Below, one piece after another: positions 1-64,000 of a stretch of DNA of 64,000 nt (positions are counted from its first letter, which is position 1; every line of letters begins with the position of its first letter). The notes under the pieces were generated by a model, which was not told where the DNA came from, made no database searches, and was given only the letters and a program-made list of their open reading frames with translations. Source of the DNA: Oikopleura dioica (Eukaryota; Animalia; Chordata); assembly GCA_907165135.1 (NCBI GenBank), contig OU015568.1, forward strand, positions 15,759,208 to 15,823,207, read 5' to 3'. Made by a program: the position numbers and the translations under genes.

Positions 1-348
1 TTGGACTTAATAATCTTGGTATTTTTTAAAAATGACAATTTTCTCAAAAAAAAACAAGATAATCGAAAAAGAACAAAGATTTATGGAAATCCGATCAGAT
101 TTTTGGCATGAAAAACCTTGCCATTATCCCATGAAAACCGATTTCTACGGTATTGATAACCCTAACCCTAACCCCATCCCTAATGAAATTTAGAAAAATT
201 TACGAAGAGCTTTGTTTGTGAAAATGACACATTTACCGAGCTTGGTCTCGTGAAAGTGTGGACTTCAAAAACTATCCACTGCAAAGTCAAAAAACTGACG
301 AGAGACTTTCTCCTTGAAAACAATCTCTTCAACAATCAGTTTCTCTAC

Positions 349-818
349 AGTAGGGCTTTAATGGAGTCCTTGAAATCGAAGACCTTTTTCTTAGCTAGTT
401 GGATAAGAGCGTCGACTGCGCCTGGATTCAGCAGAAGGATTTCTGGCTGGACTCTCGCTGAAGCTTGGAAACAAGGACAAGACCAGATGCCGATTTGCTA
501 TCCAGATTCATGTACGAAAAATAATATTTTTAATGATTAAAATTTCATCAGGGGTCAAGCACTTGGTTCAAGAAGACTCGGAATTGAGAGTTTCCTTGAG
601 ATCGAAAAATCGAGTTCTCTGCATTCAAAATTAGAAATAAATGTAAAAAAAAAACGATCTTACAGTGGCTTGAGATTGTAATACGAGGAAGGCGTGTTTA
701 GGGGACAAGCAAAGACAGTTTTGTGGTTTTTGCAAATTGAATTAAATACTGTCGCCGGGGCAACTGAGTACAGTTCCGCTCTTTTGTCGGGAAGCAGGCG
801 TAGACACTTTCCATTCAT
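349..818 (-). CDS. Possible small spliced gene of unknown function
   Basis: ATG near 818 opens MNGKCLRLLPDKRAELYSVAPATVFNSICKNHK... ending at a GTAAG donor near 664; a downstream open segment QIGIWSCPCFQASARVQPEILLLNPGAVDALIQLAKKKVFDFKDSIKALL* ends near 349. Middle exon unresolved. Confidence 0.3.
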
Positions 819-1676
819 TTCTCAAGAATAAAGATCTCATTTATCGGCATCAATCTTGGCCATTTTTTTCTATCAAAAGACCGGTATCATGGAGCAAGAA
901 ATATCCTATTTTCAAAATTACAAAGAGCAGCCCGTAAAAAAGGCAGGAGATATTCGCTTCAATTTGAACGGTAGGTTTTCAAGATCAGAAATTAAACTAA
1001 AATATCCAAGCCGAGGAAAAGTCAAGAATCATTCCAGTTCGGGTAAACAGCAGTTACGGACATCGGCCTTTTTACGATACGATAATCGGGCGAGAAAATG
1101 TTCGAATCAACCACTGTCGAGATTTTCTTTCAAAAAATGGCATTGGTCTTTGAAGTATTTGTCTGTAACTCAATAAAATTATAAGCTGCACGAAAAAATG
1201 TTCAAAGAGAAAGTCTTCAAGTCAATAGCCCGTCCTCCCACAAAGTGGATGTTCCAAAGAGAGGCCCCGGAAATACTTGAAATGCATGAAATTCGTCCTC
1301 ACTGCCCAAATTTGTTCAATAGAATGGTACCTTAAAAGTTGATAAAAACTAATGTGCAGTTTTATTTATTCGAAATTTTTTCAATAAATATCAAAGAGGT
1401 TACTCAAATTGTCAATCAGAGTCCAATTGGCAAGGTCAGAACTCTATCATTTCTTTCTTGAAAAGTTAAACATAGCGAAAAGTCCATCATTTTTCAATAA
1501 TTATCATTCTTTACTGAGTCAAAAGACGTGATATAAATCGCACGGGCAAGCCCAGTTTAGTTTCAAAACATTCAAACACGTTCGAGGAGCAGCACTCGTA
1601 AATAACTAGTCGTAATCATTAGAGGAGCTAACTGCAACACGCACCTCCACCTAGCGCTGGCGGGTCAACTGACCCG

Positions 1677-1683
1677 TATAAAA
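1677..1683 (+). promoter_or_regulatory. Putative TATA box (TATAAAA) of the repeat-protein gene
   Basis: TATAAAAG about 55 nt upstream of the signal-peptide ATG at 1738. Confidence 0.45.
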
Positions 1684-1737
1684 GAATGGAAGCCACGAAG
1701 ATAGGCGATAAGAGAGAGAAGGGCAGCACTAAGAAAG

Positions 1738-4700
1738 ATGAAGCTTTCATTAGCTGTCTTGTCTACTGTTTGTGCAAAAAGAGATCCAGAGTAAGTACAT
1801 CTAATTTGATTTAAAAATATGCCAGAAAAATAGAAGTGCGATATCTTTTTATTGGGATCGCTGATTTTCACAAGATATTTTGATCTTATTTTATCCCTAT
1901 TTTCCAGTGCTGAACGTCGCCTCGAGAAAATACGAGGAAAAGCAGCCGAGTACAAAACTTTCGCAGAAAACAATGACAATGTGAGCACCAAGCGCCTCAA
2001 AGTCATCAACGAGCGAGTTGATCGGCTTGTTTCCGACCTCGAAAGAATCGACGTGTCTGCATGTCCGAGCCCTGGAGTCGAGGAGGACAAATTTTCCGAA
2101 GGAGACGAGGAATTTAGCGAGCTCTGTGACGCTTCTGGAAAGTTTCCATCGATGGTGCGATCCTACGCACGTACGTTTGGATGCCAAGACGGTTTTCCAA
2201 ATCGAAACTTTCTGGAGAGACTTGTCAATCGATCCCACAAGCTCAAGCGAAAAACAAAAAAAGCTGCTAAATGCGATGCTCCAGCCGCAGTAACCACCGC
2301 CACCTCGATCGTCACTGGAACGCCATTCACCAATCCACCTATGCTTGAAATGTGCGACGAAGGGTTTCACGCTGAATGCGATGAGCTCACAAATTCCGAG
2401 ATCTACTTCGAGAATCAGTGGACTTGCCGAAACTGCTTCCGAGTGCGAGCAACTTATGGCCAAAACTCAGGCTTCAAATTCAACCCGGCAAAAGGCGATT
2501 TCGTTAGCGTCCGATTCACCGAGCCAGTTGTCTGGCAAACTTTCAACCATCCAGTCAAAAAGGTCACTGAAGTTGGTGATGATAACACCTGGAAGATCGA
2601 CTTCAAGCACGACGGAAACTTCATGAGCGGAATGATCTTCGAGGGTAATCTCCAAACGTCGGATGACAATCTTCACGTTGACGGAAACTGGATCATTGAG
2701 TCAGCTCAACAATGTAATTGCATAAGAGGTCCTCCTCCACCACCACCATGCTCCGAATCTGACCCATGCAAGGGCAAACTCGATTGCCAGACATTTATCA
2801 ATGCCTGTGAAGTCACTCCGTCGCGAAACAACAGAATCGCTACAATCGATGGCTCCAAAAGCTATTTGGTCTCGGCGGAAGTCCAGTGCGGCGAAAGCTC
2901 CGGTAACTGGGGCGGTATTGTCCATATCAACACAGGCTCAAGCAGAGAGGTGTTTGGGGACAGATACTTCACGTTGTGGGCGAGGCCCGATGGTGGAATT
3001 AAATTTAATGCTCCTCTAAAGGTAATGTTTGTTGCATGTTATGACATTTTTTAAATTACTCAAAACCGCATTGGCTAAAACGTGCTTCGAAATTCTAACG
3101 GTCGGGTTTAGAACAACGGCGAATTCCACGAAGTTGAGTACAACCACGAATGTACCCCTGGTGAGTGGAATACGTACACTGTCCTTCAGCAATACGTCGA
3201 CAGCGTCCTTGAGCTATCTGTAAGCGTAAACGAAGAAGTCCTTGGTACCCACGTTGTCCCCGTAAGGAAAGCTTTCCAAGGAGAGCTGTTTGTCGAAGTT
3301 GCGGGCGATTACCACCCTGCTGCTGACACTTTCAAAGTTCGAAACTTCTTCCACCAGACGTTCTCTCAACCAACCTCTCCCTGCGGTACACCAGTTGACC
3401 CCTGTGATGGAGATGATTCTTGCGACGCGCTCGTCTGGAACTGTCCTATCCGACCAGAATGGTCAAATCTTCTCGGAGAAGTTAAAGGCAATGCAGTTTA
3501 CTCTGCTTCCGTCGATGTTCTCTGTTGAAAAACCGACGGCCATGGCTGGGAAAATGTGATTCACATGACTCAAGGAACAAATCGAGATCAATTTGGCGAC
3601 GGATATTTCACGATCTGGCAACATGCTGACGGTCGACTAAAACTCAACGGACCGTTGAATGGAAATACTGAATTCGACGAGGTTGAATACTACGTCGACT
3701 GCGATGATGATTCCTGGACAAACATTGCTATTTCTCAGAAACCACTTGAAGGAGGACTTTTAGAACTGAGTATGTACCAAGATGGAGAACTCCTCGGCTC
3801 GAACCGAGTTCATTCTAGCGACGCTTTTAGCGGACCAATCAAGGTCTACGCTTCGAATCCGTTTATGCCTCCAGCGGACTTCTTCCAGATAAGAAACTTC
3901 ATTCATCGATCAGCTCCCTACGAGCCTGCTTCTTGTGATGCTACTGACCCATGCGATGGCATCCACGAGTGCGAAACATTCATCAATTCCTGTGCAGTCG
4001 CGCCCTGGCGAGGAACCCGCCTTGCAGAACCAAACGCTCACGATCAATTCAAGATCTCCGCTGAAGTTTTCTGCACCGATCGAGTTGCGTCGAACTGGGA
4101 AAATGTGCTTCACGTTCATACTGGAACCAATCGAGAGAAATTCGGCGATCGATATTTTACGATTTGGAAGCAAGGAGGACACGCGGATAGAATTCGTATT
4201 GTCGCACCTGCATTTGACAATCCTCATTATGAGCTAAACGCGTACGTCGATTGCGCTCCTGGATGGCACACGTTTACCGTTCAACAATCCAAATTTGATG
4301 GAAACAAGATGAACCTTGAGATCATTTTCGACGGGGATGTGGTTGAGTCCCAAGTTGTCGAGAAAAACAATCTCTACAGCGGTCCTCTCTTTGTAGACGT
4401 CTCCAACGAATTCGCGTGGCCCGCTGCGTACGATCACCTCGTCCGAAACTTTTTCCATCAAAACATCGCCTGTGCTGATCCATGCGTTGGCAAAGAAAAC
4501 TGCCAGACAATTGTGAACGAGTGCGAAATCCTTCCGGTAACGAATACGAAGATCATGGAAGTTGAGGCATCGCTCAATTTCAAAGCTTCAGTCGAAGTTC
4601 TTTGCGACCACTCGTTGCCACTTGACGGTCAATGGAAGAATATTTTCCATATGACCGGCGGTGAGAATTATGGCTCGCCAGGAGATCGAACTTTCGCCAT

Positions 4701-6732
4701 GTTCCGCTCAAGGAATGATAATCAATTGCTCATAACAGTTAACGACCCAGCTGGAAGCAATCACCAAAAATACGTCTATGACGAGTGCAGCCAGGGAAGA
4801 TGGAACGAATATTCCGTTGAAGTCCGTCAAGTTGAAAATAACCCGTCTCTCGTTCGATATGTTCTGAGTGTCAACGAACGAGAAGTTCTCGAAGGTTTCT
4901 ACTCGCGAGACGGAACTTTGTCCGAAGGTCCTATCCACGTTTATGCAGCTGATGACTATTATCAGACTGCAACAGCTCATGCTATCCGAAACTTCTATTA
5001 TCAGACGTTCGATGAGCTTGATGGTATATCTTGTGATGATCCAACCGATCCTTGTGAAGAAGAAGGACTCGATAACTGCAACACAATAGTTGATAGCTGT
5101 CCGGTCGCTCCAGAGCCAAATAAACAAATTGGAACCGTCGATGCATCGCTCAACTACAAACTATCCGTTGACGTTCTCTGCAGTCACATGATGCCTCTTG
5201 ATGGTCAGTGGAAAAACATCTTCCACGTTACTGGAGGAGAGAACTATGGACAACCAGGAGACCGAACATTCGCCATGTTCCGGAATCGAAACGAAAACAA
5301 ACTTCTCATCGTAGCCAACGATCCCAACGGAAGCAACCATCAAAGCATCCGATACGTAGACTGCAACGATGGCGAGTGGAACACGTATTCTCTTGAAGTG
5401 AGACAAGATGAGACCTCAATTAACATACTCAAATACGCCATTTTCATCGACGGGGTTGAAATCGATGCCGGACTTTACAGCAAAGACGGTGCACTCACCG
5501 AGGGCGATCTCAAAGTATTCGTTTCTGATGATTACTACGATTCAGCCCTTACCTTCCCTGTTCGAAACTTTTTCTATCAAACATTTGACGAAATCGAAGA
5601 AGTGGCTTGCGAGAATTCTACCGATCCCTGCGATGGCCTTGAAAACTGCACAACAGTTGTGGATAGCTGCCCGATCAATCCGAAGAAAAATGTCGAAGTC
5701 GGAACTATCAGTGCTTCCCTCAACTACAAGTTCTCAGCTGATGTTCTTTGCAGCCATACTATGCCTCTTGATGGCCAGTGGAAGAACATTATTCATGTAA
5801 CGGGAGGAGAGAACTACGGAAATCCCGGTGATCGAACATTCGCCATGTTCCGAAATCGAAACGAAAACAAGCTTCTTATCGTTGCTAACGACCCCACTGG
5901 AAGCAACCACCAAAGCATAAGATACGTTGACTGCAACGATGGCGAATGGAACACATATTCTGTCGAGGTTCGTCAGGATGAGACTTCAATCAATATTCTA
6001 AAATACACTATCAGCATTGATGATGTTCAAATTGATGAAGGCATCTACAGCAGAGACGGCGCCCTGGCAGAGGGTGATCTCCAAGTCTTCGTTTCCGACG
6101 ATTACTACGATTCCGGCATCGCATTCGCGGTCCGAAATGTTTTCTTCCAAACTTTCGATGAGCTTGAAGCGATCTCTTGCTCATCTCCAACGGATCCCTG
6201 CGATGGACTTGAAAATTGCAGCACAGTCATTGATAGCTGCCCAGTTAGTCCAAAAAAGAATACTCAAGTCGGAACTGTCAGCGCTGCAATCAATTACAAA
6301 GTATCTGTAGATCTTCTTTGCAGTCATCTTCAGCCGCTTGATGGACAATGGAAGAATATTTTCCACGTGACTGGAGGAGATAACTATGGGGCACCAGGAG
6401 ACCGAACATTTGCCATATTCCGTAAACGAAACGAGAACAAGCTGCTCATCGTTGCCAACGATCCAAATGGAAGCAATCACCAAAGCGTCAAATACGTCGA
6501 CTGCAACGATGGTGACTGGAACACGTATTCGCTTGAAGTCCGGCAAGATGACGACTCTCTTTCAACTCTTCTTTACGAAATCACCATCGACGGCGTTAAA
6601 GTCGACGAAGGCAGTTACGGCATCGAAGGAGCTTTGACCGAGGGCGATCTTCAAGTTTTTGTCTCTGATGATTTCTACGATTCTGGTATTGCTTTCTCTG
6701 TTCGAAATTTGTTCTTCCAAACCTTCGAATAA
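1738..6732 (+). CDS. Secreted ~1595-aa protein with 7 tandem ~190-aa Cys-linked jelly-roll/LamG-lectin-like repeats (oikosin-like house protein candidate)
   Basis: Exons 1738-1790, 1908-3021, 3112-6732 join in frame through GT-AG introns. N-terminus MKLSLAVLSTVCA is signal-peptide-like. Each repeat starts DPC..C..C and contains W(K/E)NxxHxxxGxNxxxxGDRxF and ends VRNFFxQTF. Confidence 0.8.
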
Positions 6733-7686
6733 GAAGTTTATCTTTAATTGAGTTCAAACTTTGCCCTAATTAAAAAAAATCAACGAAAATATTCCTCAAA
6801 TGACTGTTTTATCCTAAAGAATATATTTATTATTATTTAATAATTATTTAAGGACCCCCCCCCCCCGTATCTAGATATAATTATATCTATCTAACTATAT
6901 CTTGAATAATAGACAGAAAGCCTCAACTGTGATGGGAAATTTCTTAGATGAAGATTTTGTTATAGAGCAAACGAAGATTGTAGACTGTGTACCAAGACTC
7001 ACTCAATGAGTAAATATTTTTGCAGAAACTTACTGCCAGTAAGTAGTTATTCTTGTGAACAAATTCTAAAGTATCCTTCTTGTGGTATGTTCAACATCAT
7101 TTTTGAAAAATGAAAGTATCTTCGCATCCAAAAGAAGTAACAAGAGAAGCAGTTGAGAAATGGGTGGTCGATTTTAAAAAGAAATTGAAGAGAACTAGCA
7201 GCAGAGATGATTTAGACAGGTTGATTTTGTCTGTGGAGAGAAAAGATTTTGAATTTTTTCATTATGCTGACTGGGATGCTGTTATTTTTGAAAATGGAAA
7301 AGGAGAAGTTTCTGGACCCCTTATTAAAGAAGAATGGGCGATAACTTCATTTCAAAAAATGATCCTCGACAATAATCCCAAACTAGAAGGTAGAAAGATT
7401 CGACGGTCAGAACTCAAAGAAGAAACTGGAGAATGGATTCTTGATCAACGTCTTGAAGAAAAGTTATTTCTTCTGGGGGAGAAGCGATTGTTTTAGAAGA
7501 AAAATTTGGAGAATTGGAAGTTGGTGTTCGGGTTCAGGCCTTTGACTCGACGCTGTTTGCTGACAACAAAGATGAGTTGGCGTTTTTAGTTCATCTTTCA
7601 AAAGGTAACTTTAATTTTACTTATTTTTGATAAACTTTCAGATTACGAAATCGCTGAAAACCGCGAAGAAGACGACGCGCCTGTTA

Positions 7687-8148
7687 CAGGGTTTGAAAAG
7701 ACACAAATTTTGATTGAGCATGAGCACGACTGAGCATTGGCGTGCTCATATTAAGCTGAGCCTGAGCATGATTGAGCAACCGCCTGCTCGAATTTCCGGG
7801 AACGGTCGGACTCATTACCAAAATGTTTGGTAACCCATTACCAATTTTCGGTAGTCGATTATTAATTAATTTTAACTTTTTCGCCAAGTTTATGAATAAA
7901 ACACCCCACAAGTTTTCTATTATACAGGCGCGGAGCGCACACTTGCTCTTTGAATGAAAAAATTGCCACTTTTTTGACGAATTTGGTAATGCATTACCAA
8001 AATTGGTAATGGGTTACCACAATTGGTAATGGGGATCAATTGGTAATGAGTCCGACCGTTTCCCCAAATTTCGCTGAGCCTGAGCACGCTGAGCATGCTC
8101 AGAGCTCATGCTCAGTGCTCTGAGCATGCTCGGACTTTTCAAACCCTG
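7687..8148. mobile_element. hAT-type MITE inserted in kinase exon
   Basis: TIRs CAGGGTTTGAAAAG / CTTTTCAAACCCTG; perfect 8-bp TSD GCCTGTTA (7679-7686, 8149-8156); subterminal TGAGC/GCTCA repeats; removal restores DDAPVIPVH as in copy 2. Confidence 0.9.
7797..8065. mobile_element. MITE nested inside the hAT MITE
   Basis: TIRs GGGAACGGTCGGACTCATTACCAA / TTGGTAATGAGTCCGACCGTTTCCCC; flanks GAATTTC / AAATTTC (7 bp, 1 mismatch); internal TTGGTAAT/ATTACCAA repeats. Confidence 0.8.
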
Positions 8149-8947
8149 GCCTGTTATCCCTGTTCATCAAAACTTGATCAAAAACTTCTGCAACATCGAA
8201 GTTTACTCGAGCATGGACGAGCAAAGAGATGACTGCCTTGGATGGATTACGATAATGGAGAAATGCGACTCCGACTTGAGAAGCAGATTGAAAAACGAAG
8301 ATTTGAGTTTAGAAGCGAGGAAGAAAATTGCGATCGGAGTTCATTTGGGAATAAATTATTTGGAGAGCATTGGAATTGACCATCGCGATCAAAAACCTGA
8401 AAATATTCTATTGAAAAATGGAGAATGCAGATGGATTGATTTTGGGACAATAGAAGAAAAAACTGGAAGGGAGAGTTACCGAAGAATGGGCTACGCGAGA
8501 AGAGGGAGCAAATATAGAAGCTATTCGCATTTACGTAAGTTTTGAATTTGAGTTATTTGAAAATTATTTGCTAATCTTATTTTTTCAAAGGTGCTGGGTC
8601 TGCTGCATTTTCATGCAGTTTGCAACTTTTCGGACACTATGGAGGCGTCGAATCAGCACTTCACGTTTTGATTTTATGCGATTGGAAAACAGCCTGGAGC
8701 CTTCTGTTCAAACCGATCGAAGGGGGCTGACCGGACTGACCAGAGTGTAATATGGGCAACGTGAGGTGCTAAGTCCGAAAGAATGAGGCAAGTGCAGGTG
8801 GGTAGGACTAGACACCAAATGAAGACATGCGAGGAATATTGACATTGATTCTTCCGCTTCAGTCCGAAAGTTATGAAGATAGGCAAATTTATCCGTCTTA
8901 TTCCAAAGGCGCTGAAAACGTCGGTATGCTGAAAACGTCGTGTATCC

Positions 8948-9396
8948 ATTGATTTCGTCTTCCGTGACCATGTTGGTAACTCCGGTTTTAAATGAGCAGA
9001 AATTATGCCGACTTTCTGAGTCTGGAAATCAAGCGCGTTTGGACTAGAGCGCTCCAGAACAAGAACGGTTGGTGGTCGCTCAAACCACGCAGTCGCAGTG
9101 TCGTTGAAGTCGTAGCCATCCACCTTGGAGAACATGTTCCGATCCCAAATGAATCCGACTTGTTCCTTGCTTGAAGTTGTTCCTTGGCGCTCTCCAGTGA
9201 ACCAATCGTACTTGTCGACGGCTGCGTCGATGTCGTTAACGAGACTTAGGAATGCCGTCTCAGAAATATCTCTTATTTCCTAATCTTGAATTATTTTTGC
9301 CGAATAATTATTGAATTTGCGTGGATAGTAGCAATATCGTAGCGCTGGAGGATCTCGACGATTTGGTTTTTGACAGGCTCTTTTCCGTATTTTGTC
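8948..9396 (-). pseudogene. DNase I fragment (partial duplicate of 12856-14468)
   Basis: TKYGKEPVKNQIVEILQRYDIATI / EIRD...SAHLKP nearly identical to copy 2; truncated at both ends; frameshift after HLKPE; lacks GDFN, YD and SDH motifs. Confidence 0.85.
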
Positions 9397-9661
9397 ATAT
9401 AAAAGTCTATAAAATAGACTATAATGGCGCATAGCCTATGCGGCATAGGGTTAAAAAGTCCGGCAATACCGAGAAAAACACGAGAAAAAAAAACAAAGTT
9501 TGACCTTCTCATAGAGCAAACGCAAAATCGACGTGTGCAAATTGCGCGAGATTCACTCACTAAGTAAATATTTCTTGCAGAAAGTCATTCTTGTGCGGAA
9601 GTTTTCAATTTTTCTTTAACTTACGATTTCTTCTTCGACGCTCAACATTTCGTTTGAAAAA

Positions 9662-12600
9662 ATGCACGTCTCTTCTCATCCAAAATAATTGACAAGAGAA
9701 GCTGTTGAGAAATGGCTCGAGGAGTTTATATATAAATTGAAGAGAACGACGAGCAGAGATGATTTGGACAGATTGATTTTGTCGGTGGAGAGATATGAGT
9801 TTAAAGATATATGGTGTGCTGGATGGAAGGAGGTTACTTTTGAAAATGGAAAAGGCGTAGTTTCTGGTGGAAAGTATAATATAAATGAAAAATGGCCGAT
9901 AAATTCATTTCAAAAAATGATTCTCGACAAAAATCCGGTACTCGAAGGAAGGGAAATTCAACGGTCAGAACTGAAAGAAGAAACTGGAGAATGGATTCTC
10001 GATCCTCTTCTTGAACAAAAAGTTATTTCTTCTGGAGGAGAAGCGATTGTATTTGAAGAAAATTTTGGAGAATTGGAAGTGGCTGTTCGGGTTCAGGCTT
10101 TTGATTCGGCGCTGTTTGTTGAGAAAAAGGAACAGTTGGAGTTTGAGATTCATCTTTCGAAAGGTAATTTTAGTTTTGCTAATTTTTGATAAATTTGGGT
10201 TAAACCAATTTCTGGAAGTGATTTATTGGATCAGGGTTTTGATTGGCCGGTAGGCCAAATACAGCAATCTTATTGGTAATCCAAAAATGCACTTCCATAA
10301 ATTGGTTTAGTCCATAAATTTAGGCACAAACCAAAATAAGTATGTCTGGAGCTAGGACGTGACAGCGTAGGACCAAATCACAAAGTATCATACATTAAAG
10401 TAAGATTTAATATTCTCATTGGAAAAAAAGAATCGTTTGATGTTCTTAGTGGAAAAAAAGAAAAATTTAAGATCCTTATTTGAAAAAAAGTAAGTGATTT
10501 TTAGGAGGGCCAATAAGATTGCTGTATTTGGCCTACCGGCCAATAAGAAACCCAAACTTTTTTAATACTTACTAGTATCACCGATCCAATTTTGCACAGT
10601 CCTGACTTGGATTTACATTATAATTTTATACTTCAATGGGGTAAAACCAATTTTTGGAAAATTTAATTTTGGAGAAATGAATTTTGAAACGATTAGTGTA
10701 GAACAAGTTAGTAGAGAAACGATTAGTGTGGATAGAGTTATTTTGAAACGACTTATTTTGGAAGAACTAATTTTGGAAGTGATTTTATGGACAGGGTTTT
10801 GATTGGCCGGTAGGCCAAATACGGCAATCTTATTGGTCATCCAAAAATGATTTTTGGAGACTTGGATTTCCAAAATTAACCGGTCCTAGATTATTTTTTA
10901 AAAATTAATCAAAAAAAAAATCATTTTTCCAAAATTAATCGTTTCAAAATTCATTTCTCCAAAATTAAATTTTCCGAAAATTGGTTTAGACCCTTCAATG
11001 TATGATACTTTCTTATTCGATCCTTCAATGTATGATACTTTCTTACTTGGTCCTACGGTGTCACGTCCAAGCTCCAGACTTACTGACTTTGGTTAGCCCC
11101 TAAATTTAAGATTACGAAATCGCTCAAAACAACAAAAGGGATGACGCTCCAGTCATCCCTGTTCATCCAAACGTGATCAAACATTTCTGCAACATAGAAA
11201 TTTACTCAATCAAAGACGAGAAAAGAGAGGACTGCATTGGATGGATTACGATTATGGAAAATGCGACTCAGATTTGAGAAGCAGGTTGAAGAATGAAGAT
11301 TTGAATTTAGAAGCGAGGAAGAAAATTGCGATCGGAGTTCAAGCGGGAAGTGAGTATTTGGAGAGTATTGGAATTGAACATTACGATCGGAAGCCTGAGA
11401 ACATTTTATTAAAAAATGAAGAATGCAAATGGATCGATTTCGGGATAATTTGGGAACATACTGGTAGGGAGAGCTACAGAAGAATGGGTTACACAAGGAA
11501 AGGGAGAAAATACATATTCTCTCTGTATTTATGTAAGTTTTGAATTTGAGTTATTTGAAAATTTTTTGCTCATCTTTCTATTTTTTCTAAGATGCTGGTT
11601 CTGCTGCATTTTCAAGGGGTGAGCAAATTTGTGAAGATGGACTAGGAGATACATCACCACTCCACGTTTTGATTCTTTGCGACTGGAAAACAGCCTGGAG
11701 CCTTCTTTTCAAACCGATCGAAAAAGACGAGAGAGAGAAAATAGAAGAAGAACTAAGGGTAAGAGCGTCTTATTTCTAATGAATTTCATCCAGGAATATT
11801 TCTAGAAATTTCATGCTGAGTGGCTCTCAAACAACTTTCACTTATCCGAAAAAATCAAAAAAGTGTCAAAAATCATTTCTCTTAAAAACGTGGCTCCTGA
11901 TTTTTGCCTGGACGATCCAAACTTGACGAAGTCTTCGGCAATGGCCAATCTGAAACAAAAACTGACAAGACAGATCAATTTCGACTTCAAAAACGTGACG
12001 AAAAATGTTTTAAACCAAAAAGAAAGCAATCTCTGCGTCCCCATTTCAGTTTCAGTTCTTCTAAGATGGGCGGTGAAAAATGATTTGAAACCTGAAAATT
12101 GGAAAATGGAAAAATATTTTACTCTCGAAACAATCTTCACTCTTCTGACAATGATAATTTATCCGCGAAGTTTGGCTGGCTTCAATCTCAATCCGAGAAA
12201 AGAAGAACGGAAATTTCAAGAAAACGAAATTGAATTGCTTCTCAGAAGAATGAAATTCCAAACTTATTTTAATAAAAGTGGATGGAAAATTATCAGCAGG
12301 TTGAGTTTGATAAATGCGAACTTCGATTTTGAAAAAGGTTTTAAAAATAGTCAAATTAATCATTCTACATATTTTTAGTCCTTCTGCATCTAACCTTAAC
12401 ATTCTCCCGTCCCTTAACCGTCACCGGCGCCTACTTAAATCCCGACGGCTCAATATTTTTCCACCAAATGGTTCTCGATCGAATCGAAAACTCCGAATTC
12501 ATTCTCCAAAACACTCTCATCGACCATTCGGGGTCTCAAATCAGGATTCCTCTTTCTCGCGAATTCTACGTCGAATACCACTTCATGGAAGATTGCTTCA

Positions 12601-12746
12601 AATGCTACAATGATTTTGTTTATTTCGGTGATAACAACGAGTTTCTCGCTTTGGTCAACGAGAATTTCAATATGGAAAAAGAAAGATGGTATCTTTTGCC
12701 TCAAGCGTATTCAATTACTCTTACTCCACCTCAAAAAAATTCATAA
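9662..12746 (+). CDS. Atypical Ser/Thr-kinase-like protein with C-terminal papain-fold (Cys-His-Asn) domain, copy 2; possibly pseudogenised
   Basis: Exons 9662-10163, 11111-11532, 11592-11758, 11806-12337, 12379-12746 (~663 aa after restoring one A near 11260). Motifs ISSGGEAIV, VAVR, HYDRKPENILL, WIDFG; then NQKESNLCVPIS, RPLTVTG, FHQMVLD, FILQNT. In-frame TAA at 9686-9688 (GAA in copy 1). Confidence 0.7.
10197..10314. mobile_element. Short GGG-terminated MITE (A) in kinase intron 1
   Basis: Ends GGGTTAAACCAATTTCTGGAAGTG / CACTTCCATAAATTGGTTTAGTCCA; flanked by TAAATTT at 10190-10196 and 10315-10321. Confidence 0.7.
10322..11100. mobile_element. Long-TIR MITE (C) in kinase intron 1
   Basis: About 70-bp imperfect TIRs (…GTCTGGAGCTAGGACGTGACAGCGTAGGACCAA / TTGGTCCTACGGTGTCACGTCCAAGCTCCAGAC…); flanked by TAAATTT at 10315-10321 and 11101-11107. 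Confidence 0.75.
10639..10993. mobile_element. Long-TIR MITE (B) nested in element C
   Basis: TIRs GGGTAAAACCAATTTTTGGAAAATTTAATTTTGGAGAAATGAATTTTGAAACGATTA and its reverse complement; TSD TTCAATG at 10632-10638 and 10994-11000. Confidence 0.85.
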
Positions 12747-12855
12747 ACGACTAGATTTTCTGAAAACATAAGTTGATAACTCAATGCAAATAAAATATTT
12801 CATTTATTGAGAAACATCAAAATAACTTCGTGGTAATCAGCAGGTTTTATTGATT

Positions 12856-14468
12856 TTAATAAAATTCAAACTCGACAGGAAAATGATCAGAAACCAGCTC
12901 AGTTATAGGATCGCCGTTGAAAAAGATGGAGTCAGTGTTGTAAAAGGTTTGATAATCGAAAACTTGTCCAGAGCCTGCGACGAAGTTGTTCTCGATCTGC
13001 CCAGAAAGAACAATGTGATCATAGGCGCAAACTGTGCTTTTGACAGTTGTGTCATCATCGAAAGAAATAAGCCACGTGTTGTTTCCGGAAGAAAATAGCG
13101 TCAAATCTTGAGGATCACGGACGTAATCGCAGTCGGCGTTGAAATCGCCAGCGATGACGACATCGTCGAGGGTTGGATGGCGACTTCTAAGATCGTCTTC
13201 GACGTCTTGAAGGTGATTGATTTCATCTTCCGTGACCATGTTCGTCACCCCGCTTTCTGGTTTTAAATGAGCAGAAATGATGCCGACTTTTTGAGTCTGG
13301 AAATCAAGCGCGTTTGGACTAGTGCGCTCCAGAACGAGCACGGTTGGTGGTCGCTCAAACCATGCGGTCGAGGTGTCGTTGAAGTCGTAGCCATCCACCT
13401 TCGAGAACATGTTACGATCCCAAATGAATCCGACTTGTTCCTTGCTTGAAGTTGTTCCTTGGCGCTCTCCAGTGAACCAGTCGTATTTGTCGTCGGCTAC
13501 GTTGATGTCGGTAACGAGACTTGGGAATGCTGTTTCGGAGATGTCTCGGATTTCCTAATCTAGATTTACTTTTGTCAACTTATTTTTGAATATGCCTGGA
13601 TAGTAGCAATATCGTAGCGCTTGAGAATTTCGACGATTTGGTTTTTCACAGGCTCTTTTCCGTATTTTGTGGTTCCGAATACTTGAATGTTGAAGCTCGA
13701 GACTTAAAACTGGGTAAATAAACGGCTTGAAAAAAAACCAAAATACATTTTGTAGCCGGAAGAACCGTCGTTGTTGTCGCCGCGGAAGAAGCAGCAGTCG
13801 ATGTTGTCGCAGCCGAAGTTGTCGCGCTAGAAGATGAAGTTGATGATGCTGGAGCTGTCGTCGTAGTCGGGGCAGCCGGGCAAGAGAGAGTCGCTATATC
13901 AGCATCGGTAATCATTCCACCAAGTTTTCTCGCATTCCAGCCGCAAACCCTTCCGTTCCATCTTGGACAAGCGCAAACTGCAGAAAATTGCTTGAAACTT
14001 CCACTTGAAGTTTGCAACTCCTCGCCGTTCTCACATTGATAGGTGCATTTTTTCTTGTTCATCGAATTGAGATCACATGTCACAGTCACTCCTGCTGGCG
14101 GGGCTGCAAGTTCTGTTTCGCATGTCTCACATATGCTCAGTTGTTTTTTCCAGAAAAAGCTATCTGTTTGGTTCCACCGACATTTTGTTCTTCGCTTGCC
14201 AACAGGAATGAATCCTGAGGAAAAAATCAACGCCAGAGTTTCATTTTAACAAACCTGGATCGCAAACAAGAGCACAAGTTGCTTGATCACAGACCACCTG
14301 TCCATTAGTTGGCGTAATCAGAGGCGGACATAGGGACCAAAGAGCAGCAATTCGCCCCGTTGGAGCTCCCCAGCCACCTTTTTTCTGCTCCAAAGTCCTG
14401 AGAAAATCATCATACTTTGGCTGCTCGTATGTCAAAGCGACAGAAGCGAGAGATGGTAAAAGCTTCAT
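12856..14468 (-). CDS. Secreted DNase I-family nuclease with N-terminal Cys-rich (Sushi/CCP-like) region and Ser/Thr/Ala mucin stalk, ~495 aa
   Basis: Exons 14468-14255, 14214-13747, 13702-13596, 13554-12856 join in frame (last intron GC-AG). DNase I motifs SFNIQVFG, QEIRD, SAHLKP, GDFNADCDYV, DTTV..TVCAYDHIV, VSDHFPVEF. Confidence 0.85.
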
Positions 14469-14899
14469 TCAAAAATATTTTTTCTCTTCTATTCTCCGGT
14501 ATTCGGACAATTTGAGTTATGAGACATGGTCCTTATGCAACCTCGTTCCGAATTGGTTTCGATGTTAAATATCAATGAATTTCAATCGACGGGGAATTGT
14601 CTGCAGAATAAAATTAATCGACATGACGGAACAATTATGTAATCAATAAATTATTAAGGATAACTTGACTTACTCCACGGTTCTTCACAACTGTTAATTC
14701 TAGCTCGATAATTTCACTGCTCTTAAAATTAAAACAACAACACGCAATCAAACCCATTAAATCATGTCTTTACTCTTCAAAAGGAAATCCATATGCGGCA
14801 TATACGATATGCCGCATTCGTTAAAACACTCTACACATAAAGAGTCTTCGAAGGCAAATCATTTTAAATTAGATAAACTTTTATTTGTACAAAAATAAA

Positions 14900-17800
14900 T
14901 CAGCTTGAAAAATAAACAGCAGGAATTCCGTAAATAACAGTGTTGAAAGCTTGACACTCATTCGGTTCAAATGCTGGGCCTTCTGGTTCTGGACTTGGCA
15001 TGTTCTTGCCCTTCTTTGCCGGCTTCTTGACTTCTTTGACCGGCTTCAGAGATGGATTTCGAATGTGGAGAATGCAATCGACAGCAGAGGTGCCTGAGCT
15101 CATTCCATTGACGATTTCCTTCAGTCTCCATTCGTTGGACTCCTGGTCGGAACTCCACTGGTTGAGGATGACAGAAGAGACTCCAGAAAGCGAAAGCAGG
15201 GCAACGGAGTTGAGGTAGCTCTCTGCTTGAATAACGACAGGATCTCGCTCAAGATCCAACTTGTTCTGTTGAATGAATGAAGAGGGCTCTGGACTGCGAT
15301 CAACGAGGAAAACGGTGTTGAGATTGCTCAAATCGAGTGCAGCGATTCGCGAGGGCGGGATCGAAGAGAAAAATCTTTCGCGTCCACAGTAAACGAGTCC
15401 ATTCGACGCTGCCATGAACGACTCAATCTCGCCAATCGAGAGGCCTGACTTTTCTTTCCAGTTCTGTCGCATTTTCGTAACTGAGTCGGCGCATCTTCCA
15501 GGCGTTGCAAGACAAACCGTGTTTCCAAGCGAAGTCATGTTCGAATTTGGGGCAGCTTTTGACTTCTGGTCTTTTTCTTCTCGAAGAGCCAGTCTATTGA
15601 GGAAGATTTGAAGAGAGAAGTCTCGCGAAATTGGGCGATCAGCAAGCTCGGGAATCAACTCCAGCGGTGTGTCCAGAAGATGGAAGTCGGCAATGAGAAT
15701 GAATGGCTGATCTCGTGGAATCTCGGACATGTCGCCTTCAAGTTGAGCCGTGATGTTTTTCAGGTACTTGATGAGCTTATCTCGTGCATTGGTGACCTCT
15801 ACTTCTTCATCTTCATCTTCGTCATCCTCGTCATCGTCTTTCTTTTCATCTTCGGCCTTTTTCTCTTCTGCGGGAGCGGATGCGTCGGCAGGTTTGTCTG
15901 ATGAATTTTCCTCTTCTGGCTTTTGGTTGTATTCTTTCTTCAAAAAATCGGAGAGAAGATTCTGTCGAATATCTTGAACTTCGTCTTGGAGGCTCTTCAG
16001 ATCGGCCAAGTTCGCCCTTGCTCGAACGACTCGAACATCTTTAGTGTTTGCGTTGAAGAGACCAGCATAGATAAATCCATCGGCATGTTGGAGAATCAGA
16101 CATGAATAAGGCATCTTTTCAATCGGAGAAATTTGGAATAATTTCGAGTTTCTCCACGACTGGAAGTTGTCGATCGATGACCAGAGTGTTCCATTCATGT
16201 CGCTGTCGCCATAGATTTGAGAAAAGAGCAGTCGAATGCAATACGCAAGACGAGAAGCATTAGGAGCATTGCAAGCTTGAGAAAGCAGTCGCTGGCAGAA
16301 TTTCGAAGTCTGGGCGCCTTGGAGTTGAGCGAGGACAGTAAATGCGAACTGTTCGTCGGTGGATCCAATCGAATTCAACATCGACTGGCCGGCTTCTATT
16401 TGCACTTCGACATCTTCTGGGCACAATGCACTTGCATTCATGATATATTGAGCGGTTTCCACTTGCCAAATGTGGCTGAGCTTGGTCTTTTTCCAAAAGC
16501 TTTCGATTTTGACTGGATCAGACATTGCGCGTGGCACATCATCGTAATCTTCGGAATTCGCTTCTGACAAGTTCGTTTCAGACTCTTCTTCAATCGGCGC
16601 GTCCATCACAGGGCGAGGTCTTTCTTGCGCTTTTCCGAGATTAGTTCGGCTCACATTCAAAGTAGAAAATACGGAACGCGAGTTCATGATCGACGGGCGC
16701 ATCATTGAGAAATCACCGTCTTCGTCGTCGTCAACTTCGTAAGCAGCTGCCTTCAGGTTTATCTCGTAAGGATTCCAGACTGAGTTCTTTCTCGTGTTAG
16801 CGAACATGTCATTCGTAATCCAGAAATCGTCGGACCAAGGATTGAACTCAACGTTGCCAATGTCACTTGGAAGATTCGCCATGTAGAGGGACGCACGAGC
16901 TCGCAACTTTTTGCTGACATCTTCGTTTGAGCATAATGAGAAAAGAATGTTTAGTGCTGCCTGAGAACTTGCGAGTTCCAGTTGTTTCCACTCAAGCGCA
17001 AAGCCTTCCAAATTTTTGTACTCTTTGACGTATTCTTCGATTCTCTTTTCGACATCGGATAGTCCTTCGAAATTCGCGGCTTCTTGCATCTTATCTCTGT
17101 AAGCTGAGCTGGCCACATTGGCAAGTAAAAGAGCAAGCGTGAGTTGTAAATTAGCGACGACGGCGTTGCGAGAATCAGCAGTTTCCAAGATTTTGATCGC
17201 TTTTGATAGGTGTGAAACCATGTAAAGAACGTCTTTTTGTCTTGATCTTGAAGTCCGTCGATGGAGTTATTGAGCAAACTGACGCGCTTTATGAAGATAT
17301 TTCCATGCTCAAGAACGACGGTGCCATATTTTTCGCCGGTCCAAATTGTTTCAACATATTTGAGCAAGTCGATGATTTCGCGAATTCGTGAATTGCATGA
17401 GCTCGGAACTGCAGACAAGAACATCGCCTCGTGAAATGCAATTTCGGCAAGATGAGTGTCGATCAGATACCCTTGGCTTTGCTGCTCTCGTAGCTTCATG
17501 CGGAACTGCTCGAATAGACTTTCTGCTTTCTGTTCGGGACGAGTTTGACCGGAACCCATAATCGCGGCGACCATAAGCTCACATTGTTTCGGCCAAAATG
17601 CGATCGGAACCTTTGAGGATGTTTTCAGCGCTTTTTCGAGACAGTAAAGTGCGTCTGATATTCTGTGCTTGTTTTCGTAAAGCTTGAGCATGATCGCCCC
17701 ACGTAATTGGTAAAATCGCGATTCGAAGCCATCGTTTCTCGCCCTACTGGCACAGATGCACAAGCCGCTGTCGCAAATGTTGAGCGCAGAATCCATGAAG

Positions 17801-20800
17801 CCACATTTGAGCATAAGTTCAGCTGAGATAAGCCACGAGTCAAGAGGGATGTTCTCTTCTACAGTTTCGTTAACTGGGATGGGCACGCGCTCGATAAGAC
17901 GTTTTTCCAGCTCGATCTTGCGCTCTTGGTTGCCTTGAACCCCGAGCGAGAGCGACATGAGCACGCTGATGGTCGTCCAAGTGTACTCGTTCTTCATTTC
18001 TGCGAGAGTTCCAAGCAAAACTGCGCAGTCTTCAGCATCGCTGAGCATTCCATTTTCCACGTTTTTCGTGTACAAAAAGTAAAGCGCAGTGCAGAATGTT
18101 CGAACATTTGAAATCTCCTCGAGCTCCACCTGCTTAATGAGTTCAAACTGAGGACTTTTCGGAGGCGGTGTCGCATCATCTTTCTTGCCTTTCTTTTTAT
18201 TCTGCGTTAATGACGGTGCAGGTTCTGGTATGACGATTTCGCGTTGTACGTCCGTAAGCAACTCTTGAATGGAATCTTTGACAAGGTCGAGGATCTTCCT
18301 TTGGCTTAAATTTTGCTTCTCCATTTCCGAATTGACAGTTTTGAACTGGCTCAGCTTGCACATCGCGGCAAGTGCCCGAATGTTGATTTCAGCGCTGCCC
18401 TTGGCCTGTGTCAAGGTCTTGAATGATTCGACGTATCTCTCGTTTCGCTCTTCAATCGTCGCTCGCTCGAGTAGCAACTCGGCAATGTGCGATTCCACAC
18501 GCATCGTGCGGGCATGTTTAATTGCGTTATTCAGACTGGAAAGTGCTTGAATTTCTTTGCTGAGCTTGATCTGCGACTGAGAGTAGTGCCGCCAGTTGGC
18601 GGAAATGAACTCGTCTTCGTCACCTCCGATTCTGTTGATATCATGCGTTGGGTCCATATCAAGTTGAGCCTTGCACTCGAGTCTTGTAAGATGAAGCACT
18701 TGTCGCTGTTGAATCTTCGGCATTGACTGCAGAACCGTGTCTAGTTCTCTCAGAGCGGCGCTGTAGTTTTCAATATCCATGTAGCTCTTGACGACGATCC
18801 AGTACAGCCGAGCTCTAACTTCTGCGTTGCCTTTATCTCTTGGTCGTTTTGAAATCGCTGCGATGAGCTGTTTCGCTTGTTTCGCTAGCATCGCACGGCC
18901 CTTGATCTCATTTGCCAAACGCCGACTTGCATTCCACCACAAATTCGCTGCCGCCAAGGCTAAATCTTCCGATAGTTCAGCGGCGAGGACGAATTCGCGC
19001 TGAATCTGCTCTAGATCGCCTTCTTCATTTTCGATTACTTGTCCAAGCAGTAGATGGCAGAATGCAACTTCTCTGCTGCATGTTTCTCGATCACTGCCGG
19101 TCAGCTTCGAAAATAAGTCCAGGCTCGCTTCGCAGGATTGTCTTGCCAATGGAATAAGTTCTTGTGCACCACTCAAACACATCGTCGCGAGGAAGCGATA
19201 AGCCATTATGATGAAGGGAACATGTCCAGTTAATTGAAGTTCTTCATTTCTTGTTTTGTCGATCAGCTCGGCTAGATCAGCAAGACTTATCGCAGCAGAG
19301 CTCTGCGAATTGTAATGAAGATCCAAGTTGAGCCAGACATAAACCAGCAGGTTTTCTTGCTTCAAGCTGGGCAGCGAACCAATCTTGAGCGTCGACGAGT
19401 TTATCTGCTCCTTGTTGATTTCAGAAATTTCCAACCGCAACTTGAGCCAATTTCGCGCCAGTTCTAGCAGTGATTTCGCGTCAAGCGTGAATTGCCGTGT
19501 CGCTTCGATCGCTTTCTCGCTAATTTGCAAGCATTCTTGCAACTGAGCCAGACGAATTGCGAGTGGAGAGTCAGATGCTTGTTTCTCCACTTTTGTTTTT
19601 CTTGATTTCGATGCTTTCGAAGCGCGACTATCATTACTGACTTCGCCGAGCGAGTTGTTTGTGCTCAGAGGTGGCGCATTAACTGAAGAAGGCGGTTGGC
19701 TCAACGAAAGGACTGTCGCTGTTCTGACCAAGAGATTCGGCTCCAATGACGGTTGTTTCAAAAAGATCGTATAAATGGGCATCAGCATTTTCTGAATGTG
19801 TTTCAACTGGCCGGTGACTCGAAGTTTCTGCGCGTAGTTCCAGAGGTAGACGGCAGCGTTATGCACCATGTAAGTGTAGTTGAGCTCTGATGCCAAATCC
19901 AAGCAGTCCGTCATTAGAGAGCAGATGAAGTCTGAGATGTTCAGCTGTATCTCCTGGATTTCCGGATCTTCGTGAGCTGGATTCGGTGCGAAGATGTCTG
20001 ATCCTTCTGATCGCAGGAGTTGGACCCAAGCTTCAGCTTCCAGAAGCATCGATTCACAGCAAATTCTGCCAATGGCAAGTTCCGACTCGCTGTACGGTGC
20101 TTCTGTCTCTTCGGCAGTGACGCTAATCTTTGCCGAAGAAAGTGCCTGCCGGTTCAACATCTTAGATGTTTCCGGCTTCAGGGAAGTTTTCTTCCCTGCC
20201 ACACCCGCCGATGGGCGGATGCTTCCTGCCTGGCTGAGAATTCCAGAGCGCGTAGACTGCAGTTCTACGTCCTCCAAGTCAGCTTCGTCAGCGCGGCGTA
20301 GCCCCTCGCGGAAAAAGGCGATCTGACGGCCCATAGTGCGGAGCATATGCCAGCGATTGTATTTTCTGGCAATCTTCATCGCTTTGAACCAGATTTCAGC
20401 GACAGTTAGCTCATCATCGTATTTTACAGTTGTAGGAATAAGTTCCAGGGCAGCAAAGTAGTCAACTTCTTCGTCGACAACAAATGGCTTTTATGGATAA
20501 ATATTAGTCATATTGGCAATGTAAAATCTGAAAATTTTTATCTTCAAAGTCTAATCAATCCATTCCTGAAGCTTTTTCTGGCCATTGTAACGTTCCATAA
20601 ATTGCGAGGACAACAGACGCCCTGTCTGCACCAAGATAGGGTTGATTTTGTTCACCGGTGCGATACTTGCTTCTTGGACGAGCTTGCCTGCCTGTTCGAG
20701 CTGATTTTCAGGACGATTGTAAGGATTCACAGCAGCAGATATCATTCGCGCTTCTTGATGCATCTTCTGTTTCATGACTTCATCGTTGCAAAGGCTGACG

Positions 20801-22191
20801 GCGTGGATCAGATGCCTTGAAGCTGCAGTAAGATTTTCTTTGCTAAGCGCAAGTCGACTCAGTTCGCGGCAACACTTGTATGCATTTTCATTCATCGGAT
20901 CGTGACTGACAATCATGTTAAGTGCGCCAATGACGTATTTGTCGAGCTCGTTCAATTTCAACTGTGGCTCCAAGAGGGGAAGAAGCTGGTTCCAAAGCAT
21001 GGAGGCAGCGATTCGAATTAATCGCTTCGTGGTCGCAACTTCAAGGACGCTCGTGATTCGGATTATGTTCTTGATTCTCTCATCCACCGACTTTTTCGTG
21101 TATTGCTGGGCGTATTTCTTCTTGATCGCAGCTGCTCTGGCACAAACTTGAAGGCAAATCATTTCGTTGTAGAGTTCAGTCTCCGTTGGCATGATTTCCT
21201 TCTCAATTTGTTTCAGAGCGCTCTCTGCTTGAGCTAGTTGACCGGACGAAATAAAGTGGTGGATTATCTCGAGGATGAGTTGAGGACAGTTTTCACCGCG
21301 CGGTCGAGAAAGCTCTTTCTTGAGATAGGCTTCGAAACGTCTTGGATCGCGCTTGAATGTGGCAAGACGATAAACGCCGACGAGAAATTTTGATTTTTCT
21401 TTCAGAAGTTCCACAATTTTTTCGTCAGCAGTGACCGTTACCTCAGCAGCGAGTCTTGTCGTGACTAAAAAAATTTTATCATTTTTTTCTAGAACAAAAT
21501 TGTTTACTGGTCAATTTTTCAAAAATTCGGTCAAAATTGGTCAAAATCTAAGATTCAAATTTTCACTTACAATCGTCGGTGATAACGGAGGGTCCATGCT
21601 TAGTGTCCATTAAAAATTCTACAGCTTCTTTCTTTCGTCCAGCAGATTTCAAGTAGATGATCGTTTTTATCATAAACTCCTTTCTGAAGATTTCCCCAAT
21701 CTGAGCCAAGTTTTTTCCACGCTGCGCCACGATTTTGACCATCAGTTCGCCCAAAGCCTGGTTTGGCTTCATTTGAAACACTTTCTTTTTGAAAGGATGA
21801 TAATTTTAAAAGCATTTTGCATTATACGAGGTGGTGGTTTAGAAAATTTATAAATTATTTGAACGATAAATTCATCGTCATCCCTGCCTTGATGATATTT
21901 CTATTGAGAGTATCGTCTGTGTCTGAAAGAGCCTCGTTGAAGCACCGAACTGCATCTTGAAACCGTCCATCATGCAGAGCAAATTTACCGCGAATATATC
22001 TTAGCTTGGGAGTCGGATTCGTTTCGTGCTCAAGGTTGAGCAAGACCTTATTCGCATTTATATAAAAATCAGAAAACCCCGGTACTTACCCTCTTTGCGT
22101 TTTCGTAGTCTCCTTCTTCGAATTTGCCAATCGCATAATTGACAAACTGATCCACGAGGGCCTTCTTTTCCTTCAACTTGGCTGCTTGCAT
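14900..22191 (-). CDS. CFAP46: Cilia- and flagella-associated protein 46 (TTC40)-like
   Basis: Very long helical/TPR-like protein; VHNAAVYLWNY, C-terminal LLSLSGVSSVILNQW and FNTVIYGIP resemble CFAP46. One -1 shift in the T5 run at 17234-17238. Start position approximate. Confidence 0.7.
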
Positions 22192-22535
22192 CAGCGCGCT
22201 TTCTGTCAGACTGATTCCTTTCTCTCAAAACATCAACCCTTTTTCTCGCGTTCTAGAGAATTTTCGCAAAAAAAAATTTCCCCAATTTTATTTTTTCTTC
22301 CCTGGGCGCGATCGTTGCCATGACAACAACGAAGAGAACTTTTTTTTTCTTCATCAGTTTCATGCTTTCGTGATTCCTGCTTTGTCAATCATAATTCATA
22401 AAGAAATAGAACTTTTATCTTTTATAACGATTTGATTAAACCGACACAAAAGTATCTCGATTAAGAGTTGATTGCAACGTTTTATTGAAGATATTCTGTA
22501 AGAGTAATGGAAGCAGCTACAGTAGATTAAATAAA

Positions 22536-23962
22536 TTATTTTTCCTTCTTTTTGAGTCCTTGCGAAGACTTTTTGGTTTCGAACGCGTTGAGAATGAAGC
22601 TAACACCAATGTTGAGGATGACCAAGACGAGAGCGACCACAATGAAGGCTTCAATCAGAAGTTTAATTAACAGCTCGAGACGATTGCCTACCTGTGAATG
22701 AAGAAGCGGCGAAAGAGACGAGCCAATTTAGAACTGGAAGCATCACAATGAAAAACCAAATAGCCGTTGTATAAAGCGGCTCAATGGGCAACGACTTGGA
22801 GCGCAACTTCATCGGCTCCGAATAGAACTGCGACGATGGCAAACTGTACTCGCTAGGTTGCCGGCCAATATTGCTACCTTCGCTAAGCATTTTGTCGAAT
22901 AAAAGATCCTTGAATGAGTTTAACGCTAATGAGCTTTAGTTGAAAGTTACCTTTTCTTCGAACAAATCGAACAAGTACTTTTTGCATTCTGATTCTTCAG
23001 TAGGAATTGAGTCGAGCTCCATTCTAGTGGCACAGACTGACATTTTGAAAGGTTTTCCACGGAGAAGTTCTCCGACTGTCACATCTTTATCGCCACCAAG
23101 GACTGTTCGGAGATTCATACAAGTCCGAAAAGGGAAAATTTTGATGGAAGTCATTTTTGAATCTTGAATCCGTTCCTACTGTGCAGTCATAAACAGCCTT
23201 GACATTTGAACTGTGGAGTGAAGTGATTGACTCGTGGAAGCCCTTTGGCCTTGGCAGCAGCAAGTGTTTCAATGTTTTGTGCCCTCGTTCTTTTGCAAAC
23301 TCCATGGATTGAGCGTGTTTTTCTTTCGTAAATCGAGTGCCTTCTGGATACAGAAGAAGCCAAACTGGAATCGAATATTCTGAGCAAAAACTATTCAATA
23401 AAAAATTTCGGCGATTTGCTCACCTCTCAAATGTTCCATTGACTTTCGAATCTTCGACAAATCTTGGCCCGTTTTGCTTCTTGACAAGAAAACAAACTCA
23501 TTGAACCACATCGACCAGCCGAGAATCGGAAATTTAGCGACAACAGCTTTCACAAACGCTTTGCACTGCCCGAGCATACCGTAGTACTCGGCAATGACCC
23601 AGTCGAGAAGCCAATCATGAGTGTACCGATGGTTGGCAATGCAGATTACAGATTCATGCGAACTAAAACACATGTTTCCTTTTCAAAACTTGCCTTTTTC
23701 TACCTGAATTTTTCTAGCGAATCGGATGTGTAAATATTTATCTCTCCTTTACACCAATGGAGGGGATAAAAACAGCTATTCTCCACCAACATTGCGAAAT
23801 CAGCTTGCTACATCTTCTGTACAAATTTTTCGAAAGAAACCAAACAGGGAAGATAGCGAGCCACGCAACATTTGCCACAATGCCAGATAACAAAAAAGTG
23901 AAGAATATGATCAGTGCAAAAAGCGAGGAGCGGATGTTTTCCAACATTCCATCATTGGCCAT
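22536..23962 (-). CDS. 1-acylglycerol-3-phosphate acyltransferase (AGPAT3/4-like)
   Basis: NHRYTHDW (HX4D), YPEGTRFT, LLPRPKGF, VYDCT; C-terminal dilysine ER motif KKKEK*. Confidence 0.88.
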
Positions 23963-24809
23963 TCTTTCTTGGGGAAGGGGAGGATCTTTTGGAATGAGCG
24001 AGGAGCTGAAGAAAAGAAGACGTTTTCTCGAGTAACAACTTTTGTAAAAATGAAGAACGGATATCGTACGAACCACAGAGGCCTCTTAGACCCAATAAAG
24101 CATCATCAATTCGCCTGTCTAAATAAAAATCACGCTATGGCGTACTACGCCCACGAGTTTTCCGCGATTAACAGAATACACACAGAATACACTCCTTTGA
24201 AAGACTCTTACTTCTTATAAGCCAGTTCTCTTAAAAAACGTAAGGATGCAACTCTTTTCCTTGGCTTCAAACTAATCAATGAACGCGGCTTTAGCTAGAC
24301 ATCACATGATACACAAGCCATAAAGACTTTAAGACATTGAGTGAGGTCAAAGACGTTGAGACGTATTTTGAGCTAAAGCAGACAAACTCCGCAGAAGTCT
24401 GCTAGAGCTCAAACATAAAATCCGAAGTTCGAATTTTCAACTTTTTCTTTTCGCCCGCCAGACAGGGAGTTTATTTATTACTACACAGAAAATGATGATT
24501 TCTGCAGACTTGTCTCGGGCAGAATTACCGCACAGAAAGAATGGGTACCATAAACTTAGAACTTTTGCAGTTTAAAAGTTTGAACTTATGGATTGGATGA
24601 ATCTACAAGTTCGGAATTTCGATTAGCCTAGAAATGAACCCAGGTAAGAAACAAAGATGCTCTTACCTGGGCCGCCTGCTATCTAAAAGGATATTCAGAA
24701 TAGAAATGATTTACAGGCATTTATCGTTAGACGGATTTGATATTTTCTCAAGAGGGGTTGGTGTTTTAGGTCGTAGATTTGTCTAATTTCTTGCGTGCTC
24801 GGTTTGTTT

Positions 24810-26602
24810 TTACTGTCGCCACTGCGATCTTCTCTCGCCTAAAAATCGTTAAATAAATTAGGAGGGTCTCTTCCTTACCATTGTTCTTTCCCTTGCCCTT
24901 GTTATCTCTCATCGCCCACTGTGGAACATCCGATCCTTTCTCCTTGCCCATTCGTCTATCGATAAAGGTACTGAGAAGCGAAGTTCTGAACTGCAGATGC
25001 TTGGTCTTCTCAATAACTTGCTGGTGCGCATTCGTGGCGTGATCAGACATGACCACGTGGCCTCGCTTGGTGTCGATTTTCGCGTCCAAACGGGCGTTTC
25101 TGATCAAGTTGACGATCCATCGCTCGGCTTCCTTTTCGTTCATATTGAGCTTCTCCGCCAATCGAGAGATGCTGATAAGAAAATGAAGTTTCTGGTTGCA
25201 TAATTGCCAATTCTTGCCAATTATTAATTGGCGTAATTTACCTGATACACTGATGAATTCGACAGAAAGTTTCGAAGATAATTTGTCTTGCGTTTTCGAT
25301 GAACTCTGAACAAAATTTCGTAACAAATCAAGAATTTCACGGATCAAGAACCTTTGGTGTAGTTTCTCAAGAAGAAGTCATTCTCCAAGACCTTTTCGCA
25401 CTCCTCCAAGTACACTTGAGCTTTCTGGAAGTCAAATTTGACGTACAAACTTGAAAAAGTATAATTCAAATCTTGAGTTCAATAACTTTTACCAAAGAAT
25501 AAACTCAGTGATGGGATCTTTGTAGGCATATTCTTCTTGTTCGATGATCTTGACGAGGTCACGTTCGATTGTCTTTCGCTTTCGAGAGTTGATTGAGAGG
25601 ACAACAGCTGCAGTGAGGTATCTGAACGATTAAGTCAATCAAAGTAGGAAAGGAGGGTCGGATCTACCGAAGAAGCCAAGGAGCCATGGTCTGGATAGCG
25701 TGAGTATAGTCAGCGTTGTGAAGGAAGAGCTCGATAAGAAGTTCTTTGCCACGGGAGAGGCCGTTGAAGAAGATGAAAAGCGACCAGTGAAGAAGCCATG
25801 TTCGCTGCTGGAGGAGCTGAAGAGCAGAGGGGCCTCCTTCGCGACCAGATGTCTGGTCAATGTTGTCACGGAGCTAAAAATGACAGCTGTTTTAGATCGA
25901 CCGATTTGGTGAGAGTTTACCTGGATCATAGCTTCGTGGGCGACTTCGAACTGCTCAGAGCAGATAGCGGCGGCTAGTCGACCCCAGACAGCGTCCAACG
26001 AGTGGCTGTGGTTCTGAGGAGCGAGCTGAATGAATCGACCGAGCCATTCCAGCGCGAGCTCGTAGTTGCCAATGTCGTAGTTGAACTTGGCGTACTTGTA
26101 GATGTCGTCGACGATGGACTCCTCGTATCCATGGGTGGAGATAAGAAGCTCAAGCACTTGAGAAGACGCTCGCATAGTGCGAGTTTGAGCTTGGAAATCA
26201 GGATCAGAGAACAAGTCGGTGAGTTTTTCGAAAAACTCGGATTGAGTGCGCAATTCCTTGATGACTTCGTCCTTTTGGGCATCGTATTTGTCGGTGCTGT
26301 CGCCTATCTCTTCTCGCACTTCTTTCAAATAATCAATCATCTTGGTGTTCTTCTCCAAAAGATCGGCCTTGGCGCGCATAATCGATGTTCGATCGAAGAT
26401 AGCGATTGTGCCACTTATCAAGTGATAACAAAGATGTGTTTATGTTTATTGTAAGATAGATAATTATGAATGAAGATTTGAATCCACGATTCCTGGAATG
26501 AGATTCCAGCATCATCAAAAGCATATGGGGATCAAGAGATCGCCCCAACTTGGACGTCAAATCATGTTGAAGGGCGATGCTATCGTCCGAACCGCCAGCC
26601 AT
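24810..26602 (-). CDS. EIF3E: Translation initiation factor 3 subunit E (INT6)
   Basis: HDLTSKLGRSLDPH, YKYAKFNYDIGNY, WGRLAA, EAERWIVNLIRNARLDAKID (PCI domain); first intron appears GA-AG (26414-26492). Confidence 0.93.
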
Positions 26603-26791
26603 ACTAGTAAGACAGACGAATTTTAATTTTGCCAAATGATTCACTGCATAAAGGTATCCTTGTTGAAATAAATAAATATCAATTGTTAAAGTTGAAATGA
26701 CAAGAAGCAAGACTTTGATACAATCTGATAGACAATTTGAGAAAAAGCTAACTGAAGATGACACAGTCTGAATGATTAAGGCTTTAGAATT

Positions 26792-28154
<1,363 letters not shown>

Positions 28155-28335
28155 TCGTTACTCTATTTTATTCTACAATTGTTGGTTTCAAAAGACTGAA
28201 AGATAAGTCAAGGAAGCGTTTTTCATGTTTTGTGATATGGCGGCAGTTGAATTTATTCTGCATGTGATAATAAATGGCAGTGAGATAAACCTGAGAGTGA
28301 ATAATTTTCAATTATTGAACTAGTACAGTGATCGT

Positions 28336-31300
28336 CTAAGACGATTCGTCTTCGACTTGCTGTATCTGTGAGGCGACATCTTTGTCGAGAAATAACTGGA
28401 TGTAGGTGAGGTTTCTCCTTCCTATTTTTATGTTAGATTTCGGATTACAGTTGTTAATATTACCTAGTACTGTATTTTCTTGGATTGTGCGTACTCGATT
28501 ATCACTGAAAGAGGTCCATCTCTGTGTGCAGATGTTTAATACATCTGATGTGTAATGTCCGCTGTTTGCCTCTTTGCCATGGCTGAAAGTCAAGTATTCG
28601 AAGATAGAATAACAAGAAAAGCTGATTACTTTCACACACAATAGTCTATGTATATATATAATATATTACTGATTAATCGTAGCGACGAGTCCGTAACTCA
28701 TGTTTAAAAGCGGCTCCTCTTTGATCTTTATTTTGGCGTTGTCGTTCAACTGCTCGTTTATGTCAGCGGGAAGGTACGAGGATGTTGACTCGATGGAAGA
28801 AGGCTCCAGCATTGGCTCGTCATTCGGAGGCTCTTCCTCGTCACTGTCTTCGAGAGACCTAGCCATTGCGTACTTGATTTGTTGCTCCTCTGAAATTCTT
28901 CTTTAATATGACGTTTTTGACCTTGAAAATCACCTGTAAGTTGTTTGACAGCTCTAGCACCAAGTCTCTTTTTGTAGAAATCGTCAGAAACGCCTATTCC
29001 CGACGAAACAACAGCCGTCTTTTTCGTCTCAATCACTCGTAACTTCTCTACCGCCTCCTTCGCCACAATAAGTTCCCCTGGAGAGAGAACATGCTTAGCA
29101 TTGCTTTCTCTTGCTTTCTTGTCGACTACGTATTTGACACTCACGGTGGTGGATAAATCGATTGTGTTCGACGATTTTTTGCAAACAATACTATTCTAAA
29201 AGCGCTGATAGATTCGAAAATGACCATTGATGGTTACCTCTTCTCTATTCCACTCAGTCAAGAGTCGCTGGAAATGAATGATCATCACTTTCGGACTCTT
29301 AGATATTCTCGTTTTGATGTCATGCGTCGTATTCTCCCCACACTTGACGCAGTTTTTCTCAACCTCGCTGGAAGTAAATTGCTCCGTGATGCAATTCTGC
29401 ACAGTTTGCCTATTCTCGGGTACTGTCATCGACAGTGTCAGCTCTTTGTCGCTTGTGTGCGATTTTTCGTTGCAGATTCGGCATGTGCGCTCGTTTAGCA
29501 GCTCGATCTCGAAGTTTTCGGTGATTGGGCAATTAGCACAAGAACTGTACACTTGAATCTCGCGCTAGAATTTGTTGTTGACGATGAATCGTTGAATTAA
29601 TCTTACCCTTAGACTCTCCATTAGAGAAATCAAGAACTCGTGGGCATCCTGCATATCGTTGTTATCAAACTGATTGTGGTTGCGAATGAAGATCTCGCGA
29701 AACTTGGCGATCAGCGTTTCTCGAACTTCTGGATCTTCAGATTCGAACAGCTGTTGAGTCACTTCTAGTAGCGAGTCCTGGAGGATTTCTTGTTGGGATT
29801 CTCGGACCTGTTGGGTGAAACAGCGCAGGGAACTGATGAAGACAGGAAGGGCAAACAGAGCCTGAAGGAATGGAATTAGTCGAGCACGAGCAATGATCAA
29901 AGAAAGAGCAGGATAATGATCGTCTCAGCAGGCGTTTTATCAAGAACAGAAGCCCGACTCCGCGCCTAAGCCAAAGTACTTTCGGATTTCATCTATCCGG
30001 GTCTGTACCCCTGCGCCAGTTGTCATCATTGACGATCACCTACCGGTAAGAGCGGTCAGCTCACCGGGTAAACCTCTCACCTGGATTATGGCGTTCATAT
30101 ATAGGGGTTTTCACGGGAACGGCGCGGCGCGCTCCGGGCCTTCCACCGTCAAAATCGAACTCTTATTTTTTATCAAAAATGAAAATTTAAATTATCAAAC
30201 GTACTAATTAAAGGTCGCAGATTCCAAATATCGAATTTTTATTCTATATTAATGTCAAATTATGCCGAAAAATCACTTTTTGCACAAATTTTCTTGCTTT
30301 TCTCCCGGAGTACATCAAAATACACCTCTGATTTTCAGATATGATTGATAATAGACCTTTATCACTTATCTCTCAAAAATTCAGAATCCAGCAACATTCA
30401 GCAGATACTCAAACTGAGGGTTAACTAATCGGAAGGGCCTGGGCGCGCGCTTATTTACAGAGCGCCCGGGGAGCAGTCCGAACCTTTTTGCTCAAGGTGA
30501 CAAAATCAGGTGGTTCGATGCTGGAATCCGGGGATTTCCGATTTCGGTATTTTTGGAATCAGCGGATCAAATTTAGTCTACTGTGTGAATTTCAGAAACA
30601 TAGCATAACTTTGAAATTCCCGTGAGAAACCCTATTCATATAGCAGGTGTTCCCAAGATTCGTCAGTCCACCGTTCATTTTTCTCGTAGCAGGGGCTTTC
30701 TTATTGCCCCCGAGTTCTTGCGAGTCTTCCTTGTCTTCACCAATTACAGTCAAGGCCATTTCAACTTCTTCCTGGACATTTTCGTATTTCTAAATTAAAT
30801 TTAGAAAATTTGAACATTGGCAAACAATGAAAAGATGCAAAAGTGATGATTACCTCGAGCTCTTTTTCCTGAAGCCGACGAGATTGGCGTGTCTGAAGTT
30901 CTTGGAAAACTCTCCGATTTTTTTCTTTTCGAGGTTCTTTTTTCGAGTTATCCGATTTCAGACTTATAATCGGGTCTCTGTCGTACTCTGTGAAAGGATC
31001 CATGGAGAAATCTTCGTCGGAATTCTTCCGAGACTTTTTTCGGCCCCTCGTTTTCGGCTTCTCGTTTTCATTTCCTGATTTAGGGCTTACCTAATAGAAA
31101 ATGTACAATAAGAAGTAAAATAGCTCAATAAGGGCCTTACCATAAAATGGTCGGTGATGGTAGTTTGTGTTTTTGAAACTTCTTCGTCTGAATTATTGTT
31201 TGAACTTTGAGGAACTCGTTTTCTCTTCTTTTTCTTAGCAGGTTCACCAACTGATTTCGCCGGCTTTTCATCGGTTTTTGGAGGTAGTGGCTCGTCGATT

Positions 31301-31903
31301 TTTACTTGGGCAATGTCGTTTTCGACGGACTCGTCGTTCTCTTCCTGCTGATTTTCAGGAATCGATTTGGGCCGCATGACATGCTCAATGTTCGGCGAAG
31401 GCAGACTGTCTTGAGACCTGAAAATCATGGGTAATCGACATTTATCAAAATAAATAATGAAACTTACGATTCGCTGGAAATTTCTATCGGCTCTTGAAGA
31501 GTCTGTCCGCCTGCGTCGTCCACTTCCATGCTTTTTCTCTCAAAATCTTCCTCAAAATTTCTTCATACGATATTTCTCTTTCCCAGGTCACAAACTCCTG
31601 TTAGAGGAAGTCTAGGATGTTTGTCGAGAAATCGAAGAGTGGAACGAAGAGAATTGAGGGAAATCGTAGGTTCGTGAAGGTGCGGGAGCGCCAATCGCGC
31701 GCCTCGATCAAAACTGGATTTCCACGAGCAAAAGATTCTCCAAGCGATTTTCTCGAAGAGATGACTATCCCTTGCTGGCTCCTCGACTTTGATTTCTGTG
31801 GGAAGATTAATTTCTGATAAAATGAAAAACTACACATAGGTTGAGAATCATCCCTGTGATTTCTGCGATAAATATAGCGATAATATTGCCGAATTTGTGA
31901 CAA
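28336..31903 (-). CDS. USP37: Ubiquitin-specific protease, USP37/26/29 type; Cys box interrupted by a MITE
   Basis: GLTNLGNTCYMN|AIIQALF, QDAHEFL, CxxC..CxxC finger, UIM-like EEQQIKYAMARSLED inserted in the catalytic domain, HHGKEANSGHYTSD His box. Start approximate. Confidence 0.72.
29917..30038 (-). ncRNA. SNORD94: Intronic box C/D snoRNA, SNORD94 (U94)-like, predicted guide for U6 Cm62
   Basis: 8-bp terminal stem TGATCGTC/GACGATCA, box C ATGATGA, box D CTGA; TGGCGCAGGGGTA followed by D' CAGA is antisense to U6 GCCCCUGCGC, and the +5 rule gives C62. Confidence 0.85.
30102..30634. mobile_element. hAT-type MITE in USP catalytic exon
   Basis: TIRs TAGGGGTTTTCACGGGAA / TTCCCGTGAGAAACCCTA; perfect 8-bp TSD TTCATATA (30094-30101, 30635-30642). 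Confidence 0.92.
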
Positions 31904-32000
31904 TTAATAATAAACGCTATTCAAACTTACTGTTATAAGAATACTGGCTTGAATCAACGTTTTTCAGTAAAAAAATATTAAAAAAGAATCATTTTACAGA

Positions 32001-33125
32001 ATGTCGGTCATCATCAAGGCACCGAATCGCGAGCAAAACGTCTCTTTCCTGAACAAATTAGACGATGAAGAAACTTGTGTGAATCCAGGAGATGTTATAA
32101 CGGAGAATACTGATTTTATGCGAGGCCATGGAACCTACCAGGTTATTGCCTGTCTGTCCATCCCTTTTCTACCTCTTCTAGGCTTCATCAAACGAATTAC
32201 GAGCATCAGTAGCAGGAACAGTAGAACGAATCAACAAGCTAATTACAGTTCGCCCGGCTAAAATGCGCTACAATGGAGAAGTGGGCGACATTGTCGTTGG
32301 GAGAATTATAGAAGTGCAGCAAAAGCTCTGGAAAGTGGATTGCGGGACCAGGTTGAATGCGTTTTTGAACCTAGCGGCTGTTAATTTGCCTGGTGGAGAG
32401 CTCAGAAGAAGAGGAGCAGATGATGAATTGGTGATGAGGAAGTTTTTGCAAGAAGGAGATTTGATTCTAGGTAAACTTGAAATAAAAGAAACAATGAATG
32501 CTTTGTTAGGCACTCTGAAGAAAACCTAAGTTAGGGTCTGAGAGTCTGCGCGCCCTTATATTAAAGATCTTTCAGACCCTGACTCAAGTTGCCGGATATA
32601 TATAGCTGCGTACGGTTTCTTGATTTCTACTGATTTATAATTTAGCCGAGGTTCAAAAAGTCCGAGAAGATGGCTACCTAAACCTCCACACCCGAAGTTT
32701 AAAATACGGCAAACTCGGCCCAGGCGTGTTGATAATTGTCAGTCCCTCGCTTATTCGCCGCAGAAAGCAGCACATTCACAATCTACCATGTGGCGTTACC
32801 GCGATTTTGGCGACGAATGGATTCGTTTACTTCTGCCCGCTCGTTGAGGAAGATATTTCGATCGTGAAAGAAGTTGATTCGGCGACGAGGGAGAATATTT
32901 GCAGATTGCGGCAAGTGACACTGTCGCTGGCGAAGCATCGCGTGAGCCTGTACGATTCTTCGTTGTTATACGGTTTGATTGAACTGTTGATATTATGGCT
33001 ACCAGCTTCATTTAGGATTCGAGGCAAGTCTACACTTTCCAGTAGCAGAAATCGGCTTTGAATCGAACGAAGAAGAGTGGCTCGCTGAAATGAAATCGCG
33101 AATCGACCGGGATCAACAAAGCTGA
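32001..33125 (+). CDS. EXOSC2: Exosome complex component RRP4
   Basis: PGDVIT..FMRGHGTY, RYNGEVGDIVVGRI, LPGGELRRR, LHTRSLKYGKLG, ILATNGFV. Confidence 0.95.
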
Positions 33126-33227
33126 TCTTCATTTCATACTGCCTTCAAACTTGCAAATTACAATTAAAAAATATCAATAAAAGATTGACTTTCATCAATA
33201 CTATCGATTAGAAATCGGACTGTAAAA

Positions 33228-36200
33228 ATGGCAAATGCGTCGATGGTGAAAACGGAAACTGGAAATGAAGTGAGAGTTATTCAAGAGCCGAGCAACGGCT
33301 GTCCAACACCATGTCCACTGAGACTAAAAGACGCAATCGAGCAAATCGCGCTAGAAGGTCGAGATGGAATGACTGTTGAATGTCTGCTCTACCGTCTGGG
33401 CCACCATCCCCAAAGTGCGAAGCTTCTGGAAATGCTTCCCCGAGACCGAGAACTGACCTTTTGGCAGCTCTCGGAAGATCGCGCGTTGCCTCAATTTCCA
33501 GTCCGTGCTTCCATGACGGAATCTGACTCGCTACTCGATGCAACTTGCGCTGACGAAAAAGACCAAGAAAGAGACCCTTATCTACCTCCCAAACCTGCCT
33601 TAATCACCGACATCACAGCCGACGCTCGTGCCAATCCAAAAGAGCTATTTTCTCAAACTGATTCGTACTCAAGAATTTCCATTGTAGCTTCCAAAAGACA
33701 GCGGTATTCAGCAATTATCAAAGGTAAAACAAATCTACATCACTTCAATCAATTCAATCTAAGACACGAACCTGACAATTTCGCACCTTGAAAGCTTAGA
33801 TGTCAAGCATCAATTTCTCATTGAAAAAATCACCCGGTCCAGGGAAGCAGGATGTCTTCAAAACATCCTCAATAAAATTAAAATGCCTGGCGACGAAGAA
33901 AACAAAAGCAGCGGGACTCACATTCAATACCTAATCCGACCGCTGGAAGAAGCAGGAATAGTAACAAAGCAGCAATATGCGTACCGGCTGAATGGGCGCG
34001 TCCGCCACCAAGTTCTGATTATTCTAGCGCGGTTTACGAGGGATTACAGGACGAAGCACAAAGTCCTGGCGGAGAAAATCCTCGGCATTCTGAAAAACGC
34101 GCCAGGCTATCGAATGTCAATGGTGCAGGTGAAAAACGAACTGCGACAGTTCAACGAGGGCCGCAGAATTCCAGACGATCTCTTCAAGAAAATCTATCAA
34201 AATTTAAAAAGCAACGAAACAATCGACTACTGCCTAAACGACTTTTCAACGCAAAGAAGAGTCCATACGATTGGCGAGAGAGACATGTTCTTGACGGAGA
34301 AATATGTCAAGGAGAACTTGAGCTACCAGGAGAAACCGCCGCCGTTCTTTCCCCTCACCCATGGTGTCCCCATTCTTCATCAAGGTAACTACGACTTCAT
34401 AAAGATTTTGAATAAATTTACTGCTCCGTCAGTGCAAGGATGAATATCCGCATGTCCCTCCGCGGGAGTCGGTTCGCTGAATTACCCGTTGACGGGTAAC
34501 ATCATTCAGAGTTAAGAAACTGACCTCCATCCTCATTTCTAACCCCACTTAACCACATGAACGGTCGGTTTATGGTATTTTCTTTTAGTGTTTGCCTATG
34601 CTGAGTACCGTGGCGACGCGGGTTTTACCCAACGAGATCTGCAAGACGAATTTCTGGTGTGTTTCGGAAAACTGGAAGCTAGAAACCTAATTCGAAAGAT
34701 GAAAAAGATGGACTACATAAAAGAAGTTGGAATGAAAGAGGATGGAAAGCAAAAGCACATTATTTACAAGCTAAAGCCTGGCCTGACTCTTACTGGGTTT
34801 AGATTTGAAGATACGCCAGCGTATACTTACAGGAAGTACCTGATGAGCGAGGGCAATGATACGAACGCGGCGGATTGCACTGAGTCGCTTTTTGATCAGC
34901 GAATGAGGATCATTCTCAATTTCGTTGAAAAAGAACAAGTCGTTCCTGATTACAAATTCAAAGATATCGTCTCGATCATCCGCGACGAAGAAAAGCTTTC
35001 AAACTATACTGTCGATCGACGTACTATCCTGAAGGCGCTCAAGAAACTGGAAGAAAGGAAAGAGATTACCATCCATCGAGAAATGATCACTTTGGTCATG
35101 TCTACTGCAGATGACGATGAAGCCGGGACCGACCCTGAAGATTGCCCAACGGTAGACGCTACTTTCTATGTCTCGTCAAAATGCGACCAAAAGAAGCTTG
35201 ACTACTTCATCAGACAACACAAGATTCGAATGGAAATCGACAATCTTCTTCGATGCGAGCCATCGAGACGAGCTTTTGGGCGGATTCAAGGGGAGTTTGA
35301 CATTCCGAAATTCCAGCGTCTCAAGGCTGTCCATCTCTATTTCTGGCACTTGGCACATTTGAGCGATCCGGGAATGTTTGGTGACCTGGACGTGCTTTCT
35401 CAAAAACCGAGGATTTACTGTCCTGGAGGCGAGTGGAAAGAATTCGTGCCTCCAGTTTATCCACCAGCTCATCTTTCCGAAGGTTGGATAAATATCGGAG
35501 AAGCCTATCTTCATGTGCCACTCTCCATCTTCCGAAAGTTTGCTCCTGGCGCCATGATCCACTTCAACGATCCGGACAAACGATCGTTTCTCAAGCGCAA
35601 TCCGAACATCTTGCTGCGACATATGCCCAATCAATTGAGAAAAGATCTCTTTTACGGGCGTCAGAATTTGCACTCGCTCTACGAGTGCCTGGAGAAACTT
35701 GCGTACATGGGCCTTTGCTCATTTGAATCACTGCCAGATGCGAGGAGAAAAGTAAACGGACATGATGATCCAGGTTCGATACTCATTTTTTGACTAGCTA
35801 ACTGTTCGTCTAGGGCAAAGCTGCTCGCCCTGGTTCATGAGTAAAGACGTTTTGAATGTTTACATGCATAAAAAAGCGTCGGTCCTCGACACTCGAAGTT
35901 GCCTTCCTGGATACATGTTTGTCAAAACAAGTGGTAGTTTCTCACGCATCTCGTTCGACTTCAAAAGCCTGGCCGACGTCGAAAGTTACTGGTCAGAACT
36001 TCAAGCTGTTTGTACAACGACACCGTTGAACAAGAAGCTCTACAGTGCCACTACTGAAGATGAGGACCGCGTTTACGATATCTATCTGGACGATGAAACT
36101 TGCATCGCGAGGAATTCGATTGACAACAGTAAAACTGCTGAGCAGCTGCGAAAAGAATGGATTGTTGACCACATTAGGTAACGATATGAAGGGATTATAT

Positions 36201-39200
36201 GAAGGGTATATTTAGCGAAAAATCGAAAAAGATGATTTGTTTTTACTTTTCGTTGATAGCTTTGAATTCGAGCTTGAAATCGATGGGAACGATGAGGGGT
36301 GTCTTCGGGTTCTTGAATCGTGGGTCGGACTTGACGTCAACCTTGTCAAAAAGGTGGAAGCTCACTTCAAGATATACGGTCAAAATGCGATCAACAAAGA
36401 GAACTGATTACCTTCTTCGTTCCCCGGGAGTCCACAGTTATCGATGCGGATGAAGCCGTTCGCCTTGTCAGTATAAGCTCCTAAAAATAATTACATTTTG
36501 ATTCAGATAAATATTTTAGTAACGTCTTTCTTCTGGAGTCATTGCGTTTACTTTCTTTTTCTTCTGATCCTCTGTAAGATTGTCGTAGATATCATCCTTT
36601 TTTGTATAAGGGTGGATAGCGACCAAATTGTAGGCAATCGAGTCCAATCTTCGAGGGAGCTCTGCTTTGATCACAACTATGCGCTTTCCATTGACTGCGA
36701 TTGACTTGAATTTGAGAGCGCAGCATTTGTGCCATCGAGTCTCGTTAAAATCTTGGATTTCTGCGTCTAAAACATCACCGGCTGCATTTCTTTGAATAAC
36801 GACTGGAACAGCTTTCGGGAGGGTGTATTTAGTCGACCATTTTAATAATTGTAAATCAAATTTATTTTGAACCCTTGATCTATCTGAAAGACTCGAAGCT
36901 CTTGTTGAATTCGATCATTGATAAAGTTCGCCAACTTGACATTAGTTTTTTGCATTGAAGATTGATTCTTGAAAACCCTTTCGAGCCCCCCTTTAATTTG
37001 ATCGAAATTCTCATTCAATGTTTTCTCTATGTCCTCCTTTGACTTGTTCAAAGTAGCAGCTGTCATTTGCGTATTTCTGCGTTCATTTTGCTGCGGTTTC
37101 GGAATAGGATGGCTCTCTGCGGACATTTTTATTACTCTGATTTGGTCAGTAGCGTTGAGAAGTTTATTGAGTCCGAAAAACAAATCACAAGTTTGTCAAT
37201 ACTGTTCCAACAGTGTCCTGGCAACATAATCAGCAAATGCAAGCCTGACTCAATAATTTTTTTTTTTGACGATAAACGCGTTGATAGAAACTGTTTTATT
37301 TCCTGAAATGCATGGCTCTGAAATCGATTTCAATGTCCACAGGAAGCGTTTCGGGTGCGATACCATCGTGGAATCGAGGATCTGAGTAGATGTCGGTAAC
37401 GTCGGAAATTTTGACCGTGTCTAAAAATTTCCTGGATTATTCGATGACTGAATGTCTTCCTTACAGATATCTCCTTCTTTGGCATTCTCGCTGTAGCACA
37501 CTGGCTCAGTCTTGTCATAGTGAGAGTACACTTTGAATCTGATTTCGTATTTTTCCATGTAAGCTGGCGTGTGTACTTTGATGTTCAAATGATGACTTGT
37601 TCCTTCGGTCGTCACAATAAATGTAAATTTGCAGCCTTTGTGCCACTCGCTCTTTGAAGCTTTGAGCTCGCTAACTTCCAAAAGCTAGTAGGTAGTAGAT
37701 AGAATATCGTAGCGAAAAATAATCTTACCACGCCGTTTTCCATCTTGCATTTGACAGGGATATCGAGATGAAAGTATCGAATATCAATCGACGATACTGT
37801 CTTGAGCTTTTTCGCCACGGTCAGATTTTGCTGCTGGATATAATTCATGCCTTCATGGACTTTGGCAAATGCCTATTTGAAAAGATTTGTTATTTTATCT
37901 TCCCTGCTGTCTTACCTGTTTGATTGCGCCAAATGCAGCTTCAAGATTTTGCTTCGCGATTTTCTGTTCTTTTGTTAGATTTTCCTCTGGAATCGAAGAA
38001 AATGCAGCCATTTGCGGCTGCCCCGGCATTTCCTCTTGCATAGGCATTCCTCTCGGCTGTGGAGTCAACTCCGCCATATCTTGAATCGGAGCTTGTAAAA
38101 CTGACCAGCCTTCTCTTTCTCTCGTTTGCTCTTTTCAAGTTCCCTTTCCAAACAAATGTCAACAGTCTTCGTCGTAGCAACGCAATTATCCATGCACAAT
38201 TTGAAATAAAATTTTATAGGAGACTGGATCCTGCACCACTTGACGATGGTCAAGCACCCGGTCCACAAACTGGTGCTGCTGGACTTAGTCCTTGGCTATT
38301 CTCGCATCTCGATCGGAACTGGGTCCGAAAGGAAATGATCAAAGCAGAAGAAGAACAGGCGAAAAAGAATCATCTCGATGCAATGCGTACTACCTGGAAG
38401 AAGGACGCAGACGGTATCATCTACAAAACAACAATCAAGCGAAGAGCGACAGATGGAGGAAAGAGGAAACCTCTGCCTAGAAGTCAAGCGAAGAAGCGAC
38501 CAAGAAAAAATGTCCCAGAAGCGAACCTGCCGAAGATTCAAAAGATGAGCAGTCTGAGAGTCCCAAAAGACATTCCATCGGCACAAGGAAACATGTGCCA
38601 CGACAACCAAGACATCGAAATCATCTTGTCAAAGCAAATGTACACCTTGAATGATGTGCCGATGGCGATTAAACGAACGAATTTCAAAGCAAACGAAGAT
38701 GAAGTTCTTTTCCACCTGAAAGTTACATCATCAGTCCTGATGGAAGGAATATTAGGCGTGAGCTTTCCCGGAAACAGCGGCACCGCACCTAACAAAAACT
38801 CCCAATGGCTGGATCTTTGCATTCCTCACACGACGCTACGAGATTATCTTCGTACAGAATGCGGGTCTCTTGACAAGACCTCATTCTCCTGCTATCGACG
38901 TTTGACCAAACACACCCGTTACAGGGCCGAAAATCGACATGATCACATGCTTGATCAAATTTCTGACGATCATGACTTTATCCAGCGATATTCTCCCGAG
39001 GCCGAGGAGCTGAGTAAGAAAATCGAGGCGGAAATGAACCATGGAAAGGTCAACTGGACAAGCTCAAACTTGTTCCAGGATTTCTTTAGGAAGATTTATA
39101 CTTATGTGAAGGAGCAACGCTACAAGCATACATTCGATCTGCCATTGAAGAGCTCATCTTTGAGACGATATGTTATAAGGAAAGAGTTTTAAGAATTTTT

Positions 39201-41146
39201 CTATATAAAGTTTTGACATTTCAAGCGATTAAGATTTTCCAACTTTACACGTGTATTACAGATTCTCTAATTTCATCTAAGTCCATCTAACTCACCTGAG
39301 GGACGCATTTGAAAAACCACTTCCTCGTGAGGTGAGCGCTCGACAGCCACAGATGTTCGACCGGCTTTACAGACAGTATGGAGGTGCTCAGTCGATTTCA
39401 GATGTGCAGACATTCATTGCTGAGAATGTGTTCTCAAACATTCTCATATCCAGCAACACCTTGATTGGCGCTGGTGGCGGCTATCCGAAGATCACTCCCG
39501 ATATCACGAAAGAACTGATTTTCTTCGCTCTCGAAAAATTCAAACCTTATGTATTGCACTAAATTTTTCTCGTATCAAAGCTTGTTTAGGACATAAGCGA
39601 GGCAATACGATGGCTAGTGAAGGCAAAAGTTTGCAAGAAACTGCCCCGAACAGATGCGAAGAGTCTTGCATTTGAGACTGTCAAAGAGCTTGTTGAGAAT
39701 CAAATGGATGGACTGATCATTAACGAGTTCAGCAGGCAAAAATTCCAAGATCAGTTGATAAGAAAGAATGATTTCGTCAAGTCGGCCGACACTTTAAAAG
39801 AACTCGACTCAAAGCCTGTGGTGGAGTTGACAACTAAAGGAACAATGTCCGAATTTATAACCCTCGCTGAAGGGGTTGTAAATGGAAAGCTCACCGCGAC
39901 CAACATCATGCCAGAAAAAATACTCCTACTCTTATTGACCGAAAGGGAACGAAAAGACTTTCAAAAAGAAGCGGAGCGATTCAGAGATAAAACGTTCGAG
40001 GATCAAGAAGTTGAAATGGCGAGAAAAGCAAAAGATCATTACAAGCATTTGTTAGTGATGAGAGGAAACTACGAAATCGTCGACAAGTCGGTGAATCCAA
40101 ACAGCAGAAACGCAAGCGATAGAACTAATTCGCGAACGATGAATCTGATTCCTACAACGATTTCTATCGAAACAGGTCCGAGAAGCATCAATGAAGGCGA
40201 AAAAATTGCTCCAGTTTTCCGTGCGATCAAATACAGAATCCCCGAAGGCGGCAATCCTCTTGTGGATAAAAGACCGATGGCAAGAAAAGTCCTTCGTTAT
40301 TGCAATAAAGGCGATTACAGACCATCTGCTGCGAAGAAAATCGAAAACATTTGCCTGTGGATTGTTCAGATTTTGAGCAACGTAGGGGAGCTAGAAATAC
40401 TTCAAATATAATTGTTTTTTAAGGCCGGGGTCTCTGGAATGGATGTCTCAGCAATATTTGAAGATGCATTTAATAAAGGCAAATCGTTTGACCCAAAGGA
40501 AATTGCTGATTCGATAGAATTTCTTACAGAAGAAGGCTATATCTACAAACTTGGAATAGGAAAGGTTCCAGAATACTTTTTGATTTTTTTGCAAATCCTA
40601 GATAGAAAGATAGAATTCGAACCAGTAAAAGAAACTGAAAAATGTTTGCATTACAAGCATGCAAAAGAGTGGTTTATCGAGACTCCAACGACAGAGTCGA
40701 TCGAAAACAGAAAGAAGGATAAGAACGCACCCCTCATTCCACAAAAAGGAGTGGCCTTCGTTCAAGCTTGGAATGATTTTGACGGCGGAATAAGCAGCGA
40801 TGCTTTTGGCGCGATAATGTGCAATATCGTGGATTTGATTTCGTCAAATCCTGGAATAACGCAAGAGATGATTCTTACTCAAATTATTCACCGTATAGTG
40901 GGCCCCGCCAGGTAAGAAGTCCTGAATTATTGACTCTTGTTTGAGCCGTTCTTTAGCATTCTCGATCTGCTCGGAAGGTTGGAAAAGGTCGGCATTATTG
41001 AGCAAAACCGAGTGAAGAGACTTTCATCGTGCATGCCGTTTGAAGAGGATGACAACGAGGAAGAAAGTGAAGTCATTTATTACGAAATAACTGCTACTGG
41101 AATTGAAAAAACTGCTAGAATTATGGAAACTTTAGTTGACAAATAA
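33228..41146 (+). CDS. GTF3C1: General transcription factor IIIC subunit 1 (B-box binding)
   Basis: EQIALEGRDG, VDRRTI, PKFQRLKAVHLYFW, LAYMGL, GAAGLSPWLFSHLDRNW, C-terminal winged-helix-like SNPGI; multi-exon with a 2-kb intron 36178-38219. Confidence 0.85.
36243..37126 (-). CDS. Nested gene B (coiled coil + beta-sandwich/MATH-like), uncharacterised
   Basis: MSAESHPIP...ELRVFQID...RWHKCCALKF...DVKSDPRFKNPKTPLIVPIDFKLEFKAINEK*; paralogous to gene A. Confidence 0.65.
37296..38077 (-). CDS. Nested gene A (coiled coil + beta-sandwich/MATH-like), uncharacterised
   Basis: MAELTPQP...DIRYFHLD...EWHKGCKFTF...DIYSDPRFHDGIAPETLPVDIEIDFRAMHFRK*; short GT-AG introns. Confidence 0.7.
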
Positions 41147-41254
41147 GTTTCCGCCTTTTTCCTGTTCAAAATGTTCAAATTCTTCACCTACTCAATCGTT
41201 CTTGATTTCAGATTTCTAATTGAAAAGAAGTGGAAGCAGAATGTTCAAATAAAT

Positions 41255-41560
41255 ATGGACGAAGTCGAACCAACTCAGCTTCCAACAACAGCTTCGCCGA
41301 AAACAGAAATCAACAACCAAAAGAATCAAACAATAACTGATCATTTCTTTGCCTTCCTCGACATTTGCGTTTCTGAAGTTGAGCTTTACTGGTATCAAGC
41401 AGGAACACAGGACAAATTACTGACGATCCAACTTGTTGCTTTGTTTATCATCTCTCTCGCTACAATCATTATTTGGAAGCGGACAAAGCCAAAGCTCATT
41501 GAATTTCAAGGATTTCAACAGATTGAGCGGAACACTGCTGCCAACAAAAAACAGAACTAA
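41255..41560 (+). CDS. Small single-pass membrane protein (~101 aa), unknown
   Basis: MDEVEPTQLPTTASP..., one hydrophobic segment LLTIQLVALFIISLATIIIW followed by KRTKPK. Confidence 0.55.
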   Translation: MDEVEPTQLPTTASPKTEINNQKNQTITDHFFAFLDICVSEVELYWYQAGTQDKLLTIQLVALFIISLATIIIWKRTKPKLIEFQGFQQIERNTAANKKQN

Positions 41561-41562
41561 AG

Positions 41563-44500
41563 ATGCCACGACGCGTGCCCAATGAAGGTTTGCGATCCGG
41601 ATTTTTAGCATTTCTTCAATTTTTATAGTCATCGTCGAGCTTCAAAAGCAAACAGAGAGTGTCCGAAATGTTTCAATCGTTGCCCATGTTGACCATGGAA
41701 AGACGACTCTGGCTGATGGCCTAATTTCCTCAAACGGAATCATTTCTTCCCGCTCCATCACCGATCAGATGCGATACCTAGACTCACGTGAGGATGAACA
41801 GCTGCGTGGAATCACGATGAAGTCGTCAGTCATCTCCCTTCACCACAAAAACTCAGCTGGTGACTACTTGGTGAACTTGATCGACTCTCCTGGCCATATT
41901 GACTTCTCTTCCGAAGTTTCCACTGCTGTCCGTCTATCAGATGGCTGCCTCGTGGTCGTCGATGTGGTAGAAGGTGTTTGCCCGCAAACAAAAGCTGTAC
42001 TGAGGCAGGCTTGGTTGGAGCGGCTCAAGCCCGTTTTGGTTCTCAACAAAATCGATCGACTAATTTTGGAAAAGAAACTAACAATGTTGGAAGCATACCA
42101 AAGATTGAATCAGGTTCTTGAGCAAGCAAACGCAGCTGTGGCTCTGTTATTCTCCGCTGAAGTGATGCAGGAGAATTCAAGAGAACGAGAAAACGCTGAA
42201 AAAGATTCAGCTGAAGACATAGAGGACAACTGGACAACGGGAATCGGAGTCATTGATGATTCAAAGCTGTACTTTGCTCCAGAAAGTGGTAATGTCGTCT
42301 TTGGAGCGGCTTTTCATTCATGGGGCTTTACAATTGACTATTTTGCCGACATTTACGCAAAGAAACTTGGCGCTAGGAAAAATGTCCTCAAGCGCGCGTT
42401 GTGGGGCGATTACTACATCAATATGAAACAGAAGAAGATTGCAAAAGGAGCGCTAGAAAAAGGAAAAGACCCCGCATTTTGTACATATATACTCAAATAC
42501 TTCTACGAGATTTACAACCTGGTTGCTGATAAGAATAAAGAAAAATGTATGGCATTTGCTCAACAGCTCAAAATCAAAATTTATCCACGAGAGGAAAAGT
42601 CAATCATGACGTCGCCGGATTCATTTCTAACAACTCTTCTTGGTCAATGGTTGCCTATCAGTAATGCAGCTTTAGACGCTATCATTCAGCATGTTCCAAG
42701 GTTTTTACCGACTTTTAGCATCTAATTCAACCCGATACTTTTAGTCCAAAACGTCTTCCAGCTGATAGAATTGAAAAATTACTTCGTTCTGATCAATCTC
42801 CTCCCGACGAAATTGTCAAAGCGTTTTCTCAGTGCGACAGGGATTCTGACGTCAAAGTTTGTTTCATTTCAAAGATGATTGCTGTGCCTAAAACTGAGCT
42901 TCCTCAAAATCGAAGGGGTCCGCTTACAATGGAAGAAATCCGTTCTCGCCGAGCAGCTGCAGAGGAAGCTGCACGGAAAACACTAGCCATTACGGAAGAT
43001 GAGGTTAAGGACTCTTCTGTGGAAAGGTCAGCGAGCTCGGAAGAGTCGCATGTGTTCATCGCGATCGGACGAGTTTTCAGTGGCAGTCTGCGTAAAGGTG
43101 ATGTGGTATTTGGTCTGGGAGCAAAGCATCGTGTAGGAGACTCAACTTACTCGGAGGAAATAACCATCGGAGAGCTCTATCTCGTCATGGGTAGAGATTT
43201 GGTGTCTATCGACGTAGCTCCGGCTGGATCCTTAATTGGAATCGGAGGAATCAAGGAATCCTCGAATATGATCATCAATACTGGAACGCTCTCAAGCACC
43301 TTGAACTGCCCTTCATTCGCACCTGTTTACATGGAAGCTGTGCCGATCCTTCGTGTTGCCGTGGAGCCCGAAGACCTTATGGACATGGAAAAGCTTCGAG
43401 AAGGTATGAGGCTTTTGAATGTTGCTGATCCATGCGTCGAAATTATGGACACAGCGACAGGAGAGCTCGTGCTTGGAGCTTGCGGTGAGGTGCACCTTGA
43501 AAAATGCCTTGACGACCTCGAGAAAATTTACTCAAAGATCAAAGTTGTTAGATCTGCGCCGATCGTTCCGTTCAGAGAAACTCTTATTGAGCCTCCAAAG
43601 GTGGATGAGCTGGGGGAAAACTTCGGTCAGCAACAGAAAAACTTTATGAAGAAGTTTCTCGAAATGGAAAGCCGTGGTCAAAAATTGGAGGATGACGAAA
43701 ATGACAGGGAGGAGATAGATCAAGCTTCCGGCTCCGTCTCTCTATATACTATCAATCGACAGGCGCGGATTAAAGTCCAAGCTTTTCCACTGCCTTCAGC
43801 TGTCCGCATTTACTTAGAAGAGAAATCAGACGATATACGATCGATTGTCCTTGGAAAGTCCTCCTTAGATGAAGTGGAGAAGTTACGCTCAAATTTGATG
43901 GGTGCTTTTCACAAAGCTGGGTTTGCGAAATCCTCGGCAACTGTCGATCAAATTATTGCATTTGGCCCCGAAGGATTTGGACCTAATATCTTGCTGAATA
44001 TGGTCGAGGTATGCTCTTGAATGTTAAGACACTAATACTTTCTTTTTTAATTAGGGGTATGAAGATAGGTCAAATTTTTGGAGCGAGAAGCAGCAAAATA
44101 TCAAAAGCTTAGATCAACAGCTCATTTCAGGATTTCAAGTCGTTGCTAGTTCTGGACCGATGATGGAGGAGCCCATGGCGGGTGTTGGTTTCAGGTGTGA
44201 TTCTCTTTTTCCTACACCTTGAGTAAGGCGGATATTAAGACTGCTCGAATGGGAAGTTTTCCAAGACGATAATTTCGACATCACCCTCACATCTGGGCAG
44301 CTTATGAGCACTGTAAAAGAAGCCTGTAGAAAATCTTTCTCAATCTTGCACAAGCGACTTCTCGCTGCGATGTACACGTGCGAGATTCAAGCATCGTCGG
44401 AAGTCCTGGGAAAAGTGTATGGAGTCATTGGAAAGCGCGATGGAAAGATTCTGGAAGAGGATATGGTCGAAGGAGCGGACTTGTTCAACATCAAAGCGGC

Positions 44501-44870
44501 TATTCCTGTCATTGAATCGTTCGGATTTGCTGATGAAATAAGAAAGGTAAGAATTTTTTTGATTGGGCGAGGTTAAGAAAGATTTCTTTAGAAAACATCT
44601 GGCTTAGCGTCGCCTCAGCTTCGTTTTAGCCACTGGAGCGAGGTCGAAGGGGATCCTTGGTGGGTGCCTACAACCGAAGAAGAAATTCAGGTCCGTTCAC
44701 GAGTTTTTTTGCCTATAAAAACAAGAGTTCAGCACTATGGTGAGAAGGCAGACTACGAATCAACAGCGAAGAAATACATGAATCTGATAAGAAAGCGCAA
44801 GGGTCTTTGGATCGAGCAAAAAGTAGTTGAACACGCTGAGAAACAGCGAACGATAACGAAGAATAAGTAA
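41563..44870 (+). CDS. EFL1: Elongation factor-like GTPase 1 (ribosome maturation)
   Basis: [76 protein letters not shown]-terminal [22 protein letters not shown]. Confidence 0.95.
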
Positions 44871-44989
44871 TGGAAAATGTGCTAAAATAGTTATTCTGAA
44901 TAGTTCAAATCAACTTCAAATGCTGCTTTAAAACTTCTAGCTTCTCAAGATTCTTGATTCAGATGAAATAAGACTTCCGAACTCGAAAC

Positions 44990-47900
44990 ATGCCTCAGTT
45001 CTTTTGTATTTTCTCCGATACGCTCGTTCGCGAGCAACCCTCAGACGAGGAGTACTTCGAAAGTGTCACTTTTCAATTTCCAATCAGCCTTCAAGCGTTG
45101 AAGATTTGTGCTTTTGGTGCTCCTGTTCCTGGAAATTCTGAGATTCGCTCGGCAACAGAGCCTCCAAACTTCAAGTTTGAAATTTTCGCTGTTGATACAA
45201 AAAATGAAGAAGCAGCGCTTCTCGTGCCGGTCGGCAACGGATCTTACCATTCCGCCAGCGATTCTACCGATTTCCACTTGAAGCCCATCATGACTAACCA
45301 AATCCTAATCCGGGGGAATTACACCTCTATATCTTTGGCAATCTACGGAAACTCATCGAAGTTCAAGCCGAAAGAAGAAGTAAAAGAAGAAAAGATGTCT
45401 TCCCATAGATCACGAGATGACCGGGATAGAGGTAGCTCAGATAACGACGACGATAGATACGACGAGTGGGCTTATGTGAAGCATGTGCGAGACTCCCACC
45501 AAGATAAGATTTATCCCATCACGCTGGATTCAGACTTGCCTCTTTCTGATTCCGATGAGGAACAAGAGCCTAGAATGGCCCTCCCACTAGCGGCCCCGAC
45601 TCTGCCACAAGCAATCGCTGCACAGGGCAATCCTGGAGAAGTGAAATCGGAAGAGCTTGATCCTGAAGTCAAAGCTGAAATGGAGAGAGCACCACCGGTG
45701 AGCTCGAGACTATCGCCGACAGAACTTCCTCAAGGCAGGGTAGACAGACGTCTTTTGCAATTAGTTATTGAGCATAAAAACTAGATGAAACAGGTTATGA
45801 TAGAAGATCTTCGAACATTTGTAGGAATTTTCCGATTAACGTAATCGGATAGCGAATTACAGACGTCTTCATACCGTAAAATCGATTGAGACAGCGTCTT
45901 TCTCCCTTTAAAAGCATCGCCCAAGACACTTCTTCCGATTCATCTACTGTCAGAAAAGAACGAGGATGTTTCCGCCGAAGAAATTCAAAAGTCAAACGAG
46001 CCCTCTCTCGCTCGATTGATCGCAATCATCAAGGAGCTAAAGCCTGATTCAGAGACGGTCCGGAAAGTCTCACTTCTTGAAGAATCATGCGAATCCGTGC
46101 CGACTTGGCTTTCCGCTGTAGATGACACTTCGGCTATCAAGTTTGTCAATGAAGTATCGAGCACGCTCCGAAGCCATTTTACAAACATGGAACTGCCACC
46201 GGCAGCTACCGTTCGACTATTGAAAGCTGGACTTCGACTGGTTACGCTTATTGCCGCCGTCAGTGAGCGCTTTGCGAAAAGACTCCTCTCTATCGGAGTT
46301 CTGCAACGATTAATTTACCTCTTGACTTTGAAGGACTTCGCATCGCCGATGCAGCTCATGACACTCAGTGCAATTGATCAGTTAATTTCATGGCCTTTTG
46401 GAATGCACGCCTTCCTGAAGTTTTCTTTATGTCAAGAGTTGAGAGGTTCCGGTTATGAGCACATCGTTCGTCTCATTCTTCGAAAGCCAACAGTCCGAGT
46501 ATCGTACGCTTGTGGTCAGATTCTAACGAAAGTCGACGTCTATCGTTCTGCCTTTGAGCTCAAGAACTTGATGAAGGAACTCATGAAGACATCGCCCTTC
46601 GCCGACATGAACATCGATGAGGATACATCAGTGCCTAAACGAAGAGATGACGCCGAGAATGTGGATTCAGATACCGAAGACCAAGGTGAAAAAATGGAAG
46701 AGTCAGCTGCTGATCCAGAACTTTTCAACTGCGATATGGAACATATCATTCCATACGACTCAATTCTTGCGACGAAGGAAACATGTACGAGAATCGTCGA
46801 GCTTATTGAGGATATTGTCAAGATCATCAAAGATCCATCTGTTGTCACTCTTCTTGCAATAAAAGAGCTTCCCAATGGCAGTACCAAGACTCTTTCAAAT
46901 AAGGGCAGAGTTTTCATCTCTCGGCTTCTTGATAGTGTTGGAATCGTGAAGATCTGTCTCGGGCTACTCCATTTTCCATATTTATCGCAACACATTCATG
47001 TTTACGCCGCCCTGGCAAGTCTTTTGAGAGAGCTCACAACGTCAAAAGAAGGCGTTCTCCTTTTCGCAGCTGATTTTAAATCGTCTAATCTTCTTGTCCA
47101 AGCTCTACTCGCATCTGGCACAAGTCCGGATTCAGATGCCCATCGGTGCTCGTTTATTGAGCCGGTGTATTTAGCGATGACACTTGCGACGAGTTTACAA
47201 ACAGTCGGATTCTTGGACGAATTAGTTAATCCTGCCCCTGAAAAATGGTCTCAAAAATACTGGAGTCCTCTACAAGGAGTAATGGCTATATTTTCTGGCT
47301 CAGACTACCTTTCCGAGCAAGCGGCAAACATCTGCGCGGATCACTGCAAACTTATACTGAATGTGATGAAGACGAATGGCCCAGCAAGTATTCAAGCTGC
47401 TGAACTTTTACACAGCGCGCTTGAGAACTCCTCTAATGTCTCGTGGCTTGAACCGTACCTGACAGAATTAAACCTAATTATGGAAAGCGACAATCAGATA
47501 TTGGACGTGTTCAACAAAGTCTTCACTGGTCAAGTGCAATTCACGACCAAAAACGCTCTTGTAAACATACGTCGACTAGCGGAAGCGTTGGAATTCGGGG
47601 TCTCAATTGAAATCATTCACGGGCCGTCAATGTCGTTTTACGTTCGAATGTTGGAATCATTACTTGACAGCGATCAATCTATCATGATCGGAATCAGCAA
47701 CAACATCATCGATGTTTTGACGGCTACTCTCGAATCTATCTCCAAATGTATCACTTTCAATTGCATCGCGAATCAACCATTGCCTCTAAAGAGTCATATT
47801 CAAGCGAAACAAATTATCATGTCAGCCCTTCGATCTACGAAAAAAGTGTTGATGACAATTACAAACGCGGGCTTCAGCTATCCGGAAAAGAAGCTCTGCT

Positions 47901-50449
47901 CGAATGTGGTCGAAATATTCGCGAAATGCTGGACACTTATCAACTATGGAAGTGATTTAATAGAAGACCAGTGTGAGTTGACTTGCGATGTGCTCGAAGA
48001 GTTCTTAAAAAATCCGGAAAAAGCTACAGATCTGAACTCCTCCTCTTGGTACGTTCTTCTCAGCTCCGTGTCAGAAGTACTTATGCAGAATCCTGCCTAT
48101 TCTATACCGGCGATGACTCTCTTCCAGCGAATTCTCCCATGCTCCCCTGAAGATCCATATTTGAAGATTTGGCGCGTGATAATGGAACAAGATTTTGTCC
48201 TTACGGAGAACATTCTTGAGTTCTTGTATGCGTTTGCGCACTCTGGCCATGTCGAAATTTCAGAACTCGCGACGAATGTTCTTCTTAGAGTTAGTTTGAT
48301 AAAAAGTGAAATTATTAGGTAAAAACTATCCTCGACTGCGATTAATATGAATTCAGTGATCTCTCATCAAAAATAAGGCAGAAATTCGCCCCAATTAGTA
48401 CTCATGAAAATGGAGAATCGAAACCAACAACGGAAAAGGCAAAGGATGATAAATTCAGCGAGCTTTGGAATTGGCGCAGATCAGCCAAGCTACTCGAAAA
48501 TATTGTCCAGCCGAAGACGTATTCCGCTGAGGAGACAAATGCGCTCATCGACTCAAGGTAAATTTCCTCTATCTTAGGGAAAATTTTCCATGATTCTCAC
48601 TTTATCTTTAGCGTAAATTTAAGTTTATATTTTACTTTTTACATAAGTTTTCTGACAAACCAGGATCATTGACGACGATTTAGATCCTTTAAAAATTGAA
48701 ACTTTCCATAGCAAAGTATTTTCAGCCTCATGGCAATAACGAAAGCTGCCATCGATTGCCACAGTGAGCATGATAACTCGCCAACCTCCTCAATCGTTGG
48801 ACTTTTCTTCACCCTTGCTGAAACTGGCCATTTGACAAATACTGAGTATATTTCCATACTAACGACTGGCTGCGACCTGATAGGTAAAAAGTTTACAATA
48901 GGTATGTCTGGTGTCCACGCTTCTCATTTCTCGGTGGCTTCTAAGCTTGGATAACCAGGCTTATTTTTCCGTTAATCGAGTCTCGGGTATTAATGGTTTT
49001 CTAGCGCAAAAGCGACCAATGTCAATGGGAATGATGTCGTGCTTGATGGAGTTGATTATCCTCGCAGGACGCCGAGGAAATCTTGAAGTCAAGAAACTGC
49101 TCCGGGAAAAAGTCCAACGCTCTCAATTGAAGCAGTTCTTGAGCTCGTATTTTGGACACATCGCCCGAGTGGGAAAACAAGTGCTCGACGCAGACATTTT
49201 CATTCTATATAATTTTATTCGGATGATTGTCTCGTCTCTTGAGAAAACCGACCTGACGCCAATTTTCCAGGGCCCGGACTCGCCATTCAAAGGTGACGAA
49301 ATCCTTACTCAGGTTGACCTGGATTAAAAATTAATTTCTTCAGGATTCATGAAAAGCTGGGCGAAAATTTCGACAGAAATCGATGAATCCGAGCGCGCCA
49401 AGATTGAAGAGGTCGATCAGTTTTTCACGACGCTGACGAATCCATTCTTCTTTGAAATCGATTCTCCGCCTATCAAAGACGATTCGGACGAGTTTGAGAG
49501 CTATTCCAATACTGTCGACTTTACTGGCGATCTTATTTACAAGCCAATTTTGTCCGAAGATGTATCCGCTGAAGAGTGAGCCAAATTCTTTCGTTTGATA
49601 AATAACTATTTTTCCAAGATTTCTTCTTTCAAATATCGACTTGCTGGAAATTTCCCGGGAACTGACAAATATCAAACTAGAAGAAGAAATCGAGAAACTA
49701 CTGATTGAGCCCGAGATTACATGTATCACCGAGGAGGACCAGAAACAAGAGACATTTTCAACACGAATTGGCCGTAGCATGACTCTCCAGCGTCGAAATG
49801 AACAAGAAAAGTAAGTGGCAGATCTACATGCTTATCTTATTCAATTTCCCAGACGACGAGCAAGAGCTGCTGCACGACCAGGACAGAGCATGAGAAGACC
49901 AGGAAGACCATCTGCGATGCATATTGACGATTTCAATAAAGAAGAAAGCGACAGTGATAATGGTAAGTTGATAAAACGAATTTTTCTAAAATCCAATAAA
50001 GATCGCGGTCGTCATTATTCTGGCGGCGGCGGTGGCGGAGAAGGATACCGTGGAGACGCCTACCGCAGTGACCGAGGTGATAGAGATAGGGACCGTTCTC
50101 TCTCTCCAAGGTAAGAAAGAGCCGAACGAGAATAGAATGAAGTCATATAAATAGATATCGCGACCCTCGTGACCGTGGCGATCACCAAGGAGGGTACCGT
50201 GGAGGCGACCGTGATCGCGACAGAACGAGAAGCCCACCTGGACGCCGTGGTCCACCCGATTACGACAGGCCAGATGGCGACAGCCGTGGACCGCCTAGAA
50301 GAGGTGGATACAGAGGGGGCTATCGAGGCCCGCCTCGTGATCGGGACAGTCATCACGCCTATTCCGGAGTCTACAGAGGATCACCAGGTGGACGAGGTCG
50401 AGGGCGCAGCTTCCGTGGCTCGAGTGACAGAGGCCGTGGCAGATTTTAG
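44990..50449 (+). CDS. VIRMA: Protein virilizer homolog (m6A methyltransferase complex)
   Basis: VIR_N-like TNQILIRGNYTSISLAIYG, long ARM-like body, RPSAMHIDDF and RG-rich C-terminus. Confidence 0.85.
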
Positions 50450-50630
50450 ATCAATTTCCTTCATTGAATTTAGTTCATTCTTTACTACTTGTGATCTCTA
50501 TGCTTAAACTGACCTAAATAACTTCTTTCTCAACTGATCTTTCCCCATGCTTAAAAACTGCTCTAAATCCAGACCACTGCTTATTAAAAATTACAAAAAA
50601 ATTGAAGCAAATCTCCTTTAGAAATTCTAA

Positions 50631-51018
50631 ATGGATTCAAGTGCTAATGATCCAGCAGCACAGGGATATTCCTACGAGGCTGATCGTCCTGAAAGGTGCA
50701 CTATTTAATCTTTAAGCTCATTTTAGGGAATATTAAGCTACGACGATGGCGAGGAACTATCAACAGAAGATATTCATCGTCTCCTGGCTGCATTTATCAT
50801 TTGTGTCATCGCTACTCTCGCTCATAAAGGTACCAAATACCCGAATTCTATCAACCACTACTTATTCTCCAGGCGACATCTTTTGGACATTGATGTTTTT
50901 CTTCTCAATCCTTCTCTGCGGAATCTGGTGGGCTTCTGACAAAACTGACAATCTGTACCAGTCTTTCACGAAGAAACCAACTTTGAGCCAGCGATATCAG
51001 TTTCACGACGAGTTCTAG
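50631..51018 (+). CDS. Possible small 2-TM membrane protein
   Basis: Exons encoding HRLLAAFIICVIATLAHK|GDIFWTLMFFFSILLCGIWW joined by a GT-AG intron; first exon phase unresolved. Confidence 0.4.
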
Positions 51019-51785
51019 CAGACTGTACTTCACTCTCTCATTATCCAAATATGCCTTCAGCCTCAGTTTTCTCGATTCACAATTGTACCTATCAAATTTT
51101 TACTTCTCATTCTTGCCTGTCGTCCTTCAATCTTGCCGTTTTTCTTACCTACGAATTCGTCTCTTTGGAATATATTGAGTTTTCTTATATATTTGAAACA
51201 CTCATTTTAAACGATCATGAGTGTAATGTTACTCCTTCTTTTTCCGCAATTGAAAGCATTTTGTCAAATTGGAATGAATAGGATAACATTTGCGGTAAGC
51301 AGCCCAAAACAAGCTTTTTCTTTGGATTACTCCCTTGAAGCGCAATTGAGCCTCATTTGAGGTTTTCTTTTTCCCAGTTTCTTACGAGAAAAAAGTGCAT
51401 ATAAGGAACATAAGTGCCAAATATTAAGAAAGATAGTACTGTATTATCAAACATTATTGACAGTCTGGCCGACCATCAATTATTTTCGGGAAATTTCTTG
51501 CCGTTGAAAGCTCCAACGAAATCGCATCCCCACGAAAAGCATCCTTGATATTGTATATCCTCATCAGATGAGCCCGTCGAATAACTCAAATCATCGTATT
51601 GACTAACAAAATTTCACGAGATCATTTTTGTTAGCGAACATTCCAGAGCGCATGAGTATAAATATTAGTCACGTAATCACAGCAGCAGCACCACCACCAC
51701 CACTGATATATAAACTGGGGAGAAAGGATGGGCCGTCTAAACATTGTGAGATAGAAAACAGTTCAATTACAGCTATATTTTAAAC

Positions 51786-53446
51786 ATGCCTTGCGTAGAA
51801 AAACAACATCAGAGAGCAGAGAAATCAAAATACAGATTCGTTATCCTCACATTGGTCTGGCTCATTTCGTTCGTCACATCATTTCAATATGTTGAATACG
51901 TCAATCTTCCAGAGTCAGTTCTTGAGTACTTCCAAATTTCACATACAGAGATTTCGTGGACGATAACGATAATGAACGCTGTTTTTCTTGCGCTGGTTTT
52001 TGCTGTTATTGCGCTGTTGGAGAAAATAAGCCTGAGAAATGGCATTATTCTCTGCACAAGTTTTATCTTTATTGGCTCGATCTTCAAGTGCCTAGGAATG
52101 TTTACTAGAATTGTTGCTTGATTTCTTTTAAATTTACTCAATTCTGAAAACAAAATCAAGTCTCTCGTCGATTCTTCTGGGCTCAAATCGTCGGTCAAGG
52201 ATTTGTCGGTGTCGCAAATATACTTGTCACAATCATCCCACCAAGAGTAGCAGCAGTTTGGTTTGCTGAAGATGAGCTATCAAGATCCATTGCTGCTCTT
52301 CTCAGTGCTCAAGTGATCGGAAACGCGCTTGGGCTTCTCATTCCAAATTTAACCATTAAGGCAAGGCTTTGCTACATTCCCTTGCGGAAACGCCGAGCAA
52401 ACCGCATTAGGGGAATAAGACTCGATCTATTTGAGCCGGATCTCTATCCTATGTGAATATTTTAAAGTATGAAAGTGACGAAAGCCTTCGACAAGTCACA
52501 CATAACGTTAGAAGAGGAAGAAACACACGAGGAATTCTTGCACGAGCATGGAATCACAAGGATCTGTACGCAATTTGAAAGCAACATGCGCTTGTTCTTC
52601 GTCTCACACGCCGTTATCGCCCTCATTTTGCTTTTTCTTACAGTTATCTTCTTCAAGAACAAGTCGTCTTACAAGCAAGCGGATGAAGAAGTTGCCAAAG
52701 AAGAGGACAAGACAATATTCAACTGGAAGAGTTACACAACTTTATTTAGCAACAGAAACTTCGTTCTTGTCATTTTTGTTTACGGAATATCAGTTGGCGT
52801 CATTATCTCAACAGCAGCTCTCTTCCGTCCGATTTTAGAGGAAGTGCTGAACAGACTATCAGAGGGTGCTGAACTGACCAGTCTGATATCTCAACTCGGA
52901 TTCACTCGCACTATCCCAGGCTTTTTCGGCGTTCTCGCTTTAGGAGCCTTTCTCGACTCTTATCCCTACTTCAAAGCTTCGCTCAGTACAGTAATATTTC
53001 TACTGTCAGCCTGCCTTTCTAGCGTTTTCCTTGCATCACTGTTCTCTCCCAATGTATTCATTGTCTATCTTACAGTAGGAATCTATGGCTTCTTTGCCAT
53101 GATGGTCTTTCCTCTTGGGTTTCGATTTGGCGCTCACCTAAGTAAAGGAGTGCCAGAAACGACCATGGCTGGGGTTCTCTCAATTTCCAACCAGTTATTT
53201 GGCCTTATTTTTGTCCAAATCAAGACCTATATTATCGAGTACTTTTACAAGAGATCAAAACATGTAGAAACATCAAGAGGAGTTATGATAGCTTTAGTTT
53301 CCCTCAGCATTTTCGCATTTTTACTTTCTCTATTTATCAAAGAGAACAAAAAACAAGGTGACTTTCCTCAAGAAATCTCTCGGAGAAGTTCTGAGTCAAC
53401 AAATATATCTGGACCAACTGTGTCTAGTGTCTGTGAAAGTGTTTAA
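51786..53446 (+). CDS. MFS transporter, FLVCR/SLC49-like
   Basis: Multiple TM helices; KYRFVIL, WAQIVGQG, RVAAVWFAEDE, GAFLD, PLGFRFGAHLSKGVPE; introns GA-AG (52096-52160) and GC-AG. Confidence 0.8.
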
Positions 53447-53536
53447 CCGTTTCTTGTTTGAAAAACATTTGTTAATAAAAAGAAACAATTTTATTTCTCC
53501 GTCATAGTTTTCACTCAGGAGTCAGCTCAATTTTTC

Positions 53537-54296
53537 TCAAATAAGGAGCATGAGAATAGCAGTCAGTGATGCGATCAAGGAAGAGGATAGAGTAAAGGCA
53601 GAGGAATACGTGATCAAATTTCGGTTGCATTTATCGCCTTGGCAGCAGCTTGTACACGCGAAAAAGTCAAGTTCTGGCACCTCACCTCCTTCGGATGCGG
53701 GATCGTAATGGCCAACGCAATACTGTAAGAGTAAGAAATAATTATTTTTAAATATTAACCCAGGTTAATCTCTAAGCTCTTAATCAACTTACTTCCTCGC
53801 ATGTGCGGGTACACCCGCGTTTATACTTTTCCTCTCCGTCCGAGGAGATGAGAACTGTGGAACAGCTGAATCCTGGTGGGCAAGTCACGGTCGGACTAGC
53901 ATCTGTCTGATTTCCGCCACAAGTGCCATCGTCTAGCTCACAGGAAAAGCACTCTTAATTCCGGTTTAGCCTCCTGAATAACTTGGGCATATTATATGCC
54001 GCATATATCATAATGAATCGACTGTATCGGAAATTTGATGGATAAGCGGCCTACTATCTATAGGCCGGCTTTTCTAAATTTACGACAAGTCAATGTCATA
54101 GTATGTATCTAGTCTTGAAATAATCATCACCGGCAAAAATAGCTCAAAACTCACGGAATCTTCAATATACGATATATAACTCACCAAATTGGGGCTCCGG
54201 CTCTCCTTCCGGTTCTGGAGCTTGATCCTCCCCGACATCATCCTGCGCAAAGGCACTGGCGAAAAATATAAACACCGGAATTTGTAAAATCTTCAT
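53537..54296 (-). CDS. GPI-anchored Ly6/uPAR (three-finger) protein
   Basis: Signal peptide MKILQIPVFIFFASAFA; CFSC...C...C...RGC...C...CTSCCQGDKCN; hydrophobic C-terminal tail. Confidence 0.8.
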
Positions 54297-54948
54297 GCCG
54301 GTCCGCAAATTTCTTATATGAAGATTTATACTCGCGCAAAGAGCTTTTGTACTAGCTCAAGTTGTTTTCGGCAAATACTTGAGCGCGTCCAGTTGTGTCC
54401 AGAGTGGCCACACTTTCGCGTGACCAAAAACGGAATTCATCACCCTCAAGAGTGTCCGGAATGTCATCAGACAATGGAGCATCTTTTGTCCTAAGTATTG
54501 TGTAAGTACGAATTCGAAACAGTAGATTCGCAATAAATTTATCCGTATGGAGATTCTCTTCCTTGATTGCAATAATGAATCCACCTGTTTTTACAGTCAT
54601 ATAATCTTATATATATTTAATATTTAGATATGATATCCTAGTAGAGTTTTTCTAGCATATTCGAAATAAAATTTGTCAAGCTGAAACACTCAAATATTCA
54701 AAAATATTGACGAAGAAGTTGTTTAGTTTTCACATCGTTTTTTGCAGTCTACCATTCGCAGAATAGAATAAAGACGAAGTTCAATTCCCGTCTGACCTAA
54801 ATGATGAAGGGGAGTGTGAACTTAATATTCTTTGTTTTTACAAAAGCGCAAAATTTATCGCCAGAGAATTGCGGGCATTCTGCCTCTTGCTTTTCGACTA
54901 CTTCAGGTTTTTAGTGCTGACTTTGTGATAAACTTAAAAATTGTCATA

Positions 54949-56495
54949 GAATGCGATCTGAAAGATGACGGAAATTCTTGTGTCACGAGTTTATGGAAGT
55001 CAGTCACATATGAGGGGAAGCCAGCTGTGAATCTGACGATATACTCGAGCTCAATGTCTGAAAAGGAGGGGAACTGGGCGGGCTTAGGAAAGTTCGCCAT
55101 GACATTTGTCTGTCACTCATATGATTCAAATTTCATCATCTTTATGATTCTTGAACATGTGTGCCTCAGCCTTTCAGATAAAGTCAGGCTGAACTTGGCA
55201 AGGCTTCAGTGAAGCAGACGATATGGCCATTGCAGATTTATTCATTTGCAAAAGGATTGGAAATGATACAAAGCTTTTTCAGGACTGGAATCATAGAGGA
55301 GTACCAGATAAAATCAAGAATACGAGCTCGTTCGTAAGATTACAAAGCTTCATATTCTCTTGAGTTCTTCAAAAGCATATTCATATCAAAATGGCCGACC
55401 TGTCGAATATATTAACTACTCGGGCATCTTTCCAGAAACCGTTGAAACTTCACTTCTCGATCCAAAGAATTCAACTGTCGGCTTTTGGTGCTCATTTACC
55501 ATGTCGTCAAATCATACCAAAAGCTCCAGTACTAATAGCAGCACAGTTTTCATTTACGATAAAAACTCGATATATCATTTGATCGAAGCCTATGGGCAAT
55601 TGACGTCTTGGGTACGTAGACTAGCATGATTCACATGAAATTCTCTCTCATACATAAACAAGGATCTAACTTTTCATGACGGAACTGCAGCTGCTGGAGA
55701 CGAAGTTCACGGCTTTTACGTAGACGAGATTCATAAAGAATACAAAATTCCATCAGAAACGAAGAACACCAAACTGTTCAAGTCACATGGAAGCCTCATG
55801 ATCATCGCGTGGGGTTTTTTCATTCCTGGTAAGTTAGCCTAGAAAATATCCGGGTAAATGAGGACGAACTTTAGTCGGAGCTCTGCTAGCTGCTGCACGG
55901 GTCTTATTCCAAAAAGGAGGACTCTGGTTCCATCTTCATCGTGCATTCATGATCATTGGAGTTTTGTTAAATATTGCTGGATTTACTGTAATTTTCATCG
56001 AAAAAGGTGGCTTCGTCTCGCCGAGCTATACTTTAGGTAACCTCAATTAACAGAAAAAAAACTTACAAACAAGGATACGTTCATGGAATATTCGGCTGCA
56101 TGATCATGTTTTACTCTGGAATCAATGTTCTTCTTGGGCTTTTTCGACCAGATCTTGAGTCGCCCAGGAGAAAAAAATGGCGACGAACTCATTTCATCTA
56201 TGCTGGACTTGCTATTCTTCTTTCTAATGTATTTCAATTGATACTTTTAAGACATCAAATCTCTGTTTCCTAGACGAACATAACTACAGGGCTTTACATG
56301 GTATCCCTGAAGTCCTCTGCCATTGCTTTTGGAGTGCTCAGCGGAGTAGCTATGCTTTTTATTCCCCTGTTTCATTTTTGGCTTTCTTCTGACGATTTAC
56401 CAATGCCGATTCACCACCTTGTTCTGTCGGGCGTACTCGCCATTCTGCTCGCGAATACCGTCGCTGCAGCAACAACGTTCCTTTTGAACACTTGA
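54949..56495 (+). CDS. DOMON + cytochrome b561 ferric-chelate reductase (FRRS1-like)
   Basis: NWAGLG (DOMON), KSHGSLMIIAWGFFIP, WFHLHRAFM, VHGIFG, GFFRPD..SPRRKKWRRTHF; 5' end not resolved. Confidence 0.78.
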
Positions 56496-56838
56496 AAACA
56501 CGCTCCACAACTCGATTTCTGAGAGAACATAACATAAAAGCCTTCCGTTGCACGTCGATATTGATATTATTTGCACAAGATGGAGTGCTGAGTTTATCAA
56601 GTTGATACTTGTGGCACAATCAAAAGTCGACTTAGACGCTAATCGTTAAAATCCACCTGCAGTACATGTCAAAATTGTATTTCTAAGCATCAAGAGAGTA
56701 AGCAAAAAAAGACTGGCATTTGATCTCATTTTTGGGCCGGTAATGCTTGTTGGATTAGGGAAGTTTGTACCAAGATCAATTAGTGTTTCAGTTGTTCTTT
56801 GATAAGAATTAGGTTTCGAAATATGCACTACTTGTAAT

Positions 56839-57232
56839 CAGGGTTGCAAATTTTGCTTTATTTATGCTGAGCTGAGCTGGCCTTTTTAAGAGGTCATTGA
56901 GCGGATCTGAGCTGTGCAGACCTTTTTTAAAGCTAGTTGAGCTGAGCTGAGCGGACCCTAATGAGAGCTGAGCTGAGCTGATTGACCTGAGCTGAGCTAT
57001 TTTTAACTGTGTTTTAGTAGTTAAACTGTATTAAAATCATTGAGCTGAGCTGAGCTGAGGAAAGTGATAGTTGTCTGAGCTGAGCTTAGCAGAACAGGTC
57101 ATGTTCGAAAATAATTGAGCTGAGCTGAGCTGAGTGAAAAATGTCTGAGCTGAGCTGAGCAGATCATATCATTTTCAAAAATCACTGAGCAGAGCCGAGC
57201 TGAGCAACTGCAACTGCAAATTTGCAACTCTG
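56839..57232. mobile_element. hAT-type MITE with (GAGCT)n arrays
   Basis: TIRs CAGGGTTGCAAATTT / AAATTTGCAACTCTG; 8-bp TSD CTTGTAAT / CTTGCAAT (1 mismatch); dense TGAGC pentamers. Confidence 0.85.
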
Positions 57233-58280
57233 CTTGCAATTTTTATTGATCAGATGCGTATCAGGCCGATCATTTTGCAACAAATCTGATGCTTTGAAAA
57301 TTTCACACCTTCGCAGGAGACTATCATATGCTTAATTACTGCTTTTTCCCATGATTATCGCCAGCAATTTATGAATTTACACGAGCATTGTTGTAGGTAC
57401 ACTTTAGCTGCCAAATCACCCCTCGAGCCAAATCAAACCCGCCCCCGGGACATGGAGTGGCCTTTTGCTCGATCAAAGTCGCCTATTGACGCAAAATGGC
57501 CCCTAAATCGTAGAATTTGTGATCAAACCGCGGCCATGTGTCAGCGAGTAACGGATCTTCCGGCAACTTGGAAGTGCTTTCTCAATATTTAGAAGATTAA
57601 GCTTTCCCATTAGGACATGCTCTTTGAACCAAACAAACAATTTTGACTTGTTAGATGCTTTTCAGTTTGCCCAAGAGTCACGAACTAGCCATGAAGCTGG
57701 AGCCACCTGCACAGGTACTTTCAAGTGACAAGGAAATCTGCCACAACTTGTACCATTATGTTCACAGGCCTCTTCACTACTTCACCTGTAATCGCAACTT
57801 CAAAAATCGTCAAACCAAAATTTCCATGGAGTGCATTTACGCTCGATTATTGCGCGAGCACGTGATCATTAACGCCGATCGGAACTGATTCTCCTTAGGA
57901 AGTTCTCTCGATGATTGATAATTTATCGACTGGAAGGTAAATGTCACTTGATGGTTGACACGATAATATTTTTTCGCTAAAATTATTCAAACATGTGAGT
58001 TTTACGCATACGTGGGAACGACCTTTGCGGTTGTAAATTACACAGTGCTGCGTAAACCACAGAGGAAATAGCCCAAACGATAACGACTTTGATTCATGAA
58101 AGAACAAATCGACTTCTATCGAAGCGGAAAGCACTTTGCTGAGGTGAAAGTATCGTTTCCGAGTCCCATTCGCTCGCACTTGCCTTGATAGAAAAAAATT
58201 GGCGCAAGCTAATGAATTTTTTTTATGATTTGTCAACGAATAATTATTGGCTATAATTTATTGCGTTCGTTTTTATTGCA

Positions 58281-58320
58281 GGCTTAACGTTTTCGGAACA
58301 GAAATTCCATCATCAGAGCC
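58281..58320 (-). ncRNA. Minimal type I hammerhead ribozyme (3' pLTR)
   Basis: GGCT-CTGATGA-T-GGAA(TTTCTG)TTCC-GAA-AACGTT-A-AGCC, followed by AATAAA. Confidence 0.88.
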
Positions 58321-58509
58321 GGTTGCTTGAAAACTTGACGATCTTTTTTACAAGGGAGAAACTGACCTTTTCTTGTTGAAGAGTGAACTGATCAAAATTG
58401 CGAATAATAATTTGATCCCTAACCATATTCTAGAGAAAATTCTTTAACCCAAACTGTTTTTATAATCTCAGAGGCTCCAATTGCCTTCAAAACTTGCCTC
58501 TGAGTGGTA

Positions 58510-60999
58510 TCACAAAATGAAGATTTTTCGATGGTTGATCTGTTTGTTTAACTGCGGATCTTTAAGCACGATTTCAAGACCCTCAACTTGTTTTCTCTTG
58601 TCATAAGGAAGATTTTTATGTAATATCGAAAAATGTGAGCTAAGATAGTCAAATCGAGATTGAGGATTATTTTGCTGATATTTCTCAATGAACCCTGTCT
58701 TAAAATCATCACACTCTTTTGTATGAGAAAATATAGCTGTATCTTTTGATGGTTGTCCATGATCTCGGATTCTCATGCTCAGGGATTCCGACTCTCCAAT
58801 ATACTCTTCGCCGCACCGACATTTAAACGAATACACCACATTAATGGCCTTTTCGAATTCCGTCTTCGGCAGTAGACTGGAGATAATCGTGTTACGCATC
58901 GTTACAGTAGACAATGCCGTGTGCAAATTAAATTCTGGTAAAAATACGGATATCAACCTGCGCAACTCGCTGGTTATTCGGGACACCCTCTGACTCGTGA
59001 AAGGAATACAGAGTGTAAAATTTCTCTCTGGATTTTCAGACTTTTCCAGTTTCCAGTCTTTTTTATCCGTTTTACCCTCTTTAACTACTCTTACTGCATC
59101 ACGTATAATTTCTAGGGGAAATTCTTGAGAGAGATATTTCTGTTCTATCTCTTTTAACTCCTCGTCAAGAGTTTTCTGACAAGAATGCTTGTAGAATGAC
59201 CTTTTGATTTCTGATATAAGAATTCCCTTTTTCAAAGAGACCGGAGCAGTATCTTTTACGAAATTCATCGGAACTGTGTGTTTACGATTGTTGCGTATTT
59301 GAAGGATATTTGATTCTGAAGGATAAATTATAAAATCAAGGAATTTTATACCACTTGGACAAGATCTTTCGACTGTAATTTTCAGACTTTCATGAAGACT
59401 TTGAAAAATATTATTGACTTCGTCGAAACAACCACGTTTGAAGAATACGATGGTATCATCGAGATAGCGCCGATAACCGAAAATGATTTTTTCATTAATC
59501 AATTTTTTGATTTTGTCTTTTCGAGTACATGTAGATAAAAATTTGCCAATTTAGGGCTAATACTGTCACCCATACTTAGACCCGAAATTTGCTTATAATA
59601 CTTGTCAAAACAACGGAAAGAGGTCAAACGAGTGAGCACAGAAACTAAGACAGGCCTAAGAACAGTTTTTGGAATTGGTTTCAATAATTTTTTTCCTCAT
59701 TTCTAAATCTTGGCAAAATTTTTGACGGTGAATTTTCCTCATAAATAAATTTGATTAATAACTCAATTAAATGCGAAGTATTTACTGAAGGGTACATTTT
59801 TTCAATATCAAAACTTGCATAATCAATTTGTGAGTAATCAAAATTTTTGTCTTTAAACCAGTCGCTAAATTGTTTTGATCCTTGAAGAGTAAAATCGCAC
59901 TTCAAGTTATCAAGTAATTTTCCAAGAAAATTTTTCTGAAAATTTTCGCTTACTGTATTTTTGCCGAAATAATAGGCCTCATATTTAATTCTTGCTCAAA
60001 CGATGGTTTGTGATATTTGGCTAAACCATAAGCTACTTTTATATTAGAAATAGGTTTATTCAAATTATAAAATTTCTTGTCGACATATTTTTCGAGTGAT
60101 CTTAAGTTTTTCCGCATTTCTATAGTATCTTCCTCAACCGGATCTAGTGGCACCTCAATAAATTTATTTGTATCCTTAAATTCTGCTAAAAGAGCATTTT
60201 CGTATCTGTCTCTTTCTAGAATAACGATTACAGAATCTTTGTCACCAAGAACAAAAACAATATCTGAATTATCCCTTAAAAATTGTCGTATTACTTTATT
60301 ACTGTCATCTCCCCCAAAACAACAAGTGAGTTTTTCATGCATAACAGTAAGTTTTCCCTTAAGATGAAATTTAGATATCGGTGAAAGAGACTGAAATTTG
60401 TCATACCGTTGAAGATGTCCAAGTAAACTGTCAAATTGTTGTAATAAATTTAATTCATGAGGCCTTCCCCCTACAGGGGCCTTGTAACCTCTTTCTAGAA
60501 TTTTCTGAATATTATTTGGAATTTGTTTACTGGATAAATTTTTTACTAAAAATTTTATTGGTTTATTAAATTGTTGTTTGGCTTTGAGTTTCCCAAATTT
60601 AATTTGTCTCTTGTTATCTCGATCTTCATCTTTTATTCTAGCTTTATTTTCTAAATCTATTATAAATTTCATTCTTTCTTTTTCCGATTTAATTTTTTCT
60701 TCATCGAAAAACTTTAACAGATGTTCATTAAATAATACCCTAATTTCTTCTAATTTTTTATTACAATTTTCAAGTTCCCTTACTAAAATTTTTTCCCGTT
60801 CCCTACGAATTTTATTCCTTCCCCATTTACAAAATTTTAAAACTGAGGCTGGTACCTTTGTAAAATTAGGCAATAATTGATCAGAAACACAGTTCGATAA
60901 GAAATTCTGTGCTCCCCTGGACCTGTGCATTTTTGATGCCAAGTTTTCCAAGCGCTTGATTCGATGTCGGTAGCCATTATTTGAATCGTTAATTGACAT
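58510..60999 (-). CDS. Penelope RT-GIY-YIG polyprotein (~830 aa; three -1 shifts in A runs)
   Basis: GDKDSVIVIL, YGLAKYHK, RPIIS, FDIEKMYPSV, QISGLSMGDSISP, RYLDDT, FLD; VVYSFKCRCGEEYIGES..RIRDH..H..C, EGLEI..PQLN. Confidence 0.92.
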
Positions 61000-61029
61000 C
61001 AGAAGATAAATGAGTTCGTTTTTATTGCA

Positions 61030-61069
61030 GGCTTAACGTTTTCGGAACAGAAATTCCATCATCAGAGCC
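61030..61069 (-). ncRNA. Minimal type I hammerhead ribozyme (5' pLTR)
   Basis: Identical to 58281-58320; 30 nt upstream of the ORF ATG. Confidence 0.88.
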
Positions 61070-61412
61070 GGTTGCTTGAAAACTTGACGATCTTTTTTAC
61101 AAGGGAGAAACTGACCTTTTCTTGTTGAAGAGTGAACTGATCAAAATTGCGAATAATAATTTGATCCCTAACCATATTCTAGAGAAAATTCTTTAACCCA
61201 AACTGTTTTTATAATCTTTTGAATATTTTATAATCTGTTTTTGAAGGCAATTGGAGCCTCTGAGATTATAAAAACAGTTTGGGTTAAAGAATTTTCTCTA
61301 GAATATGGTTAGGGATCAAATTATTATTCGCAATTTTGATCAGTTCACTCTTCAACAAGAAAAGGTCAGTTTCTCCCTTGTAAAAAAAAGATCGTCAAGT
61401 TTTCAAGCAACC

Positions 61413-61452
61413 GGCTCTGATGATGGAATTTCTGTTCCGAAAACGTTAAGCC
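61413..61452 (+). ncRNA. Minimal type I hammerhead ribozyme (inverted pLTR)
   Basis: Same motif on the plus strand. Confidence 0.88.
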
Positions 61453-61556
61453 TGCAATAAAAACGAACTCATTTATCTTCTGATGTCAATTAACGATTCA
61501 AATAATTTATTGCCAATAAATAACAAATATAATGCGTATAATACAATAATTATTAA

Positions 61557-61797
61557 GGACCCACCCGTCAGCTTTTTTCGAAAAATCTATTTTCGGAATT
61601 TAAAAATTTTGACCCCGGAAATGGATTCTACGGGTCAAAAACGATTTTGACGCTTCATTTTTTGGGGTCTATCTCGACTCCTTCACCCTCAAAATCGCAT
61701 TTGAAAATCGGACTTTTCGCCGAAAATTGACGAAAATGACCTTATTTTGGCAAAAATATAGATTTTTCTTGGTCAAAAAGCTGACGGGTGGGGGTCC
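61557..61797. mobile_element. MITE with TTAA (or TA) target duplication
   Basis: TTAA|GGACCCACCCGTCAGCTTTTT ... AAAAAGCTGACGGGTGGGGGTCC|TTAA; a similar solo end TTAAGGACCCCC..GT at 6848-6868. Confidence 0.85.
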
Positions 61798-61905
61798 TTA
61801 AATGAAAGATTTGTAATAAAAGTTGCTTTTTATAAATGTATTTTATCAAATAGCCTATATTTGAAATAGGGTGTACTTATTTTAATGGTAAAACACTCTC
61901 TGATG

Positions 61906-61955
61906 AACCCTAACCCTAAATCTAACCCTCACCCTAACCAATGGTTTAGGGTTAG
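61906..61955. repeat. Degenerate telomere-like CCCTAA/TTAGGG repeats
   Basis: AACCCTAACCCTAAATCTAACCCTCACCCTAACC...GGTTTAGGGTTAG; similar at 158-183. Confidence 0.6.
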
Positions 61956-62633
61956 TAAAAATTTTACCTTATTTATTTTCGAGTTCATCTTTTACCTTAT
62001 TGAGCGAAGGCCGTTTTCTTACCTTTTATCAGAAATTACTTCAGTTTATCATAGCGGAAACTCCCATTAATACTGCCATATCACTATTTGACTGTCGGTT
62101 ATGCATATTTGTCAGTGAAGAAATCACGACTTTGTTTTGCTTATCAGCGTCAGAACGTGTCATTAGCCATCACAATCGTTCTTGTTTCGCTAAAGTTTCC
62201 GGTGGCCAAAGAGAAAAGCTGCCAGCTCGTCGACGTCCGATTCCGGCCTGAAGAAATATCGACAGTTGGCGTTTTTGATAATGTCCGGCCAAATTAAATA
62301 TCGGAATAGATTTACGCGCAACAGTTGGAATTGAACAAAAGCAGCGTGCTTCCTACGACAACATTTGGCCATTAGCGGACGTCCCATTCACTGGATAAAG
62401 TTCGGTGCAACGTTGAAAGGATATTTTGTTACTGGAAAATATAAAGAAAGAAGAATGGAGGCAGGAAACGGTCAAAGCTGTACTAACGCGCTTGTGTACA
62501 TTTCGTACTTATTTCACATTGGAACGATTGACTTTTGTGCTTTTTAAAAAATAAAGGGTTTGGTTGGCAATCCAGGATAGGTTTAGTAAAAAAGTAGTAA
62601 AGGGTAATTCTTAGAGCTGCTCCTAAGCCTAAC

Positions 62634-62819
62634 CCGTAGAGAGGGGTTATCATTCGAGCCATCCAATATCTCTAGAATCTAGGCTAGTGGTTAGGGTTAG
62701 GGACTGGGGGCTCCGGGGGACGAAGCCTCCTAGTTAAGGCCTTAGGTGGGGGGTCCCAGGGGGGGTCCCTGAGTTAGGTTGAGGGCTAGGGGCAGCTCGA
62801 ATGATAACCCCTTAGTACC
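62634..62819. mobile_element. Non-autonomous element with inverted repeats GGGGTTATCATTCGAGC and internal TTAGGG-like repeats
   Basis: 17-bp inverted repeat at 62643 and 62811; related inverted copy at 63746-63860; sits inside a related outer element ~62585-62960. Confidence 0.7.
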
Positions 62820-63745
62820 CCACCCCCAGTTATGGCATAAATCAGGGGGCTTTGCTGCCCATCCTCTTTCTGAGTTCCTAACCCTAACCACAAGCCCAAA
62901 TTCAAGAGATATTGAATGGCACAAATCTTAGGCTTGAAGGATAACCCTTCTTTACTGGTGAAAAATATTTAGACTTCGTCAAGACCCTCTGATTGAAAAG
63001 GTGTCTGAAGCCTTCCCGTGATGTCACTCACTCCCTCGCTTTTTCTTTCATTTCTAATCTTCAGATCGAATAACTCACAGTCAGTCTACATTTGTTTGTT
63101 CGGCCCCTTTGATGTGGTGTTGAGGGACATATTTTAGCGCAATTACCTCTGTAAACTCTGAGTTGATTGACGCGTCTTCCCGTATATTTGGTATTTTTGG
63201 AGCTTGTCTAAAACATCCCTAAATCATTTTATTTACAAAAAATCGTGAACTTTGAAAATGGACCTTGCTACTTCCTTGTTGTCTTTTCCATCTTTTTTGG
63301 GCAAATTTCACCATCTTGATAATGTTGAAAAAAGTAAAAATGTCATCGAGCGTTGGAGTCAAAATCAAAATGCCACTGAACTTTCCACAGCTCTGCCGAC
63401 TGTCAACGTAAATTTTCATATTCCACCGCAAAATATACGAGCAGCATCCTGCATGGAATTTAAGCATGACAAGGTTAATGAGTTGATTTATCGAGGCAGA
63501 AGCCAAAACGAAATAAAATCAAGAATCACAATGACGGACGTGATATTTTCACAGCCACGCAGGTCCAAGATACATGTCGTTTATATTACAGACAGAACTG
63601 AATGAGAAAATACCGATGATAGCAGGCTTTTGCCCGGGATTTGAAGCTGTTCGCCACGGATGGCGAACAGGTTATCCGGTCAGCCAATCACAAGACAGGA
63701 TTCTCTTAGTGGCGGCGTAACCCCGGATTTGAGTCTGCTATCATG

Positions 63746-63860
63746 GTAGTAGGGGGTTACCATTCGAGCTGCCCCTAACCCTAAACCTAACCACTACCCC
63801 AGATTCTAGAGATATTGGATGGCTCGAATCATAGGCTCGAATGATAGCCCCTCTTTACGG
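63746..63860. mobile_element. Second, shorter, inverted copy of the 62634-62819 element
   Basis: Shares GATTCTAGAGATATTGGATGGCTCGAAT and both ends with the first copy. Confidence 0.7.
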
Positions 63861-64000
63861 CTATTATCCGTATGTCGTCAATAAAAGACGAGGATGTCTT
63901 AGAGACACAGGCGCACATCAAAATACGGTTTACGGTGCGGAATCCGTTGGATTAAAAAATGATGCAGAAAGGAAAGAATCGCAATCTTTGGCGAATTTCC

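What the first reader, a model, noticed from the sequence alone, without database searches (positions are those of the whole stretch)
9662..12746. Atypical kinase fused to a papain-fold Cys-His-Asn protease domain
Seen: five exons splice into one ~663-aa frame (one A restored). The kinase has a Gly loop, HxDxKPEN and DFG, but Arg where the VAIK lysine should be (VAVR; VGVR in copy 1). The C-terminal ~250 aa carry Q-x5-C (NQKESNLC), RPLTVTG, H (FHQMVLD) and N (FILQNT) in the order and spacing of papain/C39-like peptidases. Known: clan CA proteases use an oxyanion Gln and a Cys-His-Asn triad. Inference: a lineage-specific cytosolic kinase-protease (or kinase-deubiquitinase/transglutaminase) signalling or defence module that I do not recognise as a described architecture.
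Basis: partly seen in the sequence, partly recalled or inferred. Interest (0 to 1): 0.8.

Follow-up and report, generated by a model that had tools for sequence, protein, structure and literature searches.

The report
Broken kinase–papain-fold protease gene copy
This stretch of the Oikopleura dioica genome is a damaged copy of an undescribed family of over a hundred genes, in which one protein joins an unusual kinase to a very divergent papain-type cysteine protease; what the family does is untested.

Summary
The five-exon gene is real and all four introns are GT-AG.

The copy is broken twice. An in-frame TAA replaces the Glu codon at codon 9 (9686-9688). One base is missing in exon 2, between 11258 and 11259. 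The upstream "copy 1" (7110-8721) is frameshifted and lacks exons 4-5.

The same genome holds about 130-140 matches to each of exons 1, 4 and 5. In the loci I fetched, the exons lie in the same order. Exons 2a and 2b are in frame in every evaluable paralog, and stops are rare. dN/dS is 0.2-0.34 in every exon.

An AlphaFold model of an intron-less paralog's C-terminal domain (pLDDT 84.7) matches papain-like (clan CA) peptidases. The best match is Der f 1 (Z 10.9); C39 peptidases reach Z 9.9, and 49 of the top 50 rows belong to this clan. Gln, Cys, His and Asn are kept in 97, 94, 98 and 90% of members. No Pfam model reaches threshold.

The kinase keeps HxDxKxxN and the DFG Asp, and always has Arg at the beta-3 Lys position.

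All named homologs are O. dioica. I found no paper on the family. The scan found this family before on other DNA of the same genome (s1-342394, s1-534393). Its function is untested.

The parts
9662..10163 (+). Exon 1: start codon, N-terminal extension of about 100 aa, and kinase N-lobe (SSGGEA loop; VAVR with the Arg codon at 10088-10090). It holds an in-frame TAA at 9686-9688.
   Evidence: The alignment with copy 1 and four paralogs shows GAA in all of them where this copy has TAA.
9686..9688 (+). Lesion 1: nonsense codon TAA at codon 9 (a G-to-T change relative to the paralogs).
10164..11110 (+). Intron 1 (GT-AG, phase 1), 947 nt. Paralogs have an intron of about 41-45 nt at exactly this site. 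Here it is inflated by nested inverted-repeat (MITE-like) insertions; the outer arms are 10315-10400 and 11023-11108.
11111..11532 (+). Exon 2: kinase alphaC-beta4 region, hinge, catalytic loop HYDRKPEN (11379-11402) and DFG (11436-11444). One base is missing between 11258 and 11259, which shifts the frame.
   Evidence: Pfam Pkinase on 11256-11534: E 2.5e-8, 34.1 bits against a cut-off of 31.7. Frameshift.
11592..11758 (+). Exon 3: kinase C-lobe (GSAAFS, CDWKTAWSLLF) and linker.
11806..12337 (+). Exon 4: linker with the conserved CLDDPNLTKS motif, then the helical half of the papain-like domain: Gln 12016-12018, Cys 12034-12036 and the invariant Pro of YPRS at 12163-12165.
12379..12746 (+). 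Exon 5: beta-sheet half of the papain-like domain: His 12462-12464, Asn 12510-12512, conserved Trp 12687-12689; stop codon at 12744-12746.
7110..8721 (+). Copy 1: a truncated tandem duplicate holding exons 1-3 only. It has a frameshift inside exon 1 (about 7457-7508), reads VGVR, and has exon 2 intact and in frame. Exons 4-5 are deleted together with part of the downstream nuclease-like gene.

Best explanation
The locus is a degenerate copy, most likely a pseudogene or null allele, of a large Oikopleura dioica gene family. Intact members encode one cytosolic chain of about 620-720 aa with three parts.

1. An N-terminal extension of about 100 aa with no recognised fold.
2. A complete but orphan eukaryotic protein-kinase domain. 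It keeps the catalytic-loop His, Asp, Lys and Asn and the DFG Asp. It always has Arg where the ATP-anchoring beta-3 Lys should be, and it lacks the Arg of HRD.
3. A very divergent clan-CA (papain-like) cysteine peptidase domain, with an oxyanion Gln six residues before a nucleophile Cys that opens a long helix, His on a central beta-strand and Asn at the end of the next strand.

Shown here: the architecture, the fold, the conservation of the catalytic-type residues, purifying selection on all exons, the restriction of named members to O. dioica, and the two lesions in this copy.

Inferred: intact members are active thiol peptidases or isopeptidases whose activity or targeting is coupled to nucleotide binding or phosphotransfer by the attached kinase-like domain. 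The many old, tandemly clustered paralogs suggest diversification against varied targets, such as defence or genetic conflict.
For: Gene structure and lesions.

Family size and exon order: there are 137, 131 and 139 genomic matches to exons 4, 5 and 1. The exon order E1-E2-E3-E4-E5 is kept in the loci fetched.

One coding unit: NCBI models P0001 (719 aa) and P0008 (664 aa) join both domains. A Tara Oceans DNA contig, L070, carries a single 449-aa ORF running from the DFG motif through the whole C-terminal domain. L071 has kinase and C-terminal domain adjacent and in the same order.

Selection: median dN/dS is 0.34, 0.22, 0.30, 0.28 and 0.21 for E1, E2b, E3, E4 and E5.

Fold: the AF2 model has pLDDT 84.7 and pTM 0.71. 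In VIA-align against 48,161 chains, 29 chains reach Z >= 8 and 49 of the top 50 rows are clan-CA enzymes. Der f 1 gives Z 10.9, rmsd 3.2 A over 151 residues; xylellain 10.6; cathepsin B 10.3; PCAT1 C39 9.9; ComA 9.5. All 10 ESM-Atlas rows are C39-like or phytochelatin-synthase clusters. The Foldseek list is dominated by the same clan, although every E-value is above 0.01.

Residue positions: Cys49 is the first residue of helix 49-65, Gln43 lies six residues before it, His170 is in strand 166-178 and Asn188 follows strand 183-187.

Conservation: Gln 104/107; Cys 100/106 (Ser in the other 6); His 118/121; Asn 128/143 (Asp in 3).

Sub-threshold Pfam hits fall on the Cys-helix region: Peptidase_C1_2 in 6 members and Phytochelatin synthase in 1.

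Kinase: Pfam Pkinase passes its cut-off. Arg 24/24 plus 3/3; His 36/36, Asp 36/36, Lys 36/36, Asn 35/36; DFG Asp 35/36.
Against: No enzyme activity, expression or transcript has been shown for this copy. Four RNA runs laid at 92% likeness or better gave only about a dozen partial reads from paralogs. I could not check that those runs come from the same lineage.

The fold rests on a predicted model of a paralog, not of this gene. A first, shallower model gave no hits.

No Pfam or PDB sequence match reaches significance for the C-terminal domain.

Arg at the beta-3 Lys position is the classic kinase-dead substitution, so the kinase may only bind nucleotide or partners.

The two lesions could in principle be assembly errors in a multi-copy family. 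I could not check DNA reads.
Confidence: 0.75

Rival explanations
1. This copy is functional. The TAA and the 1-nt deletion would then be assembly or polishing errors, or one haplotype's null allele, in a multi-copy family, and the gene encodes the full 663-aa protein.
For: The window copy's dN/dS against its paralogs (0.17-0.33) is no higher than the family median. Splice sites and all catalytic-type codons are intact. The genome also holds a near-identical duplicate contig (L011 and L012 are 99.6% alike), so its assembly is not perfect.
Against: There are two independent lesions of different kinds, a substitution and an indel outside a long homopolymer. The tandem neighbour copy is also degenerate. 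Intron 1 has taken up about 900 nt of nested repeats. No RNA reads were found.
Confidence: 0.2
2. The C-terminal domain has the papain fold but is not a conventional endopeptidase. It could be an isopeptidase for ubiquitin or a ubiquitin-like protein, a transglutaminase or acyltransferase, or a catalytically silent binding module.
For: The same fold list includes UfSP1/2, ZUFSP, ATG4, viral tegument-like DUBs, phytochelatin synthase and the Ser-bearing SERA5. Six of 106 members have Ser in place of Cys. The protein has no signal peptide by eye, which suits cytosolic isopeptidase roles.
Against: The best structural matches are C1 and C39 endopeptidases (Z 9.5-10.9), ahead of the DUB-type families (Z 6.5-7.8). 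The Gln-x5-Cys ... His ... Asn pattern and spacing (121 residues Cys to His, 18 His to Asn) match those I recall for papain (134 and 16; not checked here). A silent module would not keep all four residues at 90-98%.
Confidence: 0.3
3. The family is a selfish or mobile gene, derived from a transposon or virus, and its copy number reflects transposition rather than host function.
For: There are over 100 copies in a 64-Mb genome. Some paralogs on different chromosomes share 200-800 nt of flank at 82-93% identity. The best viral Foldseek hit is a mimivirus protein, E 7e-4.
Against: Only 22 of 378 pairs of 3' flanks share sequence, and no common terminal repeats were seen. Intron positions are conserved with short spliceosomal introns. 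Synonymous divergence between paralogs is high (the window copy's nearest pairs: dS 0.29-0.78) with dN/dS 0.2-0.34, which fits old host genes under selection. No transposase or integrase piece was met in the pieces I scanned. The window's own duplication is a local tandem one that includes the neighbouring gene.
Confidence: 0.08
4. Kinase (exons 1-3) and protease (exons 4-5) are two adjacent genes that are only read together by gene predictors.
For: No transcript evidence was obtained here. Some database models are C-terminal-domain-only, such as P0153 (265 aa) and P0003 (338 aa).
Against: Intron 3 is 47 nt, GT-AG and phase 0, which leaves no room for a terminator and promoter. The order and spacing hold in the loci fetched. 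L062 reads E1-E4 as one 635-aa ORF. L070 is a single ORF across both domains on genomic DNA.
Confidence: 0.05

Closest known systems
Papain family C1 peptidases (Der f 1 / Der p 1, cathepsin B, xylellain; MEROPS clan CA)
   Same: They are the best structural matches: Z 10.3-10.9, rmsd 3.1-3.3 A over 151-158 residues, spanning model residues 39-265. The Gln-x5-Cys, His, Asn order is the same, with Cys at a helix N-terminus. There is a sub-threshold Pfam Peptidase_C1_2 hit over the Cys helix.
   Different: No Pfam C1 model reaches its cut-off (16.6 bits against 22). Sequence identity is 9-12%. There is no signal peptide and no recognisable pro-domain. The domain is fused behind a kinase. It has motifs of its own: YPRS (Pro invariant, 113/113) and WYLLP.
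C39 bacteriocin-processing peptidase domains (PCAT1, ComA) and C39-like proteins
   Same: Z 9.1-9.9 with the lowest rmsd, 2.8 A over 128-129 residues. All top ESM-Atlas rows are C39-like clusters, TM 0.41-0.45 by the query. The compact size is similar.
   Different: There is no Pfam C39 hit at any threshold tried. The known ones are bacterial and fused to ABC transporters, whereas this one is eukaryotic, cytosolic and fused to a kinase. The third triad residue is Asn here.
KSR-type pseudokinases (mammalian KSR1/2 have Arg for the beta-3 Lys; from my own knowledge, not tested here)
   Same: Arg replaces the VAIK Lys while the catalytic loop and DFG are retained.
   Different: There is no sequence affinity to the RAF/KSR group. 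The PDB sequence hits are weak and scattered over CAMK, IRAK4, PknG, TTK and DAPK. The domain context is entirely different.
Plasmodium SERA5 (papain-fold protein with Ser at the nucleophile position)
   Same: Papain fold (Z 8.5-8.9). Six of 106 family members likewise have Ser for Cys while keeping His and Asn.
   Different: SERA proteins are secreted parasite proteins without a kinase. Most members of this family keep Cys.

Membership tests
Clan CA (papain-like) cysteine peptidases | Two-lobed fold: a helical lobe carrying the nucleophile and a beta-sheet lobe carrying the His. | tested here: met
   The AF2 model of paralog L066:154-951 has pLDDT 84.7. 49 of the top 50 VIA-align rows are clan CA, best Z 10.9. 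All 10 ESM-Atlas rows are C39-like or phytochelatin-synthase clusters. The test was run on a paralog, not on the window's broken copy.
Clan CA (papain-like) cysteine peptidases | Nucleophile Cys at the N-terminus of the central helix, with the oxyanion Gln shortly before it. | tested here: met
   Cys49 is the first residue of helix 49-65 and Gln43 lies 6 residues upstream. Cys 100/106 and Gln 104/107 across the family.
Clan CA (papain-like) cysteine peptidases | His, then Asn or Asp, on successive beta-strands after the Cys (order Cys-His-Asn). | tested here: met
   His170 is in strand 166-178 and Asn188 is at the end of strand 183-187. His 118/121; Asn 128/143 plus Asp 3. The Cys-His distance in space was not measurable with these tools.
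Clan CA (papain-like) cysteine peptidases | Thiol-dependent peptidase or isopeptidase activity. | not testable with these tools
   This needs recombinant protein and activity-based probes.
Peptidase family C1 (Pfam PF00112 / PF03051) | Sequence match to the family HMM above the gathering score. | tested here: not met
   The best result is Peptidase_C1_2 at 16.6 bits against a cut-off of 22, E 0.0036, in 6 of 147 members. PF00112 gives no hit.
Peptidase family C39 (Pfam PF03412 / PF13529) | Sequence match to the family HMM. | tested here: not met
   No hit at E <= 5 among the listed families in 147 members. Only fold-level similarity was found.
Eukaryotic protein kinases (Pfam PF00069) | Match to the Pkinase HMM above the gathering score. 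| tested here: met
   Window exon 2b: 34.1 bits against 31.7. Paralog L066 exon 2: 50.6 bits. Only the C-lobe part of the profile (positions 75-160) is matched.
Eukaryotic protein kinases (catalytically competent) | Beta-3 Lys (VAIK). | tested here: not met
   Arg in 24/24 paralogs and 3/3 database proteins. One environmental relative, L071, has Lys.
Eukaryotic protein kinases (catalytically competent) | Catalytic loop HxDxKxxN and the DFG Asp. | tested here: met
   His 36/36, Asp 36/36, Lys 36/36, Asn 35/36; DFG Asp 35/36. The Arg of HRD is present in only 2/36, so this is a non-RD kinase.

The most novel reading that the evidence does not exclude
Intact members would be two-enzyme switches in which the kinase-like domain and the papain-like peptidase control each other, for example nucleotide- or phosphorylation-gated proteolysis, or self-cleavage that releases an active kinase. 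On this reading the family of over a hundred copies is a diversified intracellular defence or genetic-conflict arsenal specific to appendicularians, an animal lineage said to have a much reduced conventional immune gene set (from my own knowledge; not checked here).
Probability: 0.15. Interest if true: 0.8.

Novelty: new variant of a known kind. Interest (0 to 1): 0.5.

Why it matters
Both domains belong to well-known superfamilies. I found no paper or Pfam family describing their union in one chain, the invariant Arg in the kinase, or the divergent C-terminal peptidase domain. At more than a hundred loci, the family is large for a compact 64-Mb chordate genome, yet its proteins are labelled only "unnamed protein product". 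If active, it is a new clan-CA peptidase family and a new way of coupling phosphotransfer-type and proteolytic chemistry. It could be tested in a laboratory model animal. This particular locus matters less: it shows birth-and-death turnover in the family, through tandem duplication, truncation, nonsense and frameshift lesions, and an intron swollen by repeat insertions.

Tried and rejected
- **Sequence searches of the C-terminal domain.** I searched exon products, an intron-less paralog and a 54-row profile against Pfam and PDB sequences. Nothing was significant.
- **First AF2 model.** The 54-row alignment gave pLDDT 65.9 and no fold match. I replaced it with a 147-row alignment built from the exhaustive HMM search.
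- **ESM-Atlas feature search of exon 4.** The recognition value was below the tool's threshold. It gave only a weak lead to phage clusters, some with Peptidase_C1.
- **RNA evidence.** No listed run holds the stretch. Four raw-read runs gave only partial paralog reads over the conserved CLDDPNLTKS stretch. This is inconclusive, because I could not verify the lineage of the runs.
- **Fetching about 40 more divergent paralogs.** I did not try another route, so the conservation counts rest on 69 loci plus 160 database proteins.
- **Transposon reading.** Flank comparison found shared flanks in only a minority of pairs and no common termini. The nuclease-like neighbour is not shared by other paralog loci.
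- **Literature.** Five full-text searches found no description of the family. The one paper I opened was irrelevant.
- **Joined model.** All searches of the window's gene were exon by exon, by reference. Whole-domain work used an intron-less paralog (L066), ORF-through paralogs and database proteins.
Full report
**Source and context.** The window is G000:C1:15759208-15823207 of a 64.3-Mb, 19-contig assembly. Database proteins from contigs of identical length are labelled OKI2018_I69 chr2 and XSR. This is therefore a tunicate gene with short spliceosomal introns.

**Observation.** Three-frame translation and splice-site inspection give five exons on the + strand:
- Exon 1: 9662-10163
- Exon 2: 11111-11532
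- Exon 3: 11592-11758
- Exon 4: 11806-12337
- Exon 5: 12379-12746

The four introns are all GT-AG, at 947, 59, 47 and 41 nt.

- Exon 2 changes frame. Alignment with copy 1 and four paralogs shows one base missing between 11258 and 11259. In every evaluable paralog locus the two halves of exon 2 are in frame, and only the window copy is shifted.
- Codon 9 is TAA (9686-9688), where copy 1 and four paralogs read GAA.

Copy 1 (7110-8721) has exons 1-3 only, with a frameshift in exon 1. Exons 4-5 were lost together with part of the neighbouring gene. Intron 1 sits at the same site as a 41-45-nt intron in the paralogs, but has been inflated by nested inverted-repeat insertions. Both copies in the window are therefore degenerate.

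**A large family.** Searching the window's own genome exon by exon gave 137 matches for exon 4, 131 for exon 5 and 139 for exon 1.
- The matches lie on all four large contigs. Clusters stand out near C1:16.1-16.6 Mb, C1:5.5-6.0 Mb and C2:11.6-12.7 Mb.
- Most matches have no internal stop.
- The loci I could read show the same order E1-E2-E3-E4-E5. Only four paralog loci show a stop in any exon piece.
- Pairwise dN/dS medians are 0.34 (E1), 0.22 (E2b), 0.30 (E3), 0.28 (E4) and 0.21 (E5). The window copy's nearest pairs have dS 0.29-0.78.

These are old duplicates under purifying selection in both the kinase and the C-terminal part.

**One gene or two.** Several observations point to one gene.
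- Intron 3 is only 47 nt and phase 0.
- Paralog L062 reads exons 1-4 as one 635-aa ORF.
- NCBI models P0001 (719 aa) and P0008 (664 aa) join both parts.
- A Tara Oceans DNA contig (L070) carries one 449-aa ORF from the DFG motif to the end of the C-terminal domain.
- Another environmental contig (L071) has kinase and C-terminal domain adjacent and in the same order.

RNA evidence for this copy failed. No listed run holds the stretch, and four raw-read runs gave only partial paralog reads.

**The C-terminal domain.** Sequence methods see nothing significant. I used an intron-less paralog (L066:154-1008, minus strand) as the reference sequence.

A first model from 54 rows was poor and matched nothing. 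The exhaustive profile search returned 199 proteins, most of them fragments. Every one that carries a name is O. dioica.

With 147 rows the model reached pLDDT 84.7 and pTM 0.71. The fold searches then agreed.
- VIA-align against 48,161 chains gave 29 chains at Z >= 8, and 49 of the top 50 rows are clan-CA enzymes.
- The best rows were Der f 1 (Z 10.9, rmsd 3.2 A, 151 residues), xylellain (10.6), cathepsin B (10.3), PCAT1 C39 (9.9) and ComA (9.5).
- Staphopain, UfSP, ATG4, AvrRpt2 and others follow lower down the same list.
- All ten ESM-Atlas rows are C39-like or phytochelatin-synthase clusters.
- Foldseek lists the same families, but with weak E-values.

In the model, Cys49 opens helix 49-65 and Gln43 lies six residues before it. 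His170 sits in strand 166-178 and Asn188 ends the next strand.

Across HMM-aligned paralogs and database proteins the counts are as follows:
- Gln 104/107
- Cys 100/106, with Ser in the other six
- His 118/121
- Asn 128/143, with Asp in three
- the Pro of YPRS 113/113

Six members give sub-threshold Peptidase_C1_2 hits, and one a Phytochelatin synthase hit, exactly over the Cys helix. The papain-like reading is thus well supported at the fold and residue level. The domain fails the sequence tests for both C1 and C39, so it is a new family within the clan.

**The kinase.** Pfam Pkinase passes its cut-off on exon 2. PDB sequence hits are weak and scattered over CAMK, IRAK4, PknG, TTK and DAPK, so this is an orphan ePK.

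The catalytic-loop His, Asp, Lys and Asn and the DFG Asp are essentially invariant. The Arg of HRD is not kept. The beta-3 position is Arg in 24/24 paralogs and 3/3 database proteins. The environmental relative L071 has Lys there and an SPE motif. The Arg thus looks derived within the O. dioica clade, and the ancestor looks like a conventional kinase.

**Mechanism.** The following are shown: the architecture, the fold, the conserved catalytic-type residues in both domains, and selection. The following is inferred. Intact members are cytosolic thiol peptidases or isopeptidases coupled to a kinase-like domain. That domain at least binds nucleotide, and may transfer phosphate with Arg standing in for Lys. 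Copy number, clustering and age suggest diversification against many targets, but nothing here tests a defence or signalling role.

**Rival readings.**
- The copy is intact and the lesions are errors (0.2).
- The domain is a non-peptidase or silent papain fold (0.3 for some form of this).
- The family is a mobile or viral gene (0.08). Only 22 of 378 pairs of 3' flanks share sequence, and no termini were found.
- Kinase and protease are two genes (0.05).

**Novelty.** Five literature searches found no description of the family. The scan itself met the same family twice before on other DNA of this genome, with matching conclusions (s1-342394, s1-534393).

What this report adds:
- This locus and its neighbour are broken copies.
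- The fold evidence uses a deeper alignment.
- Quantitative conservation and dN/dS figures.
- The Lys-bearing environmental relative.

**Limits.**
- Only two structure jobs were available, so the kinase and the full chain were not modelled.
- Model coordinates are not exposed, so I could not measure the Cys-His distance.

Noticed in passing
window 12856-13410 (-) and 8674-9135 (-): The downstream gene on the minus strand matches Pfam Exo_endo_phos (E 9.8e-6), so it looks DNase I-like. A truncated duplicate that shares only its first ~50 aa lies after copy 1, as part of a ~4.27-kb tandem duplication. It is not next to the other paralogs I fetched.
   Followed up: partly
window 10164-11110: Intron 1 holds nested inverted repeats, with arms of 86, 79, 61 and 54 nt. 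This looks like several MITE-type insertions, one inside another. They swell an intron of ~45 nt to 947 nt while keeping the original GT and AG.
   Followed up: partly
window 3556-6732 (+): A 1058-aa open frame built of about five tandem Cys-rich modules of ~190 aa; the DNA repeat has a period of ~570 nt. It may be a secreted repeat protein. I did not analyse it.
   Followed up: no
L071:152-2412 (ENA contig ERZ508537 NODE_17814): A divergent environmental relative of the family keeps the canonical beta-3 Lys (AFKII) and an SPE motif in its kinase, followed by a C-terminal domain with Gln, Cys, His and Asn. The source organism is unknown.
   Followed up: partly
L011 (G000:C1:5968298-5971831) and L012 (G000:C16:1053-4586): The flanks of these two loci are 99-99.6% identical. 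The small contig C16 therefore looks like an unplaced haplotig or duplicate of a C1 region.
   Followed up: no
P0098 (CAG5114306.1, OKI2018_I69 chr2 g8366): This annotated 489-aa model joins a partial kinase and C-terminal domain of this family to what looks by eye like a DnaJ-type J domain. It is probably a chimeric gene prediction.
   Followed up: no
L061 (G000:C4:3227000-3234000) and P0008: These members have Ser in place of the nucleophile Cys, with the kinase catalytic loop and DFG otherwise kept; L061 also keeps His and Asn, which P0008's model does not reach. They may form a Ser-nucleophile or inactive subgroup.
   Followed up: partly
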